A stretch of 64,000 nucleotides of DNA, from the NCBI GenBank assembly GCA_963699545.1, contig CAVOUE010000005.1, positions 471,354-535,353 on the forward strand, read 5' to 3'. This DNA is from Nitrospirota bacterium. Its GTDB lineage: Bacteria; Nitrospirota; Thermodesulfovibrionia; Thermodesulfovibrionales; UBA9159. Of the stretch, positions 1 to 64,000 are shown piece by piece. Numbering within the stretch: the stretch's first letter is position 1; the number at the start of each line of letters is the position of its first letter. The notes beneath the pieces are model-generated. The model had not been told where the DNA came from. It worked only from the letters and a program-made list of their open reading frames with translations, and did no database searches. Position numbers and translations under genes: made by a program.

Positions 1-71
1 TAGAAAAGGTGAAGGAAGAGAGGGATATTTTAAAAAAAGCCTTGGCCGTATTCTCCAAACAAAGCAGATGA
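1..71 (+). CDS. IS3 transposase OrfA, C-terminal fragment
   Basis: Frame from base 3 reads EKVKEERDILKKALAVFSKQSR*, a typical OrfA tail. The TGA overlaps the OrfB ATG (ATGA at 68-71). Confidence 0.85.
   Translation, partial: EKVKEERDILKKALAVFSKQSR
32..39 (+). promoter_or_regulatory. -1 programmed ribosomal frameshift site (AAAAAAAG) for the OrfAB fusion
   Basis: A7G motif at the canonical position near the end of OrfA. Confidence 0.75.
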
Positions 72-925
72 AGTATGGGTTTATGGAAGAGCACCGGGAG
101 AAGTACAAGGTGGGAAGCATGTGTGAGGTGTTGAAGGTATCCAGGAGCGGGTATTATGCGTGGCGCAGTCGTCCGGTCAGCACGAGGGTAAAAGACAATC
201 GTGAGCTGCTGGGGCACATACGGGAGGTCCACACTCAAAGCAGAAAGCTGTACGGTAGTCCCCGGATCACCGTTGAGCTCAATGAACAGGGTGTCAAATG
301 CGGGAAGAACCGGGTAGCCAGGATCATGAAGGACCATGCAATATGTGGGGAAGTGAAAAAGAGGAGATTCAGGCGGACTACCGATTCACGGCATGATTAT
401 GCCCTGGCGGCAAACCTGCTGATTGAAAAGAGACAGACAGAGGGGGTATGGGCATCAGATATAACATTTGTTCCCACTTCCGAGGGCTGGCTGTATGTGG
501 CGGCAGTGATGAATGTCAGAAGCAGGAGGATTATCGGGCTGTCCATGAGCGCCAAGCTCTCTCAGGAACTCGCCTCTGATGCGCTGAAGGCGGCAGCAAG
601 CAGGCAAACCCCTTCCGAGGGGCTCATCCACCATTCTGATCGAGGCAGACAGTACGCGAGCTATGCATATCAGGAGCTTCTCAGAGAATACGACATTACC
701 CCGAGCATGAGCAGAAGTGGCAATTGCTATGATAATGCCTATGCCGAGTCGTTCTTCGGTACCCTCAAAACGGAATTGGTCCACGGTGAGAAGTACCGTT
801 CAAGGCTGGAGGCAAGGCTCAGCATATTTGAGTACGTGGAAGTGTTCTATAATCGTCAGAGGAAACACTCGGCATTAGGGTATAGGAGTCCGGAGCAATA
901 TGAACGGCTCCTTGATGAAACTTAA
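68..925 (+). CDS. IS3-family transposase OrfB (integrase core, DDE)
   Basis: YGSPRI, W-SDIT, HHSDRG-QY, GNCYDNA-AESFF and YNRQRKHSALG motifs. Confidence 0.95.
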   Translation: MKYGFMEEHREKYKVGSMCEVLKVSRSGYYAWRSRPVSTRVKDNRELLGHIREVHTQSRKLYGSPRITVELNEQGVKCGKNRVARIMKDHAICGEVKKRRFRRTTDSRHDYALAANLLIEKRQTEGVWASDITFVPTSEGWLYVAAVMNVRSRRIIGLSMSAKLSQELASDALKAAASRQTPSEGLIHHSDRGRQYASYAYQELLREYDITPSMSRSGNCYDNAYAESFFGTLKTELVHGEKYRSRLEARLSIFEYVEVFYNRQRKHSALGYRSPEQYERLLDET

Positions 926-971
926 CTGGGTGTCCACTTTTTCGGGGGAAGGTCAGATTGTATTACACAAT

Positions 972-1000
972 AAAAAAGGGCGAGATTTCCGCCTCGCCCT
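972..1000 (-). terminator. Rho-independent terminator for the IPTL-CTERM gene
   Basis: AGGGCGAG/CTCGCCCT stem followed by a U-tract on the minus strand, about 30 nt past the stop codon. Confidence 0.75.
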
Positions 1001-1030
1001 CGACCATTTAATTTTATGAACCTCTATTAA

Positions 1031-1705
1031 TTAATTTTCTGTTCTTCTCCGTTTCCTCAGGTAATATAGAGAGCCTATTCCTGCAAGTGCCATAAAGATT
1101 ATCATACCCCACTCATTCATGGTGGGGACATTAGTAGCCATCTGTGCAGGTCCGCCTGCGTCAAGAATTACACCGTCTGCCATCATGTCATCATCGCCCC
1201 GCTGACCATCACGGAAATGCACCATGACTACATTGCTACTAATCTCGGCACCTGTCATTGTCATCATGTCATACATAAAATCATACCAATGGGGCATAGA
1301 GTCCATAGCGGTAGGACCATGCCTCCTATACATTAACCCCATAAGAGAAAGAGGCATGTCGTCTGAATGTTTAAAGAAGGTCAAAGTTACCATAGGTGAG
1401 AAAAACATTCCTGCTTTAGAGGTCCGTTCCGCAGATGCCGGGTTCATCATCGAATCGCATGGGTCAAGTTGGACTTTAAATGATATAAGTCCGTAGGGAT
1501 AATCAAAGAAATGGTCATTTCCAACGGCTTCCTCTGTGGTGACAGAAACATCACAAACATAGCCAACATCTGCGGAAATAGTAAATTCACAATCACCCGT
1601 AGCACATGGAATGGCGGCTGGTTGTGCTTCGCTATCCGATATGCCGAAAGATATGAGGAGAACTGCCATCAGCAATGTTCCGATAATCATTTTCCTGCAA
1701 AACAT
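1031..1705 (-). CDS. Secreted surface protein with choice-of-anchor-U-like domain and IPTL-CTERM sorting signal
   Basis: N-terminal signal peptide, DGQRGDDD...DGVILDAGGP motif, and C-terminal VPTMNEWG + TM helix + RKRRR. Confidence 0.8.
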   Translation of the reverse strand: MFCRKMIIGTLLMAVLLISFGISDSEAQPAAIPCATGDCEFTISADVGYVCDVSVTTEEAVGNDHFFDYPYGLISFKVQLDPCDSMMNPASAERTSKAGMFFSPMVTLTFFKHSDDMPLSLMGLMYRRHGPTAMDSMPHWYDFMYDMMTMTGAEISSNVVMVHFRDGQRGDDDMMADGVILDAGGPAQMATNVPTMNEWGMIIFMALAGIGSLYYLRKRRRTEN

Positions 1706-1758
1706 AGATTGCTCCTTTCATTGCGAGGTTAATAAATTGAAGTCCTTTTAGTAATGAA

Positions 1759-1787
1759 AGTTTATCAAGCAGAGTGTCGGATGTCAA
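1759..1787 (-). promoter_or_regulatory. Sigma70-type promoter of the IPTL-CTERM gene
   Basis: Minus strand reads TTGACA-17 nt-TAAACT, with a GAAAGGAG RBS downstream. Confidence 0.7.
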
Positions 1788-1824
1788 CACACACGCTATA
1801 TTAATTGTGCATATATTGCCCACT

Positions 1825-1854
1825 AAAAAAGGGGCTTGGTTATCCAGGCCCCTT
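1825..1854 (-). terminator. Orphan intrinsic terminator
   Basis: Minus strand AAGGGGCCTGGATAACCAAGCCCCTTTTTT. Confidence 0.7.
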
Positions 1855-1923
1855 CTGCTTGTTACCGACTACCTGAGAGTTATAAAAAGACGCAACTGGT
1901 GCGAATTAGCATTTGAAAGAAAC

Positions 1924-1954
1924 AAAAAAGGGATGTATTGTTTCACACACCCCT
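1924..1954 (-). terminator. Second orphan intrinsic terminator
   Basis: Minus strand AGGGGTGTGTGAAACAATACATCCCTTTTTT. Confidence 0.6.
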
Positions 1955-2178
1955 CTAAAACCAGCAACGCCATTTATGTTCGGCTTTAGCCCGTTTCCTT
2001 AGGACACGCAAGGGGTCTCAATGGCATTTTTTTGTGCGGAATGAACATTTCACGCAGAAAGACGCATGCGCATTTAACGACTGACAGCGTGTGAAGAATG
2101 TGGCGACATTTTGGGGTTTCAAAAATCCATGGTACGATTGACACAAGGATAGAAGCGAAAGGGTAAGGAGGGGAAGCC

Positions 2179-3885
2179 GTGGAAGAGAAACCTGGTCTCG
2201 CAGATTTAAGTGTCAAGACAGAGCTGAGTCAGAATCCAAAAAAATCCCGCAAACAAACCTGTGATGGAGCTGATTTGGATCGCCGTTCTTTTCTTTGGCG
2301 GCTTGGTGTCGGGGCCACAACTGTGGTCGGTCTCAGTTCCGTAAAACTTCTGAATATGGAATCCGTGGCAGAGGCAGAGGATCTCGGCCCACTGAACGAT
2401 TCGAGACGCAGAAACGTTGCGGAAATAATTCGCTTTGATGCAGCCAAACTGGCTAAGAATCGTCCTCCTGTCACACATCCTACCAATGGCGAGGAAGAGC
2501 TTTATCGTAATAAGATCGCAAACTATTCCAAGGGCTTACCCCACAACAAATTGGGCGAAGTGAATTTGAAGGCATACAATGCCTTGCTCAGGGCACTGTC
2601 AACAGGAAGACCGGAAGACTTTGAAGCGATCCCCCTGGGCGGCAGCCGCAAACTGACGAATCCTCAAGCCGGGTTGGCATTTGATTTGGAAGGCCCTGAT
2701 TCGCATCACCTGTCGACTCGACCCTCGCCCAAAATCGCCGGCCCGGAGGCAGCGTCCGAGTTGGCCGAGGTATACTGGATGGCGCTTGTGCGGGACGTGC
2801 ACTTTATGGATTACGACGCTGATCCGACGATCGACGCAGCAGCATCCGAGCTTTCGGCGTTTAGCGATTTCCGGGGGCCGAAAATCAACGGAAATGTTAT
2901 ACCCGACACGATCTTCAGGGGCAATACCGAGGGAGACCTTTTCGGGCCTTATATTTCCCAATTCCTCTGGCTCGATATCCCCATGGGTGCGCTCAGTATT
3001 CCACAGATGATGCAGACTGTCATGCCTGCCATAGACTACCTGACGGACTACAATGAGTGGCTGAACATTCAGAATGGTGCTGCGGCCATGCCCTATATGC
3101 ATGACCCAGTACCCCGTTATATTCGCAACCTGCGTGATATGGCTGAGTGGGTACATATGGATGCGCTCTACCAGGCTTATCACCAGGCATGCCTGATTTT
3201 GCTGGGAATGGGTGCCCCAGTGAATCACGGTAATCCTTACGTACGCTCACGCACGCAAGTCGGCTTTGGCACATTCGGTGGACCACACGTTTTAAGTCTC
3301 GTTACCGAAGTCGCTACACGTGCGCTCAAGGCAGCATGGTTCCAGAAGTGGTTTGTTCACAGAAGGTTAAGACCTGAGGCCTTTGGAGGGCTGGTTCATC
3401 ATACAAGATATGGCACCGCCAAGTACCCCGTTAACCGTGAGATTTTGGATTCCATGACCTTGGATAGAATCTTCTCCACGCATGGCACTTATCTTCTTCC
3501 TGTGGCGTTTCCGGAAGGATCGCCCGCCCACCCATCATATTGCGCCGGGCATGCCACGGTAGCAGGTGCCTGCGTGACGATTTTGAAGGCGTGGTTTGAC
3601 GAGTCTTTTGTTATTCCCAACCCGGTCGTGCCAGATGCTTCAGGCACATCGCTCTTGCCTTACAACGGTGATGACCTGACAGTCGGTAACGAACTCAACA
3701 AACTCGCTGCCAACGTGGCGCTTGGGCGCAATGCTGCAGGTATACACTACCGCAGCGACTACACGGAATCCGTCAAGGTGGGTGAGAATGTCGCCATCGG
3801 TATCCTCCAGGAACAGAGGGAGACCTATAATGAAGATGTCAGTTTTACGTTCACCAGATTCGACGGCACTACAATCACAATCTGA
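2179..3885 (+). CDS. Vanadium-dependent haloperoxidase (bromoperoxidase-like), Tat-exported
   Basis: Vanadate-binding motifs KWFVHRRLRP, HPSYCAGHA and RNAAGIHYRSD. Twin-arginine signal DRRSFL followed by a hydrophobic segment and AEA. Exact start is uncertain. Confidence 0.9.
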   Translation: MEEKPGLADLSVKTELSQNPKKSRKQTCDGADLDRRSFLWRLGVGATTVVGLSSVKLLNMESVAEAEDLGPLNDSRRRNVAEIIRFDAAKLAKNRPPVTHPTNGEEELYRNKIANYSKGLPHNKLGEVNLKAYNALLRALSTGRPEDFEAIPLGGSRKLTNPQAGLAFDLEGPDSHHLSTRPSPKIAGPEAASELAEVYWMALVRDVHFMDYDADPTIDAAASELSAFSDFRGPKINGNVIPDTIFRGNTEGDLFGPYISQFLWLDIPMGALSIPQMMQTVMPAIDYLTDYNEWLNIQNGAAAMPYMHDPVPRYIRNLRDMAEWVHMDALYQAYHQACLILLGMGAPVNHGNPYVRSRTQVGFGTFGGPHVLSLVTEVATRALKAAWFQKWFVHRRLRPEAFGGLVHHTRYGTAKYPVNREILDSMTLDRIFSTHGTYLLPVAFPEGSPAHPSYCAGHATVAGACVTILKAWFDESFVIPNPVVPDASGTSLLPYNGDDLTVGNELNKLAANVALGRNAAGIHYRSDYTESVKVGENVAIGILQEQRETYNEDVSFTFTRFDGTTITI

Positions 3886-4134
3886 CACAAGGCCGGAGAA
3901 CGCACACGTCGTGAGCTCTTATTTGATCTTGGAGAGGGTTAGGTTTGCGATTGAAATCCTCACTCCGCCAAAGCACATCAGGACGCTGAGTTACAGGAAG
4001 AAAGAGTGCACTCTTCGACGAATGTCCCGCTATTTCGACATGATAGTATCTCCATCGACAACGCGTGAAGCTGGATGTCCACGCCATTCGAAGCATACAG
4101 CGTGCTGAGGTCGATCTATTGCTCTTTCACAGAC

Positions 4135-4428
4135 TCAAGGCAGCTTCTTGACAGCCGCCGCGAATTCCTCCTTTGTGAACGCCCTGAGTGTGACTGTCTT
4201 TACATTTCCAACTGCTCCAATGCTAAGCAATTGCAGTAAACCAGCTTCGTCACTTGGAACGTCTGCGATCGCCACATAATCGTATTGACCCAGTACCGTA
4301 TAGAAGTCAATCATCTTTCCACCTGCAGCTTCCAGTGCCTTGGCAGCTTCTTGGATTCGTGTTGGTCCTTCTTTGATATTCTTGGCGCCCTGTTCCGTTA
4401 AGTTCATCAGAATTATGTATCTCGGCAT
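4135..4428 (-). CDS. GYD domain protein
   Basis: 97 aa with LGQYDYV motif and TVTLRAF C-terminus. Strong GGAGGTG RBS. Confidence 0.9.
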   Translation of the reverse strand: MPRYIILMNLTEQGAKNIKEGPTRIQEAAKALEAAGGKMIDFYTVLGQYDYVAIADVPSDEAGLLQLLSIGAVGNVKTVTLRAFTKEEFAAAVKKLP

Positions 4429-4464
4429 AATCTCACCTCCTTGTTCTGTGCCCGCAATTCACCG

Positions 4465-4490
4465 AAAAAAACCTACCTCATCAAAAGGTT
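4465..4490 (-). terminator. Riboswitch expression-platform terminator
   Basis: Minus strand AACCT...AGGTT stem followed by a U-run. Its 5' arm is also complementary to GAAAGGTTC upstream of the aptamer. Confidence 0.6.
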
Positions 4491-4493
4491 CGT

Positions 4494-4578
4494 CCTTCGG
4501 CAACTCGGCCGTCTCTCTCTGTAGACCCGCCGCTTTCCGCCCCTTCCTCGCGAAAGGTTTGGCTTTATCGGGAACCTT
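4494..4578 (-). ncRNA. c-di-GMP-I (GEMM) riboswitch upstream of the GYD gene
   Basis: Minus strand CGATAAAGCCAAACCTTTCGCGAGGAAGGGGCGGAAAGCGGCGGGTCT...AGACGGCCGAGTTGCCGAA matches the GEMM-I architecture (AAAC-P2 with GCGA tetraloop, GGAAAGC, TTGCCGA). Confidence 0.88.
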
Positions 4579-5419
4579 TCCCTCTTAATTACCTTTTATC
4601 ATAAAAAATGCGTCTGTCAAGTTGTCATTCTAGGGTTCTAAGATCAATATCATAAGGCTACTTGCCCAATTGATTCCATTTGAAATAGGTACTCGCAATT
4701 TGGAGGTCTAAGGTTTTTGGTTCAGGAAGGACACTTGCGTATAGCCCTTCTTTCATTCACGTTGCGTCTTTCGCCCCATACAGAGAAGTTACTTTCGTGT
4801 CTCAGGCAGCCATCACAACCAGAAGCAGGCCCATCATGCTGCTTTCTGTCCCCCTCACGAAGGGTTAGACTTCTCTCCTTTCGCGCGTCAGCGTTGTCAT
4901 CTCTGCCATGAGGACATCGACAGACCTCTTGATCGACGTCGGATGCTTTAGTTGCTCCATCAGAGCCCGGAGACTTTATTCTTTTGGGGTTATCACACCT
5001 TTCAGGCGTACAATCGGGTGTTTTCCCGTGCCGGACGATAATTTATTTGAATATATTGAAGCCTTTTCGAAGAGGCTGACCGTGGCACAGAACCTGCTAG
5101 CTCATCTGCATATTTCTGATGGCAAGGAGGTCAGATGGGAAAGTGCGCAGACTGTATCTTCTTTCTTCCTCATAAGTGCAATGGTTTCAATTGCGGTTAT
5201 CTTTATAAGAGAGTGGGTGAAAGGGACAGGTGCTGCTGTTATTTCAGATCTGTCGATACGTCAGCGAATACCGGGTAGTATTGAATTCCCTTGCCCGACC
5301 GGTCACAGGTATGCCTTCAGCCTTCCGGTGTTGACCACGGCATCCCCTTCGTTGCATAATTATCCTTGTGGAGTCTGTGTGTCCCAACTGTCCATACGGT
5401 ACATTAGCGGGAGGGTGAT

Positions 5420-5728
5420 ATGAGAACATTCATGGTGGTCGTTTTGTCATTTGCCATGTCTCTGCTCTTCTGTCCGCCGTCACTTGCCCTTGAGTGCTAC
5501 ACGGACCTGGATTGTACCATGGGCAACCGGTGCGTGAAGCAGGAATATGAAGAGAAAGGCACCTGCCGTGAAGGCAGCCGGCAATTGAACCCAGGCCAGA
5601 ACTATAGGCCGGATCCTGAGAGGCCTCAAGGGGACACAAAGGGCAAGATGTGCTGGAGCAACAAGGACTGTGAGTCCGGATTGGAATGTATCATGAAATC
5701 GGGGCAGATGTACGGGATCTGCCGGTAA
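5420..5728 (+). CDS. Small secreted cysteine-rich protein with two 4-Cys modules
   Basis: Signal peptide ending SLA. Two repeats: CYTDLDCTMGNRC...C and CWSNKDCESGLEC...C. GGGAGGG RBS. Confidence 0.75.
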   Translation: MRTFMVVVLSFAMSLLFCPPSLALECYTDLDCTMGNRCVKQEYEEKGTCREGSRQLNPGQNYRPDPERPQGDTKGKMCWSNKDCESGLECIMKSGQMYGICR

Positions 5729-5744
5729 TGCTCAGGATACCTTC

Positions 5745-6866
5745 ATGGACACCATCGAAAAGCTGAAGGTACTGTCCGAAGATTCGCAGTATGACCTGGC
5801 CTGCGCATGCGGCACAAGGAACGACGACCGGCGCAAGCGGGGGCTGGACGGCAGATGGCTCTATCCGGTCGCCCTGCCCAGGGGCGGATACTCCGTCCTT
5901 CTGAAGACGCTGCTTTCAAACTCCTGCTCGAACGACTGCAAATACTGCCCCCTTCGTTCAGATACGGACACGAGGCGATGCACCCTTCAGCCGGAAGAAG
6001 TCGCACGGGTCTTTATGGATTATCACAGAAGGAAAAAGGTCTTCGGCCTTTTCCTGAGTTCCTCCGTGATACAGAACGCCGACCACACCATGGACAAGAT
6101 CAATACGGTTGCCCGCCTCCTCAGGACCAGGCACGATTTCAGGGGGTATATACACCTGAAGGTCATTCCGGGAGCTTCGGATGCAGCCGTCGAGGACGCC
6201 CTCTCCCTTGCAAGCGCCGTGTCACTGAACATCGAGACGCCGGGGAAGAAACATTTTTCTCTGCTCTCGAACAAAAAGGACTTCGACAGGGACATCCTCC
6301 GTCCCCTCAGGCTGATGGGCAGGCTCACCGGGAAGGGCATGAGGTTTTCGGGGGTAAAATGCACGACTCAGTTCGTCGTGGGAGCCTCTGACGAGACGGA
6401 TTCAGAGATCACGGAAACTATGTTCGGTCTTTACAGGCGCATGAACTTCAAACGCGTTTATTTTTCTGCTTACCAGAAAGGGCTCGGGCATCCCGACATC
6501 CCCGGTGAAAAGAAGTTCCTCCGAAACGCGGGGGAGGCCTTTCTGCGTGAGCACCGTTTATACCAGGTTGATTTTCTCATCCGCAGATACGGTTTTGACA
6601 AAGAGGACATCATCTTCGGCAACGACAACAATCTGAGCCTGGACAGGGACCCAAAAGAAGTCTGGGCTGAGCGCCATCCGGAGTGGTATCCGGTCAGGCT
6701 CAATACATCCGAGAGGGACGTGCTCTTGAAAGTGCCGGGTCTGGGCCCGGAGACCGCAGCAAGGATACTGAAGATGCGGCGGGAGAAAAGGATCTCCCGC
6801 CTGGAGGATTTGGGACTGAAGGGGAAAAGACTCGACAAGATCAGAGACTACGTGATCTTCGAGTGA
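5745..6866 (+). CDS. Putative DNA modification/repair radical SAM protein with C-terminal helix-hairpin-helix
   Basis: CSNDCKYC Fe-S motif, YDLACAC N-terminus, REHRLYQVDFL and LLKVPGLGP HhH; resembles the TIGR03916-type family. Confidence 0.85.
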   Translation: MDTIEKLKVLSEDSQYDLACACGTRNDDRRKRGLDGRWLYPVALPRGGYSVLLKTLLSNSCSNDCKYCPLRSDTDTRRCTLQPEEVARVFMDYHRRKKVFGLFLSSSVIQNADHTMDKINTVARLLRTRHDFRGYIHLKVIPGASDAAVEDALSLASAVSLNIETPGKKHFSLLSNKKDFDRDILRPLRLMGRLTGKGMRFSGVKCTTQFVVGASDETDSEITETMFGLYRRMNFKRVYFSAYQKGLGHPDIPGEKKFLRNAGEAFLREHRLYQVDFLIRRYGFDKEDIIFGNDNNLSLDRDPKEVWAERHPEWYPVRLNTSERDVLLKVPGLGPETAARILKMRREKRISRLEDLGLKGKRLDKIRDYVIFE

Positions 6867-6931
6867 GTGCCCTCCGCTCTTTTCCTGCATGAAACGCCGG
6901 CCCCGGCTGATCAGGCCCTCGACGCGTTTCT

Positions 6932-7693
6932 TTATCTCTTGCCCGGTTTCGTTTTTTTTCGGGAAACAGCCTTCTTTCTCGCCAGAGGTTTTGTCGGTAC
7001 CGCCTTCTTTTTCACGCCCGTCTTCTTTGCGACCGCCGCGCGCGGAGCGGACTTCGTCCCTTTTCCTCGGGCGGTTTTTCCTGTCGTTTTCTTCACCGCC
7101 TTTTTCAAGGCCTTCCCGGCTGCCGTCTTTGCCTTTCCGGTCTTTTCCTTTTTCTTCTTCACGGCGCCCTTCCCGCTTTCCGTCTTCTTCCGGACAGGAG
7201 GCCTGACCGCCTTCTTTGGCGTCTTCTTTCCTGTTGCCTTTTTCTTCCCGGAGGCCTTGGAGCTGACAGCAGCTCCGCTCCTGGGCTCTTCAAATACCGC
7301 GGACTTCCCTGAGGTTCTTTCGGGGATGAGGGGCGGCCGTTCCTTCCCTACTGAAACAGGATGGGATTCCTTCCGGACAAGATGCCCGCCTCCTTCATAT
7401 ATGCCGAGGATATCTTCTTCCCTGACAAGGGTGACCTTCCTGCCCTCAACTTCCACGTCCTTTGCCATAAAGTCGGTGAACACAACCCGCTCCCCGGGTT
7501 TAACAACGGTCGGAACGAATTTTCCCTTCTTCCTTTCGCCCTGGGCGCTGTATTTCCCGGGACCGATGGCCTCGACAACGCCATCCGCAGGTTTCTCCCT
7601 TGCCATAACAGGAATGATGATTCCTCCGGCGGTCTTTTCTTCTGAGTCGACTCTGTTGATCACTGCCCAATCATGAAGCGGTCGTATCTTCAT
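6932..7693 (-). CDS. groES: GroES-like co-chaperonin with long Lys/Ala-rich C-terminal tail
   Basis: MKIRPLHDW..EEKTAGGIIIP..GPG..VREEDILG followed by about 150 aa of low-complexity K/A/T/G sequence. Start set at the second Met. Confidence 0.85.
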   Translation of the reverse strand: MKIRPLHDWAVINRVDSEEKTAGGIIIPVMAREKPADGVVEAIGPGKYSAQGERKKGKFVPTVVKPGERVVFTDFMAKDVEVEGRKVTLVREEDILGIYEGGGHLVRKESHPVSVGKERPPLIPERTSGKSAVFEEPRSGAAVSSKASGKKKATGKKTPKKAVRPPVRKKTESGKGAVKKKKEKTGKAKTAAGKALKKAVKKTTGKTARGKGTKSAPRAAVAKKTGVKKKAVPTKPLARKKAVSRKKTKPGKR

Positions 7694-7894
7694 CTCTGAT
7701 GCCCTCCTGAACAAAGTATACCGTATGAGTAATTATACTGCATCCCGGACCGGGGGGAAAGGTTCCCCGGGAAAGGACAGGCAGCCTGCAAAGAATCGAA
7801 CGCAAGTAACGATCTGGGATGTGTGCGTTCAGGATTGTCAGAAAGGACGGGGACGTAACGAGCACATTCTCTGGAGAAAAATCCGCTTCCGGGA

Positions 7895-9487
7895 TTATTT
7901 GGCTTTTGCTTTCCTTTGATTGGCAGGCTGGACCCGCACCCGTCTGCCGTGAAGCATCATATCGTTGAGGGAGCTGATGACCCTGTCAGCAAGGTTGGCG
8001 GGCACTTCCACGAAACTGAAGGCATCAAAGATAGCGATATTGCCGATTTTCTTGCCCGGGATATTGGTTCCTTCCGAGATGGACCTTACAAGGTCGCCCA
8101 CTTTTATTTTGTCCTTTTTGCCGATGGTAAGAAAGAGCCTTACCGTTCCCGTACCGGAAGAGAGGCCTGCCCTCCCCCGTTCTTCGATATCAGCCACTTC
8201 CAGGTCCCCCGCTATGAGACTGAGGGCAGCTGCAGCAACGTCCTGAGGTGAATACCGTTGGAAAAGTTCACCGGCCAGGGAGAGGTGACCGCTATGGTTC
8301 CCGGCTGCGATTATGCCCTCGATGTCGTCAATGAGTTCCTTTTCCCTCGCCTTCTTCACCTCTTCTTTTGTGGGTAACTTTGCCTTGCTTATGACGGTCT
8401 TTGCAGACCTCTCGATCAGCCTCAGCTGGTTGTATTCCCGGGGGGTCACAAAGGTTATGGCGATGCCTGATTTCCCTGCCCTCCCGGTCCTGCCTATCCT
8501 GTGGATATAACCGTCGGGGTTCTGGGGAATGCTGTAGTTGATAACGTGCGTCACGTCGGGGATATCCAGCCCCCTTGCTGCCACATCGGTAGCCACAAGG
8601 ATATCGATCTCCCCGCTCTTGAACTTATCCATCATCTCATCCCTGAAAGACTGGGTGAAATCGCCGTGTATGGCCCCTGCGCTATAGCCCATCTGCTGGA
8701 GCTTTCCTGATACGTCATCCACATCTCTTTTTGTATGGCAAAAGACAAGTGTCAACGAGGGGTCTTCCACATCCAGCAGTCTCGTCAACGCATTGATCTT
8801 GTCTTCCTCCCTCACCTCATAGAACACCTGCTTGATCTTCGCAACGACCATCTTCTTGGGATCCACGAAGACCTTCTCAGGCTCATGCATATATTTACGG
8901 GAGATGCGGAGAATCTCCTCGGGCATGGTGGCGGAAAAGAGCATGGTCTGCCGCTCCTTCGGGATCTCTCCCAGTATCCTTTCCATGTCTTCAATAAAAC
9001 CCATATTCAGCATCTCGTCGGCCTCATCAAGAACGACCGTTGTTATATCCTTGAGGATAAGGGTCTTCCTCTGTATATGGTCGATCACACGTCCGGGAGT
9101 ACCCACCACCACATCAACCCCTTTTTGGAGGCCCCTGAACTGCCGCTCTATCGACTGGCCGCCGTAGACCGGCAGGGATACAACACCCTTGTTTCTGCCG
9201 ATCCTGTTCAACTCCTGAGCCACCTGGACCGCAAGCTCACGGGTCGGGGCAAGGACAATGGCAAAAGGGTTTTTCCCCTTACCCCTCCTGCCCTTCTCAA
9301 TGATCGGTATTCCGAACGCAGCGGTCTTTCCGGTCCCCGTCTGTGCCAGTCCAATAATGTCGCGCCCCTTAAGGGCATGACTGATGGCGATCTTCTGTAT
9401 CGGGGTAGGCTCTTCAAATCCCATGTCGGAAAGGGCCTTCAGCACCTCGTCCGAAAGTCCGAAGTCATAAAATTTCTTATACTCCAT
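7895..9487 (-). CDS. deaD: DEAD-box RNA helicase with DbpA RNA-binding domain
   Basis: AQTGTGKT, PTRELA, DEAD, SAT and HRIGRTGRAG motifs, plus a C-terminal DbpA-type domain. Confidence 0.93.
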   Translation of the reverse strand: MEYKKFYDFGLSDEVLKALSDMGFEEPTPIQKIAISHALKGRDIIGLAQTGTGKTAAFGIPIIEKGRRGKGKNPFAIVLAPTRELAVQVAQELNRIGRNKGVVSLPVYGGQSIERQFRGLQKGVDVVVGTPGRVIDHIQRKTLILKDITTVVLDEADEMLNMGFIEDMERILGEIPKERQTMLFSATMPEEILRISRKYMHEPEKVFVDPKKMVVAKIKQVFYEVREEDKINALTRLLDVEDPSLTLVFCHTKRDVDDVSGKLQQMGYSAGAIHGDFTQSFRDEMMDKFKSGEIDILVATDVAARGLDIPDVTHVINYSIPQNPDGYIHRIGRTGRAGKSGIAITFVTPREYNQLRLIERSAKTVISKAKLPTKEEVKKAREKELIDDIEGIIAAGNHSGHLSLAGELFQRYSPQDVAAAALSLIAGDLEVADIEERGRAGLSSGTGTVRLFLTIGKKDKIKVGDLVRSISEGTNIPGKKIGNIAIFDAFSFVEVPANLADRVISSLNDMMLHGRRVRVQPANQRKAKAK

Positions 9488-9595
9488 GCCTCTCCTGTTC
9501 TTCTTCGTGTATCATTCCGGTTTCATTGAAAATGAATATGCTGCAGATATGAGGGATGCTCACAGCGGACAATTGACGGGACCGTGCGTCCCGGC

Positions 9596-9802
9596 CTAAC
9601 TGACGGGTCTGTTCTGCCTTGCCTGTCGTGCGGACCTGGCTCTCCTCTTCCGTGCCTCCCTCTGCTTCGATTTCTCCTTGACAGAGGGTTTCTCATAGAA
9701 ACGCCTTTTCTTGAGCTCCTTGAGAAGGCCGTCCTTCTGGAGTTGCCGTTTGAGTAATTTTAGCGCCTTTTCGACGTCATTGCCGTTTACCCTTATCTCC
9801 AA
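9596..9802 (-). CDS. rpsU: 30S ribosomal protein S21
   Basis: EKALKLLKR...RRFYEKPS motif. Confidence 0.95.
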   Translation of the reverse strand: MEIRVNGNDVEKALKLLKRQLQKDGLLKELKKRRFYEKPSVKEKSKQREARKRRARSARQARQNRPVS

Positions 9803-10089
9803 TTACCTGGTTTCCTTCCTCCCCTGCTCTCGTTCCGGTCCTTCTGGGGCCTCGCCTCGCTCACGGTCAGGGCTCTGTCCATAAGGGTGGTTCCGTTGAG
9901 ACTGGAAATCGCTTTTTCACCCTCTTCATCGGAAGCCATCTCCACAAAACCGAACCCCTTTGAGCGGCCCGTGGCAGTGTCGGTGATTATCTTCACGGAC
10001 TGAACCTCTCCGTTCTGCGCAAAGAGCTCTTTCAGTGTCTCTTCATCTACCTTGTAGGAAAGGTTCCCCACATAGATCTTTTTCGCCAT
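9793..10089 (-). CDS. RRM RNA-binding protein
   Basis: KIYVGNL (RNP2) and RSKGFGFVEM (RNP1). Start at MAKK with GGAGGAG RBS. Confidence 0.93.
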   Translation of the reverse strand: MAKKIYVGNLSYKVDEETLKELFAQNGEVQSVKIITDTATGRSKGFGFVEMASDEEGEKAISSLNGTTLMDRALTVSEARPQKDRNESRGGRKPGNWR

Positions 10090-10134
10090 CTTCTCCTCCT
10101 TCTCGATAAAGCGCTTCATGCGCCCTATGCAAAT

Positions 10135-10170
10135 AAAAAAGGCCGCATTGTTAAAAGTTCTTGCGGCCTT
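10135..10170 (-). terminator. Terminator-like hairpin in the leader of the RRM-rpsU-deaD operon
   Basis: AAGGCCGCA/TGCGGCCTT stem plus U-tract on the minus strand, about 45 nt upstream of the RRM start. Confidence 0.6.
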
Positions 10171-10394
10171 CATCTGACAAAAACTTCCAAGCTGCTCTAC
10201 TTTGCCACAGGATAACAGGAAATGTCAAACGTTATTTTCCCCCTGCCGCAGGCAAGCGCCCTCTGCGCACCAGCTTGAGCCCTTCAAACCACAGGATGCT
10301 CCCGATGCCTCCGGCAGGACACCGCACATTATTGACTCTTAGGAATATTCCTGATAAAGTTAAAGGAAGAAAGACCTTCAGAAAGGAGAATATC

Positions 10395-10736
10395 ATGAGT
10401 GATGATACTAAAGCCATTGCCGGTGCATTCTTACTGGGAGGAATGATCGGTGCGGGCATCGCCCTCCTCTATGCTCCCAAGTCAGGCCGTGAAACGAGAA
10501 GGGATATATCCAAGGCTGCCCGACGCGTACAACGTGATGCGGTGGAGCTGGTGGAGGATACGATACAGAGCGTGGACGAATTCGTGGGCACGGTGAAGGA
10601 CCAGGCTTCGGACATCATCGAGAGGGGCGTTGAGCTTTCAGACAGTGCCAAGAAGGAAGTGATAAAATCCCTGGAGTACGGACAGAAGGTCATGGAGAAG
10701 CAGAAGAAGAGGATCATGGAGGGTCTCGGTCTTTAA
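10395..10736 (+). CDS. YtxH domain protein
   Basis: FLLGGMIGAGIALLYAPKSGRETR motif. AAGGAG RBS before the ATG at 10395. Confidence 0.9.
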   Translation: MSDDTKAIAGAFLLGGMIGAGIALLYAPKSGRETRRDISKAARRVQRDAVELVEDTIQSVDEFVGTVKDQASDIIERGVELSDSAKKEVIKSLEYGQKVMEKQKKRIMEGLGL

Positions 10737-10751
10737 ATTTGATCTGACGCG

Positions 10752-13121
10752 TTGATGATAGCGGAAAACACCCTCAATCTCCTTGAGTTTCCGAAACTCC
10801 TCCGGATAATCTCGACCTTTTCCCACTGCGATGCCTCGGGAAAAGCGGTACTTGATATCTTTCCCCTTAGTGAGCGGGAGGAGATAGAGACGAGGCTCGG
10901 TCGGATAGCCGAGATCAGGAGGATATCTCACGAGGGGAGTCCTCTTAAGCTCTCGCAATTCTCGGATGTCGCTCCCCTCCTCCGTACGATAAGGCCTGCT
11001 GGTGCTGTCCTTGAGTCAAGGGAACTTTCTGCCTTCAGGCCCTTCCTCGACATCGTGCATGACATATCCTCGCAAATGAAGGAGCAGGAAACCCTTCCCT
11101 TTCTCATGGAACTCACAAGGTACCTCACCGGCTTTCCTCATATCCTCGCCCTTCTCAAGAAGTCTATTGACAGCGAAGGCACTATCCTTGACAGCGCCTC
11201 TTTGGCCCTTTCTGAACTGAGGGGACAGGTGAGACGTCTCGCAGGGAGGATAACAAGGAAGCTGGAGGAGATGACGAGGGACGAACGGATCTCGGTCTTC
11301 CTCCAGGACAGCTTCATCAGCGAACGGTCGGGACGGTGGGTCATTCCGGTCAGGATGGACTCCAAGGGACAGGTGCCGGGCGTGGTCCACGACATCTCAC
11401 GATCAGGAGAGACCGCATTCATCGAACCCCTTGCCGTCATCAGCCTTTCCAATGAGCTGGAGAACCTCATCGCTGAGCAGAAGGCCGAGGAGATACGCAT
11501 CCTCAGGGATATCTGTTCCCAGATACGTGCCGTGGCTGATGACATGGATGTCCAGCATGGGATCCTCGTTCACCTCGATCTCCTGAACTGCATTGCGCGC
11601 TTTGCCGATGAGCTTCACATGGAGAAGCCCGAGATCAATGATGCAGGTTTTGTCCGTCTCGCGAACGGCCGCCATCCCCTTCTCATGCTCAGCTTCCGGA
11701 GGTCGGATGCCGCACAGGAAGTGGTCCCCCTTGATGTTCATCTGGGAGAGGAAACCACGGTGATGGTGATTACCGGCTCGAATGCAGGTGGGAAGACCAT
11801 CGCCATTAAGACGATCGGCCTGCTCCAGCTCATGGCCCTGTCGGGCATGCCTGTTGCTGCGGACTCTTCATCCAGCTTTCCGCTCATCCATAATCTCCTC
11901 ATCGACATCGGAGATGAACAGTCCATCGAGAATAACCTCTCCACCTTCTCGGCCCACGTATCGAATATCTCTTCGATCCTGAAGAAGGCGGATGCCGGAT
12001 CCCTCGTCCTCATCGATGAGCTCGGCACCGGCACCGATCCTGAAGAAGGGGCTGCCCTCGCCTGCGCTGTCCTGAAGGAGATACGGAGCAAAGGCGCTCT
12101 TCTCTTCGCCACCACCCATCTGACGGACATAAAGGGATTCGTGCACAGGACAGAGGGCATGATCAACGCCTCAATGGAATTCGACCGGAACACCCTCACC
12201 CCACTTTATCGGTTGCGGGTGGGAGAGCCCGGTCAGTCACACGCCCTGGAGATAGCAAGGAAATACGGCCTGCCTGACACGATCATCGACTCCGCAAAGG
12301 CGATGCTGGGGGGCATCCGGGTGGAGTTCGACAACCTGATCGCAGACCTGAATGCAAAGAGGACGCAATATGAAAATGCCCTTGGTAAACTCAGGAAACA
12401 ACAGAGGGAGTCGGACGAACAAGGCAGGGTGCTGGAACTGCGGTTGAAAGAGGCAGAGGCCCGGCAGAAGGAGCTGCTTGCAAAGGCGTACAGAGACTCT
12501 TCTGAGATAATCTCCGGGACAAAGAGGCAGATGAATGCGCTGCTGGAAGAGATCAGAAAAAAAGGCAGGGAAAAGAGCCGTGAGGTCATGAAGCGGGTCG
12601 AGGCAAAGCAGGAAGAGGTGTGCAGAAGCTCAGGGAATATGACGTCGCTGATCATGGTGCTCCTTCCCTGTCAGACCTAAAGAAAGGGGACATCGTATTT
12701 GTGAGGTCCTTCGGCTATGACGCATCCGTGATGGAAGTGGATGCGAAGCATAATCGCCTCAGAGTGAGGTCCGGGAGCGTGGAGATCGAAATTCCTGCGG
12801 CTGATATAGGATTCAGGAGGGGGAAGTCCGCCGAGACAAAGGGAGGAACGGTAACCCTCGGAGCAGGGAGATGATACGCTTTCATCCCGGCTGAACCTGG
12901 TGGGAATGAGAGTGGATGAGTCGCTTTCAAAACTGGAACCGTTCCTGAACCACGCGTCACTGGCCGGACTCTCAGAGGTCACCATCATCCACGGCTTCGG
13001 GACCGGCGTTCTTGCAAAGACGGTACGCGAGCACCTCGACAACCACCCTCTCGTAAAGCACTTCAGAAAGGGAGAGCAGTCCGAAGGCGGGGCAGGAGTG
13101 ACGGTGGCGACACTGGTGTGA
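10752..13121 (+). CDS. mutS2: Endonuclease MutS2 with Smr domain (split by two apparent frameshifts near 12620 and 12870)
   Basis: ITGSNAGGKT, DELGTGTDP, TTH, coiled coil, KOW-like segment and IIHGFGTG...GGAGVT Smr, spread over three frames. Confidence 0.9.
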
Positions 13122-13249
13122 TTGAAAAATCAAAGATTATATATTTATGAGACTTGTTGCCAGTTAAACTAAGCAATCGAAATCTTGTTCTTCACAAACT
13201 CCTGATACGCATATGAAGTCCAACAATGCCGAGGAAGTGCCTATCTCTT

Positions 13250-14041
13250 TTAGAATAAAGCTCCCCCAGCCATCCAAATCCCCCATGTGATGAGCAAAAG
13301 ACCGGCGATACGGCTTACCCAATAACCTGCAGGGACAATTTTCTCAAGAAGGACGAAGACAGTGATAATGGCCATCCACAGGAGGTTCATCAGTCCTGTT
13401 ACAAACAAAAGACTCATCAGAAGCCAGCAGCACCCAATGCAGTAAATACCATGCCTGAGGCCCATAATGAGGGCACCTCGTGTTCCCTCCCGCCATTCAT
13501 TCATAAGAAACCCCAGAGGTGAGCGGCAGCGAGTGAGACAGGCATACTTGAGGGGAGACCACTGAAATACCCCGGCGGCAAAAAGGAAAGCCCCTCCCAG
13601 AACAGGATTATTGATCACCAACATATGGGAAAGTAAGGTTGCAGTCTGGAACCCCCATTGTACCAGGGTGGCAAGAGCACTGAATACCGTCCAAGCCACC
13701 AAATAACCCGCAAGGAACGTCCCCGTCGATACAAAAGGATCTTGTTCTTTGCGTCGCTCCCGATTGATGGTAGCAAACAACAAGATGAGTGGCGACGCAG
13801 AGGGGATCATCATGGCAGCCATCATAACTGCCCACATGACGAATGTCAGGACAAGATTCAAGGGATCCCACGCATGGATATGGGGCTCCGCCATCGCCAT
13901 CCCCATATCCATGTTCTTCTCCCGCAATGCACTACTGAACATATATGTCCAGGACAACACCGTAATCCCCGCAAGACCGAGCACAATAATGGCACGATCT
14001 CTCTTCTGCAGTGACTCTTTCAACGGTTTCTCGTTCATCAT
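13250..14041 (-). CDS. DUF2182 predicted metal-binding membrane protein
   Basis: MWAVMMAAMMIPS, FQWSPLKYACLTRCRSP and GIYCIGCCWLLM motifs. Confidence 0.9.
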   Translation of the reverse strand: MMNEKPLKESLQKRDRAIIVLGLAGITVLSWTYMFSSALREKNMDMGMAMAEPHIHAWDPLNLVLTFVMWAVMMAAMMIPSASPLILLFATINRERRKEQDPFVSTGTFLAGYLVAWTVFSALATLVQWGFQTATLLSHMLVINNPVLGGAFLFAAGVFQWSPLKYACLTRCRSPLGFLMNEWREGTRGALIMGLRHGIYCIGCCWLLMSLLFVTGLMNLLWMAIITVFVLLEKIVPAGYWVSRIAGLLLITWGIWMAGGALF

Positions 14042-14053
14042 GAGATGTCCCTC

Positions 14054-14644
14054 TTAGTCACTGTGATACTCAAAGGTCGTTGACAGGGCATTTTTATTGT
14101 GGTGATCGAATTTCATCTTGCCGTCATCGAACCAATCTTCCTCGGCAGTTGCTGCGATACCGTGAATATTCGGAATACGGCACAGCTTCGGGCCTTCATC
14201 CAGCTTCAGCATGCCGATCGCCAACCCCAATTTCCCAATAATAGACATCCGATGCCGCCATCCCTCGCTCTTCATCTCAATTGTCGCGCGTTCTACACTT
14301 TGCACATCCCATAACGCGTGGAATATCTTTCCGAGATGTCCACCACTTGCTGCCGTAAAAATTTGTTTCAGTGCATCAAATTGTTCTCTCGTTGCACGAT
14401 CGTCGATGTAAAATCGGCACTTCCATTGGTTCTCGCGCATATGACCGTCACAACGCACCGCCATAATTACGTTTAATCCTTCGATCGACATATCGCCGTA
14501 TTGTCCCTGCGTGATGTGCCACGCGCAGTTACCTTCGCAGAAGCCATATGTCGGGGCATGCCCGGACCAGCATGGGCAAACCGACTCGCAGTTGCATGCT
14601 TCAAAGTAGTACCCTGAGACTTTCCATGGTACTGTCTCACTCAT
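14054..14644 (-). CDS. DUF1326 domain protein
   Basis: W-VSGYYFEACNCESVCPC, YIDDRA; usual partner of DUF2182. Confidence 0.9.
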   Translation of the reverse strand: MSETVPWKVSGYYFEACNCESVCPCWSGHAPTYGFCEGNCAWHITQGQYGDMSIEGLNVIMAVRCDGHMRENQWKCRFYIDDRATREQFDALKQIFTAASGGHLGKIFHALWDVQSVERATIEMKSEGWRHRMSIIGKLGLAIGMLKLDEGPKLCRIPNIHGIAATAEEDWFDDGKMKFDHHNKNALSTTFEYHSD

Positions 14645-14756
14645 TATTCACCTCCATTCACATTTCCAATAACATTTCTGAATGAACCGCTCTCAACTCT
14701 ATTGCCTTTCAAGATGCTCATCATGCCTTTCTCGTACACCGCCCTATGGAATCCCT

Positions 14757-15940
14757 TTATCCCCTTCCTTCGATGGGTTCGTAAGAACAGCCCATGAGTC
14801 CGCAATAGTGGCCGACATATTCCGTTGATCGGCCGGTAGAGCATCGGCTTTTCCTGGGCTTCGGCGAACTTCTCTTCTATGATATGGGCAGCACCATCCC
14901 GCTATCCTCGACATGGCAAAGATCGGAGTAAAGAGGTCGGCCGGTATCCCCATGAGGTGATAAACCGGGGCGCTGTAGAAATCCACGTTGGGTTTGATGG
15001 TCGTCTTCCCCCTCTGCTCAAATTCCCTGACCGCTGCCTCCTCTATCTCCGCTGATAGCTGGTGCCACCTCGCCTGTCCGAACTTCTTTCCCAGACGGTA
15101 TGACATCTCCTTCAGAAATTGTGCCCGGGGGTCGGTGGTCTTGTATACGGCGTGCCCCATGCCCATTATCTTCTGTCCCTGGTCCAGCCGGCCTTTCACC
15201 CACCGTTCGATGTCCTGCTCCGATTCGAGTTCCAGGAGCATCTTCATCACCTCGGCATTGGCACCGCCGTGGAGACTCCCGGAAAGAGCTCCCGCGCCTG
15301 CAGCAACACCTGCATACATATGCGCCTTTGTGGAAACAACCTCACGGCACGCAAAGGTGGAAGCATTGAAGGTGTGGTCGGCGTGAAGGATCAGGCAGAT
15401 GTCCAGGTCGCGGGCCATGTCTTCATCCGGTCTCACACCGGTCAGCTGCCACAGGAAATTCGCGGCATGGGAAAGAGTATCATCAGGCGGGAGAGGCTCT
15501 CTGCCATTTCTTATCCTGTGCCACGCGGCGATAAGGACCGGAATCCTGGCGATAAGCCTGATCGCCTTCCTCACATTGGAATCCCTTGTCTCAACAGAAA
15601 GCTCAGGATCAGCCATTCCGAGGAGCGGTATGGACGCCTGGAGCACGTCCATGGGATGTGACTCTCCGGGCCACCGTTTCAGGCTATGAAAGACGAAATC
15701 CGGCACTTCTCTCGCCCCGGCAACTTGACTGCTGAAGGCCTCAAGCTCAGATGCGTTCGGCAACGAGCCGTTCAGAAGAAGGTAGGCAGTTTCCGGAAAT
15801 GATGACTTCTCGGCCAGTTCCTCCACACGATATCCCCGGTAAATGAGGACACCCTTCTCCCCATCGATGAAGCTGATCTTTGTGTCTGCTACGGTCACGC
15901 CGCGCAGCCCGATATTCTTGACACGGATGGGCTCAACCAT
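14757..15940 (-). CDS. gltA: Citrate synthase (apparent frameshifts near 14890 and 14825)
   Basis: LHADHTFNAST, SLHGGAN, MGMGHAVYK-DPR and PNVDFYS. The C-terminus (LYRP..EYVG..) continues in other frames to TAA at 14757. Confidence 0.92.
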
Positions 15941-16073
15941 AGTTTCATGACCCCCGGTGCATCATCGGGAAGTATAGCAGAAACACAAAGACCGAGTCAT
16001 CTGTTTTCCCGGTTTGTTGCCACCGGGCAAGAGATTCTGATAAACTCAATGACAGACACCCCTCAGCAAAGGA

Positions 16074-16826
16074 GTGACAACGATGAAGAAGCTCCGGTGG
16101 CAGCTACTTTTAGGCAGCGCCCTTGTCGCGCTTTCCGCCCTTCTCTATATCGCGGAGATCAATATCTTTCACTCTCCACGGGACACGTTCTTTTACCTCT
16201 TTCAGGATCTCGCCTTCGTCCCCATTCAGGTCCTTCTCGTAACCCTCATCATCAACCGGCTGCTGAGTGTGAGGGAGAAACGGTCGCGGCTGGAAAAGCT
16301 GAATATGGTGATCGGCGCCTTTTTCAGTGAGGTCGGCACGCACCTCCTGACGTATCTTTCAGACTGTGATCCCCGCCTTGAAGAGATCAGGGGGAACCTC
16401 ATGGTTACCAATAGCTGGTCGGATGAGGAGTTCACACGGGTGAGCCGGCGTCTCAGGAATTACCCCTACGGGATCGAGATGAAGAAAATAGATCTTCAGT
16501 ACCTGCAGAGTTTTCTTGCTGAAAAGAGGGGCTTCCTTCTCCGTCTTCTCGAAAATCCAAACCTCCTTGAGCATGAGACTTTTACCGAACTCCTCCTTGC
16601 GGTCTTTCATCTGGTAGAGGAACTCACCTGCAGGGAAGATGTTCGCCATCTCCCTCATACGGACATCAACCACATAGCAGGGGACACAAAACGGGCGTAC
16701 GGCCTCCTGGTCAACGAATGGCTCGACTACATGAGACATCTGAAGGACAGCTATCCTTATCTTTTTTCCCTGGCCATGAGACTGAATCCCTTTGACAAGG
16801 ACGCATCACCGCTGGTAACTTCGTAG
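16074..16826 (+). CDS. Conserved hypothetical membrane protein (two N-terminal TM helices)
   Basis: 250 aa with good RBS and DLAFVPIQVLLVT, LLENPNLLEHE, YPYLFSLAMR-NPF blocks. Function not recognised. Confidence 0.75.
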   Translation: MTTMKKLRWQLLLGSALVALSALLYIAEINIFHSPRDTFFYLFQDLAFVPIQVLLVTLIINRLLSVREKRSRLEKLNMVIGAFFSEVGTHLLTYLSDCDPRLEEIRGNLMVTNSWSDEEFTRVSRRLRNYPYGIEMKKIDLQYLQSFLAEKRGFLLRLLENPNLLEHETFTELLLAVFHLVEELTCREDVRHLPHTDINHIAGDTKRAYGLLVNEWLDYMRHLKDSYPYLFSLAMRLNPFDKDASPLVTS

Positions 16827-16835
16827 AAGGTGGTC

Positions 16836-17744
16836 TCATGAGCGCTCCTTCTTCCCGAGCAGAAATCCTTTGACGAACAAATACGTCCTGGTTGGTGCCA
16901 GGAATACTGTCAGCGCCTTCAGGAACATTCCCATGTTAAGAATGCCTATCCTATATTTCAGCAAATATCTCAGTGCCATCTTTCTGTCTCCCTGATAAAC
17001 AAAATGGCAAAAAAGTCTCAGGTGGTATTGATTCACCGCTCGATTATAAGAGGGCTCATTCTTATACCGAGAGAGCGTTCGTTGTACATTTTCAATGATG
17101 AGCTCCTTATTATTATGAAGATTAGAATGGTGAACTCTATAATACCCCAGCACATCATCGAGCAATACGATCTTGTACCCCTTGTGAGCGATCTTTAACC
17201 ACATGTAAAAATCTTCCACTGCGAAATCCGGATCATACCAGCCGACATCCGCCAATACGGCGCGTCTGATCATCGCCGTAAAAGCGGGCGGCTGCTCCCC
17301 GTGAACAAAGATTCTCTCGAAGGTGAGCACACCGGAAGCTCTAAACCAATCTACCTTTGTTATCTCACTCTTTTCATTCATAAGATTCGCATCGCCACCG
17401 CAGACAGCAACATCCGGGTTGTTTTCCATAAATGTCACCTCTATACCAATCTTCTCTTTCGTCCAGACATCGTCGGACGAAGTAAGGCAGATATATTCTC
17501 CTTTCGACAGTGATATCCCCAAGTTGAAGGTACGTGCAATACCGCTATTGTCCTGACGTATCACCCTCAACCCATACCTGGCACTTAATTCAGATAAGAT
17601 AGCTGGACTGTTGTCTGTCGAGCCATCATCGATAACGATGACTTCTAAGTGAGGATACGATTGGTTAACGATGGACAGGATGGAATCTGAAACATATTGA
17701 GCGTGATTATAGCTTGCCACAATCACGGATACTAACGGCATCAT
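16836..17744 (-). CDS. Glycosyltransferase family 2
   Basis: [20 protein letters not shown] and EDFYMW motifs. Confidence 0.92.
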
Positions 17745-18874
17745 ACCGCGCTCGCACCCCTGGTCGCTCCTCGAATCACAAATTCCTCTACGCTATCAGC
17801 AATCCGGTCAATTTCGGAAGACTTTATGTGCGGTCCTATCGGAATGCTCACTACTGATTCAGCAATAGATTCCGTAACCGGCAGGTCATACCGACCACTG
17901 CACATAGACCTATATGCATCCGATAAGTGAGGAGGAACCGGATAGTGTATCAATGTTTCAACGTCATTCTTGTCCATAGACTGCCGAAGCCCGTCGCGAT
18001 CGCGCAGCCTGATCACAAAGAGGTGCCATACGGGGTTCACACCGTGCATTACCTCGGGCAGGGTCATTCCTGCAGCGCCACGAAAGCGGTCTAAATAGCG
18101 GGAGGCAATTTCAGATCTCCGCTTGTTCCATTCGTCCAACTTATGAAGCTTCGCCCGCAGAAAAGCGGCCTGCAACTCGTCAAGCCGTGAATTGAAGCCC
18201 CGAACTTCATTGTAGTACTTGACTCTGGAGCCATAGTTGCGCAATATCCGGACCTTATCAGCCAGCGTGTCGTCATTTGTGGTGACCGCACCACCGTCAC
18301 CAAGAGCACCAAGGTTCTTTCCAGGGTAAAAACTGAACCCCGCAGCATCGCCTAGGCTGCCGACCTTTCGCCCTTCGTATGTCGCGCCATGCGCCTGAGC
18401 CGCATCCTCAATGACCCTCAGACGATACGTATTCGCAATATCTGCAAGAGGGTCCATGTCAGCCGGTTGCCCATAGAGATGAACCGGGATTATCGCCTTC
18501 GTCTTGCTGGTTATCGATCTTTCAACTCGGTCGGGATCAATGTTATACGTCTTTTCGTCCGGTTCTACGGGAATGGGAACAGCCCCCGCGCATGAAACCG
18601 CCAACCATGTCGCGATGTAGGTATTGGAAGGAACAAGGACCTCATCGCCCTCACCGATACCGTATCCTCTCAAAATCAAGTGCAGCGCATCGAGACAACT
18701 GCCGACTCCTATGCAGTGTCTCACTCCGCAATAGTCTGCAAATTCTTGCTCAAAAGCGGCTACCTCATGACCTAGGACATACGACCCCGATGCCACCACA
18801 CGCCGATAGGCCGCGTCGAGCTCATCCTTTAACTCAACATATGGCGCCTTCAAATCAAGGAATGGTATCTTCAT
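17741..18874 (-). CDS. DegT/DnrJ/EryC1/StrS aminotransferase (FdtB-like)
   Basis: [24 protein letters not shown] (PLP Lys) and [10 protein letters not shown]. Confidence 0.92.
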
Positions 18875-19815
18875 CGGTTTTGATTAGTGACCACCTCCAG
18901 AAAAGTGTCGTAGTCGCGAATATAGTCATCGGCATTGTACACATCCGAGGCGAGGCCCAATAACACCGCATCGGGAGAATATTTATATTGAATGCACCAG
19001 ATCAACGGCGGGACATGAATCCCCCGTGTGGGACGATCAAGCAGTATTTCTTCCCTATATCTCCCGTCGTCCACAACAACGGAACATGAGCCCTTCACGC
19101 ACACAAGCAACTGATGTAATGTCCTGTGCGCATGCTCCCCCCGCACGTCCGTGCTGGGAACATCAAAAACTATGAAGTACCGCTTCGGGATAAAGGGGAG
19201 TATCCGACCGTATTCGGCAAAAGACAGACTGCCGCGCATGTCTTTAATCAACGGCAAATCAATAATCGCAACTCCCGAGACGCGGGAGCCTGGATTCTGC
19301 CTTGTCTGATCCACAGAGCTTTCGGCATCGTTCACTTTGGCATGCTCAAGAGAATCAACATACCTTTTGATCAGAGCAGGGGTTCCCGCAACGACCGCAT
19401 TCGGCGGGACATCTTTGGTTACTACAGCACCTGCTCCGACCATTGCTCCCTGTCCTATCGTTAATCCTGCTAATATCGTCGCATTTGCTCCTATGGATGC
19501 CCTCTTTCTCACTATAGTCTTCAGTACCCTATCACGGTATTCCTTGCTCCGGGGAAAGTTGTCATTCACAAAAGTGACATTAGGTCCAATAAACACATCG
19601 TCTTCTATCCTCATACCATCCCGAAGTTGCACGCCGCACTTGATGGTGACCCTGTCTCCGACAATTACGTCGTTCTCAATGAAAACGTGGTCGCAAATAT
19701 TACAGTCGGCTCCAATCCTGGCGCCTGACAGGATGTGAGTACATGACCAAATCCTGGTATCGTCACCTATCGTTTTCGATTCAACAAGCGCTTGTGGATG
19801 TTGAAAAAAACGCAT
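18871..19815 (-). CDS. WxcM-like bifunctional hexapeptide N-acyltransferase / FdtA-type cupin 3,4-ketoisomerase
   Basis: Hexapeptide repeats at the N-terminus; DMRGSL, RGEHAH and YIRDY at the C-terminus. Confidence 0.9.
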
Positions 19816-19848
19816 CCGCTTTCCCTCGTCTTCCTAAAGCAGTATTTC

Positions 19849-20652
19849 CTATCTCTCCACCGAAAAGAATACAAGTCGATAGCGCGCCAGGGTCATAAAA
19901 TCCCGCTTTTTCCCCAGCTCAAATTCCATTGTCAGCATTTCGTTGTAGTTTGAGTCCACAAATTCCCTCGATTTGAAGTCGGATATACATCGGATACCGT
20001 ATTCCTCTACCGGAATAATGCCCCTTTCTGCAAATGTCCTACTCATCGAATCGGCAGCGAGCGCACGTGCTTTACCGAAATATACCATATCAAGGGCGCG
20101 GCTTTTTAGCTGCCTCAGGACCCCTTGTACTGAGTTCTTCAGCATAAGTTGGCGAAACGCCTCATGGGAATTATTGAGATACATTATCCCGAAGAAGGCT
20201 CCTTTTGGAAGGCACGAGGTGAGGGTCTTTAGCGTCGCCTTTTGATCACGAACATATTCGATCGCGTGATTAAAGGAAACCAACAGAGTTTCATTGTGGC
20301 ATTTCGAAGATGCATAAATACGTGGAAAATCCGAGTCCGTACCCTGACAGACGCACACCCGCTTCCCCCTGAGAAAGGGCGCTAAATTATGCTTTGCCCG
20401 ATCAATCATAGTGGCGTCGCAATCGACCAAAATCACTCTTAAAGCACGAAATTCATCAAGCAGGCTCCTGAGCAGCAACCCCGATCCGCCGCCTACGTCG
20501 TACAGCAGCGTAATACCCCTCGTCTTAATAAACTCGGCGTAATACCTGAAAAGAAGATCATGACGGAGTCTTCCATGAGGTGAACGCGCGTGCTCCTCGT
20601 ATTGATCGACCACCGCTGATCCCATCGGCCTTTTGAATATTGTGTCATTCAT
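19849..20652 (-). CDS. Class I SAM-dependent methyltransferase (CmoM/SmtA-like)
   Basis: DVGGGSG motif I, N-terminal HGRLRHDLL, NHAIEYV and YGIRCISD. Confidence 0.75.
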   Translation of the reverse strand: MNDTIFKRPMGSAVVDQYEEHARSPHGRLRHDLLFRYYAEFIKTRGITLLYDVGGGSGLLLRSLLDEFRALRVILVDCDATMIDRAKHNLAPFLRGKRVCVCQGTDSDFPRIYASSKCHNETLLVSFNHAIEYVRDQKATLKTLTSCLPKGAFFGIMYLNNSHEAFRQLMLKNSVQGVLRQLKSRALDMVYFGKARALAADSMSRTFAERGIIPVEEYGIRCISDFKSREFVDSNYNEMLTMEFELGKKRDFMTLARYRLVFFSVER

Positions 20653-20986
20653 GGCTGTTCTTTGCTTATCTCGTTGCTCGCTGTGCGCTAGCCGATGTCG
20701 CCGCGATGCTCAGGGGCCAACAGCTTAACCGTGGAACGACCGCGCCTTTTCCCGCAATGACTCCCCCAACTCCTAAAGTAGGCATCCCACTTCATAGATC
20801 GTCGGTTGTACTACACGTCATTATATCACGCTGAGGAACTGTTTAGGTCGGAACCCCCCTCGCAATGCAGCAAAAATCCAGCCTTGCATAGCCGGGTCTG
20901 GAATGGAGAGCATGTGCAGTCTCCACATCTCGCTTTTCTCGTTTGAAAGCTCTTCACTGCTTAAGGTATAGTAAAGAGTTGCCATC

Positions 20987-23543
20987 ATGCAGGACCGTAT
21001 CATCATAAGGGGCGCACGGGAGCATAATCTCAAGAACATCGACGTGACCATACCCAGGGAGAAGATCACCGTGATCACAGGACCCTCAGGCTCGGGAAAA
21101 TCTTCACTTGCTATCGATACGGTCTACGCAGAAGGACAGCGGCGGTACGTGGAAAGCCTATCAGCATATGCGCGACAGTTCCTCGATCAGCTTCAGAAGC
21201 CGGACGTTGATTTCATCGAGGGTCTCTCCCCCTCTATCGCCATCAACCAGAAGACCGTTACGAGGAGTCCCCGCTCCACCCTCGGTACTATCACCGAGAT
21301 CTACGATTACCTGCGCGTCCTTTACACGAGGATAGGGAAACCGTTCTGCTATAACTGCGGCGGGCCCATATCCACCCGGGACGTCAGAACCATCATCGAG
21401 TCGGTGATGGCCATGCCCCAGGGGACCAGATTACAGGTCCTTGCCCCGATCGTGCGGGACAGGAAGGGTGAATACAGAAAAGAACTGGCGGAGATGAGGA
21501 GTGAAGGCTTTGTAAGGGCCAGGATCGACGGCACGATGATTGACCTCACCGAGGAGATAACCCTCAGGAAACAGAAACGGCACACCATTGAGATCGTGAT
21601 CGACAGGCTTATCATAAAGCACGGCATCGAAAGCAAGATAAAAAACGCCATCGACGTGGCCCTCGGCTATTCGGACACGGTCATCATTAACCTCGTGGAG
21701 GAGAAGAAGGACATTCCCTTCAGCAAGGCCATGGCGTGTCTGAACTGCGGCACAAGCTTCCCCGAGATAAACCCAAGGCTCTTTTCCTTTAACAGCAGCT
21801 ACGGCGCGTGTCCCGACTGTCACGGGCTTGGGGTCGGTGGAGTGGAGAAGGGCATCGACCCCTTCAGGACGGGATCTGACGGCGATGACCTCGACCTTTC
21901 GCCTGAAATGCTGAAGCCGTGTAAGTCCTGCGGCGGCATGAGATTGCGGAAGGCCGCTCTGAGCATACAGATACAGGGGATGAATATCGGGGAGTTTTCG
22001 AGGCTCACCGTTGAGGGGGCCTCCTCCTTCGTGAACGGACTTGTCCTGACAGAGAGGGAAAGGACCATCGCTTCCCGTGTCCTGAAGGAAGTGGCGGACA
22101 GACTCTCCTTCCTGATGAAAGTCGGCCTGGGGTATCTCACCATTGACAGGATGTCCCTCACCCTTTCGGGGGGCGAGGCGCAGAGGATCCGTCTGGCGAC
22201 CCAGATGGGTTCTTCCCTCACCGGAGTCCTCTATGTCCTTGATGAACCGAGCATCGGCCTCCACCCCCGGGACTGCACGAAGCTCCTGGAAAGCCTTTCC
22301 TCCATCAGGGATGCAGGGAATACTATCCTCGTGGTGGAGCATGACGAGGAGAACGATACGGTGGGCGGACCATGTCATCGACATAGGTCCGGGAGCAGGA
22401 GCAAGGGGCGGCTGGATCGTTGCCGAGGGCACCCCGTCGGACATACAGGACAATGGGCGTTCGGTAACGGGGAAGTACCTGAAGGGAGAACTTGCCATTC
22501 CCCTGCCGCGTGCGAGGAGGAAACCGGCGGACTTTATCCATATCGCAGGCGCCCAGGAATTTAATCTCAGGAATATCGATGTCAATATCCCGCTCGGAAC
22601 GTTCATGTGCGTGACCGGTGTCTCGGGCTCGGGAAAGAGTACGCTCATCATCGAGATACTCTACAAGGCATTGATGAAAGCCATACATAAGAGTGTTCTG
22701 ACGCCGGGGAAACACCGCGCTTTAACGGGAGCTGACAAGGTCGACAACGTCATCTGCGTGGACCAGTCTCCCCTTGGAAGGACCCCGAGGTCCAACCCCG
22801 CTACCTACGCAGGTGTTTTCACCCTCGCAAGGGAGCTCTACGCCCAGGTCCAGGAATCGAGGATCAGGGGTTTTTCTTCGTCGCGGTTCAGCTTCAATGT
22901 CCCCGGCGGCAGATGTGAGAAATGCCATGGGGGAGGACTCCTGAAAGTCGCCATGCACTTCCTCCCCGATGCATACGTCCAGTGCGATACCTGCAAAGGC
23001 CGAAGATATAACAACGAGACCCTGAATATACAATTCAAGGGCAGGGATATCTCTGAAGTCCTCAGCATGACCGTGTCAGAGGCCCTGGAATTCTTCGCTT
23101 CCATCCCTGCAATAAAGCAGAAGCTTGAGATACTGGAAGATGTGGGTCTCGGATATCTCCAGCTGGGTCAGCCTGCACCAACACTCTCCGGAGGTGAAGC
23201 CCAGAGGCTGCGCCTTTCCCGGGAACTTGCCAAAAGGGCAACAGGGAACACCCTTTATATCCTGGACGAGCCTACCACAGGTCTTCATTTCGCAGACATC
23301 CAGAGACTCCTTGATGTCCTGAACAGCCTTGTGGACAGGGGGAACACGGTCATTGTGATCGAACACAACCTGGACGTTATAAAATCCGCAGATTACCTCA
23401 TCGACCTTGGCCCTGAGGGGGGCGAGAATGGCGGACGGTTGATCGCCACCGGGACACCCGAGGATGTATCCCGCAATCCTCAGTCGCATACGGGCAAATT
23501 TCTGAGAGAGAAGCTTGCCCGGGACGTGGCGAGGGTGGCGTGA
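20987..23543 (+). CDS. uvrA: Excinuclease ABC subunit A (one extra base near 22352)
   Basis: [17 protein letters not shown], two [12 protein letters not shown] sets and Zn fingers. The halves join if GAGAACG is read as GAG ACG. Confidence 0.95.
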
Positions 23544-24604
23544 GGAAGCAGTTCCACGTCCGAAATTCCATGTTTAAAATTCAAAAAATACTTTTGGTTC
23601 TTTTGCTTGCCACCTGCCACTTGTCACTTGTCACCTGTCTCTGTTCCTGCTCCCCGAAGAAGGAGAGCCTCTACAGGAAGACGATGATACTCATGGACAC
23701 CCTTGTCACTATTCACGTGGTTGCCGATTCAGAGGAGACCGCTGACCGGGCAATGGCAAAGGCCTTTGAAGAGATCGGCAAGCTGGATACGCTGCTTAAC
23801 TTCTTTTCGGACAAGAGCGAACTGGCATCGATCAACCGGAATGCCGGCATCTCAGGAGTAAGGGTCTCCCCGGAGACCCTTGAGGTGATCGAGAAGGCCG
23901 TGTACGCGTCAGAGAAGTCAGGCGGCGCTTTCGACGTCACCATCGGTCCTGAGATCTCCTTATGGGACTTCTTTGCGAAAAAGAAACCCGATGATACAGC
24001 GGTAAGAGAAAGGCTCGCCCTCGTGAATTATAGGCTCATAGTCCTTGATCAGAAGAAATCCACTGTGGAACTTAAGAAGAAAGGAATGCTCATAGACCTC
24101 GGCGGTATCGCAAAGGGATATGCAGCTGATAAGGCGGTAGAGGTGCTGAAAGGGCAAGGGATAAGGTCAGGGCTTGTGGCAGCGGCGGGAGACATCAGGG
24201 CCTTTGGACTGAAACAGGACGGAAAACCATGGAGGGTCGGCATACGGAACCCGAGACAGAAAGGAAAGGACGACGAGATACTGGCTACCATAGAAATCCG
24301 TGACATGGCCATTTCGACAGCCGGTGATTACGAGAGGTTTTTCACCATCGACGGGGAGAGGTATCACCACATCCTCGACCCCGCGACAGGGTTTCCCGCC
24401 CGTGGCTGCCAAAGTGTCAGTATAATGGCAAAGGACGGCGTATCCGCGGATTCTTTTTCCACGGCGGTCTTCGTGCTCGGCCCTCAAAAGGGGATGGAAG
24501 TGTTGCAGCGGCTGGGGTTTGAAGGCATGATCGTGGACGGGGAGGGGAAAATACATGTCACCGCCGGACTGAGAGAAAAGATTGAGCTTAAAAGAAACAA
24601 TTAA
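23540..24604 (+). CDS. apbE: FAD:protein FMN transferase (ApbE), lipoprotein
   Basis: [34 protein letters not shown] and ADSFSTA motifs. Confidence 0.93.
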
Positions 24605-24974
24605 CGGCACGACCCCCGGAGACAGAATACTCTTCGTGCTCCTGCTCATGGTCTCCTTCGTCGGCATCCTCTTCATGAAAGATGTTCTCCCTCAGCAAAG
24701 GGATGTGACGATCGAGATAGAAGGGAAACTCACCCACCGGTATCCTCTGGATACCGACAGGAAAGTCCTTGTGGGAGGCCCCTATGGTCATCTCACGCTG
24801 GAGATAAAAGATAAAAAGGCACGCGTCACCGGGGCGTCCTGCCCCAATAAGCTCTGCGAGCTCCAGGGCTGGATAAGCAGGGGAGTGATCATCTGCATGC
24901 CCGCCAGGATCACCATAACAGTGGGAGGTCCCGGAGGATCAGAGGACAGAAAGATAGATGCAATTACAGGATAG
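24582..24974 (+). CDS. NusG domain II-like (DUF1312) protein
   Basis: N-terminal TM helix, ASCPNKLC..GWIS..IICMP, and terminal DAITG. Confidence 0.85.
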   Translation: MSLKETINGTTPGDRILFVLLLMVSFVGILFMKDVLPQQRDVTIEIEGKLTHRYPLDTDRKVLVGGPYGHLTLEIKDKKARVTGASCPNKLCELQGWISRGVIICMPARITITVGGPGGSEDRKIDAITG

Positions 24975-25485
24975 ATACCGGATCGCGATCCTTTCGGCGT
25001 ATGCCCTTGCCCTTCATGGTCTAGAGAGTCTCATCCCGATGCCTATACCCTGGATCAGGGTCGGCCTTGCAAACATCATAGCGGTCACCACCTTCATCCT
25101 CTTCGGGTTCAGGGCGGCAATGATGGTTACGCTGGTAAGGGTCTTTATTGCCTCTCTCTTTACGGGTTCATTCCTCGGGCCGGGATTCATCCTGAGCCTG
25201 GGAGGAGGCGCAGCAGGAATGCTCGCCATGGGCATCGTCTTCTCTGTCGTCCCCGGACTCTTCGGACCTGTGGGGTTGAGCCTGACAGGCGCCCTCTTCC
25301 ATAACCTTGCGCAGCTCTTCCTCGCATACGTCCTGTTCATCCAGAAGATAGAGCCGGTACTCATCATAACACCGGCCCTCGTACTGATAGGGACGGTTAC
25401 CGGCCTTGTGAACGGCCTGGTGGCAGACCTCCTGGTCAAAGGCTTGAAAAATGGTGAGGTCACCATACACAATACTCCACAATGA
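24958..25485 (+). CDS. Gx transporter / heptaprenyl diphosphate synthase component I family membrane protein
   Basis: LESLIP-P-P..RVGLANI and HNLAQL motifs; usual partner of NusG-II/ApbE. Confidence 0.85.
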
Positions 25486-25661
25486 AGATCACCTGTCCCC
25501 TGTGCAAGAACATTACAACGTGGGAGGAGAATCCCTGGAGACCTTTCTGTTCCGAACGGTGCAGGCTCATCGACCTGGGTAAATGGGCATCAGGGGAATA
25601 CCGGATAGAAGGAAACGAGGATGACAAAGAAGAGGAAGAGAGCAAAAAAGTAGACGAATAA
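25482..25661 (+). CDS. yacG: DNA gyrase inhibitor YacG (absent from the ORF track)
   Basis: Manual translation: [42 protein letters not shown]... Confidence 0.93.
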
Positions 25662-25797
25662 CTTCGTGGTACGTTACGAGTTACGGCTTGAGGTGTGTTT
25701 TGTCTGTCTAAGAACGGAATAAAGAGTGGCTTCCAATAATTTTGTCGTACCCCTCCGGACAGTTCCCATTGGCATGCATCTCCTCGGAAAATGACAG

Positions 25798-25825
25798 TTG
25801 ACATAGTTATGATAGTTGCTATAAC
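25798..25825 (+). promoter_or_regulatory. TA operon promoter with overlapping palindromic operator
   Basis: TTGACA-16 nt-TATAAC, overlapped by the inverted repeat GTTAT...ATAAC (25806-25825). Confidence 0.65.
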
Positions 25826-25852
25826 CTAGTATTAAGAATAAGGAGGTGCATT

Positions 25853-26125
25853 ATGGCAAAACAAATAGGCGCTCTCGATATAAGGAAAAGTCTTGGGTCG
25901 ATCCTCGAAGAGGTCTACTACAAGGGGGAGGAGTTCGTTATTAAGCGGGGCCGTAAGCCTATGGCCGTGCTGATACCGGTCGCCGAGTTTGACAACTTCA
26001 AGAAACAAAAGCAACAGGATATGCAGGTCTTCAAGACTATCCGGGGAAGAGCTAAGGGCATTGAATCAAAAGAAGTTGAAAGGGATGTGGAAGAGGCAGT
26101 AAGAGCGGTCCGCAAACGTGCATAG
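25853..26125 (+). CDS. Phd/YefM-type antitoxin
   Basis: LGSILEEV...EFVIKRGRKPMAVLIP; overlaps the PIN gene. Confidence 0.85.
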   Translation: MAKQIGALDIRKSLGSILEEVYYKGEEFVIKRGRKPMAVLIPVAEFDNFKKQKQQDMQVFKTIRGRAKGIESKEVERDVEEAVRAVRKRA

Positions 26126-26543
26126 GGTTGTGGTCGATACCAATGTTCTGGTGAGTGGTGCGATCCAGAAGAAGGGATTTCCTTATAAGGTTGTCAAGGC
26201 CTGGGAAGATGACGTCTTAGCTCTTGTAACTTCCGGGCCTTTAATTGATGAGGTAAGCAAAGTTTTACACTATGATAAAATCCGGGTGCGATATTCTTTA
26301 AAGGAAGAAGAGATTAAGCAAATCCTTTTGAACCTTATGCGATATTCTCTCTTTATCAGTGACCCGCCAAAATTGAATGTTATAAAAGAAGACCCTTCTG
26401 ATAATAGTATCCTGGCTGCTGCGATAGGGGGCAAGGCGGATTATATCATCTCGGGGGATTCACATCTTCTGAATTTGGGAGTTTATAAAGGAATAAGCAT
26501 TGTGACGCCAAAAGGGTTTTGTGAGATAACAGTGAAATTATGA
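26118..26543 (+). CDS. PIN-domain toxin (VapC-like)
   Basis: VVVDTNVLVS, DPSDNSIL and IISGDSHLL motifs. Confidence 0.9.
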   Translation: MHRVVVDTNVLVSGAIQKKGFPYKVVKAWEDDVLALVTSGPLIDEVSKVLHYDKIRVRYSLKEEEIKQILLNLMRYSLFISDPPKLNVIKEDPSDNSILAAAIGGKADYIISGDSHLLNLGVYKGISIVTPKGFCEITVKL

Positions 26544-26565
26544 AAACGGGGAAGGAGATAAATCT

Positions 26566-27369
26566 ATGGTAAAGATCGCTGTGGCAGGGGCCATGGGGAG
26601 AATGGGAAACAGGATCGCCGCCCTTTCAAAGGAATATGAAGCCATAAAGCTCACAGGTGCTTTCGAAAGGAAAGGGCATAAGGATATGGGCAAGGATATC
26701 GGGATCCTTGCAGGTATCGGGGAAACGTGTGTCATCCTTGAGGACAGCATCGAAAAGACCGTTGAGGCAACGGATGTGGTCATTGACTTCACACGCACCG
26801 ACTCAACCATGGAACACCTCCGGACCGCGTCTGCAAAAGGAAAGGCAATGGTCATAGGGACCACGGGGTTCACGAAAGAACAGCTCGGCGAGATAGGGGC
26901 ACTCGCAAAGAATATCCCCTGCGTGATGGCATCAAATATGAGCCTGGGAGTCAACCTTTTATTGAAGGTCCTGCAGGATGTGGCCAGGGTCCTGGGCGAT
27001 GAGTATGACATAGAGATCATCGAAGCACACCACAGGATGAAAAAGGACGCTCCCAGCGGCACCGCCATGAAGATGGCGCAGGTGATCGCCGAGGCGGTGA
27101 ACAGGAACCTCGATGAAGTGGCGATCTACGCGAGAAAAGGAATAATAGGGGAACGGACAAAAAAAGAGATAGGCATCCAGACCATCCGCGCAGGGGATAT
27201 CGTGGGTGAGCACACAGTCCTCTTCGGAGGGCTGGGTGAGAGGATAGAGATCACCCACAAGGCGTCCAGCAGGGATACCTTTGCCCGCGGTGCGTTGAAG
27301 GCGGCCATATGGGTCCATGGCAAAACAGCCGGACTTTATGATATGCAGGATGTGCTGGGGTTGAAGTGA
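26566..27369 (+). CDS. dapB: 4-hydroxy-tetrahydrodipicolinate reductase
   Basis: GAMGRMG, GTTG and EAHHRMKKDAPSGTA motifs. Confidence 0.96.
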   Translation: MVKIAVAGAMGRMGNRIAALSKEYEAIKLTGAFERKGHKDMGKDIGILAGIGETCVILEDSIEKTVEATDVVIDFTRTDSTMEHLRTASAKGKAMVIGTTGFTKEQLGEIGALAKNIPCVMASNMSLGVNLLLKVLQDVARVLGDEYDIEIIEAHHRMKKDAPSGTAMKMAQVIAEAVNRNLDEVAIYARKGIIGERTKKEIGIQTIRAGDIVGEHTVLFGGLGERIEITHKASSRDTFARGALKAAIWVHGKTAGLYDMQDVLGLK

Positions 27370-27719
27370 CAAATAAAAGAATTAATCAGTTAGATTGATT
27401 GGTCCTTCGCAACCTGAAAGGACCATAAAAGCTTCCCCTGTTCCCCTGGCGGAAGTGTAGGATTATGACAGGCGCAACGTTTGCGCTTCACCTGAGAACC
27501 AACACTTAGGATGAAATGTCAAAGATATCGATTTCTGGTAGAAATATAGCATTTTTTGGTATTATGGGGACGGAAGGGAGCAGAACGTCTTCCTTTCAAC
27601 GGTGACCGGGTAAGCAACCTCAAAACAGACATCCTGAAATCGTTACCGTGTTGCTTCCGTGACGTGCGGGTTTTTCCAGGTCGTGGGGACAGACGTTGCG
27701 AGGATGAGGTACTAAGCTA

Positions 27720-28982
27720 TTGAGACAAAAGGGCGTAAACACTAAAGACGGAACTTTCAAAGAAAGCTTCAAGGATATTCAGTTTCGTCCCATTCATCCG
27801 TTTCCGGCTCGTATGACACCATCAATCGCATGGGACAGCCTGACGAACTGTAGTCGAAAGCCCCTGAAAGTTCTCGATCCGATGACGGGATCAGGTACAA
27901 CAGCTGTTGTCGCTAAATCCCTTGGGCACACCGTTATCGGCTTCGACACAGATCCCTTGGCGGTCTTGATAGCAAATACCTGGTGCACTGAAATTGATGG
28001 GGATAAATTATTAGAAAAAGCCTCTGAAGTATTGGACAGGGCGATAGAACGTTGCAGCCATTTACCTCTACGCGAAGCATACCCTCGACAGGCTGACGCC
28101 GAGACCCGCGCTTTCATGAGATATTGGTTCGATAGTTGTAATCGTCGGCAGCTCGCAGTATTAGCTGAGGCAATTTCACGGCTGCACGACAGAGCACTTA
28201 AGACTGCATTGTGGTGCGCCTTTTCGCGACTTATAATTACCAAGAAAATCGGCGTATCTCTTGCTATGGACATATCTCACAGTCGGCCTCATCGGGTCTA
28301 TGACAAAGCACCGATTAAGCCTTTTGACAAATTCTTAGCATCTGTTGAAACAATTTCAAGGAGATTACCGTTCACAAAGAATGGAAGCAGCTTGCCTGAC
28401 GCGAGTATTCGATTAGGGGATGCCCGTAAGCTCCCCGTTAATGATCGAAGTATAGATATTGTCATCACCTCACCTCCTTATCTTAACGCTATTGATTACC
28501 TGAGGGGACATAAGTTATCTCTGATTTGGAACGGATATTCCCTCAAAGACCTCCGGCAAATTCGATCATCAAACGTCGGTGCTGAAAACTCTCTATCGGA
28601 GAATCATCTCAAAGATTGTGTTCACCACATTCTGGCAGAGATGGGAGCGGTTGAAAGGTTACCAGCACGAATAAGAGGCATTCTAAGAAGATATGTCCAT
28701 GACATGGATTCAGTGCTCGGAGAAATAAGCCGCGTACTGAATATTCGAGGCCACGCAGTGGTAGTCATTGGTGATTCAACCATAAAGGGCACGTTCATCC
28801 AAAATTCGAAAGCACTGACTCTTCTTGGAAGACGACACGGTCTAAACCTACAGTCTATTAGACGAAGAGAATTACAGGACAATCGGCGTTATCTTCCACC
28901 ACCAACTTCAGTTGCCGCAGGTTCACAATTGCAGGGCCGAATGAGAGAGGAAGTTATAATGACTTTCAGCCTTTGTGCATAG
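27720..28982 (+). CDS. Amino-DNA methyltransferase (probably N4-cytosine; motif I precedes motif IV)
   Basis: IHPFPARM, LDPMTGSGTT (SAM-binding motif I) and VITSPPY (catalytic motif IV). Start uncertain (TTG). Confidence 0.85.
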   Translation: MRQKGVNTKDGTFKESFKDIQFRPIHPFPARMTPSIAWDSLTNCSRKPLKVLDPMTGSGTTAVVAKSLGHTVIGFDTDPLAVLIANTWCTEIDGDKLLEKASEVLDRAIERCSHLPLREAYPRQADAETRAFMRYWFDSCNRRQLAVLAEAISRLHDRALKTALWCAFSRLIITKKIGVSLAMDISHSRPHRVYDKAPIKPFDKFLASVETISRRLPFTKNGSSLPDASIRLGDARKLPVNDRSIDIVITSPPYLNAIDYLRGHKLSLIWNGYSLKDLRQIRSSNVGAENSLSENHLKDCVHHILAEMGAVERLPARIRGILRRYVHDMDSVLGEISRVLNIRGHAVVVIGDSTIKGTFIQNSKALTLLGRRHGLNLQSIRRRELQDNRRYLPPPTSVAAGSQLQGRMREEVIMTFSLCA

Positions 28983-29067
28983 AACAGCGAGGCTCTGATC
29001 AATGATTATTATAATGGGTACGATATATGAGCGATGGGTAAATATTAAATAGGGACGAAAGACCTAA

Positions 29068-29694
29068 GTGCCAACAGAAGAATGGCTTGATGAAATACAT
29101 GAACGACTCTTAGCAGACGACCCAGTTGCGCCGGCTGAACTCGCTGAAAACATCTTAGATATCCTCATAAAAAAACTTTCTGCAAGGTATTACTATCTCA
29201 ATGATCCAGCCATAGTTATTGATGCAGTCAGTGACGCCATTCTTAGCTACATCAAGAATCCAAGACAGTTTAATCCGTCAAAAAGAGGACTTTTGGGCTA
29301 TCTGCAGATGGCTGCTGAAGGTGACCTAAAAAATGCCCTCTCGAAGATAAGCCGGCGCAACAAGAAAGAATTAATAAGCGATGATGTCGAACTTACCCTA
29401 TTGGGTGGGAATATATCATTAAGAAAAGGATTTACTCATAACGATGCGATCTCCTCTGAGGATAAGCAAAACCTCAAGAAAGTGCGTGGTGCTATCAGCA
29501 CATTGTTCAAGGACACGAAAGACCTGAAGATTGCAGAAATGATTATAGAAGGAGAAAGATCAACCCCGGCTTTCGCGACAGTCCTTGGCTTGCAAGGACT
29601 GAGCATTGAAGGGCAAAAAAGAGAAGTGAAACAGCACAAAGATCGTATTAAGAAATGCCTGGAGCGTTATTTGAAAGGTAGCCATGAAAAATAA
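29068..29694 (+). CDS. ECF-like RNA polymerase sigma factor (divergent)
   Basis: Region-2-like segment (DAVSDAILSY..PRQFNPSK..LLGYLQMAA..DLKN..R) and C-terminal region-4-like HTH (FATVLGL...VKQHKDRIKKCLER); 208 aa. Confidence 0.7.
   Translation: MPTEEWLDEIHERLLADDPVAPAELAENILDILIKKLSARYYYLNDPAIVIDAVSDAILSYIKNPRQFNPSKRGLLGYLQMAAEGDLKNALSKISRRNKKELISDDVELTLLGGNISLRKGFTHNDAISSEDKQNLKKVRGAISTLFKDTKDLKIAEMIIEGERSTPAFATVLGLQGLSIEGQKREVKQHKDRIKKCLERYLKGSHEK
29385..29415 (+). promoter_or_regulatory. ECF-promoter-like motif, copy 1 (inside the sigma gene)
   Basis: TGTCGAACTTACCCTATTGGGTGGGAATATA; 27/31 identical to 30864-30894. Confidence 0.65.
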
Positions 29695-30106
29695 ATACAG
29701 CTCTGACTTGATAGAACAACTTGCTTTCCGTGCAAGTAATGACATGTTTTTTCTTGGTAATATTATTGCTGACTTCAAAGCTCTTAATAAACTCAGCGGC
29801 TTGGATATGTCTGATTTCCTTGAATGCTCTCCCGATGCTATAAAAAGACTCGCTTTATGTCGTCTGCCTGATGATCGAGACGAGCGGTTTAGGGATGACA
29901 TCAATCGTATCTCAGGTTATGTGAAATGCAATGCCGATAAACTTATTACCCTCATCCGCCAAGTGAATACTTTAAGAACCTTGCGTGGAGAAAGCGCAAA
30001 ACATGCTGCGTCAAGTTTGCTAATGGCAGCCCGTGATCGTCGCCCCGAGAAGCAGACCAGGCGTAAGCATAAGAAATCTTCAAAAGATGAAGAAGAGACC
30101 ACATGA
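29684..30106 (+). CDS. Small helical/HTH-like protein, candidate anti-sigma or repressor
   Basis: Translationally coupled between the sigma and peptidase genes. HTH-like LSGLDMSDFLECSPDAIKRLALC, then an LLMAARD motif and a basic tail. Confidence 0.6.
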   Translation: MKNKYSSDLIEQLAFRASNDMFFLGNIIADFKALNKLSGLDMSDFLECSPDAIKRLALCRLPDDRDERFRDDINRISGYVKCNADKLITLIRQVNTLRTLRGESAKHAASSLLMAARDRRPEKQTRRKHKKSSKDEEETT

Positions 30107-30861
30107 TGTTTGATAAAGAGATCGTTCGTTGTGCCGAGAAATTCTGGCGACTTGTCGGAAAGTACGAACCTTTTCCCCGCGCACTTGAGGCCCCGATATT
30201 ATGGGCACTGCCTGTTGCCATTGTGAAACTGCCGCATCTTGGTTTGAAAGAAATCCAACAGTGGCTTGTGGAGCGCAACATTGTACTGGACTTCAGGACA
30301 CCAAGTCGCGCAGTACGAGCTTGTCTCATTGCCAAAGCTGGTAAAGGAATTATTTTTCTTGATGGATGCGATACAAGTGACGAACAGCGCTTATCTTTGG
30401 CTCACGAGCTGGCACATTATTTAAAGGATTACTTAGAACCTCGCGAGAAAGCCCTTAAAACCTTCGGCGAAACAATCAATGAAGTTCTCGATGCTATCAG
30501 GCCTCCCACTCCAACAGAACGGCTGGCTGGAATTCTTAAGAGTGTGCCAATAGGAATATTTACAGATCTCATAGAAAGATCATCGGCAGGCGATATTCAC
30601 CGCATGGCTATTCTGGAAGCAGAAGATTTTGCAGATCAGCTTGCAATTGAGCTCTTGGCTCCAAATAAAGTAGTTGTTCGCCACTTGGAAGCTCAGGGGA
30701 TTGTCTGGAAAAGTGATAATGCAAATGATTTATGTTGTCATATGCTGATGGCTGTTTTTGGCCTTCCTGCCGATGTAGCAAAGGAATATAGCGATATGCT
30801 GATTATGGCTGGGAGCCAACCGAAATCATTTAGAGAATGGCTTGGGGTTCGGTCAGTATGA
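30103..30861 (+). CDS. ImmA/IrrE-family Zn metallopeptidase
   Basis: QRLSLAHELAH (HExxH) and EDFADQLAIELLAP (third-ligand helix). Confidence 0.85.
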   Translation: MMFDKEIVRCAEKFWRLVGKYEPFPRALEAPILWALPVAIVKLPHLGLKEIQQWLVERNIVLDFRTPSRAVRACLIAKAGKGIIFLDGCDTSDEQRLSLAHELAHYLKDYLEPREKALKTFGETINEVLDAIRPPTPTERLAGILKSVPIGIFTDLIERSSAGDIHRMAILEAEDFADQLAIELLAPNKVVVRHLEAQGIVWKSDNANDLCCHMLMAVFGLPADVAKEYSDMLIMAGSQPKSFREWLGVRSV

Positions 30862-30863
30862 TT

Positions 30864-30894
30864 TGTCGAACTTAGTCTATAGGGCGGGAATATA
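30864..30894 (+). promoter_or_regulatory. ECF-promoter-like motif, copy 2 (upstream of nurA-herA)
   Basis: TGTCGAACTTAGTCTATAGGGCGGGAATATA, followed by RBS TAAGGAG and the start at 30931. Confidence 0.7.
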
Positions 30895-30930
30895 ATTGCA
30901 GAGAGCAAAATTTGCTATAAGGAGAATGAG

Positions 30931-32163
30931 TTGGAAATAGAAGACAAGAGGTCAGGGCAAGAGCAGGATGCAGATGAATCAAACCTGATGCCCATTTCAG
31001 AAAGTGACTACGAGATAGCAACAGGAGAACCCCTGTCCAAAACGCTAGATCTTGATACATGGCATCCGGGTGAAGACCTTGTCGAAATGTATAACCGCCT
31101 GAGACAAGAAATTGCAGATGCAGTAAAAGATGAAAAACGATTTCAAGAACAGATTCGAGAGCAAATATTTCCAATGCTGCGCACAAGACAGGATGCGCCC
31201 CCTGGTGCAGGCGTTTATAAAGTAACTGCAGATCAGTTACAAGACGTGCATCAAAAACTACTTTTTAACGGTGGGGTTGAGGCTTGCGATGGGACGGTTG
31301 TGCCTTATGACACCTTGCCCGTTACTATAACTCAAATAGGCGTCTGTTTAGTATCTTACAGAGGTGATCAGGGATCATGGGTTCATAGAGTATTTCGGAG
31401 GGATTTGAGAACAACTGGAAAGAATCCCATAGAAGAGACACTTAATCTCCTTGACCGCCGCCATCAACGCGGGGCAGTTGATCAGCAAAGCACGCGCGAT
31501 CAGCTAAGCAGTCTTACACAGAGGGGAATCATGGCATATGCCGAGCGAGCTGTATTACTTGAAAAGTCACAGGCTGTTTGGCGAATGGGCCATGGCAATC
31601 CTACACCCTACGAGTTAGTAGCAGGTTCAGGGATGCCTGAGCTCTTAAAAGCCAGCTTGCCGCTCATGAGTCGCTTGGTTTTGGAACATAAGAAATTTGT
31701 TTATATCGCTAATAGAATTTCTGCTCGCGATTTAGTTACGATCGGGAATGCATTACCCCCACTGCATTATGCAATCGTAGATACCAATGAAAGTATGTTA
31801 AAGAAGATTCTCTTGCGTGGTCACTATAGGGGGACTGTATGGGGGCCCCTCGGCGATGCTGTTCGCGATTTTGTGGGTGAGTGCGGCTCTAAGATTATCT
31901 GTGGCCTATATCGCGCGTCAAACTTCTCGCCATGTCAGGTTTTTTACGCCCATGTTGATCATGCTCATGAAGCAGCGTTAATTGCCATCGCTGATAGTGT
32001 ACTTCAGGAACATAGAGGGTTTCCCATGCTTATTGACCTGGCTGATGGCCTTTGCAGCACACTCTTCGGACCTGACATATTTTCTGCTTCGATTCAAATG
32101 GCATATGCTGAGGCCAATGAGCCTTTCCGTTATATGGCGGAAAGAAAGACTCGCAATCGTTAA
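30931..32163 (+). CDS. NurA-like nuclease (RNase H fold), divergent
   Basis: VEACDGT (cf. NurA a-DGS) and C-terminal HRGFPMLIDLAD (cf. GYP-L--AH/D); directly upstream of HerA. Confidence 0.65.
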   Translation: MEIEDKRSGQEQDADESNLMPISESDYEIATGEPLSKTLDLDTWHPGEDLVEMYNRLRQEIADAVKDEKRFQEQIREQIFPMLRTRQDAPPGAGVYKVTADQLQDVHQKLLFNGGVEACDGTVVPYDTLPVTITQIGVCLVSYRGDQGSWVHRVFRRDLRTTGKNPIEETLNLLDRRHQRGAVDQQSTRDQLSSLTQRGIMAYAERAVLLEKSQAVWRMGHGNPTPYELVAGSGMPELLKASLPLMSRLVLEHKKFVYIANRISARDLVTIGNALPPLHYAIVDTNESMLKKILLRGHYRGTVWGPLGDAVRDFVGECGSKIICGLYRASNFSPCQVFYAHVDHAHEAALIAIADSVLQEHRGFPMLIDLADGLCSTLFGPDIFSASIQMAYAEANEPFRYMAERKTRNR

Positions 32164-32177
32164 GGAGGTATAACCAC

Positions 32178-33992
32178 ATGGAGAATAGAGATGGAATTCT
32201 GAACACACCGGAGGAAGCTTTTAAAGCAATTGATGAGGACAGTGAGCGGGCAGGAGGACCATGGACACCTCCCGCAGACTTCGATGGCAGTATTGGCAGG
32301 ACAATGTTTGATACTCCATCCAGCAAGGACGGAACCGTAACCGTTCTTATGCCTAATGAGAATATTGATGCTCTCCCCAGTCAGGCCTTAGTAAGAATAA
32401 AGAGTGAAAACCGCATCTATCTCGGAGCTGTGATAGAAGGACCTTTTGCCGAACCGGATGGACTTCGAGCTGATGCTACGCCAATGGTTATTTCAATAGT
32501 AAAGGGCGGTTTGCTTATACCGAAATACCATGGAAGAGTCCAGGTTGAAATCATAGGTGAGAAATTAGAAGGTGGTGCAATTGTTCCACCACGTCGTAGG
32601 CCAAAGCCTAATAGCCCTGTATTTCCTCTTGATGCTGCTGAAACAGCTGAGGTTCTTCGTATAGACGGGAACATGAGACTCGGCCTTGCAGATGGTTTTG
32701 ATGATCTCGCTCTAAATATTCAGTCGGACAAGAAAAGTGTCTTTCCACGGCATTTGGGAATTCTGGGAACTACTGGTGGCGGCAAATCGACAACGGTCTC
32801 CGGATTAGTTGATAAGGCTCAAAGACGGGGAATGTCAGTCATTCTCATAGACACGGAGGGAGAATATTCCACCATAAATGAGCCAACAACCAACAAAGAT
32901 ATGATCGAGGCATTGTTACGTCAAAAACTAGAGCCTGCAAGCGTAGAAAATACACATGTTCATCATTTGGTTGGTCGCGAAACTGCAAATCCTCAACACC
33001 CGAGGGTATCTCCTTTTTCGTTGCGTTTTAGTGAACTATCTCCTTATTCTGTTAAAGAAATTCTTGCAATTGAGGAAGAAGCGCAGGAGCGACGTTTTCT
33101 TAAGGCGTATGATATAACGAAAGCTGCATTAGAAAAATTCAAAATATGGCCTCGAAATAAAGAAGAGCAAACAATGCTTGTTGAACTTGACGAGCTTGAG
33201 ACAGGATATCCGATGATGACCTTAACACATTTATACGATGTAATTAGACAGATTTCCGCAATGATTGGGGATGAGGATGATCCTTATCTTGTCACGCCTA
33301 TTTTTAATCAAAATCGTGACGAATTAAAAAAAATCATAAAGAGCATGAAACCCGAGGCTCATAAATTTAGTTGGTGGTCGTTGCAAGGCAAATTGGGAAA
33401 GATTTATCGGTTAAAGATTTTTGATACACCTCAAGTTCCATCATTAGACTATGAGGCAATGCTCCAACCAGGTCGAGTCTCGATCTTGGATCTCAGCGAT
33501 ACAGATTCTCCACAAGTGAATAATCTAGTTATTGCTCAACTTCTCCGTGGAGTTCAAAGTCAACAAGAGGAAAACTATAAAAAGGCAGTGGCAGAAAATC
33601 GTCAACCGACGCCAACTGTAATTTTTATCGAAGAAGCCCATGAATTTCTCTCAGTGCAGCGCATTAATAAGATGCAAATGTTATTTCAGCAGGTCGCTCG
33701 TATAGCTCGCCGTGGCCGGAAACGCTGGCTTGGTCTTGTATTCGTGACACAGTTACCACAACACCTGCCTGATGAGGTTTTAGGACTCATAAATAACTGG
33801 ATACTTCACAAGATCAGTGACACTGCTGTGATTACACGACTTAAGAAATCGATTGGTGGCATTAATGAAGGGCTTTGGCGGCAGTTGCCGTCACTTGCTC
33901 CAGGACAGGCAGTCGTATCTTTTACGACGCAGGCTCGACCTCTCTTGGTGACTATAGATCCAACACCATGCCAACTTCTCATGGTGGAGTAA
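32178..33992 (+). CDS. HerA/FtsK-family ATPase (DUF87) with N-terminal HAS-barrel-like domain
   Basis: HLGILGTTGGGKS (Walker A), IDTEGEY, FIEEAH (Walker B), ARRGRK (Arg finger) and VTQLP. Confidence 0.92.
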   Translation: MENRDGILNTPEEAFKAIDEDSERAGGPWTPPADFDGSIGRTMFDTPSSKDGTVTVLMPNENIDALPSQALVRIKSENRIYLGAVIEGPFAEPDGLRADATPMVISIVKGGLLIPKYHGRVQVEIIGEKLEGGAIVPPRRRPKPNSPVFPLDAAETAEVLRIDGNMRLGLADGFDDLALNIQSDKKSVFPRHLGILGTTGGGKSTTVSGLVDKAQRRGMSVILIDTEGEYSTINEPTTNKDMIEALLRQKLEPASVENTHVHHLVGRETANPQHPRVSPFSLRFSELSPYSVKEILAIEEEAQERRFLKAYDITKAALEKFKIWPRNKEEQTMLVELDELETGYPMMTLTHLYDVIRQISAMIGDEDDPYLVTPIFNQNRDELKKIIKSMKPEAHKFSWWSLQGKLGKIYRLKIFDTPQVPSLDYEAMLQPGRVSILDLSDTDSPQVNNLVIAQLLRGVQSQQEENYKKAVAENRQPTPTVIFIEEAHEFLSVQRINKMQMLFQQVARIARRGRKRWLGLVFVTQLPQHLPDEVLGLINNWILHKISDTAVITRLKKSIGGINEGLWRQLPSLAPGQAVVSFTTQARPLLVTIDPTPCQLLMVE

Positions 33993-34003
33993 AGTGAGGA
34001 ATA

Positions 34004-34459
34004 ATGATGGATGCAAATAGACAAATACTTTATACAATTGGTTTTACTGGAAAAAGCGCTGAGGAGTTTTTCTCGCTCTTGAAAAAAGCCGGGGTCAAGA
34101 TTCTACTGGATATCAGGCTCAACAATGTCTCTCAGCTTGCCGGTTTTACTAAGGGGAAAGACCTATCTTACTTTGTTCGGGCGATACTGGACGGCCAGTA
34201 TTATCACATGACCGACCTTGCACCGACGAAAGAACTACTGAAAAAATATCAGGCAGATAAGGACTGGCAGAGTTATGAAAAAGAGTTTCTGTCTCTCTTG
34301 GAAAAGCGAAATGCAGAGGCTAAGATTAAACCTGAACTCCTCAAAGGGCCTACGGTTCTGCTCTGCAGTGAAAAGACGGCCGAAAAATGCCACCGCCGGC
34401 TTACCGCCGAATATTTGCAGAAAAAAATGTTGGCAGATTACACAATAGAGCACCTGTAG
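34004..34459 (+). CDS. DUF488 family protein
   Basis: LYTIGF, LLDIRL, SQLAGF, LAPT and LLCSE...CHRRL motifs. Confidence 0.88.
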   Translation: MMDANRQILYTIGFTGKSAEEFFSLLKKAGVKILLDIRLNNVSQLAGFTKGKDLSYFVRAILDGQYYHMTDLAPTKELLKKYQADKDWQSYEKEFLSLLEKRNAEAKIKPELLKGPTVLLCSEKTAEKCHRRLTAEYLQKKMLADYTIEHL

Positions 34460-34464
34460 GGACT

Positions 34465-35190
34465 ATGCTTAAAAAGACACTCATAATTACCGACGTTACC
34501 AAAATGAGCGACGATAATGTTTGCATCGCCGGATATGACGACACTTTGACATGCATACGGCCCGTGCTGTCCAGAGGGCAGCTTAGGAAAAAGAATCTCT
34601 TTAAGGACGGTGAACTTATCATCTTCCCCGGTGCAAAGGTTGCGTTTATTCTCAGCTCTGGAATATCTCAGCCGCCTCATGTTGAGGATATCATTTTCGA
34701 AGAAACCTCTATTGCAAGCATGAGAAGGGTATCAGTGAGAGAATGGAAGGAAATCTTAACACGGACTGCCACACAAAACGTTGGTGAACTCTTCAGTTAT
34801 ATTGAGGATCGCTGCGTGCCTCCTGGATCACCGGGGCCTTCGATCGGCACAATTCTGCCGGCTGAGATACCGACTCTCAGCTGTGATTATTACAAAGATC
34901 CTCCGCGCCCAAGAATGAGATTTGTTGATCAAGGTGGTATCATAAAGAACAATGTCCCGATAACCGACCTTGCATTTCGTAATATGTTTGATTTCTATCT
35001 GGCGAAGTATAAAGGCGACTGCGAAAAAACCGTAAAGCTTTTAAACAATAAATTGGCGGACCATGATATATATCTTCGTCTCGGCCTGTCACGTTCCTTT
35101 CGAGGCTGTTGCTGGCTTCAAGTAAACGGAATCCATACATTTCCTGATCTTTATGACAGAGATTATTGTGATTGGATACAGTTAGATTAG
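34465..35190 (+). CDS. Dual-OB-fold-like protein
   Basis: IITDVTKM...VCIAG...IRPV, PPHVED, ITDL and YLRLGLSRSF..CWLQVNGI. Start set at the ATG at 34465. Confidence 0.7.
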   Translation: MLKKTLIITDVTKMSDDNVCIAGYDDTLTCIRPVLSRGQLRKKNLFKDGELIIFPGAKVAFILSSGISQPPHVEDIIFEETSIASMRRVSVREWKEILTRTATQNVGELFSYIEDRCVPPGSPGPSIGTILPAEIPTLSCDYYKDPPRPRMRFVDQGGIIKNNVPITDLAFRNMFDFYLAKYKGDCEKTVKLLNNKLADHDIYLRLGLSRSFRGCCWLQVNGIHTFPDLYDRDYCDWIQLD

Positions 35191-35618
35191 AATAGATTTT
35201 GCTGCCGTTCAACAAGAAGCGGGTAGTCTTTGTCTCTGGTCTCTACTTCAGCTTCCTTAACCGGCAAGGGACGTTCACCTTCATTAATGACATTGACCCC
35301 GACTTTTTCACCCAATTTGATGAGAAAGTCTGCAAGCAGATAACGATGGCAGTGGTCATCAGCCCGGCAGTAACAAAGAAGTGTTAAAACGCCTTTTTCG
35401 AGGATATCGTGCCATGCCTTTTGATTGCGCTTATAGCTTTGAAGCATCAATTCACGGTAACGCTGCGAGTAGGTATCCCAACTTATTTCGCCTGCTTTCC
35501 ACGCCTGCACGATATTCCAGGTAGGTGCAAAATTAATATCTCCACTTTTCACCGTGACATCATAGGCATCTTCGCCTTTATATTTCCCGATTTGGGCTGT
35601 ATAAAGATGCAGTTCCAT
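35187..35618 (-). CDS. Second, divergent DUF488-like protein
   Basis: FAPTW..W..Y..RY..LM and TLLCYC....CHRYLL share the DUF488 AP/C..CHR signature. Confidence 0.7.
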   Translation of the reverse strand: MELHLYTAQIGKYKGEDAYDVTVKSGDINFAPTWNIVQAWKAGEISWDTYSQRYRELMLQSYKRNQKAWHDILEKGVLTLLCYCRADDHCHRYLLADFLIKLGEKVGVNVINEGERPLPVKEAEVETRDKDYPLLVERQQNLF

Positions 35619-35909
35619 GACTGACTATAGTATAACAACTGGCAATCTGTTTTTGTATCCTCTTTTTTTGCTTCAAACCGGGGGGGCTTGGCAGAGCGTT
35701 GCTGAGGCTCTCATTTCCCGCAAGGCGTGGCACCAGTTTGGAAAAGCTCAGTAATTGGCTTTCAAACGTGACGTTTTCCAACTCGAAACCGTCGGTCTTG
35801 AAGCCTTATATTAGTACTGTGAGAACTCAAAACCATTTGCACTCGCCACCTATTGATCTCGCAGCGGGGATAAGGGCAGTTACGTTCCAACGTCTTATGA
35901 AGGAAGTCG

Positions 35910-36452
35910 CTACTCCAGCACCTTCCCCATCAGGACCTCATCGAAATACTCATTCCCCAGCCAGAACCTCTTCAGCCTTGTACCTTCTTCCTGAAATCCG
36001 GCGCGGCTGAAGAGATGGAGGGAACGCTTGTTCGTGGTAAAAATGCTGGCCTCCAGTTTCTTGAAGCCGTGCTCCTTTGCCCATGCATCCACATACTGCA
36101 GCATCTGAGAACCGATGCCGAACCCGCGGTATGTCTCAGCGAGATGAAGCCCGGTCTTGAGGATATGCGCGGTGCGGGGGTTGTCCCCTTCGTCCGCCTG
36201 AAAAGCAGCAAGGCTTCCCACCACCTCGCCTCTGGCAGTGGCTACCAGGAGAAGGCACTTCTTGCAATCTATCAGGCGGATATATTCCTTTTCCGAGTCC
36301 GCGCTCTTGCCATACTGCTCCATCAGGATATAGCTTCGCTCCACAGACGTGGATTTGATCGTCCTGACGATCGCTGCAGCATCCTCCGGCACAGCCGGCC
36401 TGAGGGTGACCTCTTCATTGTTTTTCGCCAGGAACTTCTGAGCCTCTTCCAT
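35910..36452 (-). CDS. GNAT family N-acetyltransferase
   Basis: LRPAVPEDA, YRGFGIGS, N-RSLHLF-RAGF-EEG. Start set at MEEAQ. Confidence 0.9.
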   Translation of the reverse strand: MEEAQKFLAKNNEEVTLRPAVPEDAAAIVRTIKSTSVERSYILMEQYGKSADSEKEYIRLIDCKKCLLLVATARGEVVGSLAAFQADEGDNPRTAHILKTGLHLAETYRGFGIGSQMLQYVDAWAKEHGFKKLEASIFTTNKRSLHLFSRAGFQEEGTRLKRFWLGNEYFDEVLMGKVLE

Positions 36453-36608
36453 ACCCAATCCTTCCTTTCGCTTCATTATACATCGAACTCGTGCTCCCCA
36501 CAATAGGAGCAGCGGGAACGCAGGGAAAAACCTGTGGTAATGCTGCGAAGAAATTGATATAATCATTTCTACGATCAACGCATTCAGCCCGCGCTTGATA
36601 TATATGCC

Positions 36609-38018
36609 ATGAACGAATACAGAATAGAAAAAGATTCCCTTGGAGAGGTCAGAGTCCCGAACGATGCCTACTGGGGTGCGCAGACCCAGAGGGCCGTGGA
36701 GAACTTCCCTGTGAGCGGCATCGTCTTTCCTCCGGTCTTCATCCGCTCAATCGGTCTGATAAAGCATGCATGCGCACGTGTCAATCAGGAGCTTGGTCTT
36801 CTGGAACCACGCATCGCGGACGCCATAATCCGTGCATGTGACGGGATCATCGCAGGCACGTTCCATGACCAGTTCCCCCTGGATATTTTTCAGACGGGTT
36901 CCGGCACATCCACCAATATGAACGCCAATGAGGTCATCGCCACCCGGGCGAACGAGATCCTCACCGGCACAAAGCACACTGGGAAGCCCGTGCATCCTAA
37001 CGACCATGTGAACATGGGACAGTCATCCAATGATGTCATCCCGACTGCGATCCACGTGTCTGCCTGTCTCCAGACAAAGGAACGCCTTATCCCTGCCATG
37101 AAGGTTCTCCATGCTGCCATCAGGGACAAAGAAAAGAAATATAGTGCTCTCGTAAAGACGGGCCGGACCCATCTCATGGATGCCATGCCGATAACCCTGG
37201 GACAGGAGATGTCGGGATGGGCTGCCCAGATAGAGTGTTCCATTGGAAGGATCGAAGGCGCGATTCCTGGACTTGCGGAACTGGCCATAGGCGGCACCGC
37301 GGTCGGCACAGGGATAAATGCGCAGCCGGGGTTCGGTGAAAGGGTGGCGAAGAAGTTGACCGGGCTGACAAAGATAGAATTTGCAGAAGCAAAGAACCAT
37401 TTTGAAGCGCAGTCTTCACAGGACGCCGTGGTCGGGCTTTCGGGCCAGCTTAAGACGTATGCCTCAAGCCTTATGAAGATAGCCAATGACCTGCGATGGA
37501 TGAACAGCGGCCCTATGGCAGGGCTGGGAGAGATACGGCTTCCCTCCCTTCAGCCCGGCTCATCCATAATGCCGGGGAAAGTGAACCCGGTGATCCCTGA
37601 AGCCGCACGGATGGTGTCCGTCCAGGTAATGGGAAACGATGTGGTCATTACGCTTTCCAACGCCATGGGAGATTTCCAGCTCAATGTAATGCTTCCCGTA
37701 ATAGCGCATAACATCATCCAGTCCGTCACTATCCTTGCAAACATCTCCCGCCTCATGGCAGAGAAAGCCATAGAAGGCTTCAGCGTGAATGAGGAGCATA
37801 TCATCGAACTTGTCCACAGGAATCCCATCATCGCGACGGTGCTGAACCCTATCATAGGCTATGATAAAGCAGCAGAGGTGGTGAAAAAGGCCTTAAAAGA
37901 GAAGAAGACCGTAAAGCAGGTGGTGCTGGAGCTGGGATATCTCACCGCAGAGGAAGCAGACAGGATTCTGAATCCCGGAATAATGACGAGACCGGGATGT
38001 TCAGGAAAAGGAGATTGA
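36609..38018 (+). CDS. fumC: Class II fumarate hydratase
   Basis: QTGSGTSTNMN, GRTHLMDA and GSSIMPGKVNP. Confidence 0.95.
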   Translation: MNEYRIEKDSLGEVRVPNDAYWGAQTQRAVENFPVSGIVFPPVFIRSIGLIKHACARVNQELGLLEPRIADAIIRACDGIIAGTFHDQFPLDIFQTGSGTSTNMNANEVIATRANEILTGTKHTGKPVHPNDHVNMGQSSNDVIPTAIHVSACLQTKERLIPAMKVLHAAIRDKEKKYSALVKTGRTHLMDAMPITLGQEMSGWAAQIECSIGRIEGAIPGLAELAIGGTAVGTGINAQPGFGERVAKKLTGLTKIEFAEAKNHFEAQSSQDAVVGLSGQLKTYASSLMKIANDLRWMNSGPMAGLGEIRLPSLQPGSSIMPGKVNPVIPEAARMVSVQVMGNDVVITLSNAMGDFQLNVMLPVIAHNIIQSVTILANISRLMAEKAIEGFSVNEEHIIELVHRNPIIATVLNPIIGYDKAAEVVKKALKEKKTVKQVVLELGYLTAEEADRILNPGIMTRPGCSGKGD

Positions 38019-38072
38019 CGGTTTTCTGGAACTGACATACCCCGGGGAAATCCCCGACGCGTTCTCCCCTGC

Positions 38073-38771
38073 CTATTTTCCGCCCCTGTTTTTCGCTTTC
38101 AGGACGGAAGTGATGTCTCCCATGATATTCCTGGCGTTGATCTTCACTGCTCTATATGTTCGTTCCAGTTCGGACGCAAGCCCGCTGAAGTCACCCTTCC
38201 CCTTGGTCCTTATCACAACGCTCCGGTACCCTTCCCTCACTTTTTCATAGGACGTTAGAATGCTCTGGAGCCGGAAGCCGCGATTCCTGATGATATCCGC
38301 CACATCTCGTATGGAACCCGGCCTGTCTTCGACGATGAGGTAAATCCGGTTTCCCCCGTGCCGCACTCCGGTGATGTCAACGAGGACACGGAAGATATCC
38401 CTGTCGGAGATGATACCCACGAGTGTGCCGTCCTCCAGCACCGGCAGGCAACCGACCCCGTGATCGTACATCACCATCGCAGCCTCTTCAACAGGAGTTT
38501 CACGTGAAGTCGTAATCACCCTGGTCTTCATGAGTTCCCTCACCTTTGTTTTTGCCAGGAGATAGTGGAGTTCGTACATGTCCAGCGTGGTGGCCCTGGA
38601 AGGACTGAATTCCTTTATGTCCCTGTCCGAAATGATACCTTTCAGCTTTCCCTCTTTCACGACAGGAACATGCTTTATTCCCTTTTCCCTCATCAGCCCC
38701 ACTGCATCAGTAACACTGTCATCGGGGCTCAAGGTAAAAACCTTTCTGGTCATCCAATGAGATACATACAT
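38073..38771 (-). CDS. CBS-pair + ACT domain protein (AcuB-like)
   Basis: Two CBS domains (GIISDRD twice) and an EDRPG ACT start. Confidence 0.88.
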   Translation of the reverse strand: MYVSHWMTRKVFTLSPDDSVTDAVGLMREKGIKHVPVVKEGKLKGIISDRDIKEFSPSRATTLDMYELHYLLAKTKVRELMKTRVITTSRETPVEEAAMVMYDHGVGCLPVLEDGTLVGIISDRDIFRVLVDITGVRHGGNRIYLIVEDRPGSIRDVADIIRNRGFRLQSILTSYEKVREGYRSVVIRTKGKGDFSGLASELERTYRAVKINARNIMGDITSVLKAKNRGGK

Positions 38772-38785
38772 ATAAAACCTCCTCC

Positions 38786-38870
38786 AGGGTTCAAGGACTC
38801 AAGGATCAGAGGGGTCAAGTGAAAAGACCTCGCTCACTCGAACCCCGGGACCCCCGGCCCCTTGAATCCT
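38786..38870. repeat. Imperfect palindromic intergenic element built from short reiterated units (REP-like)
   Basis: GGGTTCAAGGACTCAAGG..GGGGTCAAGTGA...TCACTCGAACCCC..CCCCTTGAATCC. Confidence 0.55.
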
Positions 38871-38879
38871 TCCTATAAC

Positions 38880-39614
38880 TTACACTCCCAGATACGCTGC
38901 CCTCACATGCTCGTCATTGAGCAATGCCTGCCCTGTCCCCTGAAGGGTTATTTTGCCGGTCTCGAGCACATAAGCCCTGTCAGCTATCGAAAGGGTCTGC
39001 TTCGTATTCTGCTCTACGACAAGAACCGTGGTTCCCTCTTCACGTATTTTTTTTATGACATTGAATATCTCTCGGACAAGGATAGGGGCGAGGCCCAGAG
39101 AAGGCTCATCGAACATCAGCAGTTTCGGCAATGACATCAGCCCTCTCCCTATCGCGACCATCTGCTGCTCACCGCCGCTCAATGTGCCCGCAAGCTGCCT
39201 TCTGCGTTCCTTGAGCCTCGGGAAGAGCCCAAATACCATCTCTTTCGTCTTCTGTCTCTGTCTCTTCGCATCGCCTTTCAGGGAACCCATGTCAAGGTTC
39301 TCCTCCACCGTCATCTCCACAAAGAGTCTTCTCGCTTCGGGACAGAGGGCCATTCCCATCTCTATGAGCCTGTATGCCTCGACTTTGTGGATGGGAGTGC
39401 CTTCAAAGAGGATATCTCCCTTCCTCGGTCTCAATATCCCGGAAACCGTCTTCAGGGTAGTGGATTTCCCTGCTCCGTTCGCACCGATAAGGGCAACCAC
39501 CTCCCCCTTCTTCACATCAAAGGAAACATCCCAGATCACCTGGACATCGCCATAAAAGACGTCGATATTTCTTATCTCAAGCACTTTTTTCCTCTCCGAG
39601 GTAGGCTTCAACAA
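38880..39614 (-). CDS. livF: Branched-chain amino acid ABC ATPase
   Basis: GANGAGKS, LSGGEQQM, DEPSLGLAP and AYLG. Confidence 0.92.
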   Translation of the reverse strand: MLKPTSERKKVLEIRNIDVFYGDVQVIWDVSFDVKKGEVVALIGANGAGKSTTLKTVSGILRPRKGDILFEGTPIHKVEAYRLIEMGMALCPEARRLFVEMTVEENLDMGSLKGDAKRQRQKTKEMVFGLFPRLKERRRQLAGTLSGGEQQMVAIGRGLMSLPKLLMFDEPSLGLAPILVREIFNVIKKIREEGTTVLVVEQNTKQTLSIADRAYVLETGKITLQGTGQALLNDEHVRAAYLGV

Positions 39615-40299
39615 CGAGAGGGTTGTTTGCTATCTCATGTGGTGTTCCCTCGGCGATCTTTTCACCATAGTTGAGAACCACTATCCGGTCCGAAATGGCC
39701 ATGATGACCTTCATGTGGTGCTCAATGATCATTATCGTTATCCCTCTTTCTTTTATCTTCCGTATGATCCCAATGGATTCATCAAGCTCATGCGGGTTAA
39801 GCCCTGCGAAGGACTCGTCCAGAAGAAGCATTTCGGGTTGCGTGGCAAGCGCCCTTGATATCTCGAGCTTCTTTCTCTTCCCGAGCGGGAGGCCCTTCGA
39901 AATAACATCCCTGTCATCAAGGAGACCGGTAAACGTGATCGTTTCCAAAGCTATCTCCACGGCCTGAGCCCTGCTCTTCACTCTCATGAAAGCGGAGGCG
40001 ATGACATTGTCAAGGACGCTCATCCTCTGGAGCGGCTTTACCACCTGAAAGGTCCTGGCGATCCCAAGCTTGCAGATCTGATGGGGCTTCAGACCGGATA
40101 TCTTCTTCTCCTGAAAAAAAACCTCTCCCTTTGTGGGCTTGTAGAACCCGTTCACTACGTTAAAAAGGGTCGTCTTGCCCGCGCCGTTCGGTCCGATCAG
40201 TCCGAGGATATCTCCTTTCCTGATGTCAAATGAGACTCCGCTCACCGCAGCAAGGCCGCCGAAGAACATTGACACCTTCTCGACGTGAAGCAAACTCAT
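39577..40299 (-). CDS. livG: Branched-chain amino acid ABC ATPase
   Basis: FGGL, GPNGAGKT, ARTFQ and IEHHM. Confidence 0.92.
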   Translation of the reverse strand: MSLLHVEKVSMFFGGLAAVSGVSFDIRKGDILGLIGPNGAGKTTLFNVVNGFYKPTKGEVFFQEKKISGLKPHQICKLGIARTFQVVKPLQRMSVLDNVIASAFMRVKSRAQAVEIALETITFTGLLDDRDVISKGLPLGKRKKLEISRALATQPEMLLLDESFAGLNPHELDESIGIIRKIKERGITIMIIEHHMKVIMAISDRIVVLNYGEKIAEGTPHEIANNPLVVEAYLGEEKSA

Positions 40300-41237
40300 G
40301 ATGATGTCCTCCCCAAGCCTACCAGCCTTTTCAGCTTCTTAAAATCGCCCACTATACCGTTGGGCAGGAAGATGATGATCACGATCAGCAGTATCCCGAA
40401 GAACGTCTGGTGCGCTGCGCCGAGGCCGGGAATGGACCGCACCCATTCCGCGAGCAGGACCATGATCACCGCGCCCACAAACGGTCCCCAGAATGTAGCG
40501 ACACCACCCACCATAACGATCATGATGGTGATGATCGATATATCGTGCAGGCCAAAGACAACATTGGGGTCAATATATCCCATGTAGTTCATATAGAACG
40601 CGCCGGCAATTCCGGTAAGAGCGCCGCTGATGCACAATGCTATCGTTTTATAGAGCGTGGTGTTTATTCCCAGGGACTCTGCAGCATCCTGATCTTCCCT
40701 GATCGCCACAAAGTAATATCCCAGTTTTGACTCTATCAGTTTCTTCACCAGGAAAAAAGAGCCTGCCGCGATGAGGAGGATGATATAGTAATACCAGATC
40801 TTGTCGACCCAGGTCCTCTCCCGTACCATTATCCCGAGCGTGCCGCCGGTTAAACCGCTCCAGTTCTCGGCAGTAACCCTCATCACTTCGCCGCTCGCAA
40901 GCGTAGCAAGGGCAAAAAACGGTCCCCTGAGTCTCAGGACCACATAACCGAGCGCAAAAGCGAACAGCGCAACGACGAGGACGCTCAGGGGGACACCCCA
41001 CCACGGAGATGCTCCCAGCTTGCTGTAAAGAATACCTGCGGTGTAAGCGCCGACGCCGAAATACGCTGCATGTCCGAAAGACACCTGGCCGCAGTATCCA
41101 CCCAGGAGATTCCAGGCCATGCCGATGATGGACCACATGATAACAAGTATAAATATATGCATCATGTAGCTGCTCAATCCGACCAGAGGCAGGATCGCTA
41201 AAAGAGCTAATGCGACAAGAGGAAAATACTTCTTCAC
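40296..41237 (-). CDS. livM: Branched-chain amino acid ABC permease
   Basis: WNLLGGYCGQVSFGHA and AIREDQDAAESLG. GTG start at 41237. Confidence 0.88.
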   Translation of the reverse strand: MKKYFPLVALALLAILPLVGLSSYMMHIFILVIMWSIIGMAWNLLGGYCGQVSFGHAAYFGVGAYTAGILYSKLGASPWWGVPLSVLVVALFAFALGYVVLRLRGPFFALATLASGEVMRVTAENWSGLTGGTLGIMVRERTWVDKIWYYYIILLIAAGSFFLVKKLIESKLGYYFVAIREDQDAAESLGINTTLYKTIALCISGALTGIAGAFYMNYMGYIDPNVVFGLHDISIITIMIVMVGGVATFWGPFVGAVIMVLLAEWVRSIPGLGAAHQTFFGILLIVIIIFLPNGIVGDFKKLKRLVGLGRTSS

Positions 41238-42171
41238 TTGCCTAACCTCTTTTTCTTCAGGAGAGACGCCACGCCGCCCGGGAAGGAAAATGAGACACGC
41301 TACGAATATCACGAACCTGCCCACAGGCGCCCAGCCCATACCCACATAGGTGGCGGTCATGGATTCAAAGACTCCCAGGATCAAACCGCCGATTATCGCT
41401 CCCACGGTGGAACCGAGCCCGCCGAGAATGGTTATGACGAATGCGATCAGGGTGAACTGGCCCCCGAGAGAAGGAAAGAGGTAATAGATCGGAATAAAAA
41501 GGCAGCCCGCAGCGCCCACGAGTCCGGAACCGATCCCAAAAGTGACCACCCGCATCAATTTCACATTCACTCCCATGAGGAGCGCAGCATCAAGGTCCTG
41601 CGCGGTAGCCCTGATGGACTTGCCCGTATCTGTCTTCGCAAGAAAGAACCAGAGGGCCGCGGTAATAAGGACGGCAAGGACAAAGGAGAACGGACCACGG
41701 AACCGAAACGGAGAGTTCTATGGGGGAAGCCTTCCAGAAATCGCTCAGATAGAAGGCATTGGTTGCATAGCTGACAGGGGTAGACCGATAATCGGACTTA
41801 AAAAACAGTGTGGCAAGATTCGCGAGGACCATTCCCACTCCCACCGTGAGTATAACCTGATTCTCAGGCAGAATCGATTCCACCTTGAGCACCGGGTTGA
41901 TAAGGAATTTCTGGATCCCGATGCCGAGAAAAAACAGGAGCGGTGTTGCGATAAAAACAGACAGGTAAGGGTCGATGTGGAAGACAACGAACATCCAGTA
42001 GGCGATGTACATGGCGACCATCATCAACTCGCCATGGGCAAGGTTGATGATCTTCATCACGCCCATAATGAGGGTCATACCGAGTCCGATAAGGGCATAA
42101 AGGCCGCCCAGCAGCAGGCCTGCTATCAGCGTTTGTAAAAGGACCTCAATCTGGACTGATGTCTTCTCCAC
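41234..42171 (-). CDS. livH: Branched-chain amino acid ABC permease (apparent frameshifts near 41690 and 41280)
   Basis: GLTL-like GMTLIMGVMKIINLAHGE at the N-terminus and ILGGLGS at the C-terminus in a different frame. Confidence 0.85.
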
Positions 42172-42191
42172 CCTCTTTCCTGTCGTTCAAC

Positions 42192-43383
42192 CTATCTTCT
42201 CTCTCTCCAGGTAGGAATAGGATATAGGTATTTCGTGGACGCATACGATTGAGGCCAGATGGTCTCGTGTTTGCCCTTGATAACCTGCAGGACAAGGGTG
42301 TCCATGAAATTCTGGTTCTGATACCCCTCTTTATCCTCAAATTTAATCGGACCGAAAGCCGTCATCCATCTTGGTGGCCTTCATCGCTTCGCGGATGTCT
42401 TCCGGTTTCATGCTCTTTGCCCTTTCGAGAACATCCTTGATAATATAAAGCGCTGAATATGCCTCTGCGCCGTGATAGGAGGGATACTCCGTGTATTTCT
42501 TCTTGTATTTCTCGGCGAATTCCTTCGCGCCCTTATACTTTGCCTGCTCGCTCCACAATGTGGCCGTTACAACATATTCCGCGGCATCCCTGGAGTTGGA
42601 AATAAATTCCGGTATCGCAAATCCCGCCGCGCCGCCGGCAAAGAGCTTTGCATCTATCCTCAGCTCCTTTATCTGCTTCATGAACAGTGATGCATCCATA
42701 ACATAGGAAACCATGTAGATGACGTCGGGCCTTGCCGCCTTCACCTTTGAGAGTATCGGCTTGAAATCCACCGCGCCCTTCTCATATTTCTCTTTGACCA
42801 GGACCTTCATGCCCATCTTCTCCGCCTGCTTGACCATATCCTCCGCGCCGGAGGTCCCGAAATCCGAGCTCTCATAGAGAATAGCGATGGATTGCGGCTT
42901 CACAACCTGTTTCAGAAAGGAGATGAGTCCGACTGCATAATATGCATTGGAGGGGTTCATGCGGAATACATATTTATAGTTCTGCTGGGTAATGGAATCG
43001 TCTGCGCCGGTGACGACCAGATACGGGGTCTTTCTTTCATTGGCAACTGCTGCCACAGCTTTTGAGCAGGATGAGCTGTATTCACCGAAAATTAGAGGCT
43101 GTTTCTTTACGTCGATCAGCTTCTCTGCTATCGACCTTGCTATCTCCGGTTTCCCCTGGGAATCCTCAAAGGTTAAAACAACTCTCTTGCCTTTAATCCC
43201 ACCCTTGGCATTGATCTCCTCAGCAGCAATCTCATATGACTTCTTTTCCATTTCACCGAATTTTGCCTGACCCCCCGTCAGGGGAAGGGGTATGCTCAGA
43301 TCAAGGGTATCCGCCGCATACAACGCACCCGCAAACAGGCTCAACACAAATGAAAGGACCACTGCCAGTGATAAACGTCTCAT
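42192..43383 (-). CDS. Branched-chain amino acid ABC substrate-binding protein (apparent frameshift near 42365)
   Basis: Signal peptide, PLTG, EINAKGGIKG. The C-terminus TAFGPIKF...IWP...PIPTWRER is in another frame. Confidence 0.88.
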
Positions 43384-43556
43384 TCTTACCTCCTCGATCT
43401 TCTTTGAATACGCTGGCCGATCATCCTAAAAAGTGTAATCCGTCCAGTCGTTAAGAATTCCTCTAAACAAGACCTACATAAAGTGAAGAATCTGTGAATT
43501 TTCTATTAATAAAATATATAGCATTATTGGGTCCGAAAAGCAATATAAATATCCGT

Positions 43557-44336
43557 CTATCCCGAAAAAGGCCCCGAAAGGGGTTTCCTTCCCGTCTCTT
43601 TCACCTCCGCCTTCATGAACTCTCTGTTCAGTTTCGCTATGAACTGAACTTTGATCCCTTTGGGACAGGCTGCCTGGCATTCATAGTGGTTGCTGCAATT
43701 GCCGAAGCCTTCCTGCAGCATCGTTTCGGTCATTACACAGACACGCCGCGCAGCCTCAACATGCCCCTGGGGCAGCATGGCAAGATGGGTGACCTTTGCT
43801 GCGGTAAAAAGCATGGCTGAACCATTGGGGCATGCCGCGACACATGCCCCGCATCCGATGCACTCAGACGCGTCCATGGCGGTGTCTGCATCTGCCTTTG
43901 GGATGAGGACAGCATTGGCATCAGGAACTCCCCCGGTGTGGACAGAGATATATCCTCCTGACTGGATAATGCGTTCCAGGGCGCTGCGGTCCACGATGAG
44001 GTCTCTTATGACCGGGAATGCCCTGGCACGCAAGGGTTCGATATAGAGCGTGTCTCCGTCCCTGAAATGCCTCATGTGAAGCTGGCAGACCGTCGTCTTT
44101 TCCTGCGGTCCATGGGGGATGCCGTTAATGACCTGAGAGCACATGCCGCAGATCCCCTCCCGGCAGTCGTGATCAAAGGCTATGGGCTCCTTTCCGCTCC
44201 TGATCAGGTCTTCATTCACTACATCGAGCATCTCAAGGAACGACATTCCCGGACTTATGTTCTTCGCTTCATAGTGCTCAAGCCTTCCCGGTTCATCCGG
44301 GCCCTTCTGCCGCCAGACATAGAGCATAAGGTTCAT
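43557..44336 (-). CDS. sdhB: Succinate dehydrogenase/fumarate reductase Fe-S subunit
   Basis: [18 protein letters not shown] and CSNHYEC..CP. Confidence 0.93.
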
Positions 44337-46249
44337 TATTTGTAACTCCTCACAGCGAGGTGGACATTCTCGAACACCAGCGGCTCCCTGTGCATTTCAG
44401 GCTCTTTGTCAACGCCCCTGAATTCCCAGGCCGCGACATAGCAAAAATTCTCATCATCCCGCCTCGCCTCCCCATCGGACATCTGGTATTCCACACGGAA
44501 ATGGCCGCCGCAGGACTCCCTGCGATGAAGGGCGTCACGGGCCATCAGCTCTCCGAATTCCAGGAAGTCCGCAACGCGACCGGCTTTTTCCAGTTCCTGG
44601 TTCAGCTCAGCGCCGCTGCCGGGAACCCTCACGTTCTGCCAGAATTCGGCACGGAGTTCGGGGATCAGTTTCAGCGCCTTCCTGAGGCCTTCCTCGCTCC
44701 GCGCCATGCCCACATACTCCCACATGATCTTTCCCAGCTCACGATGGAACTCGTTCACTGTCCTCTTCCCCTTCAGGGACAGAAGCCTTCCTGCAAGGGC
44801 ATCCACATCTTCCCGGGATCTCCTGAATTCAGGGTGGTCAATACTCACCTTGCCGGGCCTTGTCTGCGCGAGGTAGTTCGCAATAGTGTAAGGGATCACG
44901 AAATACCCGTCAGCCAGTCCCTGCATGAGCGCACTCGCCCCGAGACGGTTCGCCCCGTGGTCGGAAAAGTTTGCCTCCCCCAGGACAAAAAGCCCGGTAA
45001 TCGTGCTCTGAAGGTTATAATCCACCCAGAGGCCGCCCATAGCGTAATGCGGCGCCGGATAGATGCGCATCGGCTCCTTATAGGCGTTTTCAGCAGTGAT
45101 CTTTTCATACATATCGAAGAGGTTGCCGTACCGCTCGCGGATCGTTTTCTCACCGAGTCGTTCGATGGCGTCTGCAAAATCAAGGTAAACACCACGTCCG
45201 CCGGCGCCGACACCCCGTCCCTCGTCACAGACCTCTTTTGCAGCGCGGGAAGCGATATCCCGCGGTGCGAGATTGCCGTAGCTCGGGTATTTGCGCTCCA
45301 GGTAATAGTCCCGTTCGGATTCGGGTATTTCATGAGAAGGTCGCTTGTCTCCTGCTGCCTTTGGCACCCAGACCCTGCCGTCGTTCCTGAGGGACTCCGA
45401 CATGAGGGTAAGCTTGGACTGGTGATCGCCGCTCACAGGGATGCAGGTGGGATGTATTTGCGTATAGCAGGGGTTTGCAAAGAACGCGCCCTTCTTATAC
45501 GCGCGGCAGGTCGCGGTCACATTGGATCCCATCGCGTTTGTGGAAAGATGGAACACGTTGGCATACCCGCCCGTGCAAAGACAGACCGCGTCCCCCGCGC
45601 AGCAACGTATCGCTCCGGTGACGAGATCCCGCACGGTGATCCCCTTTGCCTCTCCATCCACGATAACAAGATCCAGCATTTCTGTGCGGGGATGAAGGCG
45701 CACGGTGCCGGCCTTCACTTGCCGGGAAAGGGCTGCATAGGCCCCCATTAATAACTGTTGCCCGGTCTGTCCTCTGGCGTAGAAGGTGCGCGAAACCTGG
45801 GCCCCGCCAAAGGAGCGGTTCTCGAGATACCCTGCGTAGTCACGGGCAAAAGGGACTCCCTGCGCGACGCACTGGTCGATAATGTTGTTGCTCACCATCG
45901 CCAGCCGATAGACATTCGCCTCGCGCGCCCTGAAATCCCCTCCTTTGACGGTGTCATAGAAAAGGCGAAAGATGCTGTCTCCGTCGCCCGGGTAGTTCTT
46001 GGCCGCATTGATCCCTCCCTGAGCGGCTATGCTGTGCCCCCTTCGCGGACTGTCCTGATAACAGAACGCTTCAACGTTATACCCCAGTTCTCCGAGAGTG
46101 GCGGCAGCAGATGCTCCGGCAAGACCGGTGCCCACCACAATGATCGTGTATTTCCGCTTATTGGCGGGATTCACCAATTTCATTTCATGGCGATGCTTAT
46201 CCCACTTTTCAGAGAGCGGACCGGATGGGCACTTCCCGTCAAGGATCAC
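44336..46249 (-). CDS. sdhA: Succinate dehydrogenase/fumarate reductase flavoprotein
   Basis: [25 protein letters not shown] and HGANRLGA. Confidence 0.95.
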
Positions 46250-46256
46250 GATATCT

Positions 46257-46931
46257 CTATCCTTTCAATATCCCTGCGAGGATAATAAGCGGGATCGCTA
46301 TATAGCCGAGGAAAATAATAATGGCTGCAAACGTCCCGGACCTTATAATGACAGGAAAAGTCCTGTCATTGTTCAACCCCAGCGTCTGAAAGAAGCTCTG
46401 TATGCCGTGGGCCAGATGTAAAGCAAGTGCGATCATTGCGCCGATATAGATGGACGCAATAAGATATCGCTGGAAACTGAGCACCACCATATGAAACACA
46501 TCCGGCCGCCCCGCTGCATCCAGGTTCCTGACCGCAGAGATCTCGGGGTTGGTGACCTGAACGGTGAAATGGAGGAGATGGTAAATAAGGAAAACCCCGA
46601 TGATGCACCCTGACCAGATCATGTTCTTTCCGGCAAAGGTGGCGCTGAGATCTTTCTTCACCGCATACCCCTGCGGTTTTGCCTTGTTGTTTTCGAGGGT
46701 CAACTGAATACCATAAAAAACGTGGAGAGAGAACAGTACGATCATGACCAGTCGGTAAGCCCAGACAAAGGGACCGAACTCGTGGAGTTTCATGGCGTAG
46801 GCATTGATACCGCCCGGACCGGCGAAGATCGAGGTGTTCCCCAGGAAGTGCGCAACGACAAACAGCACCATCAGCAGGCCGCTTACGGCCATGACGATCT
46901 TCCTGCCCACTATGCTCTTAAGGAATTGCAT
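46257..46931 (-). CDS. sdhC: Succinate dehydrogenase cytochrome b subunit
   Basis: Five TM helices with His ligands; [25 protein letters not shown]. Confidence 0.92.
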
Positions 46932-46934
46932 CTT

Positions 46935-48342
46935 CTACCTTCTCGCGAGCCCCGTCTTCCTCGCCGCCTCCGCCACTGCGTGGGCGACATTGGTGACGAC
47001 CTTCCGGTCAAAGCCGCTGGGTATGATGTAGTCCTCATGGAGGTCGTCATCTTTGATCGTATAGGCCATAGCCCTGGCGGCAGCAAATTTAACTTCTTCA
47101 TTCACCCCCCTGGCCCTGGCGTCCAGCAATCCACGAAATATTCCCGGAAAACTGAGCATATTGTTTATCTGGTTTGGATAGTCAGACCGGCCGGTGGCAA
47201 GGACCCTCACGAGTGGAAGGGCGTCCTCAGGCGCTATCTCGGGGTCTGGATTTGCAAGGGCAAAGACTATTCGCTCCTTGGACATCCTCTTAATGTCATC
47301 AGGTGTTATGATATTCGGTGCTGAAAGACCGATGAAGACATCCGCTCCCTTCATTGCATCCGATATGCTCCCCTTGACCTTTCTGGGATTTGTCATTCTT
47401 GCAAGCGCTCTCAGGTGAGGGTCCATACCCTGTTCTCCTGCCGATATGAACAGTGCCGTACTTGTCACAAACGGTAATATCTTTCGCTCCGTACGCTGAA
47501 ATGATCCTGGCAGTGGCCGAACCTGCGGCACCTGCCCCCACCACAACCACCCTGAACTTCTTTATGTCACGCTTTAGTAACCTCGCAACGTTGATCAGGG
47601 CCGCAAGGACGACCACAGCAGTCCCATGCTGGTCATCGTGGATGACAGGGATATCAAGCTCTTTCCTCAAACGCTCCTCGATCTCAAAACACCGCGGGGC
47701 AGAGATATCCTCGAGGTTTATGCCGCCAAAAGGCGTTGCAATATACTTAACTGTCCTGACGATCTCCTCGGTATCCTTTGTGCTCAACGCGATGGGGAAG
47801 GCATCGATCCCTGCAAACTCCTTGAAGATCATGGCCTTGCCTTCCATGACCGGCATGGCCGCCTCAGGCCCTATGTCGCCGAGACCGAGGACAGCGGTTC
47901 CGTCAGTGATAACAGCGACCGAATTGCCCTTAATGGTATATCGGTATGCGTGATCTTTATGTTCCTGGATATCCCTGCAGACCCTTGCCACACCGGGCGT
48001 ATATACCTGGGAGAGGTCTTCCCTGTCCCTCACGTGCACCTTGTTATGGATCTCTATCTTGCCGCCTTCGTGAGCAGAGAAGGTCCTGTCCATGACCCTG
48101 AGGACCTTGACCCCGTCTATGTTCCTGATGGAATTGACGATCTTTCTTTCATGCTGCTCATCGCGGGCATTGACGGTAATATCCCGCACGATCGTCCCCT
48201 TTTCAACGCGAACAATGTCGATGGCTCCCATGTCCCCGCCCACATGGCTGACCGCGTTCGCTATGCGGGAGAACATACCGACACGGTTCTCTATCGCTGC
48301 ACGGACAGTTATGCTGTAGCTCGGACTCGGAATACGCATCAT
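46935..48342 (-). CDS. Malic enzyme with N-terminal ACT domain (apparent frameshift near 47440)
   Basis: YTPGV, TDGTAVLGLG, NLEDI, HDDQHGT, GAGAAG, ANPDPEI and TGRSDYPNQ. Confidence 0.92.
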
Positions 48343-48465
48343 ATCAGCCCTCCTTCAGTCCCGTCGAGAAAGGGACTAACAATAAGAATATCAAATTAGA
48401 AAATTAAATTCAATTATAGGGAATGGTATAATATCCAATGCAGATCATTTTGCCCATAACTGCCC

Positions 48466-49587
48466 ATGAAGATCGCCCTCTATAACGTCACCACTACCAC
48501 AAAGTCAGGGGGGATAGAGACCTTTAACTGGGAACTGGCAAAGGTGCTGGCAAAGAGAGGCCACACTATTCACCTCTATGGCGGGGAAAGCGGTTTCGTT
48601 TATGAGAATCCTCAGGGAACCAGGGTCTTCATCTACCCGTTCGTCAGGAGGGAACGTTTTCCGAATTTCGGAACGAGGTTCCGCAGATTCATGGAGCGTT
48701 TGTCCTTCGGATCTCATGCGCTCAGGGATCTCATCAAAGAAGCGTATGATTATATCTATCTCATCAAACCGTACGATATCCCCATAGCCTTGCTGGCTTC
48801 CGCCCGTTCCGGGGCACAGGTGATCTTCGGCTCTTCAGGTACCGAGTTTTTCCCGGGATATAAACACCTGGTGAAAAAAGTCGACCACTTTCTTGCCTGC
48901 AGTGAATTTAATGCCTCACAGATAGAGCGATACTGCGGGCTCAGGCCTGTTGTCGTACACAACGGAGTGGACATCGAACTGTTCAAGCCATTGAGCCCTG
49001 ACGAGGAGATCAGGGATACCCTGAAACTCACGGACCGTGACATTGTGGTTATGACCGTGGGCCGTCTGGTGGGCCTTAAGGGGATCGCGTATGCAATCAG
49101 GGCGGTGGCAAGGGTAGTGAAGAAAGGATGCCAGGTGAAATTTTTCATCATCGGAGAAGGGGAAGAGAGGGATGATCTGGAGGGACTCGTGCAGGCCATG
49201 CATATGGAAAAACACGTCTTTTTGCTGGGCAATGTTCCAAATTCTGCACTTCCGAGATACTATTCGCTCGCCACATTGGCGGTCTTTCCCAGTATCGCGG
49301 AAGAAGCCTTCGGCATTTCGATCACTGAGGCCATGGCATGCGGGGTACCCTCTGTCTCGACCGCAACGGGCGCAGTTCCGGAGGTTGTAGGCGATGCAGG
49401 ACTTCTCGTTGCTCCCGGAAACGACGATGCGCTGGCAAAGGCCATGGAGAGGCTCATCTGCGATGAAACCCTCAGAAAACAGTTCGGTGTGAGCGGGAGA
49501 AAGCGGATCGAAGAGAACTTCGGCTGGGACAGCATCGCAGACACATTTGAAGGCATATTCTCTGGAAGTCGGAGTAACGTGGAATGA
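48466..49587 (+). CDS. Glycosyltransferase family 4
   Basis: GGIE, HNGVD, GRLVGLKG and EAFGISITEAMACG. Confidence 0.92.
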   Translation: MKIALYNVTTTTKSGGIETFNWELAKVLAKRGHTIHLYGGESGFVYENPQGTRVFIYPFVRRERFPNFGTRFRRFMERLSFGSHALRDLIKEAYDYIYLIKPYDIPIALLASARSGAQVIFGSSGTEFFPGYKHLVKKVDHFLACSEFNASQIERYCGLRPVVVHNGVDIELFKPLSPDEEIRDTLKLTDRDIVVMTVGRLVGLKGIAYAIRAVARVVKKGCQVKFFIIGEGEERDDLEGLVQAMHMEKHVFLLGNVPNSALPRYYSLATLAVFPSIAEEAFGISITEAMACGVPSVSTATGAVPEVVGDAGLLVAPGNDDALAKAMERLICDETLRKQFGVSGRKRIEENFGWDSIADTFEGIFSGSRSNVE

Positions 49588-50625
49588 ACCAGGAACGCCT
49601 TCTTAAGATCGTCCGGTATAGCGGGATACACAGGGCTTTCCGTCCCTTTTATTCAGGCATAGGGAGCATCCTCATGTTGCACAGGATCGCAAAGAGGGAC
49701 GCCACGGCGCGCATAGAGAAGAATAGGAGGAGCGAGGTCTCTCCGGAATATCTTGAATTCCTCGTCAATTATTTCACGGCAAGCGGGTATGAAATTGTCT
49801 CTCTCGATGAACTCGGCGAGATATCTCGCACAGAACAGGAAACAAAAAAAATGTGTGGTCTTCACCTTTGATGATGGGTATGCGGACGTTTATTCACTGG
49901 CGTATCCCATCTTCAGGAAATATGGCCTGCCCTTTACGGTCTATGTCTCTACAGATTATCCCGATAAGAAAGCGGTCCTGTGGGCGTACCTCCTTGAAGA
50001 TCTGGTATTGAAGAACGAGGCCGTTCGCTTCACACATTACGGAAGGCACCATTCATTTGCCGCATCCACAGACGCCCAGAAGGAAGCTGCTTTTCATTCG
50101 ATCCGAAGCCTGATAATAAAGCACGGAGAAAATAATCTGGCCCTGCTCCTGAAAGATATTTTTGAACCGTACGGCATGAACATTTCCGAGTATTCCCACA
50201 AACTGGTCCTTGACTGGAACCAGCTGACGATCATGAGCGAGGACCCTTTGGTGACCATCGGCGCTCATACCGTACATCACTATGCCCTCAGCAGACTGCA
50301 CGGGGAACAGGTGGAACATGAGATAAACGCGTCAAGGGAGATCATCGAAAGTCGCATCGGGAAGAAGGTCGAGCACTTTTCCTATCCCTTCGGCAGCAGG
50401 GGAGAGGCGGGAAAAAGAGAGTTCAGAATGGTGAAGGACACCGGCTTCAAGACCGCGACGACCACAAGGATAGGGAACATCTTCCCGGAACACAAAGACC
50501 ACCTGGAATGTCTTCCAAGGATCCCGATCAGCGGGAACAGGGAGGATGTGCTCTCTCTTGAATCATTCCTGAGCGGTTATATCCCGGCATTATCGCACAG
50601 ATTCAGGAAGGTCGTTACCGATTGA
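49584..50625 (+). CDS. Polysaccharide deacetylase (apparent frameshift near 49820)
   Basis: ILMLHR, TFDDGY, GAHTVHH and FSYPFG. Confidence 0.88.
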
Positions 50626-50740
50626 GAGGAGAGATGATCTCCCTTCATGTGGGCCAGCGAAACAGAAAAGCCTGAACTCATAAGGTCGATTTCGACCCCA
50701 GAACTTCGCACGTCAAACTTTTATTTTGCACCCCGAGCGT

Positions 50741-51226
50741 TCAGCCTTCCACGATGCTGTGCTCTTCCCACATGAACCAGCTTCCCGAATCATGCAGGAA
50801 GAAGTAGGTATTGGAAAACACCGCAAAATGCTGCTCTTCTTCCTTGAGCAGTCGCTCGAAGAGCGCCCTCTCTTTGGCTGACGGAGCTACGGACGCCGCC
50901 TTCCGGTAGAACTCCATGCCCTCCTTCTCCATCTCCATGGCGATCCTGAAGGCGTCCAATTCATCGTCCGTTGCCTGAACACGCTCCATCATTTCATTTT
51001 TCAGCTCTTCAAATACCGTCCTGATGGCCTTCATGGGATGGATATCTTTTGCGGTGATATCCATCCCCTTTATGATGTCGCCCAGCATCTGAAGGTGGCG
51101 CTTTTCATCTTCCACGATCGAGAGGAACATCCGCTGCCCCACCTTGTTCTTCACCTTCCCGGCAGCTGTCGTGTAAAAATCGACAGCATCGGTCTCCATC
51201 TTTGCGGCTATTTCAACGGCATTCAT
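50741..51226 (-). CDS. Ferritin-like / rubrerythrin-family di-iron protein
   Basis: Duplicated E..FY...E--H motifs. Confidence 0.88.
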   Translation of the reverse strand: MNAVEIAAKMETDAVDFYTTAAGKVKNKVGQRMFLSIVEDEKRHLQMLGDIIKGMDITAKDIHPMKAIRTVFEELKNEMMERVQATDDELDAFRIAMEMEKEGMEFYRKAASVAPSAKERALFERLLKEEEQHFAVFSNTYFFLHDSGSWFMWEEHSIVEG

Positions 51227-51241
51227 GGGATCCCCTCCGGA

Positions 51242-51400
51242 TCATAATTTTTCGAACATATCCTTGGTTGCTCCGCACACCGGACACACCCAGCCTTCGG
51301 GCAGTTGCTCAAAGGGAGTTCCTGCAGGGATTCCCCCGTCAGGGTCCCCGGTTTCAGGATCATAGATATACCCGCACACAACACATTTCCATCTTTCCAT
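51242..51400 (-). CDS. Rubredoxin (absent from the ORF track)
   Basis: Manual translation: [52 protein letters not shown]. Confidence 0.95.
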
Positions 51401-51532
51401 GAGACAGCACCCTCCAATCTGATGGTGAATTTTAGATGTAAAGCAGATAGTTAACTTTATTAGGAATATCTCGCATTGTCAAGAAAAAACTCCGAAATGA
51501 TATAATGCTAACAGGAAAAGGATTGGCGCATA

Positions 51533-52313
51533 ATGATCATCCTTGTTACCAATGACGACGGCGTTCATTCACCGGGGATTATCGCCCTTTTTAAGGCGAT
51601 GAAGGAACTGGGAGAGGCATATATCGTGGCCCCCGACCGTGAAAGGAGCGCGGTGGGCCATTCTCTCACGCTTCACCGGCCCCTGAAGGTGGAAGAGTTG
51701 AGAGACCGCGTATACGCGGTGAACGGCACGCCCACCGATTCGGTAGTGCTCGGGGTTAACAAGGTGCTGCCACGGAAACCCGATATCGTGGTGTCAGGCA
51801 TCAACAGGGGTGGAAATCTCGGTGACGATATCACATACTCCGGCACGGTTTCAGCAGCCGTCGAAGGGACCATGCTGAATATACCCTCCTTTGCGATTTC
51901 GGTGCCGGGGGATAAACATTTTCATTTTGAGACAGCGGCGTTCTATGCCACCATGATAGCCGGGTTTATCATTGAAAACCCCTTGCCTTATGACACGTTT
52001 CTCAATGTGAACGTCCCCAATGTCACCAACGACCTGGTTAAGGGGATAAAATTCACCCGGCAGGGAAAGCGCACATACGACGGCTCCATTCAGGAGGTCT
52101 TCTCCCCCAGAGGTGAGAGGCATTACTGGATCGGGGGCGGAGTGCTGTACTGGGAGCATGGGGAAGATACGGACATCAGCGCGGTGGAAGCGGGGTATGT
52201 TCTCCGTCACGCCGGTATACCTCGACTTCACAAACCACACGGCTCTGGAGGCTCTGAAAAAGAAATTTCCGGCATTTCACGGCGCAGTGAGACCGGAGGA
52301 AAAACGTTCATGA
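51533..52313 (+). CDS. surE: 5'/3'-nucleotidase SurE (apparent frameshift near 52200)
   Basis: LVTNDDG, GTPTD and SGINRGGN..YSGTV. The C-terminal SVTP..LDFT lies in another frame ending at 52313. Confidence 0.92.
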
Positions 52314-53691
52314 CCGCGAAGAGGTATGACGTCGTGATCGTGGGGAGCGGGCCCGCGGGCATCTTTGCTGCCATGGAGCTTGCAGAAAAAAACGGCCTCA
52401 GGGTGCTCATGCTCGAAAAGGGCAAGGATATAGATGAGCGGCAATGTCCCATGTCCATAAAGGATATATCGTGCAATAGATGTCCGGAGTGTGACATTTT
52501 GAGCGGGTGGGGAGGAGCCGGCGCCTTCAGCGACGGGAAGTTGAACCTCTCCCCTGAGGTGGGAGGGTTCCTGTCAAGGTATGTCACTGCGGAAACCCTC
52601 AATTCCCTCATCGAGTACGTCGACAGGATATATGTGACCCTTGGCGCCCCTGAAGAGATATACGGCACAGATACCGGGACTATCAGGGACCTGGAAAGCC
52701 TCGCTTCCAGAAATGATCTGACCCTGATCCCCTCGAGGATACGGCATATAGGAACAGACCTCTGCAGGGGGCTTCTGAAGAGGATGAAGGAATCCCTCAC
52801 TCACCGGGTGGACGTGGTCTTCGGGTCCCAGGCTGACAGGATCCTTGTGAACGGCGGAAAAGTGAAGGGCATCCGTCTGACCAGCGGCGAAGAGGTGGAG
52901 TCTGATTTTGTGATCCTGGCCCCCGGCAGGGAGGGTTCCCGGTGGCTCGAAAGGGAAGTAAAGGCCCTCAGGCTCACCCGGCTCCAGAACCCGGTGGACA
53001 TCGGGGTGCGGGTCGAGATACCCGCTTCGGTCTTCGAGCATCTCACGAAGGCGACCTATGAACCGAAACTGATCTACTATTCAAAAAAATTCGACGATAA
53101 GGTGAGGACCTTCTGCGTAAACCCTTATGGAGAGGTGGTGAAAGAGTACCTGAAAGGGATCTGGACGGTGAACGGCCACAGCTATGCCCAGAGGAGGACC
53201 GCAAACACCAATTTTGCTCTCCTGGTGAGCACCGTCTTTACGGAGCCCTTTAATGAACCCATTTCTTACGGCAGATACGTGGCGCGGCTCGCGAATTTCC
53301 TCGGTCAGGGAGTGATCGTCCAGAGGCTGGGAGAACCTCCACGCCGGAAGGCGCTCAACCCATGAGAGGATAGCCAAGGGGATCATACAGCCGACGCTGA
53401 AGGACACCACTCCCGGTGACCTCAGCTTTGTGCTGCCGTACCGATACCTCTCCGATATCCTGGAGATGCTTGAGGCCCTCGACAGGATCGCCCCCGGGGT
53501 CAATTCACGGCATACGCTGCTCTACGGGGTGGAGGTAAAGTTCTATTCCATGCAGTTGAAACTCACCAATGCCCTGGAAACGGAGAACCGCAAACCTCTT
53601 CGCCATAGGAGATGGAGCCGGCGTGAGCAGGGGGCTAGTGCAGGCATCTGTTTCAGGAGTGATCGCTGCGAGAGAGATACTGACGCGATAG
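52310..53691 (+). CDS. FAD-dependent oxidoreductase (apparent frameshifts near 53330 and 53590)
   Basis: YDVVIVGSGPAG, GWGGAGAFSDGK, DIGVRVE, VEVKFYS and GDGAGVSRG across frames. Confidence 0.88.
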
Positions 53692-53697
53692 CTGATC

Positions 53698-54867
53698 CTA
53701 ACCTATCCAGTACCAGTTAATGAACCGGAGACTCAATGCGGACAGAAGAAGGATGAAGATCACCTTTACTGCAGTGTCCGTAAGCCTTCTTTCACCAAGC
53801 ATGCCCAGGAGCAGAAAATGAGGAAAGGAGACGGACAGGTATCTCGTCATTGCAGTGGTACTCCCCGTGGAGAGGGGGACTAGGATCAAAGAGAGGGCAT
53901 AGATCAGATAGGAGGCCCTGAGCCTTCTGAACATAAGAGCCAGCACGATCGTAAAGAAAAGCGTAAACATGAGGTCGAGCTTCGAGTAGAGATACCCGTG
54001 TGCGGGCAACCGCCAGAAATTCCTGAGGTTGTCCGACAGGACCGTAAAGATATTGAGGATAGCAGAAGGCTTTCTCCCGAAAGCCCTCTGAATCTCGACA
54101 GGGAACAGGATGTCCCCCGTCTGAACATAGGAGAATGCAAGGTAGGCCATCAATCCCGCCGGTATGAGGAATAAGCTGAGGAAACTCCCCCTTGTCAACC
54201 TGAGATACGACCAGGCACTGTATCCGCGCAGTTCTTTGAGATGCATTGCATATTCCACTCCCAGGGGGACAAACAGCAGTATCCCCTGCGGCCGCGTCAA
54301 GGCTGAAAGAAAACCGAACGCCCCGCAAAGCCACCATCTCCTCCTCCGCGCATAATAGAACGCGGCAACAGAGACGAAGAGGAATGTCGACTCCGTATAA
54401 ACCGCCATGAAGAAGACCGCTGCAGGATAGATGAGAAGATAAAGGATGCTCCGGTCCGCGGTCTCTTGAGCATGGTCGATCGCAATAAGTTTGTGAAGAT
54501 AGAGGATTCCAAAAAGAGAGAAAAGCGAGCTGATCATAAGTCCGGCTGCAAGGGGGCTTATAGGGAGGATGGATGAAGAACATTTTATCAGGAGCGGATA
54601 CAGGGGGAACATCGCATAAGCCCTCCTGTCCGGGGCTGTCTTTGGCATAGGCGCATACCCTTCAATGGCATTCTTGAGATAGTATTGACCGTCCCATGCC
54701 GCAAGATTGTCAAAAAAGGAAGTGCTCCTTTTCTCAAAGTGGTACGCTCTGTAGTTATAGTCTTCGACACTCCTCGGGATGAGGGTTTCCCCCAGGAAAA
54801 GGAATGAAAGGAGGGCTGCCTTCACGACGAAAAAAAGAGCGATAACGTAAACGTACCTTTTGAACAT
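53698..54867 (-). CDS. GT-C membrane mannosyltransferase-like protein
   Basis: WDGQYY, FPLYP, YTES-F and LTRPQG; multiple TM helices. Confidence 0.85.
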   Translation of the reverse strand: MFKRYVYVIALFFVVKAALLSFLFLGETLIPRSVEDYNYRAYHFEKRSTSFFDNLAAWDGQYYLKNAIEGYAPMPKTAPDRRAYAMFPLYPLLIKCSSSILPISPLAAGLMISSLFSLFGILYLHKLIAIDHAQETADRSILYLLIYPAAVFFMAVYTESTFLFVSVAAFYYARRRRWWLCGAFGFLSALTRPQGILLFVPLGVEYAMHLKELRGYSAWSYLRLTRGSFLSLFLIPAGLMAYLAFSYVQTGDILFPVEIQRAFGRKPSAILNIFTVLSDNLRNFWRLPAHGYLYSKLDLMFTLFFTIVLALMFRRLRASYLIYALSLILVPLSTGSTTAMTRYLSVSFPHFLLLGMLGERRLTDTAVKVIFILLLSALSLRFINWYWIG

Positions 54868-54875
54868 GGCATTCT

Positions 54876-55300
54876 TCAGAACTTGTCGGCCAATTTTTCA
54901 AGCGCAGGAAGGGGGATAAGGTATTTTCCGTTCTGGACAGAGCCGTCCAGCCTTATGGGGACGCAGCTTCCCACGCCTTTTCCATCCTGGTGACCGGGTA
55001 GCGGAGATTGCATTCCCTGCAGACGAGCGCGCCGCTTTCGAACCGGTATCCGAGCTTCGCAGGATAACAGCGCGCGCATGCATCAAGAAAAGAGAGGACC
55101 TTTTCATCCACCTTCAGCACAACAAAATTTATCTTTTTCCCCCGATAATGGTGAGTGAAAAATATCGGGGTTTCGGGCATGAGCGTCCCGATATCCACCG
55201 CCACGTCATTACCAAGGCGGGGAGGTTCCGGATATGAAGGTTGTCTCGCACAGGCCCCGAGAGACAGAAGAACGAACAAGACAGTAATGAACAGCTTCAT
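54876..55300 (-). CDS. DUF2318-like Cys-rich (predicted Fe-S) lipoprotein (one A missing near 54978)
   Basis: Lipobox LGAC, DACARC...GY...LVCRECN, then G-GSC-PI in another frame. Confidence 0.8.
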
Positions 55301-55343
55301 ACTCTATGATACCAAAACTTCCGGTCATCCATGGTTGAAATCG

Positions 55344-55371
55344 GAGGGGTCACCCGAACAAGTGACCCCTC
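55344..55371. other. Perfect 10-bp intergenic hairpin
   Basis: GAGGGGTCAC-8 nt-GTGACCCCTC without a clear U-tract; possibly a stabilising or terminating stem. Confidence 0.5.
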
Positions 55372-55385
55372 AGTCCAATCGCAGC

Positions 55386-56865
55386 TCAAAACATTACCTG
55401 AATGCCGGCATTGATCATCCATTTGGTTTTCAACTGAAGGCCGTTCAGGTTTTGATAAAGGGGCACGCCGCCTTCAACTCCGAAACTGAACGGGCCTTTC
55501 GTGTAGCTCAATCCTATCAGACCGTCGAGCCGCTGCCCGCCGTAGTTGTTGGGATCGGCGTCAGGCGTCGGCGCACCCATCCCCATAGCAGGGATGGATG
55601 AGCTTGTCGATCTCTGAGTCCTTCCCCCTGATACGGCCAGTATCGTTGTAAGCCAGCCGCACCCAGGAGGTGAAAGGGCCCAGGGCCCGCTGAAGCCAGC
55701 CGGTCACCTTGAAGTTGTCGCCGAAGCTCCAGTCGTTTTCGTTCTTGCCCAGATGATAGGTGTACATGGCCTGGCCCCCCAGTTCCATTTCGCGTCGTCG
55801 CTGAGGGCTGTATAGGTCAGCGCGGGCTTCAGGTCGTAGGTGCCTGAACCGAGTTGCATGTCATAGGGCGCGCGATACGTCATGCGCATCATTACAAACG
55901 TCTCTTCGATGCTCACCGGTCGGAAGGCTGAGACCGAGACTGCCGACAAGGTACTTGTTGATCTTGTATATCCCTCTCAGTTCGGTGTCGCCGAAGCCGC
56001 TTGTGCTCATGGGCGGCTCACCCGTGATCATTTTACCCGGGCCCATGTCCATCAGCATGTCCATTTTATTGACCTGATAATTCGCCATGGCCATCACTGT
56101 CAGCCGGTCGGTGATCCCGTACATCACCATGAACATACTGCATGTCCATGGTCATGCTTGTGGGGATCATCATGTAATTATAAGGCTTGTTTCTCATGAA
56201 CCCGACGCTGCTCTGGTCTGACATTCGTTGTGCCGTCACGAAGCCCGCTCATGTCCATATGCATGAACTTGTAATTGACCATCCACATGCCGGCCGGATG
56301 GGTATGGTATATGTCGTCGCCGAAGGCGGGATTGAACAGCATTTGGGCGCCGGGGCCCATATCGTGGCCCGCATGTGTATGCTGCTCGTGGGTCATCTGT
56401 AGCGTCTTCACTCACCTCAGCTTCGGCGGCCTTCATCACCTTATCAAAGGGCGTAACTTCCCCGCCGTTTTCCTTCACGAATTTCTGCGCATCCTCCTCC
56501 CTGGCAAACGCCCATTTCGGCAGGGAGGTCATGACACCCTCTTTCTTGCCGCCGACTACCCAGGTTGCGGTCCTGGCATCTATCAGCTCTTTTGTCGTGT
56601 AATCGGCAACCATGAGCGACTTGACCTGTTTGTCCCTGTTCTGCTTCATCTCCGCAGCTGCACAGTGGAGACTGCAGACCCCCACGGAAGTCCCGTCGGC
56701 ATAGACGATGAGCATCCTGCTCCGGTCAAAAACGGTCCGGTCCATACCGCATTGCTTACAACTTTTGGGGCCTTCAACTCCATCCGCTGCGCCGGCAGCA
56801 AAGGCAGAATACGGAAATATAAAAACTGTGCAGACAAACAACATTATCATGATACCTCTTTTCAT
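55386..56865 (-). CDS. NosL-like periplasmic domain apparently fused to a His/Met-rich outer-membrane beta-barrel (several frameshifts)
   Basis: Signal peptide, CKQCGM, CSLHC, IDARTA-WV.., then HTHAGHDM..HTHPAG-WM, MYGITD, GFGD, MQLGSG and terminal W..NAGIQVMF across at least five frames. Confidence 0.65.
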
Positions 56866-57049
56866 ACATTCATCCTCCTTTGAGCAATATAACAGAGAAA
56901 AAACCCACTTCAGGAGATCACATGGTATGTGCAATTTCCGAAGCGGAGCCGAGGTTAAAGGGGAGAAAAGTCTGAAGAAGATCTTTCCCATACAGGTAGC
57001 CAGCCTGTATGCCTGAAAAACCTTGACTCGAAGACTTCGGAAGCTGCGG

Positions 57050-57349
57050 TTAGAACTTCGGAGGACGCTCCAACTGAGACGTGAACAGAGAGGACATAAG
57101 AGGAGGTTCTGCGATGTCATGCAGAACGGTGAACCTTTCCGGGGAAAAGACGTCCGTACGCTCACACAGATAGGGGAGATCAACGCTTGCATGCACTGAA
57201 GAGCCGAAGGCAGTGCATACGTCAAGGGCCATGAGGGAAGGGACTGAAGCATCGGCACGGGGAGAAACATGAACCAGCGGGATCGCCGAGACCATGAGCG
57301 CAAGCAGCATAAGCGCGGAAATCAGCTTCATACGATATACAATATGCAA
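57050..57349 (-). CDS. Small exported/membrane protein, DUF2946-like, with C-terminal ERPP
   Basis: Hydrophobic N-terminus, LDVC and LC, ending LERPPKF; sits upstream of the NosL-barrel gene. Confidence 0.6.
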   Translation of the reverse strand: MHIVYRMKLISALMLLALMVSAIPLVHVSPRADASVPSLMALDVCTAFGSSVHASVDLPYLCERTDVFSPERFTVLHDIAEPPLMSSLFTSQLERPPKF

Positions 57350-57404
57350 ACGCGCTCTCGCCTGTCAACGTAAAAATCCAGATTCAGCATCGCCGTGCGA
57401 CAAC

Positions 57405-57806
57405 TCATTTTTTTACGTTCTTGAAAGTCACGATCGCCTTATCTTCGATCGCGTCCTTTCGAAGGGTGATTAATAAGTCCCAATCTCCCGCCATGGTGAA
57501 AAATACATCCTCCACAGCATAGATTCCCTTCCCCTTTTCTTTGACGCGAGTCTTTTTTGATGACCCGTGACCGTGTATCGTCATCCATGGCACCGCTTCG
57601 ATCCTTACACCCTCCACCGGATTCCTGGATCGAACGTCAACAACCGTCAATGTTACAATCGTATTCCCCACGATAGTGTGGTCTGGTTCCGTTTGTGCCT
57701 TAATGAGAAAATTTCCTTCTTCTGACTGTGTCTCGATAATTTCAGCGAAGCTCGTCTTGCTAAAGGCTGCCAGCACTATCAGAAGGATGAAAACCCTCTT
57801 TTTCAC
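57405..57806 (-). CDS. YtkA/FixH-like Ig-fold periplasmic protein
   Basis: Signal peptide, PWMTIHGHGS and G-Y..FTMAGDW. Confidence 0.8.
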   Translation of the reverse strand: MKKRVFILLIVLAAFSKTSFAEIIETQSEEGNFLIKAQTEPDHTIVGNTIVTLTVVDVRSRNPVEGVRIEAVPWMTIHGHGSSKKTRVKEKGKGIYAVEDVFFTMAGDWDLLITLRKDAIEDKAIVTFKNVKK

Positions 57807-57832
57807 TTGTCGCTCCTCTCACCAATGCGCTC

Positions 57833-58447
57833 CTAATGGGGTGGCATCGGGATCCATATGGGTATCGCGTTGTTGGTGAACCTGTACTTCTTTGACATTT
57901 CACCGTCATTTGCATAGTAGGGTTTCAAGTAGACGTAAAAGTCCTCATTCTTTTCCGCGATGTCTTCTTTTGAGATGGTGTTCGATGACACATAACTGAT
58001 GCTGTTGAGCCTGACATGCATGTATCCGGGAAGGACTTCCTCAAAATTCCTGAAGGGCACTTCAATGAGTTTATCTATAGTGAACGTGTTGTCGAGTTTG
58101 ATGACGGTTGCCTCTCCCGATTTTGTTCCTGCCTCATGAACGGGGACTTCCTTCCATGACGTTCCCACCTGAACCAGGCATCGTATTGCAGGGGTCATGA
58201 TATAGAGCTCTTCCTCCGGAAACGGGTTTTCATATCTGAGCGTCACCTTATATTTGTCTCGTGAGTATGTCACGTCCTTGATGTCCGACCTCAGGTTGTA
58301 CCAGGCCAATCGCTCCAGTTTCTTCTTGAGAGCTGCCTTATCCTGCAGAATCATAGTCTGCTTATAGCCGACTATGTAGTCAATCGCAAAAGCGCACAAC
58401 AGGACAGTAATGATTACCATGGCTGCCTTATATTTCTTCTTGACCAT
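57833..58447 (-). CDS. Membrane-anchored hypothetical protein, paralog 1
   Basis: Shares GYKQ, LRYEN, VQVGT-WKEV, GYMH and KEDI-EK-ED with 58522-59103. Confidence 0.8.
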   Translation of the reverse strand: MVKKKYKAAMVIITVLLCAFAIDYIVGYKQTMILQDKAALKKKLERLAWYNLRSDIKDVTYSRDKYKVTLRYENPFPEEELYIMTPAIRCLVQVGTSWKEVPVHEAGTKSGEATVIKLDNTFTIDKLIEVPFRNFEEVLPGYMHVRLNSISYVSSNTISKEDIAEKNEDFYVYLKPYYANDGEMSKKYRFTNNAIPIWIPMPPH

Positions 58448-58521
58448 TCTTCGTCATACCTGAAAAGCGAACCGTGACAGTCTGCACAATCAACCCTGCA
58501 GTATTCAGACCCGCTGCCCTG

Positions 58522-59103
58522 CTACCTCAGCAATGTCTTGACCCGCCCCTTCTTCTTCTCCGTGCTCATATACAGGAAAATATCTTCGTCTTTTTCCAGG
58601 ATATCTTCTTTTGTTATCGCCTCGGCTGAGATATTCGAAATACTCTTAACCTTCAGGTGCATATACCCTGACATAAGTTCCATGTAATTCTTATAGGACA
58701 TATCGAACTTCACGGTCATGAAATACGGCTCGCTCAACTTCTCAACAGAGTAATCACCGCGCTTCATCCTCAGATCATTTACGGAAACCTCTTTCCAGAG
58801 GGTCCCCACCTGCACAAAGACCTTGATGTAGGGTACCATGATCCACATCTCATCCTCGGGGCGCACATTTTCATACCTCAGTTTCATCATGTACTGGTTG
58901 CCTTCGCCCGTGTAAGAGATCTCATGCACCGTAGTTCTTTCAAGATAGTACGCCAGCAGCTCGAGCCGTTTCTGGATCGCCTTCTTCTCAGCAAGCTGTT
59001 TATTCTGCTTGTAGCCGACCGCAAAGTCAAAAAAGATGAGCGCCAGGATCGCAATGCCGACAAAGAGAACTGATTTCCATCTCCGCACGGTGTCGGGTCT
59101 CAC
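58522..59103 (-). CDS. Membrane-anchored hypothetical protein, paralog 2
   Basis: Same motifs as 57833-58447. Confidence 0.8.
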   Translation of the reverse strand: MRPDTVRRWKSVLFVGIAILALIFFDFAVGYKQNKQLAEKKAIQKRLELLAYYLERTTVHEISYTGEGNQYMMKLRYENVRPEDEMWIMVPYIKVFVQVGTLWKEVSVNDLRMKRGDYSVEKLSEPYFMTVKFDMSYKNYMELMSGYMHLKVKSISNISAEAITKEDILEKDEDIFLYMSTEKKKGRVKTLLR

Positions 59104-59642
59104 ATTCCCTCCCTCTCAATCCATTTATCAGTCATCGGTGTGATCCAGTAAAGAGGTTCGTCCTGTTTGGTACCCACCATATCTGCAAACTTCAACCGGT
59201 ACCTGAACTGGAATGAAATGTCACCTTCGTAGGTTCTGAAAAGGCCCGGCATCGTTAAAGGAATTCTTACGACAGCGACAATCCTCTTCTTCCCCAGAGC
59301 AGGGAGACAAATATCGTTACCATTCCTCGAAGTGTCAGTTGCAGTCTCATTCAACCGTGTCCAGCCCGACCCGGTCTGTGCATGGAATTGTATGTCATAC
59401 TCCTTGAGAGAGATGGCCTGCGAGGATTTGTTCAGCAGGGCCATTTCTATCCTGTAGTCATCTTTGCCCGAATAAGAGATATTCTCGATCTCTATTGTTA
59501 CCGAATCAATCAGCTTTGTCTTCGCAAGAGAAGTCGCGGCCATTACATCAGCAGATGAAAACACAATTCCACTCATAAAAAAATAGACACAGCAAGCCAA
59601 TGCAACCGATTCCCGTCGCTTTAAGAACACTGTCTCTTTCAT
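59100..59642 (-). CDS. Exported hypothetical protein, possible distant paralog 3
   Basis: Signal peptide; ISY..Y...N...Q-G-GW pattern similar to the two downstream genes. Confidence 0.7.
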   Translation of the reverse strand: MKETVFLKRRESVALACCVYFFMSGIVFSSADVMAATSLAKTKLIDSVTIEIENISYSGKDDYRIEMALLNKSSQAISLKEYDIQFHAQTGSGWTRLNETATDTSRNGNDICLPALGKKRIVAVVRIPLTMPGLFRTYEGDISFQFRYRLKFADMVGTKQDEPLYWITPMTDKWIEREGM

Positions 59643-59654
59643 CTCCTGAATGTG

Positions 59655-60371
59655 TCAGATCTCACAGATAGTAAATTTATGGTTCTCGGTGTCTTCGATG
59701 ATCTCACCGTCTTTCAATCGTATCACCCGTCGTGCATAGCTTGCCTTCTGGGGGTCATGGGTTACCATCACAATGGTGAGCCCCTCACTGTTGAGGCTTC
59801 CGAAGAGATCCATAATCTCTTCCCCGGTTTTCGAATCGAGATTCCCTGTGGGCTCATCTGCAAGCACTATCGCAGGTTCGCTCATCAGTGCCCGTGCGAT
59901 CGAAACCCTCTGGGCCTCCCCGCCGCTTAACTGGTGCGGAAGGTGTGTCGCCCTTTTGCCCAAGCCAACCTTTTCGAGCATCTTGAGCGCATGCCCCTTG
60001 TCTTTTAATGTCCCCTGTTTGCGGTTTCTGAAGGCGAGCGGCAACATGACATTTTCGATGGCTGTCAAAGATGATAAGAGTCTCGCCTCCTGGAAGATAT
60101 ACGCCACCTTCATGCGTCTGACATTCAGCAGATCCTTCTCGGGAATGTTATCGATCCGGGTATTGCCGAGATAGACCTCACCCTCGGAAGGGAAGTCCAC
60201 ACCACCGAGGGTATTCAGGAGCGTCGACTTGCCGGAACCGCTCGGTCCCATCACGGCAATGTATTCTCCCTTCCTGATCGTAAGACTTATCTTGTTCAAG
60301 GCATAGACCGGGGTCTCTCCCATCTTGTAAGCCCTTGAAACGCCCCTCAACTCGGCAATGACATTATTCAT
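59655..60371 (-). CDS. MacB/LolD-type ABC ATP-binding protein
   Basis: [25 protein letters not shown] and VTHD. Confidence 0.93.
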   Translation of the reverse strand: MNNVIAELRGVSRAYKMGETPVYALNKISLTIRKGEYIAVMGPSGSGKSTLLNTLGGVDFPSEGEVYLGNTRIDNIPEKDLLNVRRMKVAYIFQEARLLSSLTAIENVMLPLAFRNRKQGTLKDKGHALKMLEKVGLGKRATHLPHQLSGGEAQRVSIARALMSEPAIVLADEPTGNLDSKTGEEIMDLFGSLNSEGLTIVMVTHDPQKASYARRVIRLKDGEIIEDTENHKFTICEI

Positions 60372-60379
60372 GGTTCTCC

Positions 60380-61594
60380 CTATAGAGACTTGAAGGCCTC
60401 AGCAACTCTTATCCTTGATGCATAGATCGCAGGGTAGATGCTGGCAGCAATTGTCGTGAAGGCCCCGAGCAATACCGCGATGGCGAAGAACCGGGGGGTG
60501 ATCCTTATCGCGATATCCTTAAAGAGAATCGGGCCCACAATATAGGAGAGGCCGCTCCCTATGACAAAACCGATAATCCCCCCTGTAATCCCGATAAAGA
60601 TCGCTTCGTAGAGAAACAGCCTGATAAGCTGACCCCTCGATGCGCCCATCGTCTTCAGCAGTCCTATGTCCCTCAGGCGGCTGTGGATAGATCCCAGTAT
60701 GATGTTGAACACGCCGATACTGCTTATGATGAGCGATGCGACAACAAAGCTGACAAGCAATGCCGCTGTCTTCTGGAATATCTTGGACTGCGCCGTGGCT
60801 ATCTCCATCTGGGACGTTGCCCTGACCCCGAGGATCTTTTTGTTGATCTCTACTGCTGCGTCTCCGACCGGACACTTGGGGCACATCGCCCTCACGTTTA
60901 TCATAGAGATCTTGCCCTGTTTGCCGAAAACGGTTTGACACCCCCTGAGGGACAAAAAGACCATATAATCATCCGGAGAGTCCGTTTCTCTCAGTATCCC
61001 GGTCACCGTTACCTTGCTCTGTCCGATATCAAGGGTATCTCCAACCTTTGTCTCCGTCAGCGTAGCGAAAAGCCTGCCGACAACCACCTCGCTGTCGTTT
61101 TCCATAAACCTCCCATCCGCGATATCCCACCAGAAGCGCGCAATGAGTTCCTTGTCCAGGTTCACTCCGCCGACGATAACATCCTTGCCTTTAATGCTGG
61201 TTTCTTCATAGAGCCTCGGTGCAAACGTGGGAGGCGGGAACGCTGCTCCACCGACGGCGCCGTCCTGGAAGATGAGAGCGCCCATCTTCTCCCAGCCTGC
61301 GACGATCGCAGCCTGGTAGGTCTTTTCGATATCAGGAATGGAATTCTCCGGGATATAGGAACCCGTGCCGATCCCGAAGGTCTTTAGGCTCTGCTGCGAC
61401 TTGTTGTCCACGGGGACAATGGTCAGACTATGCCCGTACCGAGCGATCACCTGAAAGACCTCTCTCTGGCCTGAGGACGCCGTAATCATGATTGATATCA
61501 GCATGGATACCGCGATTGCGATCCCCAGGGAAGTGTAAATAGTCCTTATCTTCCTCTTGCTGACCTCTTTCAGGGCAACATGGTAAATGTTCAT
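60380..61594 (-). CDS. MacB/FtsX-type ABC permease with CPKC motif
   Basis: TM1, large periplasmic domain, R-RDIGLLKTMGAS and three C-terminal TM helices. Confidence 0.9.
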   Translation of the reverse strand: MNIYHVALKEVSKRKIRTIYTSLGIAIAVSMLISIMITASSGQREVFQVIARYGHSLTIVPVDNKSQQSLKTFGIGTGSYIPENSIPDIEKTYQAAIVAGWEKMGALIFQDGAVGGAAFPPPTFAPRLYEETSIKGKDVIVGGVNLDKELIARFWWDIADGRFMENDSEVVVGRLFATLTETKVGDTLDIGQSKVTVTGILRETDSPDDYMVFLSLRGCQTVFGKQGKISMINVRAMCPKCPVGDAAVEINKKILGVRATSQMEIATAQSKIFQKTAALLVSFVVASLIISSIGVFNIILGSIHSRLRDIGLLKTMGASRGQLIRLFLYEAIFIGITGGIIGFVIGSGLSYIVGPILFKDIAIRITPRFFAIAVLLGAFTTIAASIYPAIYASRIRVAEAFKSL

Positions 61595-61606
61595 ATATCG
61601 CCTCCG

Positions 61607-62287
61607 TTATCCACCATTGGTCAAAACACCGTCTCTCATCCGGTATATCCTGTCCGTCATCCCGGCAAGGTCCATATTATGGGTGACAAGAAGGAAAGTG
61701 GTCTTCTCCTTTTCATTTATCTCGGAAAAAAACTCCATCACTTCCGCTTCGCTCTGGGCATCAAGGTCGCCCGTCGGTTCATCGGCCAGGACAATGGCGG
61801 GCCTGTTCGTAAAAGCCCTTGCAATCGCAACCCTTCGCTGTTGACCTCCCGAGAGTTCGGACGGAAAGGAGTTCAGCTTCCCCGAGAGTCCAAGAACCGA
61901 AAGGACTTCTTCAGCGCGCGCATAGACGTCTTTATGATTGCCTTTATGAAAAATCACGGGGAGCGTGACATTGTCGATTACCCGCAGAGTGGGAATGAGA
62001 CTGGCAAACTGAAAAATGAAGCCGACCTTTTCATTTCTCAATGCCGATAATCCCGCATCGTTCAGTTTCCAGACGTCGGCGCCGTCTATAGAGACGTTTC
62101 CCTTTGTCGGTTCTGTCAAGCCCCCTATGACACTGAGAAGGGTCGTCTTACCGGAACCGGAGTGCCCCACAATGGAAATGAAACTCCCTTTCTCTACCTC
62201 CAGGTTCACCGACCTGAGGGCCTCCAACTTCTCTCCGCCGATGTCGTAAACCTTCCAGACATCCTTTATCACGAGCATGCCGTCCAT
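61607..62287 (-). CDS. MacB/LolD-type ABC ATP-binding protein
   Basis: GHSGSGKT, LSGGQQRR, ADEPTGDLD and VTH. Confidence 0.93.
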   Translation of the reverse strand: MDGMLVIKDVWKVYDIGGEKLEALRSVNLEVEKGSFISIVGHSGSGKTTLLSVIGGLTEPTKGNVSIDGADVWKLNDAGLSALRNEKVGFIFQFASLIPTLRVIDNVTLPVIFHKGNHKDVYARAEEVLSVLGLSGKLNSFPSELSGGQQRRVAIARAFTNRPAIVLADEPTGDLDAQSEAEVMEFFSEINEKEKTTFLLVTHNMDLAGMTDRIYRMRDGVLTNGG

Positions 62288-63553
62288 CTACTCACCCGCC
62301 CGTATGGCATCATAGGGATGCAATTTACTGCCCCTGAGTGCCGGATAGAAAGTGCCTACTATGCCTACGACAACGGCGATCCCGATGGCCGCAAGGGCCA
62401 GTACGGCGATAGAGGTCATGGAGGGCCAAAGATAGGGCATGTTGAGAGACTTTAAATTGAAAATTATGGTCCTTTCATATATGCGCATAATAACAATTCC
62501 GAAGGCCACACCCAGAAATCCGCCGAAACCGCTTAACAGTGTTGCCTCATAGAGGATCAACCTGAATATGGCGACCTTCCGGGCGCCGATGGCCCTTAAA
62601 AGCCCCAGTTCCCTTCTCCTCTCATTGATGATCGTCGAAAAGATTGCGCTGATCATGAGCGTATTTGCAACAATCAGGACCACGCTCAAAACAAGCGTGC
62701 TGCTGAACAGTGCCACAAGGTTCTGTCTGACCGACGTGATGATATTCCCTGCGGTTATGACTTTGACATCCGGGTTTTTGCTGATGGTAAAAGATATGAA
62801 CGGCAACTTTGCCCCCACTTCCAACTGGACCAGGGAAGCGGATATCTGGCCCCTCACTATTTTCAGGGGCGATACCCCGGGAATCTTGTGGGATTCTTCC
62901 GCCATCGAATATGCCTTCTCCATGTCGATGAATATGGCGTTGTCATAGAGACCCACACCGGTCCTCCCAAGCTTGCCGTAGACCCTCAGGTTCTGCCCGT
63001 AAAAGAATATCGTGTTTCCCACGGCATAACTGTTTGAGCCCCCCACGATCGCGTCGTCGATCCGCAAGGGCCCCTCCATCTTTTCTTCTACCCATGGGAG
63101 CACGGTAAAGTCGCTCTTTGGTTCAAAACCGATAATGAAGGCATTCCCCATCACGCAGCAGTCCCCCTCAACACTCGTCAGGAACAACTGGGGGGACACT
63201 TTTTTCACTCCTTTTAGCGACTCTATGGTTTTGAGAAATTCCCTTTCCATATAGAACACTGAAGGCTCACCCGTCAACAGGGCCGATTTCATGCTCACCA
63301 ACGACCCCTTCGGGACGACCAGCAGGTCAGCGCCGAACTTCGAGAGACCTTTCTTAAGACTGCTGTTCACTCCCCACATCAATGTCGTGGTTGAAAATAT
63401 GGCGCCGCTGACAATGGCAATGGCAAGAAGCAGCGAATATGTCCTGAAAGGCCTTCTCGTCAAATTCTGCATGGACAGAAATAAGAGCGACAATCTTTTC
63501 CTCCCCTCAAAGAGTTTCTCTGCCTCCCGTGCTTTTTCAGAGGAGGGGCGCAC
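62288..63553 (-). CDS. MacB/FtsX-type ABC permease with DCC motif
   Basis: GADLLVVP and ERRRELGLLRAIGA; four TM helices. Confidence 0.9.
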   Translation of the reverse strand: MRPSSEKAREAEKLFEGRKRLSLLFLSMQNLTRRPFRTYSLLLAIAIVSGAIFSTTTLMWGVNSSLKKGLSKFGADLLVVPKGSLVSMKSALLTGEPSVFYMEREFLKTIESLKGVKKVSPQLFLTSVEGDCCVMGNAFIIGFEPKSDFTVLPWVEEKMEGPLRIDDAIVGGSNSYAVGNTIFFYGQNLRVYGKLGRTGVGLYDNAIFIDMEKAYSMAEESHKIPGVSPLKIVRGQISASLVQLEVGAKLPFISFTISKNPDVKVITAGNIITSVRQNLVALFSSTLVLSVVLIVANTLMISAIFSTIINERRRELGLLRAIGARKVAIFRLILYEATLLSGFGGFLGVAFGIVIMRIYERTIIFNLKSLNMPYLWPSMTSIAVLALAAIGIAVVVGIVGTFYPALRGSKLHPYDAIRAGE

Positions 63554-63581
63554 AGGAGGCAGAGAACAAAAGGTTATTCTG

Positions 63582-64000
63582 TTACGTGGTCGGGGACCTG
63601 CTTATGAGCAGTTCCTTCAGGTTCCTTGGAATTATCACACAATCGTGGTGACCCTGCCCGCTGGGGAGGAACCCAACCAGCTTATCTGTCTTGACATCAA
63701 TAATGTAGATTGCCGATGTCGTCTTCTGATAACCGCTGATCACTCCGAAGACGTGCTTGCCATCCCCTGTAACACCCAGTGTATGAGCGTCAGGTCCGAC
63801 CTCTATCTCTTTTATGACCTTCCAGTTGACTGCATCCACTACCGCAACACCATTCGGCGTCGGCGACGGCCACCAGAGCGTCACATATACCTTCTTCGAA
63901 TCCGGGGTGAATCCCATATGGAAGGTATTGGGATACGCGCCCCTCCAGTGAGGCTGCTCGACTACCGCCTTCTTCGTCCATTTCAGCGGGTCGGGATTAC
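63582..64000 (-). CDS. YncE/YVTN-like beta-propeller protein, C-terminal part (5' end outside the window)
   Basis: The frame is open to the window edge; FTPDSKKVYV..VVD..W-VIKEI-VG repeats. Confidence 0.75.
   Translation of the reverse strand, partial: NPDPLKWTKKAVVEQPHWRGAYPNTFHMGFTPDSKKVYVTLWWPSPTPNGVAVVDAVNWKVIKEIEVGPDAHTLGVTGDGKHVFGVISGYQKTTSAIYIIDVKTDKLVGFLPSGQGHHDCVIIPRNLKELLISRSPTT

Follow-up and report, generated by a model that had tools for sequence, protein, structure and literature searches.

In Corynebacterium glutamicum, a SigH-dependent promoter inside sigH, PrshA, drives only rshA and has been proposed to shut the response off, a layout reported as unlike those of S. coelicolor and M. 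tuberculosis (PMC3489674). A protease, an anti-sigma and a sigma factor of ECF-like type occur together in the CASP defense locus (Csx29/Csx30/CASP-sigma; PMC10028731) and in CalpL/CalpT/CalpS, whose proteases are of the CHAT or Lon-SAVED type and are triggered by type III CRISPR. In CapP/CapH, IrrE/DdrO and ImmA/ImmR (10.1101/2022.04.27.489752; PMC6868357; PMC12828697), an HExxH...E peptidase adjoins a small XRE-like protein, and Lau et al. noted in passing 24 CBASS capH–capP systems beside a predicted sigma70-family factor (10.1101/2022.04.27.489752). Each part of the locus studied here thus has a precedent, in C. glutamicum PrshA, CASP-sigma or CapP/CapH, and the whole system is undescribed in the literature searched.

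The locus lies in a 64,000-nt stretch of a Nitrospirota genome (the window) and is a six-gene cassette encoding a methylase, an ECF-like sigma factor, a small XRE-like protein, an IrrE/CapP-type peptidase, a NurA-like protein and HerA. Like sigH–rshA, it has a predicted ECF promoter (P1) within the coding region of its sigma factor, serving a putative downstream inhibitor; PrshA, however, lies near the 3′ end of sigH and RshA is a redox-sensing anti-sigma, whereas P1 lies in the sigma2–sigma4 linker, is kept across phyla, shapes the protein sequence and has the peptidase downstream as well. With CASP and CalpL/CalpT/CalpS it shares a protease, an ECF-like sigma and, as a candidate, an anti-sigma, together with a sigma motif before cas or defense genes in the homologous loci L016, L026, L037 and L166, though not in the window. 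Its peptidase, in contrast to theirs, belongs to the M78 family; no type III genes were seen by the cassette, and its effector pair, NurA-like/HerA, with a methylase besides, is unlike those of either system. As in CapP/CapH-type pairs, the HExxH...E peptidase and the adjoining small XRE-like protein, whose conserved Arg stands where cleavage would be plausible, are encoded upstream of an operon of immune type; whereas those pairs de-repress an operator, the cassette has a predicted dedicated sigma promoter, and no operator was found. The adjacent NurA-like and HerA genes resemble archaeal and bacterial NurA–HerA and anti-phage HerA pairs but differ in that the NurA-like protein falls below Pfam detection and has an altered active-site pattern, and the HerA, with 58 bits against 800, stays well below the cut-offs of the NCBIfam models for anti-phage HerA. 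Private-sigma control of NurA–HerA had no description in the papers searched, nor did the six-gene cassette in the openly accessible text searched.

The sigma gene (29068..29694, + strand) encodes a divergent ECF-like protein of 208 aa, with sigma2 at residues ~1–102, sigma4 at ~130–205 and an intervening linker (~103–133) that is disordered in the AlphaFold model (pLDDT <50 at 103–106 and 108–133). Its Sigma70_r2 match (E 6e-4) is below the cut-off, with weak matches in 33/60 homologues, and there was no Pfam region-4 match; a PDB sequence-profile search returned nothing useful, and the supplementary text of Casas-Pastor 2021 that was searched gave no relevant match for a numbered ECF group. 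The predicted fold, in turn, best matched SigW (Z 11.8, rmsd 2.9, 94 aligned), with a sigma2 domain resembling sigmaE region 2 (Z 10.4) and residues 133–207 resembling SigR region 4 (Z 6.0, rmsd 2.8), and full-length sigma-factor folds matched both domains. The layout of sigma2 + predicted sigma4, with a linker of ~30 residues and neither sigma1.1 nor sigma3, is that of ECF (group 4) factors, as is the bipartite target promoter with a 16–17-nt spacer predicted in silico.

Two 31-mers, at 29385-29415 inside the sigma gene and at 30864-30894 behind the peptidase gene, are identical at 27/31 positions, exactly as the original prediction had it, and all four mismatches (positions 12, 13, 18 and 22) indeed fall in the spacer. 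The first copy, again as predicted, translates to VELTLLGGNI in the disordered linker. The second does lie in the gap between the peptidase gene and the nurA ribosome-binding site but covers roughly half of that gap, not most of it; from the stop codon of the peptidase (30861) to the start of the nurA-like gene (30931) there are 69 nt, of which the copy takes up 31. The 31-mer pattern occurred twice in the window and never in 100 shuffles. Further near-exact copies in the genome, for which a scan had been proposed, did not emerge: in the 3.04-Mb assembly, only the two cassette sites matched the 19 fixed bases with no more than one mismatch. The high likeness of the two spacers is peculiar to the lineage of the window, spacer identity between P1 and its partner P2 being 0.249 over 37 homologous pairs and 0.248 in shuffled pairs.

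We analyzed the motif in a non-redundant set of 60 homologous loci that spans many phyla, using a bipartite matrix for the counts in place of a 30-nt best-match scan. The motif was present in the sigma linker in 55/60 loci, a count that is partly circular because the internal copies of this first set served to train the matrix, just 3′ of the peptidase in 51/60 and at both places in 48/60, with 0/60 in each of four control windows. In a held-out set scanned with the frozen matrix (26 loci for the linker copy, 25 for P2), the linker copy was found in 20/26 loci, P2 in 12/25 (below threshold in 13/25), both in 11/25 and controls in none. Conservation of the pair among homologues, the check that had been proposed, supports the original prediction of a cognate ECF-type promoter pair, one within the sigma ORF and one before nurA–herA. 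Copies at the cassette positions were always on the sense strand, bipartite and non-palindromic. In an unbiased best-match 30-nt scan of the sigma genes, the motif column stood out only slightly (mean 19.0 vs ~18.5), a weakness that reflects the unconserved spacers. A concordance in spacer length between copies (Fisher p 0.002) was discounted, since the internal 17-nt class is approximately one clade; quick and FastTree trees underlie this and other statements on clades.

The original prediction had taken GAACTT as the −35 element; the register TGTCGAA-N16/17-GGAATA with a purine +1 appears better placed. With numbering as in Table S1 of PMC7776599, P1, the predicted intragenic promoter (29385..29413, + strand), comprises TGTCGAA at 29385-29391 (−36..−30), a CTT tract, a 16-nt spacer and GGAATA at 29408-29413 (−13..−8), with a predicted +1 at 29421. 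P2, the predicted intergenic promoter before nurA-like/herA (30864..30892, + strand), has TGTCGAA at 30864-30870, GGAATA at 30887-30892 and a predicted +1 at 30900. The original expectation of transcription starts near 29420 and 30900 fits the purine that is conserved at the predicted +1 (53/55 P1 copies and 48/51 P2 copies), and at 16-nt spacing the motif agrees with the pan-ECF consensus at TGT, G-12, T-9 and A-8. GAACTT was rejected because it would put AA at −13/−12 (Asn84 preference 0.009) and C at −35 and would leave the invariant GTCG unexplained. Scans for sigma70 promoters and for terminators did no better than chance.

Codon and frame usage indicate that selection at P1 is on DNA. 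Val107, invariant among 60 close homologues, is encoded by GTC at its protein-anchored position in 54/54 loci, against 18/59 for Val187, and the motif is kept across reading frames: GGAA is encoded as GN, RN, GK, WN or RK in 45 loci and stands in a shifted frame in 15 (AE, TE, PE, IE, RE, GE, TV, AV). The invariance of Val107 could also suit a VEL..GN peptide conserved for protein function, and the position of P1, 231–297 nt before the sigma stop in 54/55 loci with sigma4 inside the transcript, could suit a truncated sigma4 fragment acting as a dominant-negative or isoform. Both alternatives are highly improbable, because synonymous fixation together with the frame changes excludes a protein-level cause, and no in-frame restart is conserved: even the start-codon column used most often occurs in 23/55 loci, and no single column follows a ribosome-binding site in more than 3 loci. 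As a promoter, P1 would be a clear example of regulatory DNA that dictates the sequence of a protein across distances as large as those between phyla.

Rare changes in the predicted DNA-reading residues of the sigma factor coincide with matching base changes, in few independent events. Residue 192 (the equivalent of Phe175, which reads −32) is Asp with G-32 in 144/146 copies and Tyr or Asn with A-32 in 3/3, and residue 89 (Asn84 equivalent) is Asn with G-13 in 140/147 copies and Asp with C-13 in 2/2; this covariation amounts to about two independent events, one locus and one three-locus clade, and the residues were mapped weakly in sigma2 (hhalign P 0.027) and by way of end ranges in sigma4. 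The measured preference of Asp84 (CG 0.62 vs GG 0.05) has the same direction as Asp89/C-13. GGTA at P2 in L076 and L082, although the sigma2 helix is unchanged, counts against a model in which the sigma reads the motif. For Lys188 (Arg171 equivalent), C-31 is the expected preference (0.98), but ~5/6 of the copies have A; this residue is also the sole point favoring GAACTT as the −35. The Lys188/−31 mismatch would fit a motif that is instead an operator of the small HTH-like protein or the site of another, global sigma factor. We consider this quite improbable, given that the base changes follow sigma residues, that the motif is bipartite, non-palindromic and sense-strand with ECF spacing and a purine +1, and that other matches in the host genome are at background. 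A genome-wide regulon was likewise unsupported there, with 3 matches scoring ≥22 at canonical spacing, two of them P1 and P2, against 0–2 at wrong spacings, and five other genomes held 0–1 exact copies each. Two same-strand copies in fixed places across phyla, with DNA-level selection and ECF geometry, make the repeated motif very probably a promoter that is read by the ECF-like sigma of the same cassette.

Downstream of the sigma gene, a 140-aa helical protein that is weakly XRE-HTH-like (29684..30106, + strand) is a candidate anti-sigma and peptidase substrate. It has no Pfam family, a PDB sequence-profile search gave nothing useful, and its fold matched XRE domains including CapH only at Z ≤4.0, with nothing above Z 4.4. 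Its start overlaps the sigma stop or lies within 35 nt of it (55 loci measured), and anti-sigma genes commonly overlap the stop of their sigma gene. A near-invariant LxAARD motif (30017..30037, + strand; L 71, A 71, A 72, R 71 and D 68 in 73 homologues) contains a putative cleavage site, A116/R117; the sites for CapP and IrrE are F82/R83 and L106/R107. The gene that follows (30103..30861, + strand) encodes an IrrE/ImmA/CapP-family (M78) zinc peptidase (Peptidase_M78 1.3e-5, over the cut-off; PADLOC capP 1.5e-6; PDB profile matches too), in which HExxH and the third ligand (H101, E102, H105 and E174) are present in 56/56 members. Unlike CapP, it has no GAF domain, the 78 residues after the third ligand (160 in CapP) leaving no room for one, and the position of the ssDNA-binding Arg90, seven before the first His, is Glu in 51/56; ssDNA sensing is therefore unsupported. 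ImmA is likewise without GAF (PMC6868357).

The small protein might instead be a CapH/DdrO-like DNA-binding repressor or co-activator, the promoter still being that of the sigma and the peptidase lifting repression on DNA. The weak fold matches are to XRE repressors (CapH Z 4.0, DdrO, P22 c2), all three studied COG2856/XRE pairs in PMC6868357 act on repressors, and CapP/CapH does so too. We nevertheless regard this arrangement as unlikely: inverted repeats occur near P2 in 10/51 loci against 9.2 when shuffled, no conserved second motif or enriched 6-mer is found there, the would-be recognition helix is variable with a net charge of 0, position 51 is Glu or Asp in 50/73 homologues, and the overlap with the sigma stop is that of anti-sigma genes.

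We lean towards the anti-sigma model, in which an upstream sigma-independent promoter would supply the methylase, sigma, small protein and peptidase, and the small protein would keep the sigma inactive until, on a signal, the peptidase cuts it at LxAA/RD. The freed sigma would then fire P2 to express nurA–herA, as well as a third copy that stands in front of cas genes in some loci, while firing of P1 would yield more inhibitor and peptidase and no more sigma, such that the response would last while the signal lasts and then shut off.

The presumptive output involves three further genes. The first cassette gene (27720..28982, + strand) encodes an N4/N6-type DNA methyltransferase with an SPPY motif (Pfam N6_N4_Mtase 5.9e-10; PADLOC MTase_II 1.6e-24) and is directly upstream of the sigma in 34/48 loci with enough flank. 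The NurA-like protein (410 aa; 30931..32163, + strand), of uncertain nuclease activity, is encoded 3′ of the peptidase in 57/60 loci; the name nurA is a fold-level guess, with a Pfam match in 0/47 members. Its first ESM Atlas matches (0.98-0.95) are clusters with PF09376 in 21–64% of members, a PDB profile search gave no match, and its profile aligned with 22 NurA proteins collinearly but non-significantly (hhalign E 0.11). In that alignment the DG(S/T) and G(Y/F)P motifs line up and the second catalytic Asp appears replaced; the first is present in 40/47 members. HerA (604 aa; 32178..33992, + strand) is a HerA-family ATPase (Pfam DUF87 1.7e-20, HerA_C 2.7e-11; PADLOC HerA 2.9e-30).

The cassette is patchy, occurring in 1, 32, 5 and 2 of 401 genomes in four phyla; 400/401 sampled genomes of the host's phylum are without it. 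Viral contigs yielded 1 locus and PLSDB plasmids no match for the sigma or the NurA-like protein, and the cassette matches no named defense system. Directly 3′ of herA, cas genes were found in 10/41 loci scanned and in 3 more loci (cas1, cas3, cas4, cas6 and csb1/2), and third motif copies precede cas3 (L016, L026), type I-G csb1 (L037) and cas4 (L166). Patchy occurrence and the cas genes next to herA give the system its defense flavor, and its output is probably anti-invader defense, in which the methylase would be made before a tightly gated pair of DNA-processing proteins. The third copies also accord with an output in DNA end resection, either for repair or for the acquisition of CRISPR spacers, in place of direct killing or restriction, as do the seemingly replaced NurA Asp and a Sulfolobus activator reported to induce herA and nurA together with cas adaptation genes (PMC5587795). 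We find this resection reading doubtful, as 31/41 scanned loci, including the window, have no cas gene adjoining herA, the coupled methylase suggests self/non-self discrimination, and the cassette is missing from nearly all sampled genomes of the host's phylum. For the whole chain, from promoter to defense output, the balance is even.

The paired motif points to an undescribed protease-controlled switch for defense or DNA-damage genes. More broadly, it is about as likely as not that a widespread and undescribed regulon of immune genes exists: an XRE protein of the CapH/DdrO type would have turned anti-sigma, an IrrE-type peptidase would free a private ECF sigma, the linker would be largely a promoter by-product, NurA–HerA and, in many lineages, CRISPR-Cas genes would be induced, and a sister clade would use the same parts for ordinary positive autoregulation. 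If so, M78 peptidases would steer immunity by freeing an activator, besides destroying repressors, and CRISPR-Cas and HerA effectors would gain another inducible controller. For the sigma/HTH/peptidase triad, our analysis supplies a predicted promoter with its start sites, the residues likely to set specificity and a candidate site of cleavage. Because the promoter is almost private to its locus, it could be used as an orthogonal part for expression. Natural variants, with the promoter inside or upstream of the sigma gene, would compare negative and positive feedback with the same parts: in one clade without P1, the VEL..GN linker residues are missing too, and a motif copy stands upstream of the sigma instead.

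The two 31-mers at 29385–29415 and 30864–30894 were confirmed: they lie 1,479 nt apart, match at 27/31 positions, and every mismatch falls within the spacer of the motif TGTCGAA-N16/17-GGAATA. No such pattern arose in 100 shuffled sequences, and a scan for further copies, as the original prediction had suggested, found no other close one in the 3.04-Mb host assembly, where the regulon looks local by sequence. The first copy (P1, 29385–29413) lies inside the 208-aa sigma ORF (29068–29694), and the second (P2, 30864–30892) begins 2 nt past the stop of the 252-aa peptidase ORF (30103–30861), 67 nt ahead of a 410-aa ORF (30931–32163). The top promoter-like match outside the cassette (host genome G000, C5, 146277, minus strand; score 23.6, within the background range) lies ~115 nt ahead of an ORF whose 322-aa product has a CxxxCxxC motif.

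Family scans returned, in gene order, a methyltransferase (27720–28982), a weak Sigma70_r2 match, nothing for a 140-aa small protein (29684–30106), Peptidase_M78/capP, nothing for the 410-aa protein, and HerA (32178–33992). The predicted sigma fold matches sigma factors across both domains, with the motif-encoded residues in a disordered linker of the model. By language-model features the 410-aa protein resembles NurA, and it gave a collinear, non-significant alignment to the NurA profile; Pfam NurA was found in 0/47 members of its family. Sigma homologues numbered 189 in one search and 2,224 cluster representatives (E ≤ 0.001) in another, the closest named one, labelled Nitrospirae, being 88% identical. 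We fetched 108 homologous loci (L numbers). Among those listed, the order methylase, sigma, small protein, peptidase, NurA-like, HerA is conserved, with the methylase upstream of sigma in 34/48 loci and the NurA-like gene after the peptidase in 57/60. Distribution is patchy: 1/401 genomes in the host's phylum, and 32/401, 5/401 and 2/401 in the phyla of L015, L031 and L013, the last two counts including weak matches. In L034, L035 and L151/L168, a homologous sigma domain is fused to ~450 extra residues, and L151/L168 lack the small gene, the peptidase and a scored internal motif. An IMG/VR contig (L108, 8001–13000) carries the full cassette, its methylase gene lying downstream and on the other strand. 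In the window, a four-codon ORF (30926–30940, ATG at 30926) shares a ribosome-binding site with the nurA-like gene and overlaps the TTG at which that gene starts.

Anchored on the protein alignment alone, the DNA at sigma residue Val107 reads TGTCG(A/C)(A/G)nTT, then GGAA 13–14 nt past the TT, across 93 distinct sequences. From 86 internal (P1-type) copies we derived a matrix and applied it, at a score of at least 14, to 60 loci with sigma identity <90%, a covered linker and at least 200 nt past the peptidase stop, filters that removed 49 of 109 sequences, window included. An internal copy was present in 55/60 loci, a count partly circular because the matrix was trained on such copies, and a post-peptidase copy in 51/60, which is not circular; 48/60 had both, and each of four control windows gave 0/60 at the same threshold. 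Just 5/55 loci carried a copy upstream of sigma. In 26 new held-out loci (12 of 38 dropped because they were duplicates or had no small gene), the frozen matrix recovered internal copies in 20/26, post-peptidase copies in 12/25, both in 11/25, and none in controls; P2 is therefore less universal than P1. P2 has been relocated in some loci, to a site preceding herA in L164 and cas genes in L037 and L166, and the frozen matrix found none in certain held-out loci. The pairing anticipated for homologous loci thus recurs, and by these comparisons the motif pair is real and conserved.

Selection on the motif acts at the DNA level. The Val107 codon is GTC in 54/54 loci, as against 18/59 and 9/29 at two other conserved valines, and GGAA persists in 45 loci in one frame, where it underlies five dipeptides, and in 15 loci in a shifted frame, where it underlies eight. 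Co-variation of the linker DNA with the DNA upstream of the effector gene held for the −10 regions, more alike between cognate copies than at random (0.74 vs 0.63; 0/2,000 shuffles, with kin not independent), but not for the spacers, which were no more alike than random pairs; the 27/31 identity in the window is thus partly an accident of lineage. A well-supported clade (L140, L141, L144, L148) has neither the internal copy nor the VEL..GN residues, and in three of the four members a clear copy occupies the methylase–sigma gap instead: it is the linker peptide that tracks the promoter, rather than the promoter the peptide. Clade L157–L160, which lacks the intragenic promoter, has a copy in the methylase–sigma gap, an altered sigma4 helix and, in three cases, cas4/cas1 downstream. 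In L160, residue 89 is Asp, and a site lying right where the contig begins has, judged by eye, C at −13. A Bacteroidota clade carries an additional copy inside the methylase gene 3′ end, upstream of sigma (L021 7792, L023 407, L080 2211, L088 1525, L092 914, L094 7790), and a weaker internal copy (AGTCGAG), an arrangement of mixed positive and negative feedback.

TGTCGAA-N16-GGAATA matches exactly the spacing of the pan-ECF consensus, TGTAACC (−36 to −30) and CGTCTAA (−13 to −7) (Todor et al., PMC7776599). The predicted +1 (29421 and 30900 in the window) is a purine in 53/55 internal and 48/51 external copies, and +2 and +3 are also purine-rich. The original prediction had taken GAACTT as the −35 element; we rejected this register since it would require AA at −13/−12, disfavoured by Asn84 (0.009; PMC7776599), and for that reason CTT would fall at −29 to −27.

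Sigma residues were mapped through a canonical ECF of the host genome and solved sigmaE/AlgU chains, which equates Asn89 with Asn84 (a weak sigma2 mapping) and Asp192, Arg193 and Lys188 with Phe175, Arg176 and Arg171 (an inferred sigma4 mapping). Asp192 pairs with G-32 in 144/146 copies and, on chemical grounds, may act as hydrogen-bond acceptor for the template cytosine. A Tyr/Asn192 clade has A-32 in 3/3 scored copies, as with Phe175 in sigmaE, and C-32 in two upstream copies. Asn89 pairs with G-13 in 140/147 copies, and in L038, the only Asp89 locus, both copies have C-13, in line with the shift that mutagenesis measured for Asp84 (CG 0.62 vs GG 0.05; PMC7776599). L096 and L098, with a remodelled region 2.4 helix, have T-11 in both copies, but L076 and L082 have T-11 at P2 despite an unchanged helix, and −31 is mostly A, against the C-31 preference of Lys at the Arg171 position (PMC7776599). 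This covariation, about two independent events, is suggestive of the cassette sigma as the reader. Together with the conserved pair, ECF spacing and purine +1, it makes it very probable that the motif serves, as originally proposed, as cognate promoter for an unclassified ECF-like sigma, placed inside the sigma's own ORF and before nurA–herA.

P1 would transcribe the small gene and the peptidase gene while being unable to yield full-length sigma; no conserved internal restart after P1 was found in the loci scanned. The layout is that of Corynebacterium glutamicum sigH–rshA, where a SigH-dependent promoter within sigH drives only the anti-sigma gene rshA, proposed to secure shut-off (PMC3489674). 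The small protein resembles a degenerate XRE domain, all matches being weak, and a repressor role for it is unlikely. Because its recognition helix is variable and uncharged, a near-invariant LxAARD lies past the folded part, and a search near P2 turned up no operator-like palindrome, we moderately favour peptidase-gated anti-sigma control. CapP cleaves Phe82/Arg83 (10.1101/2022.04.27.489752) and IrrE Leu106/Arg107, both before Arg, but ImmA cleaves Phe95/Met96 (PMC6868357), so Ala116/Arg117 of the small protein is a candidate cleavage site. The window peptidase differs from CapP in lacking its GAF domain and ssDNA-binding Arg (10.64898/2026.05.16.725639).

Lau et al. noted that 24 CBASS capH–capP systems adjoin a predicted sigma70-family factor, a point not taken further in the text available (10.1101/2022.04.27.489752), and the accessible part of later review work covers repressor-based families only (PMC13373217). 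Among working analogues, CASP-sigma comes closest (PMC10028731). The cassette is not described in the available portions of PMC8195603, PMC10853773 and PMC6868357 or in one supplementary file of PMC7826278; we found no description elsewhere, although unread supplements and subscription papers could contain one. This uncharacterised protease/sigma cassette would be a variant of known protease-gated immune regulation.

Downstream of herA, we surveyed 56 proteins representing 41 loci; 54 came from a list of 79 candidates, two were added, and short ORFs were excluded. Genes of cas families followed herA in 10/41 loci and in three more, third promoter copies preceded cas3, csb1 or cas4 in four loci, and other neighbours included UvrD helicases, an HNH nuclease, AbiEi, AAA ATPases and WYL proteins. 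Defence is probably the role of the cassette; the rival reading, an output in repair or spacer acquisition, can draw on PMC5587795. Third copies also lie just past herA in L032 (12850, before an 87-aa ORF without Pfam match), L080 (7255), L093 (12848), L006 (12987) and L040 (7469), and the genes behind them are possible further effectors. In the window, herA is followed at 34004–35618 by a DUF488 gene, a 240–267-aa ORF without Pfam match and, on the opposite strand, a second, DUF488-N3a gene, a stretch that is not a conserved cassette part in the mapped loci. Upstream, uvrA is split across two overlapping frames (20987–23543; 525- and 466-aa ORFs) by a frameshift or assembly error, and a Phd/YefM antitoxin and PIN-domain toxin pair (25853–26543) lies 1.2 kb before the cassette.
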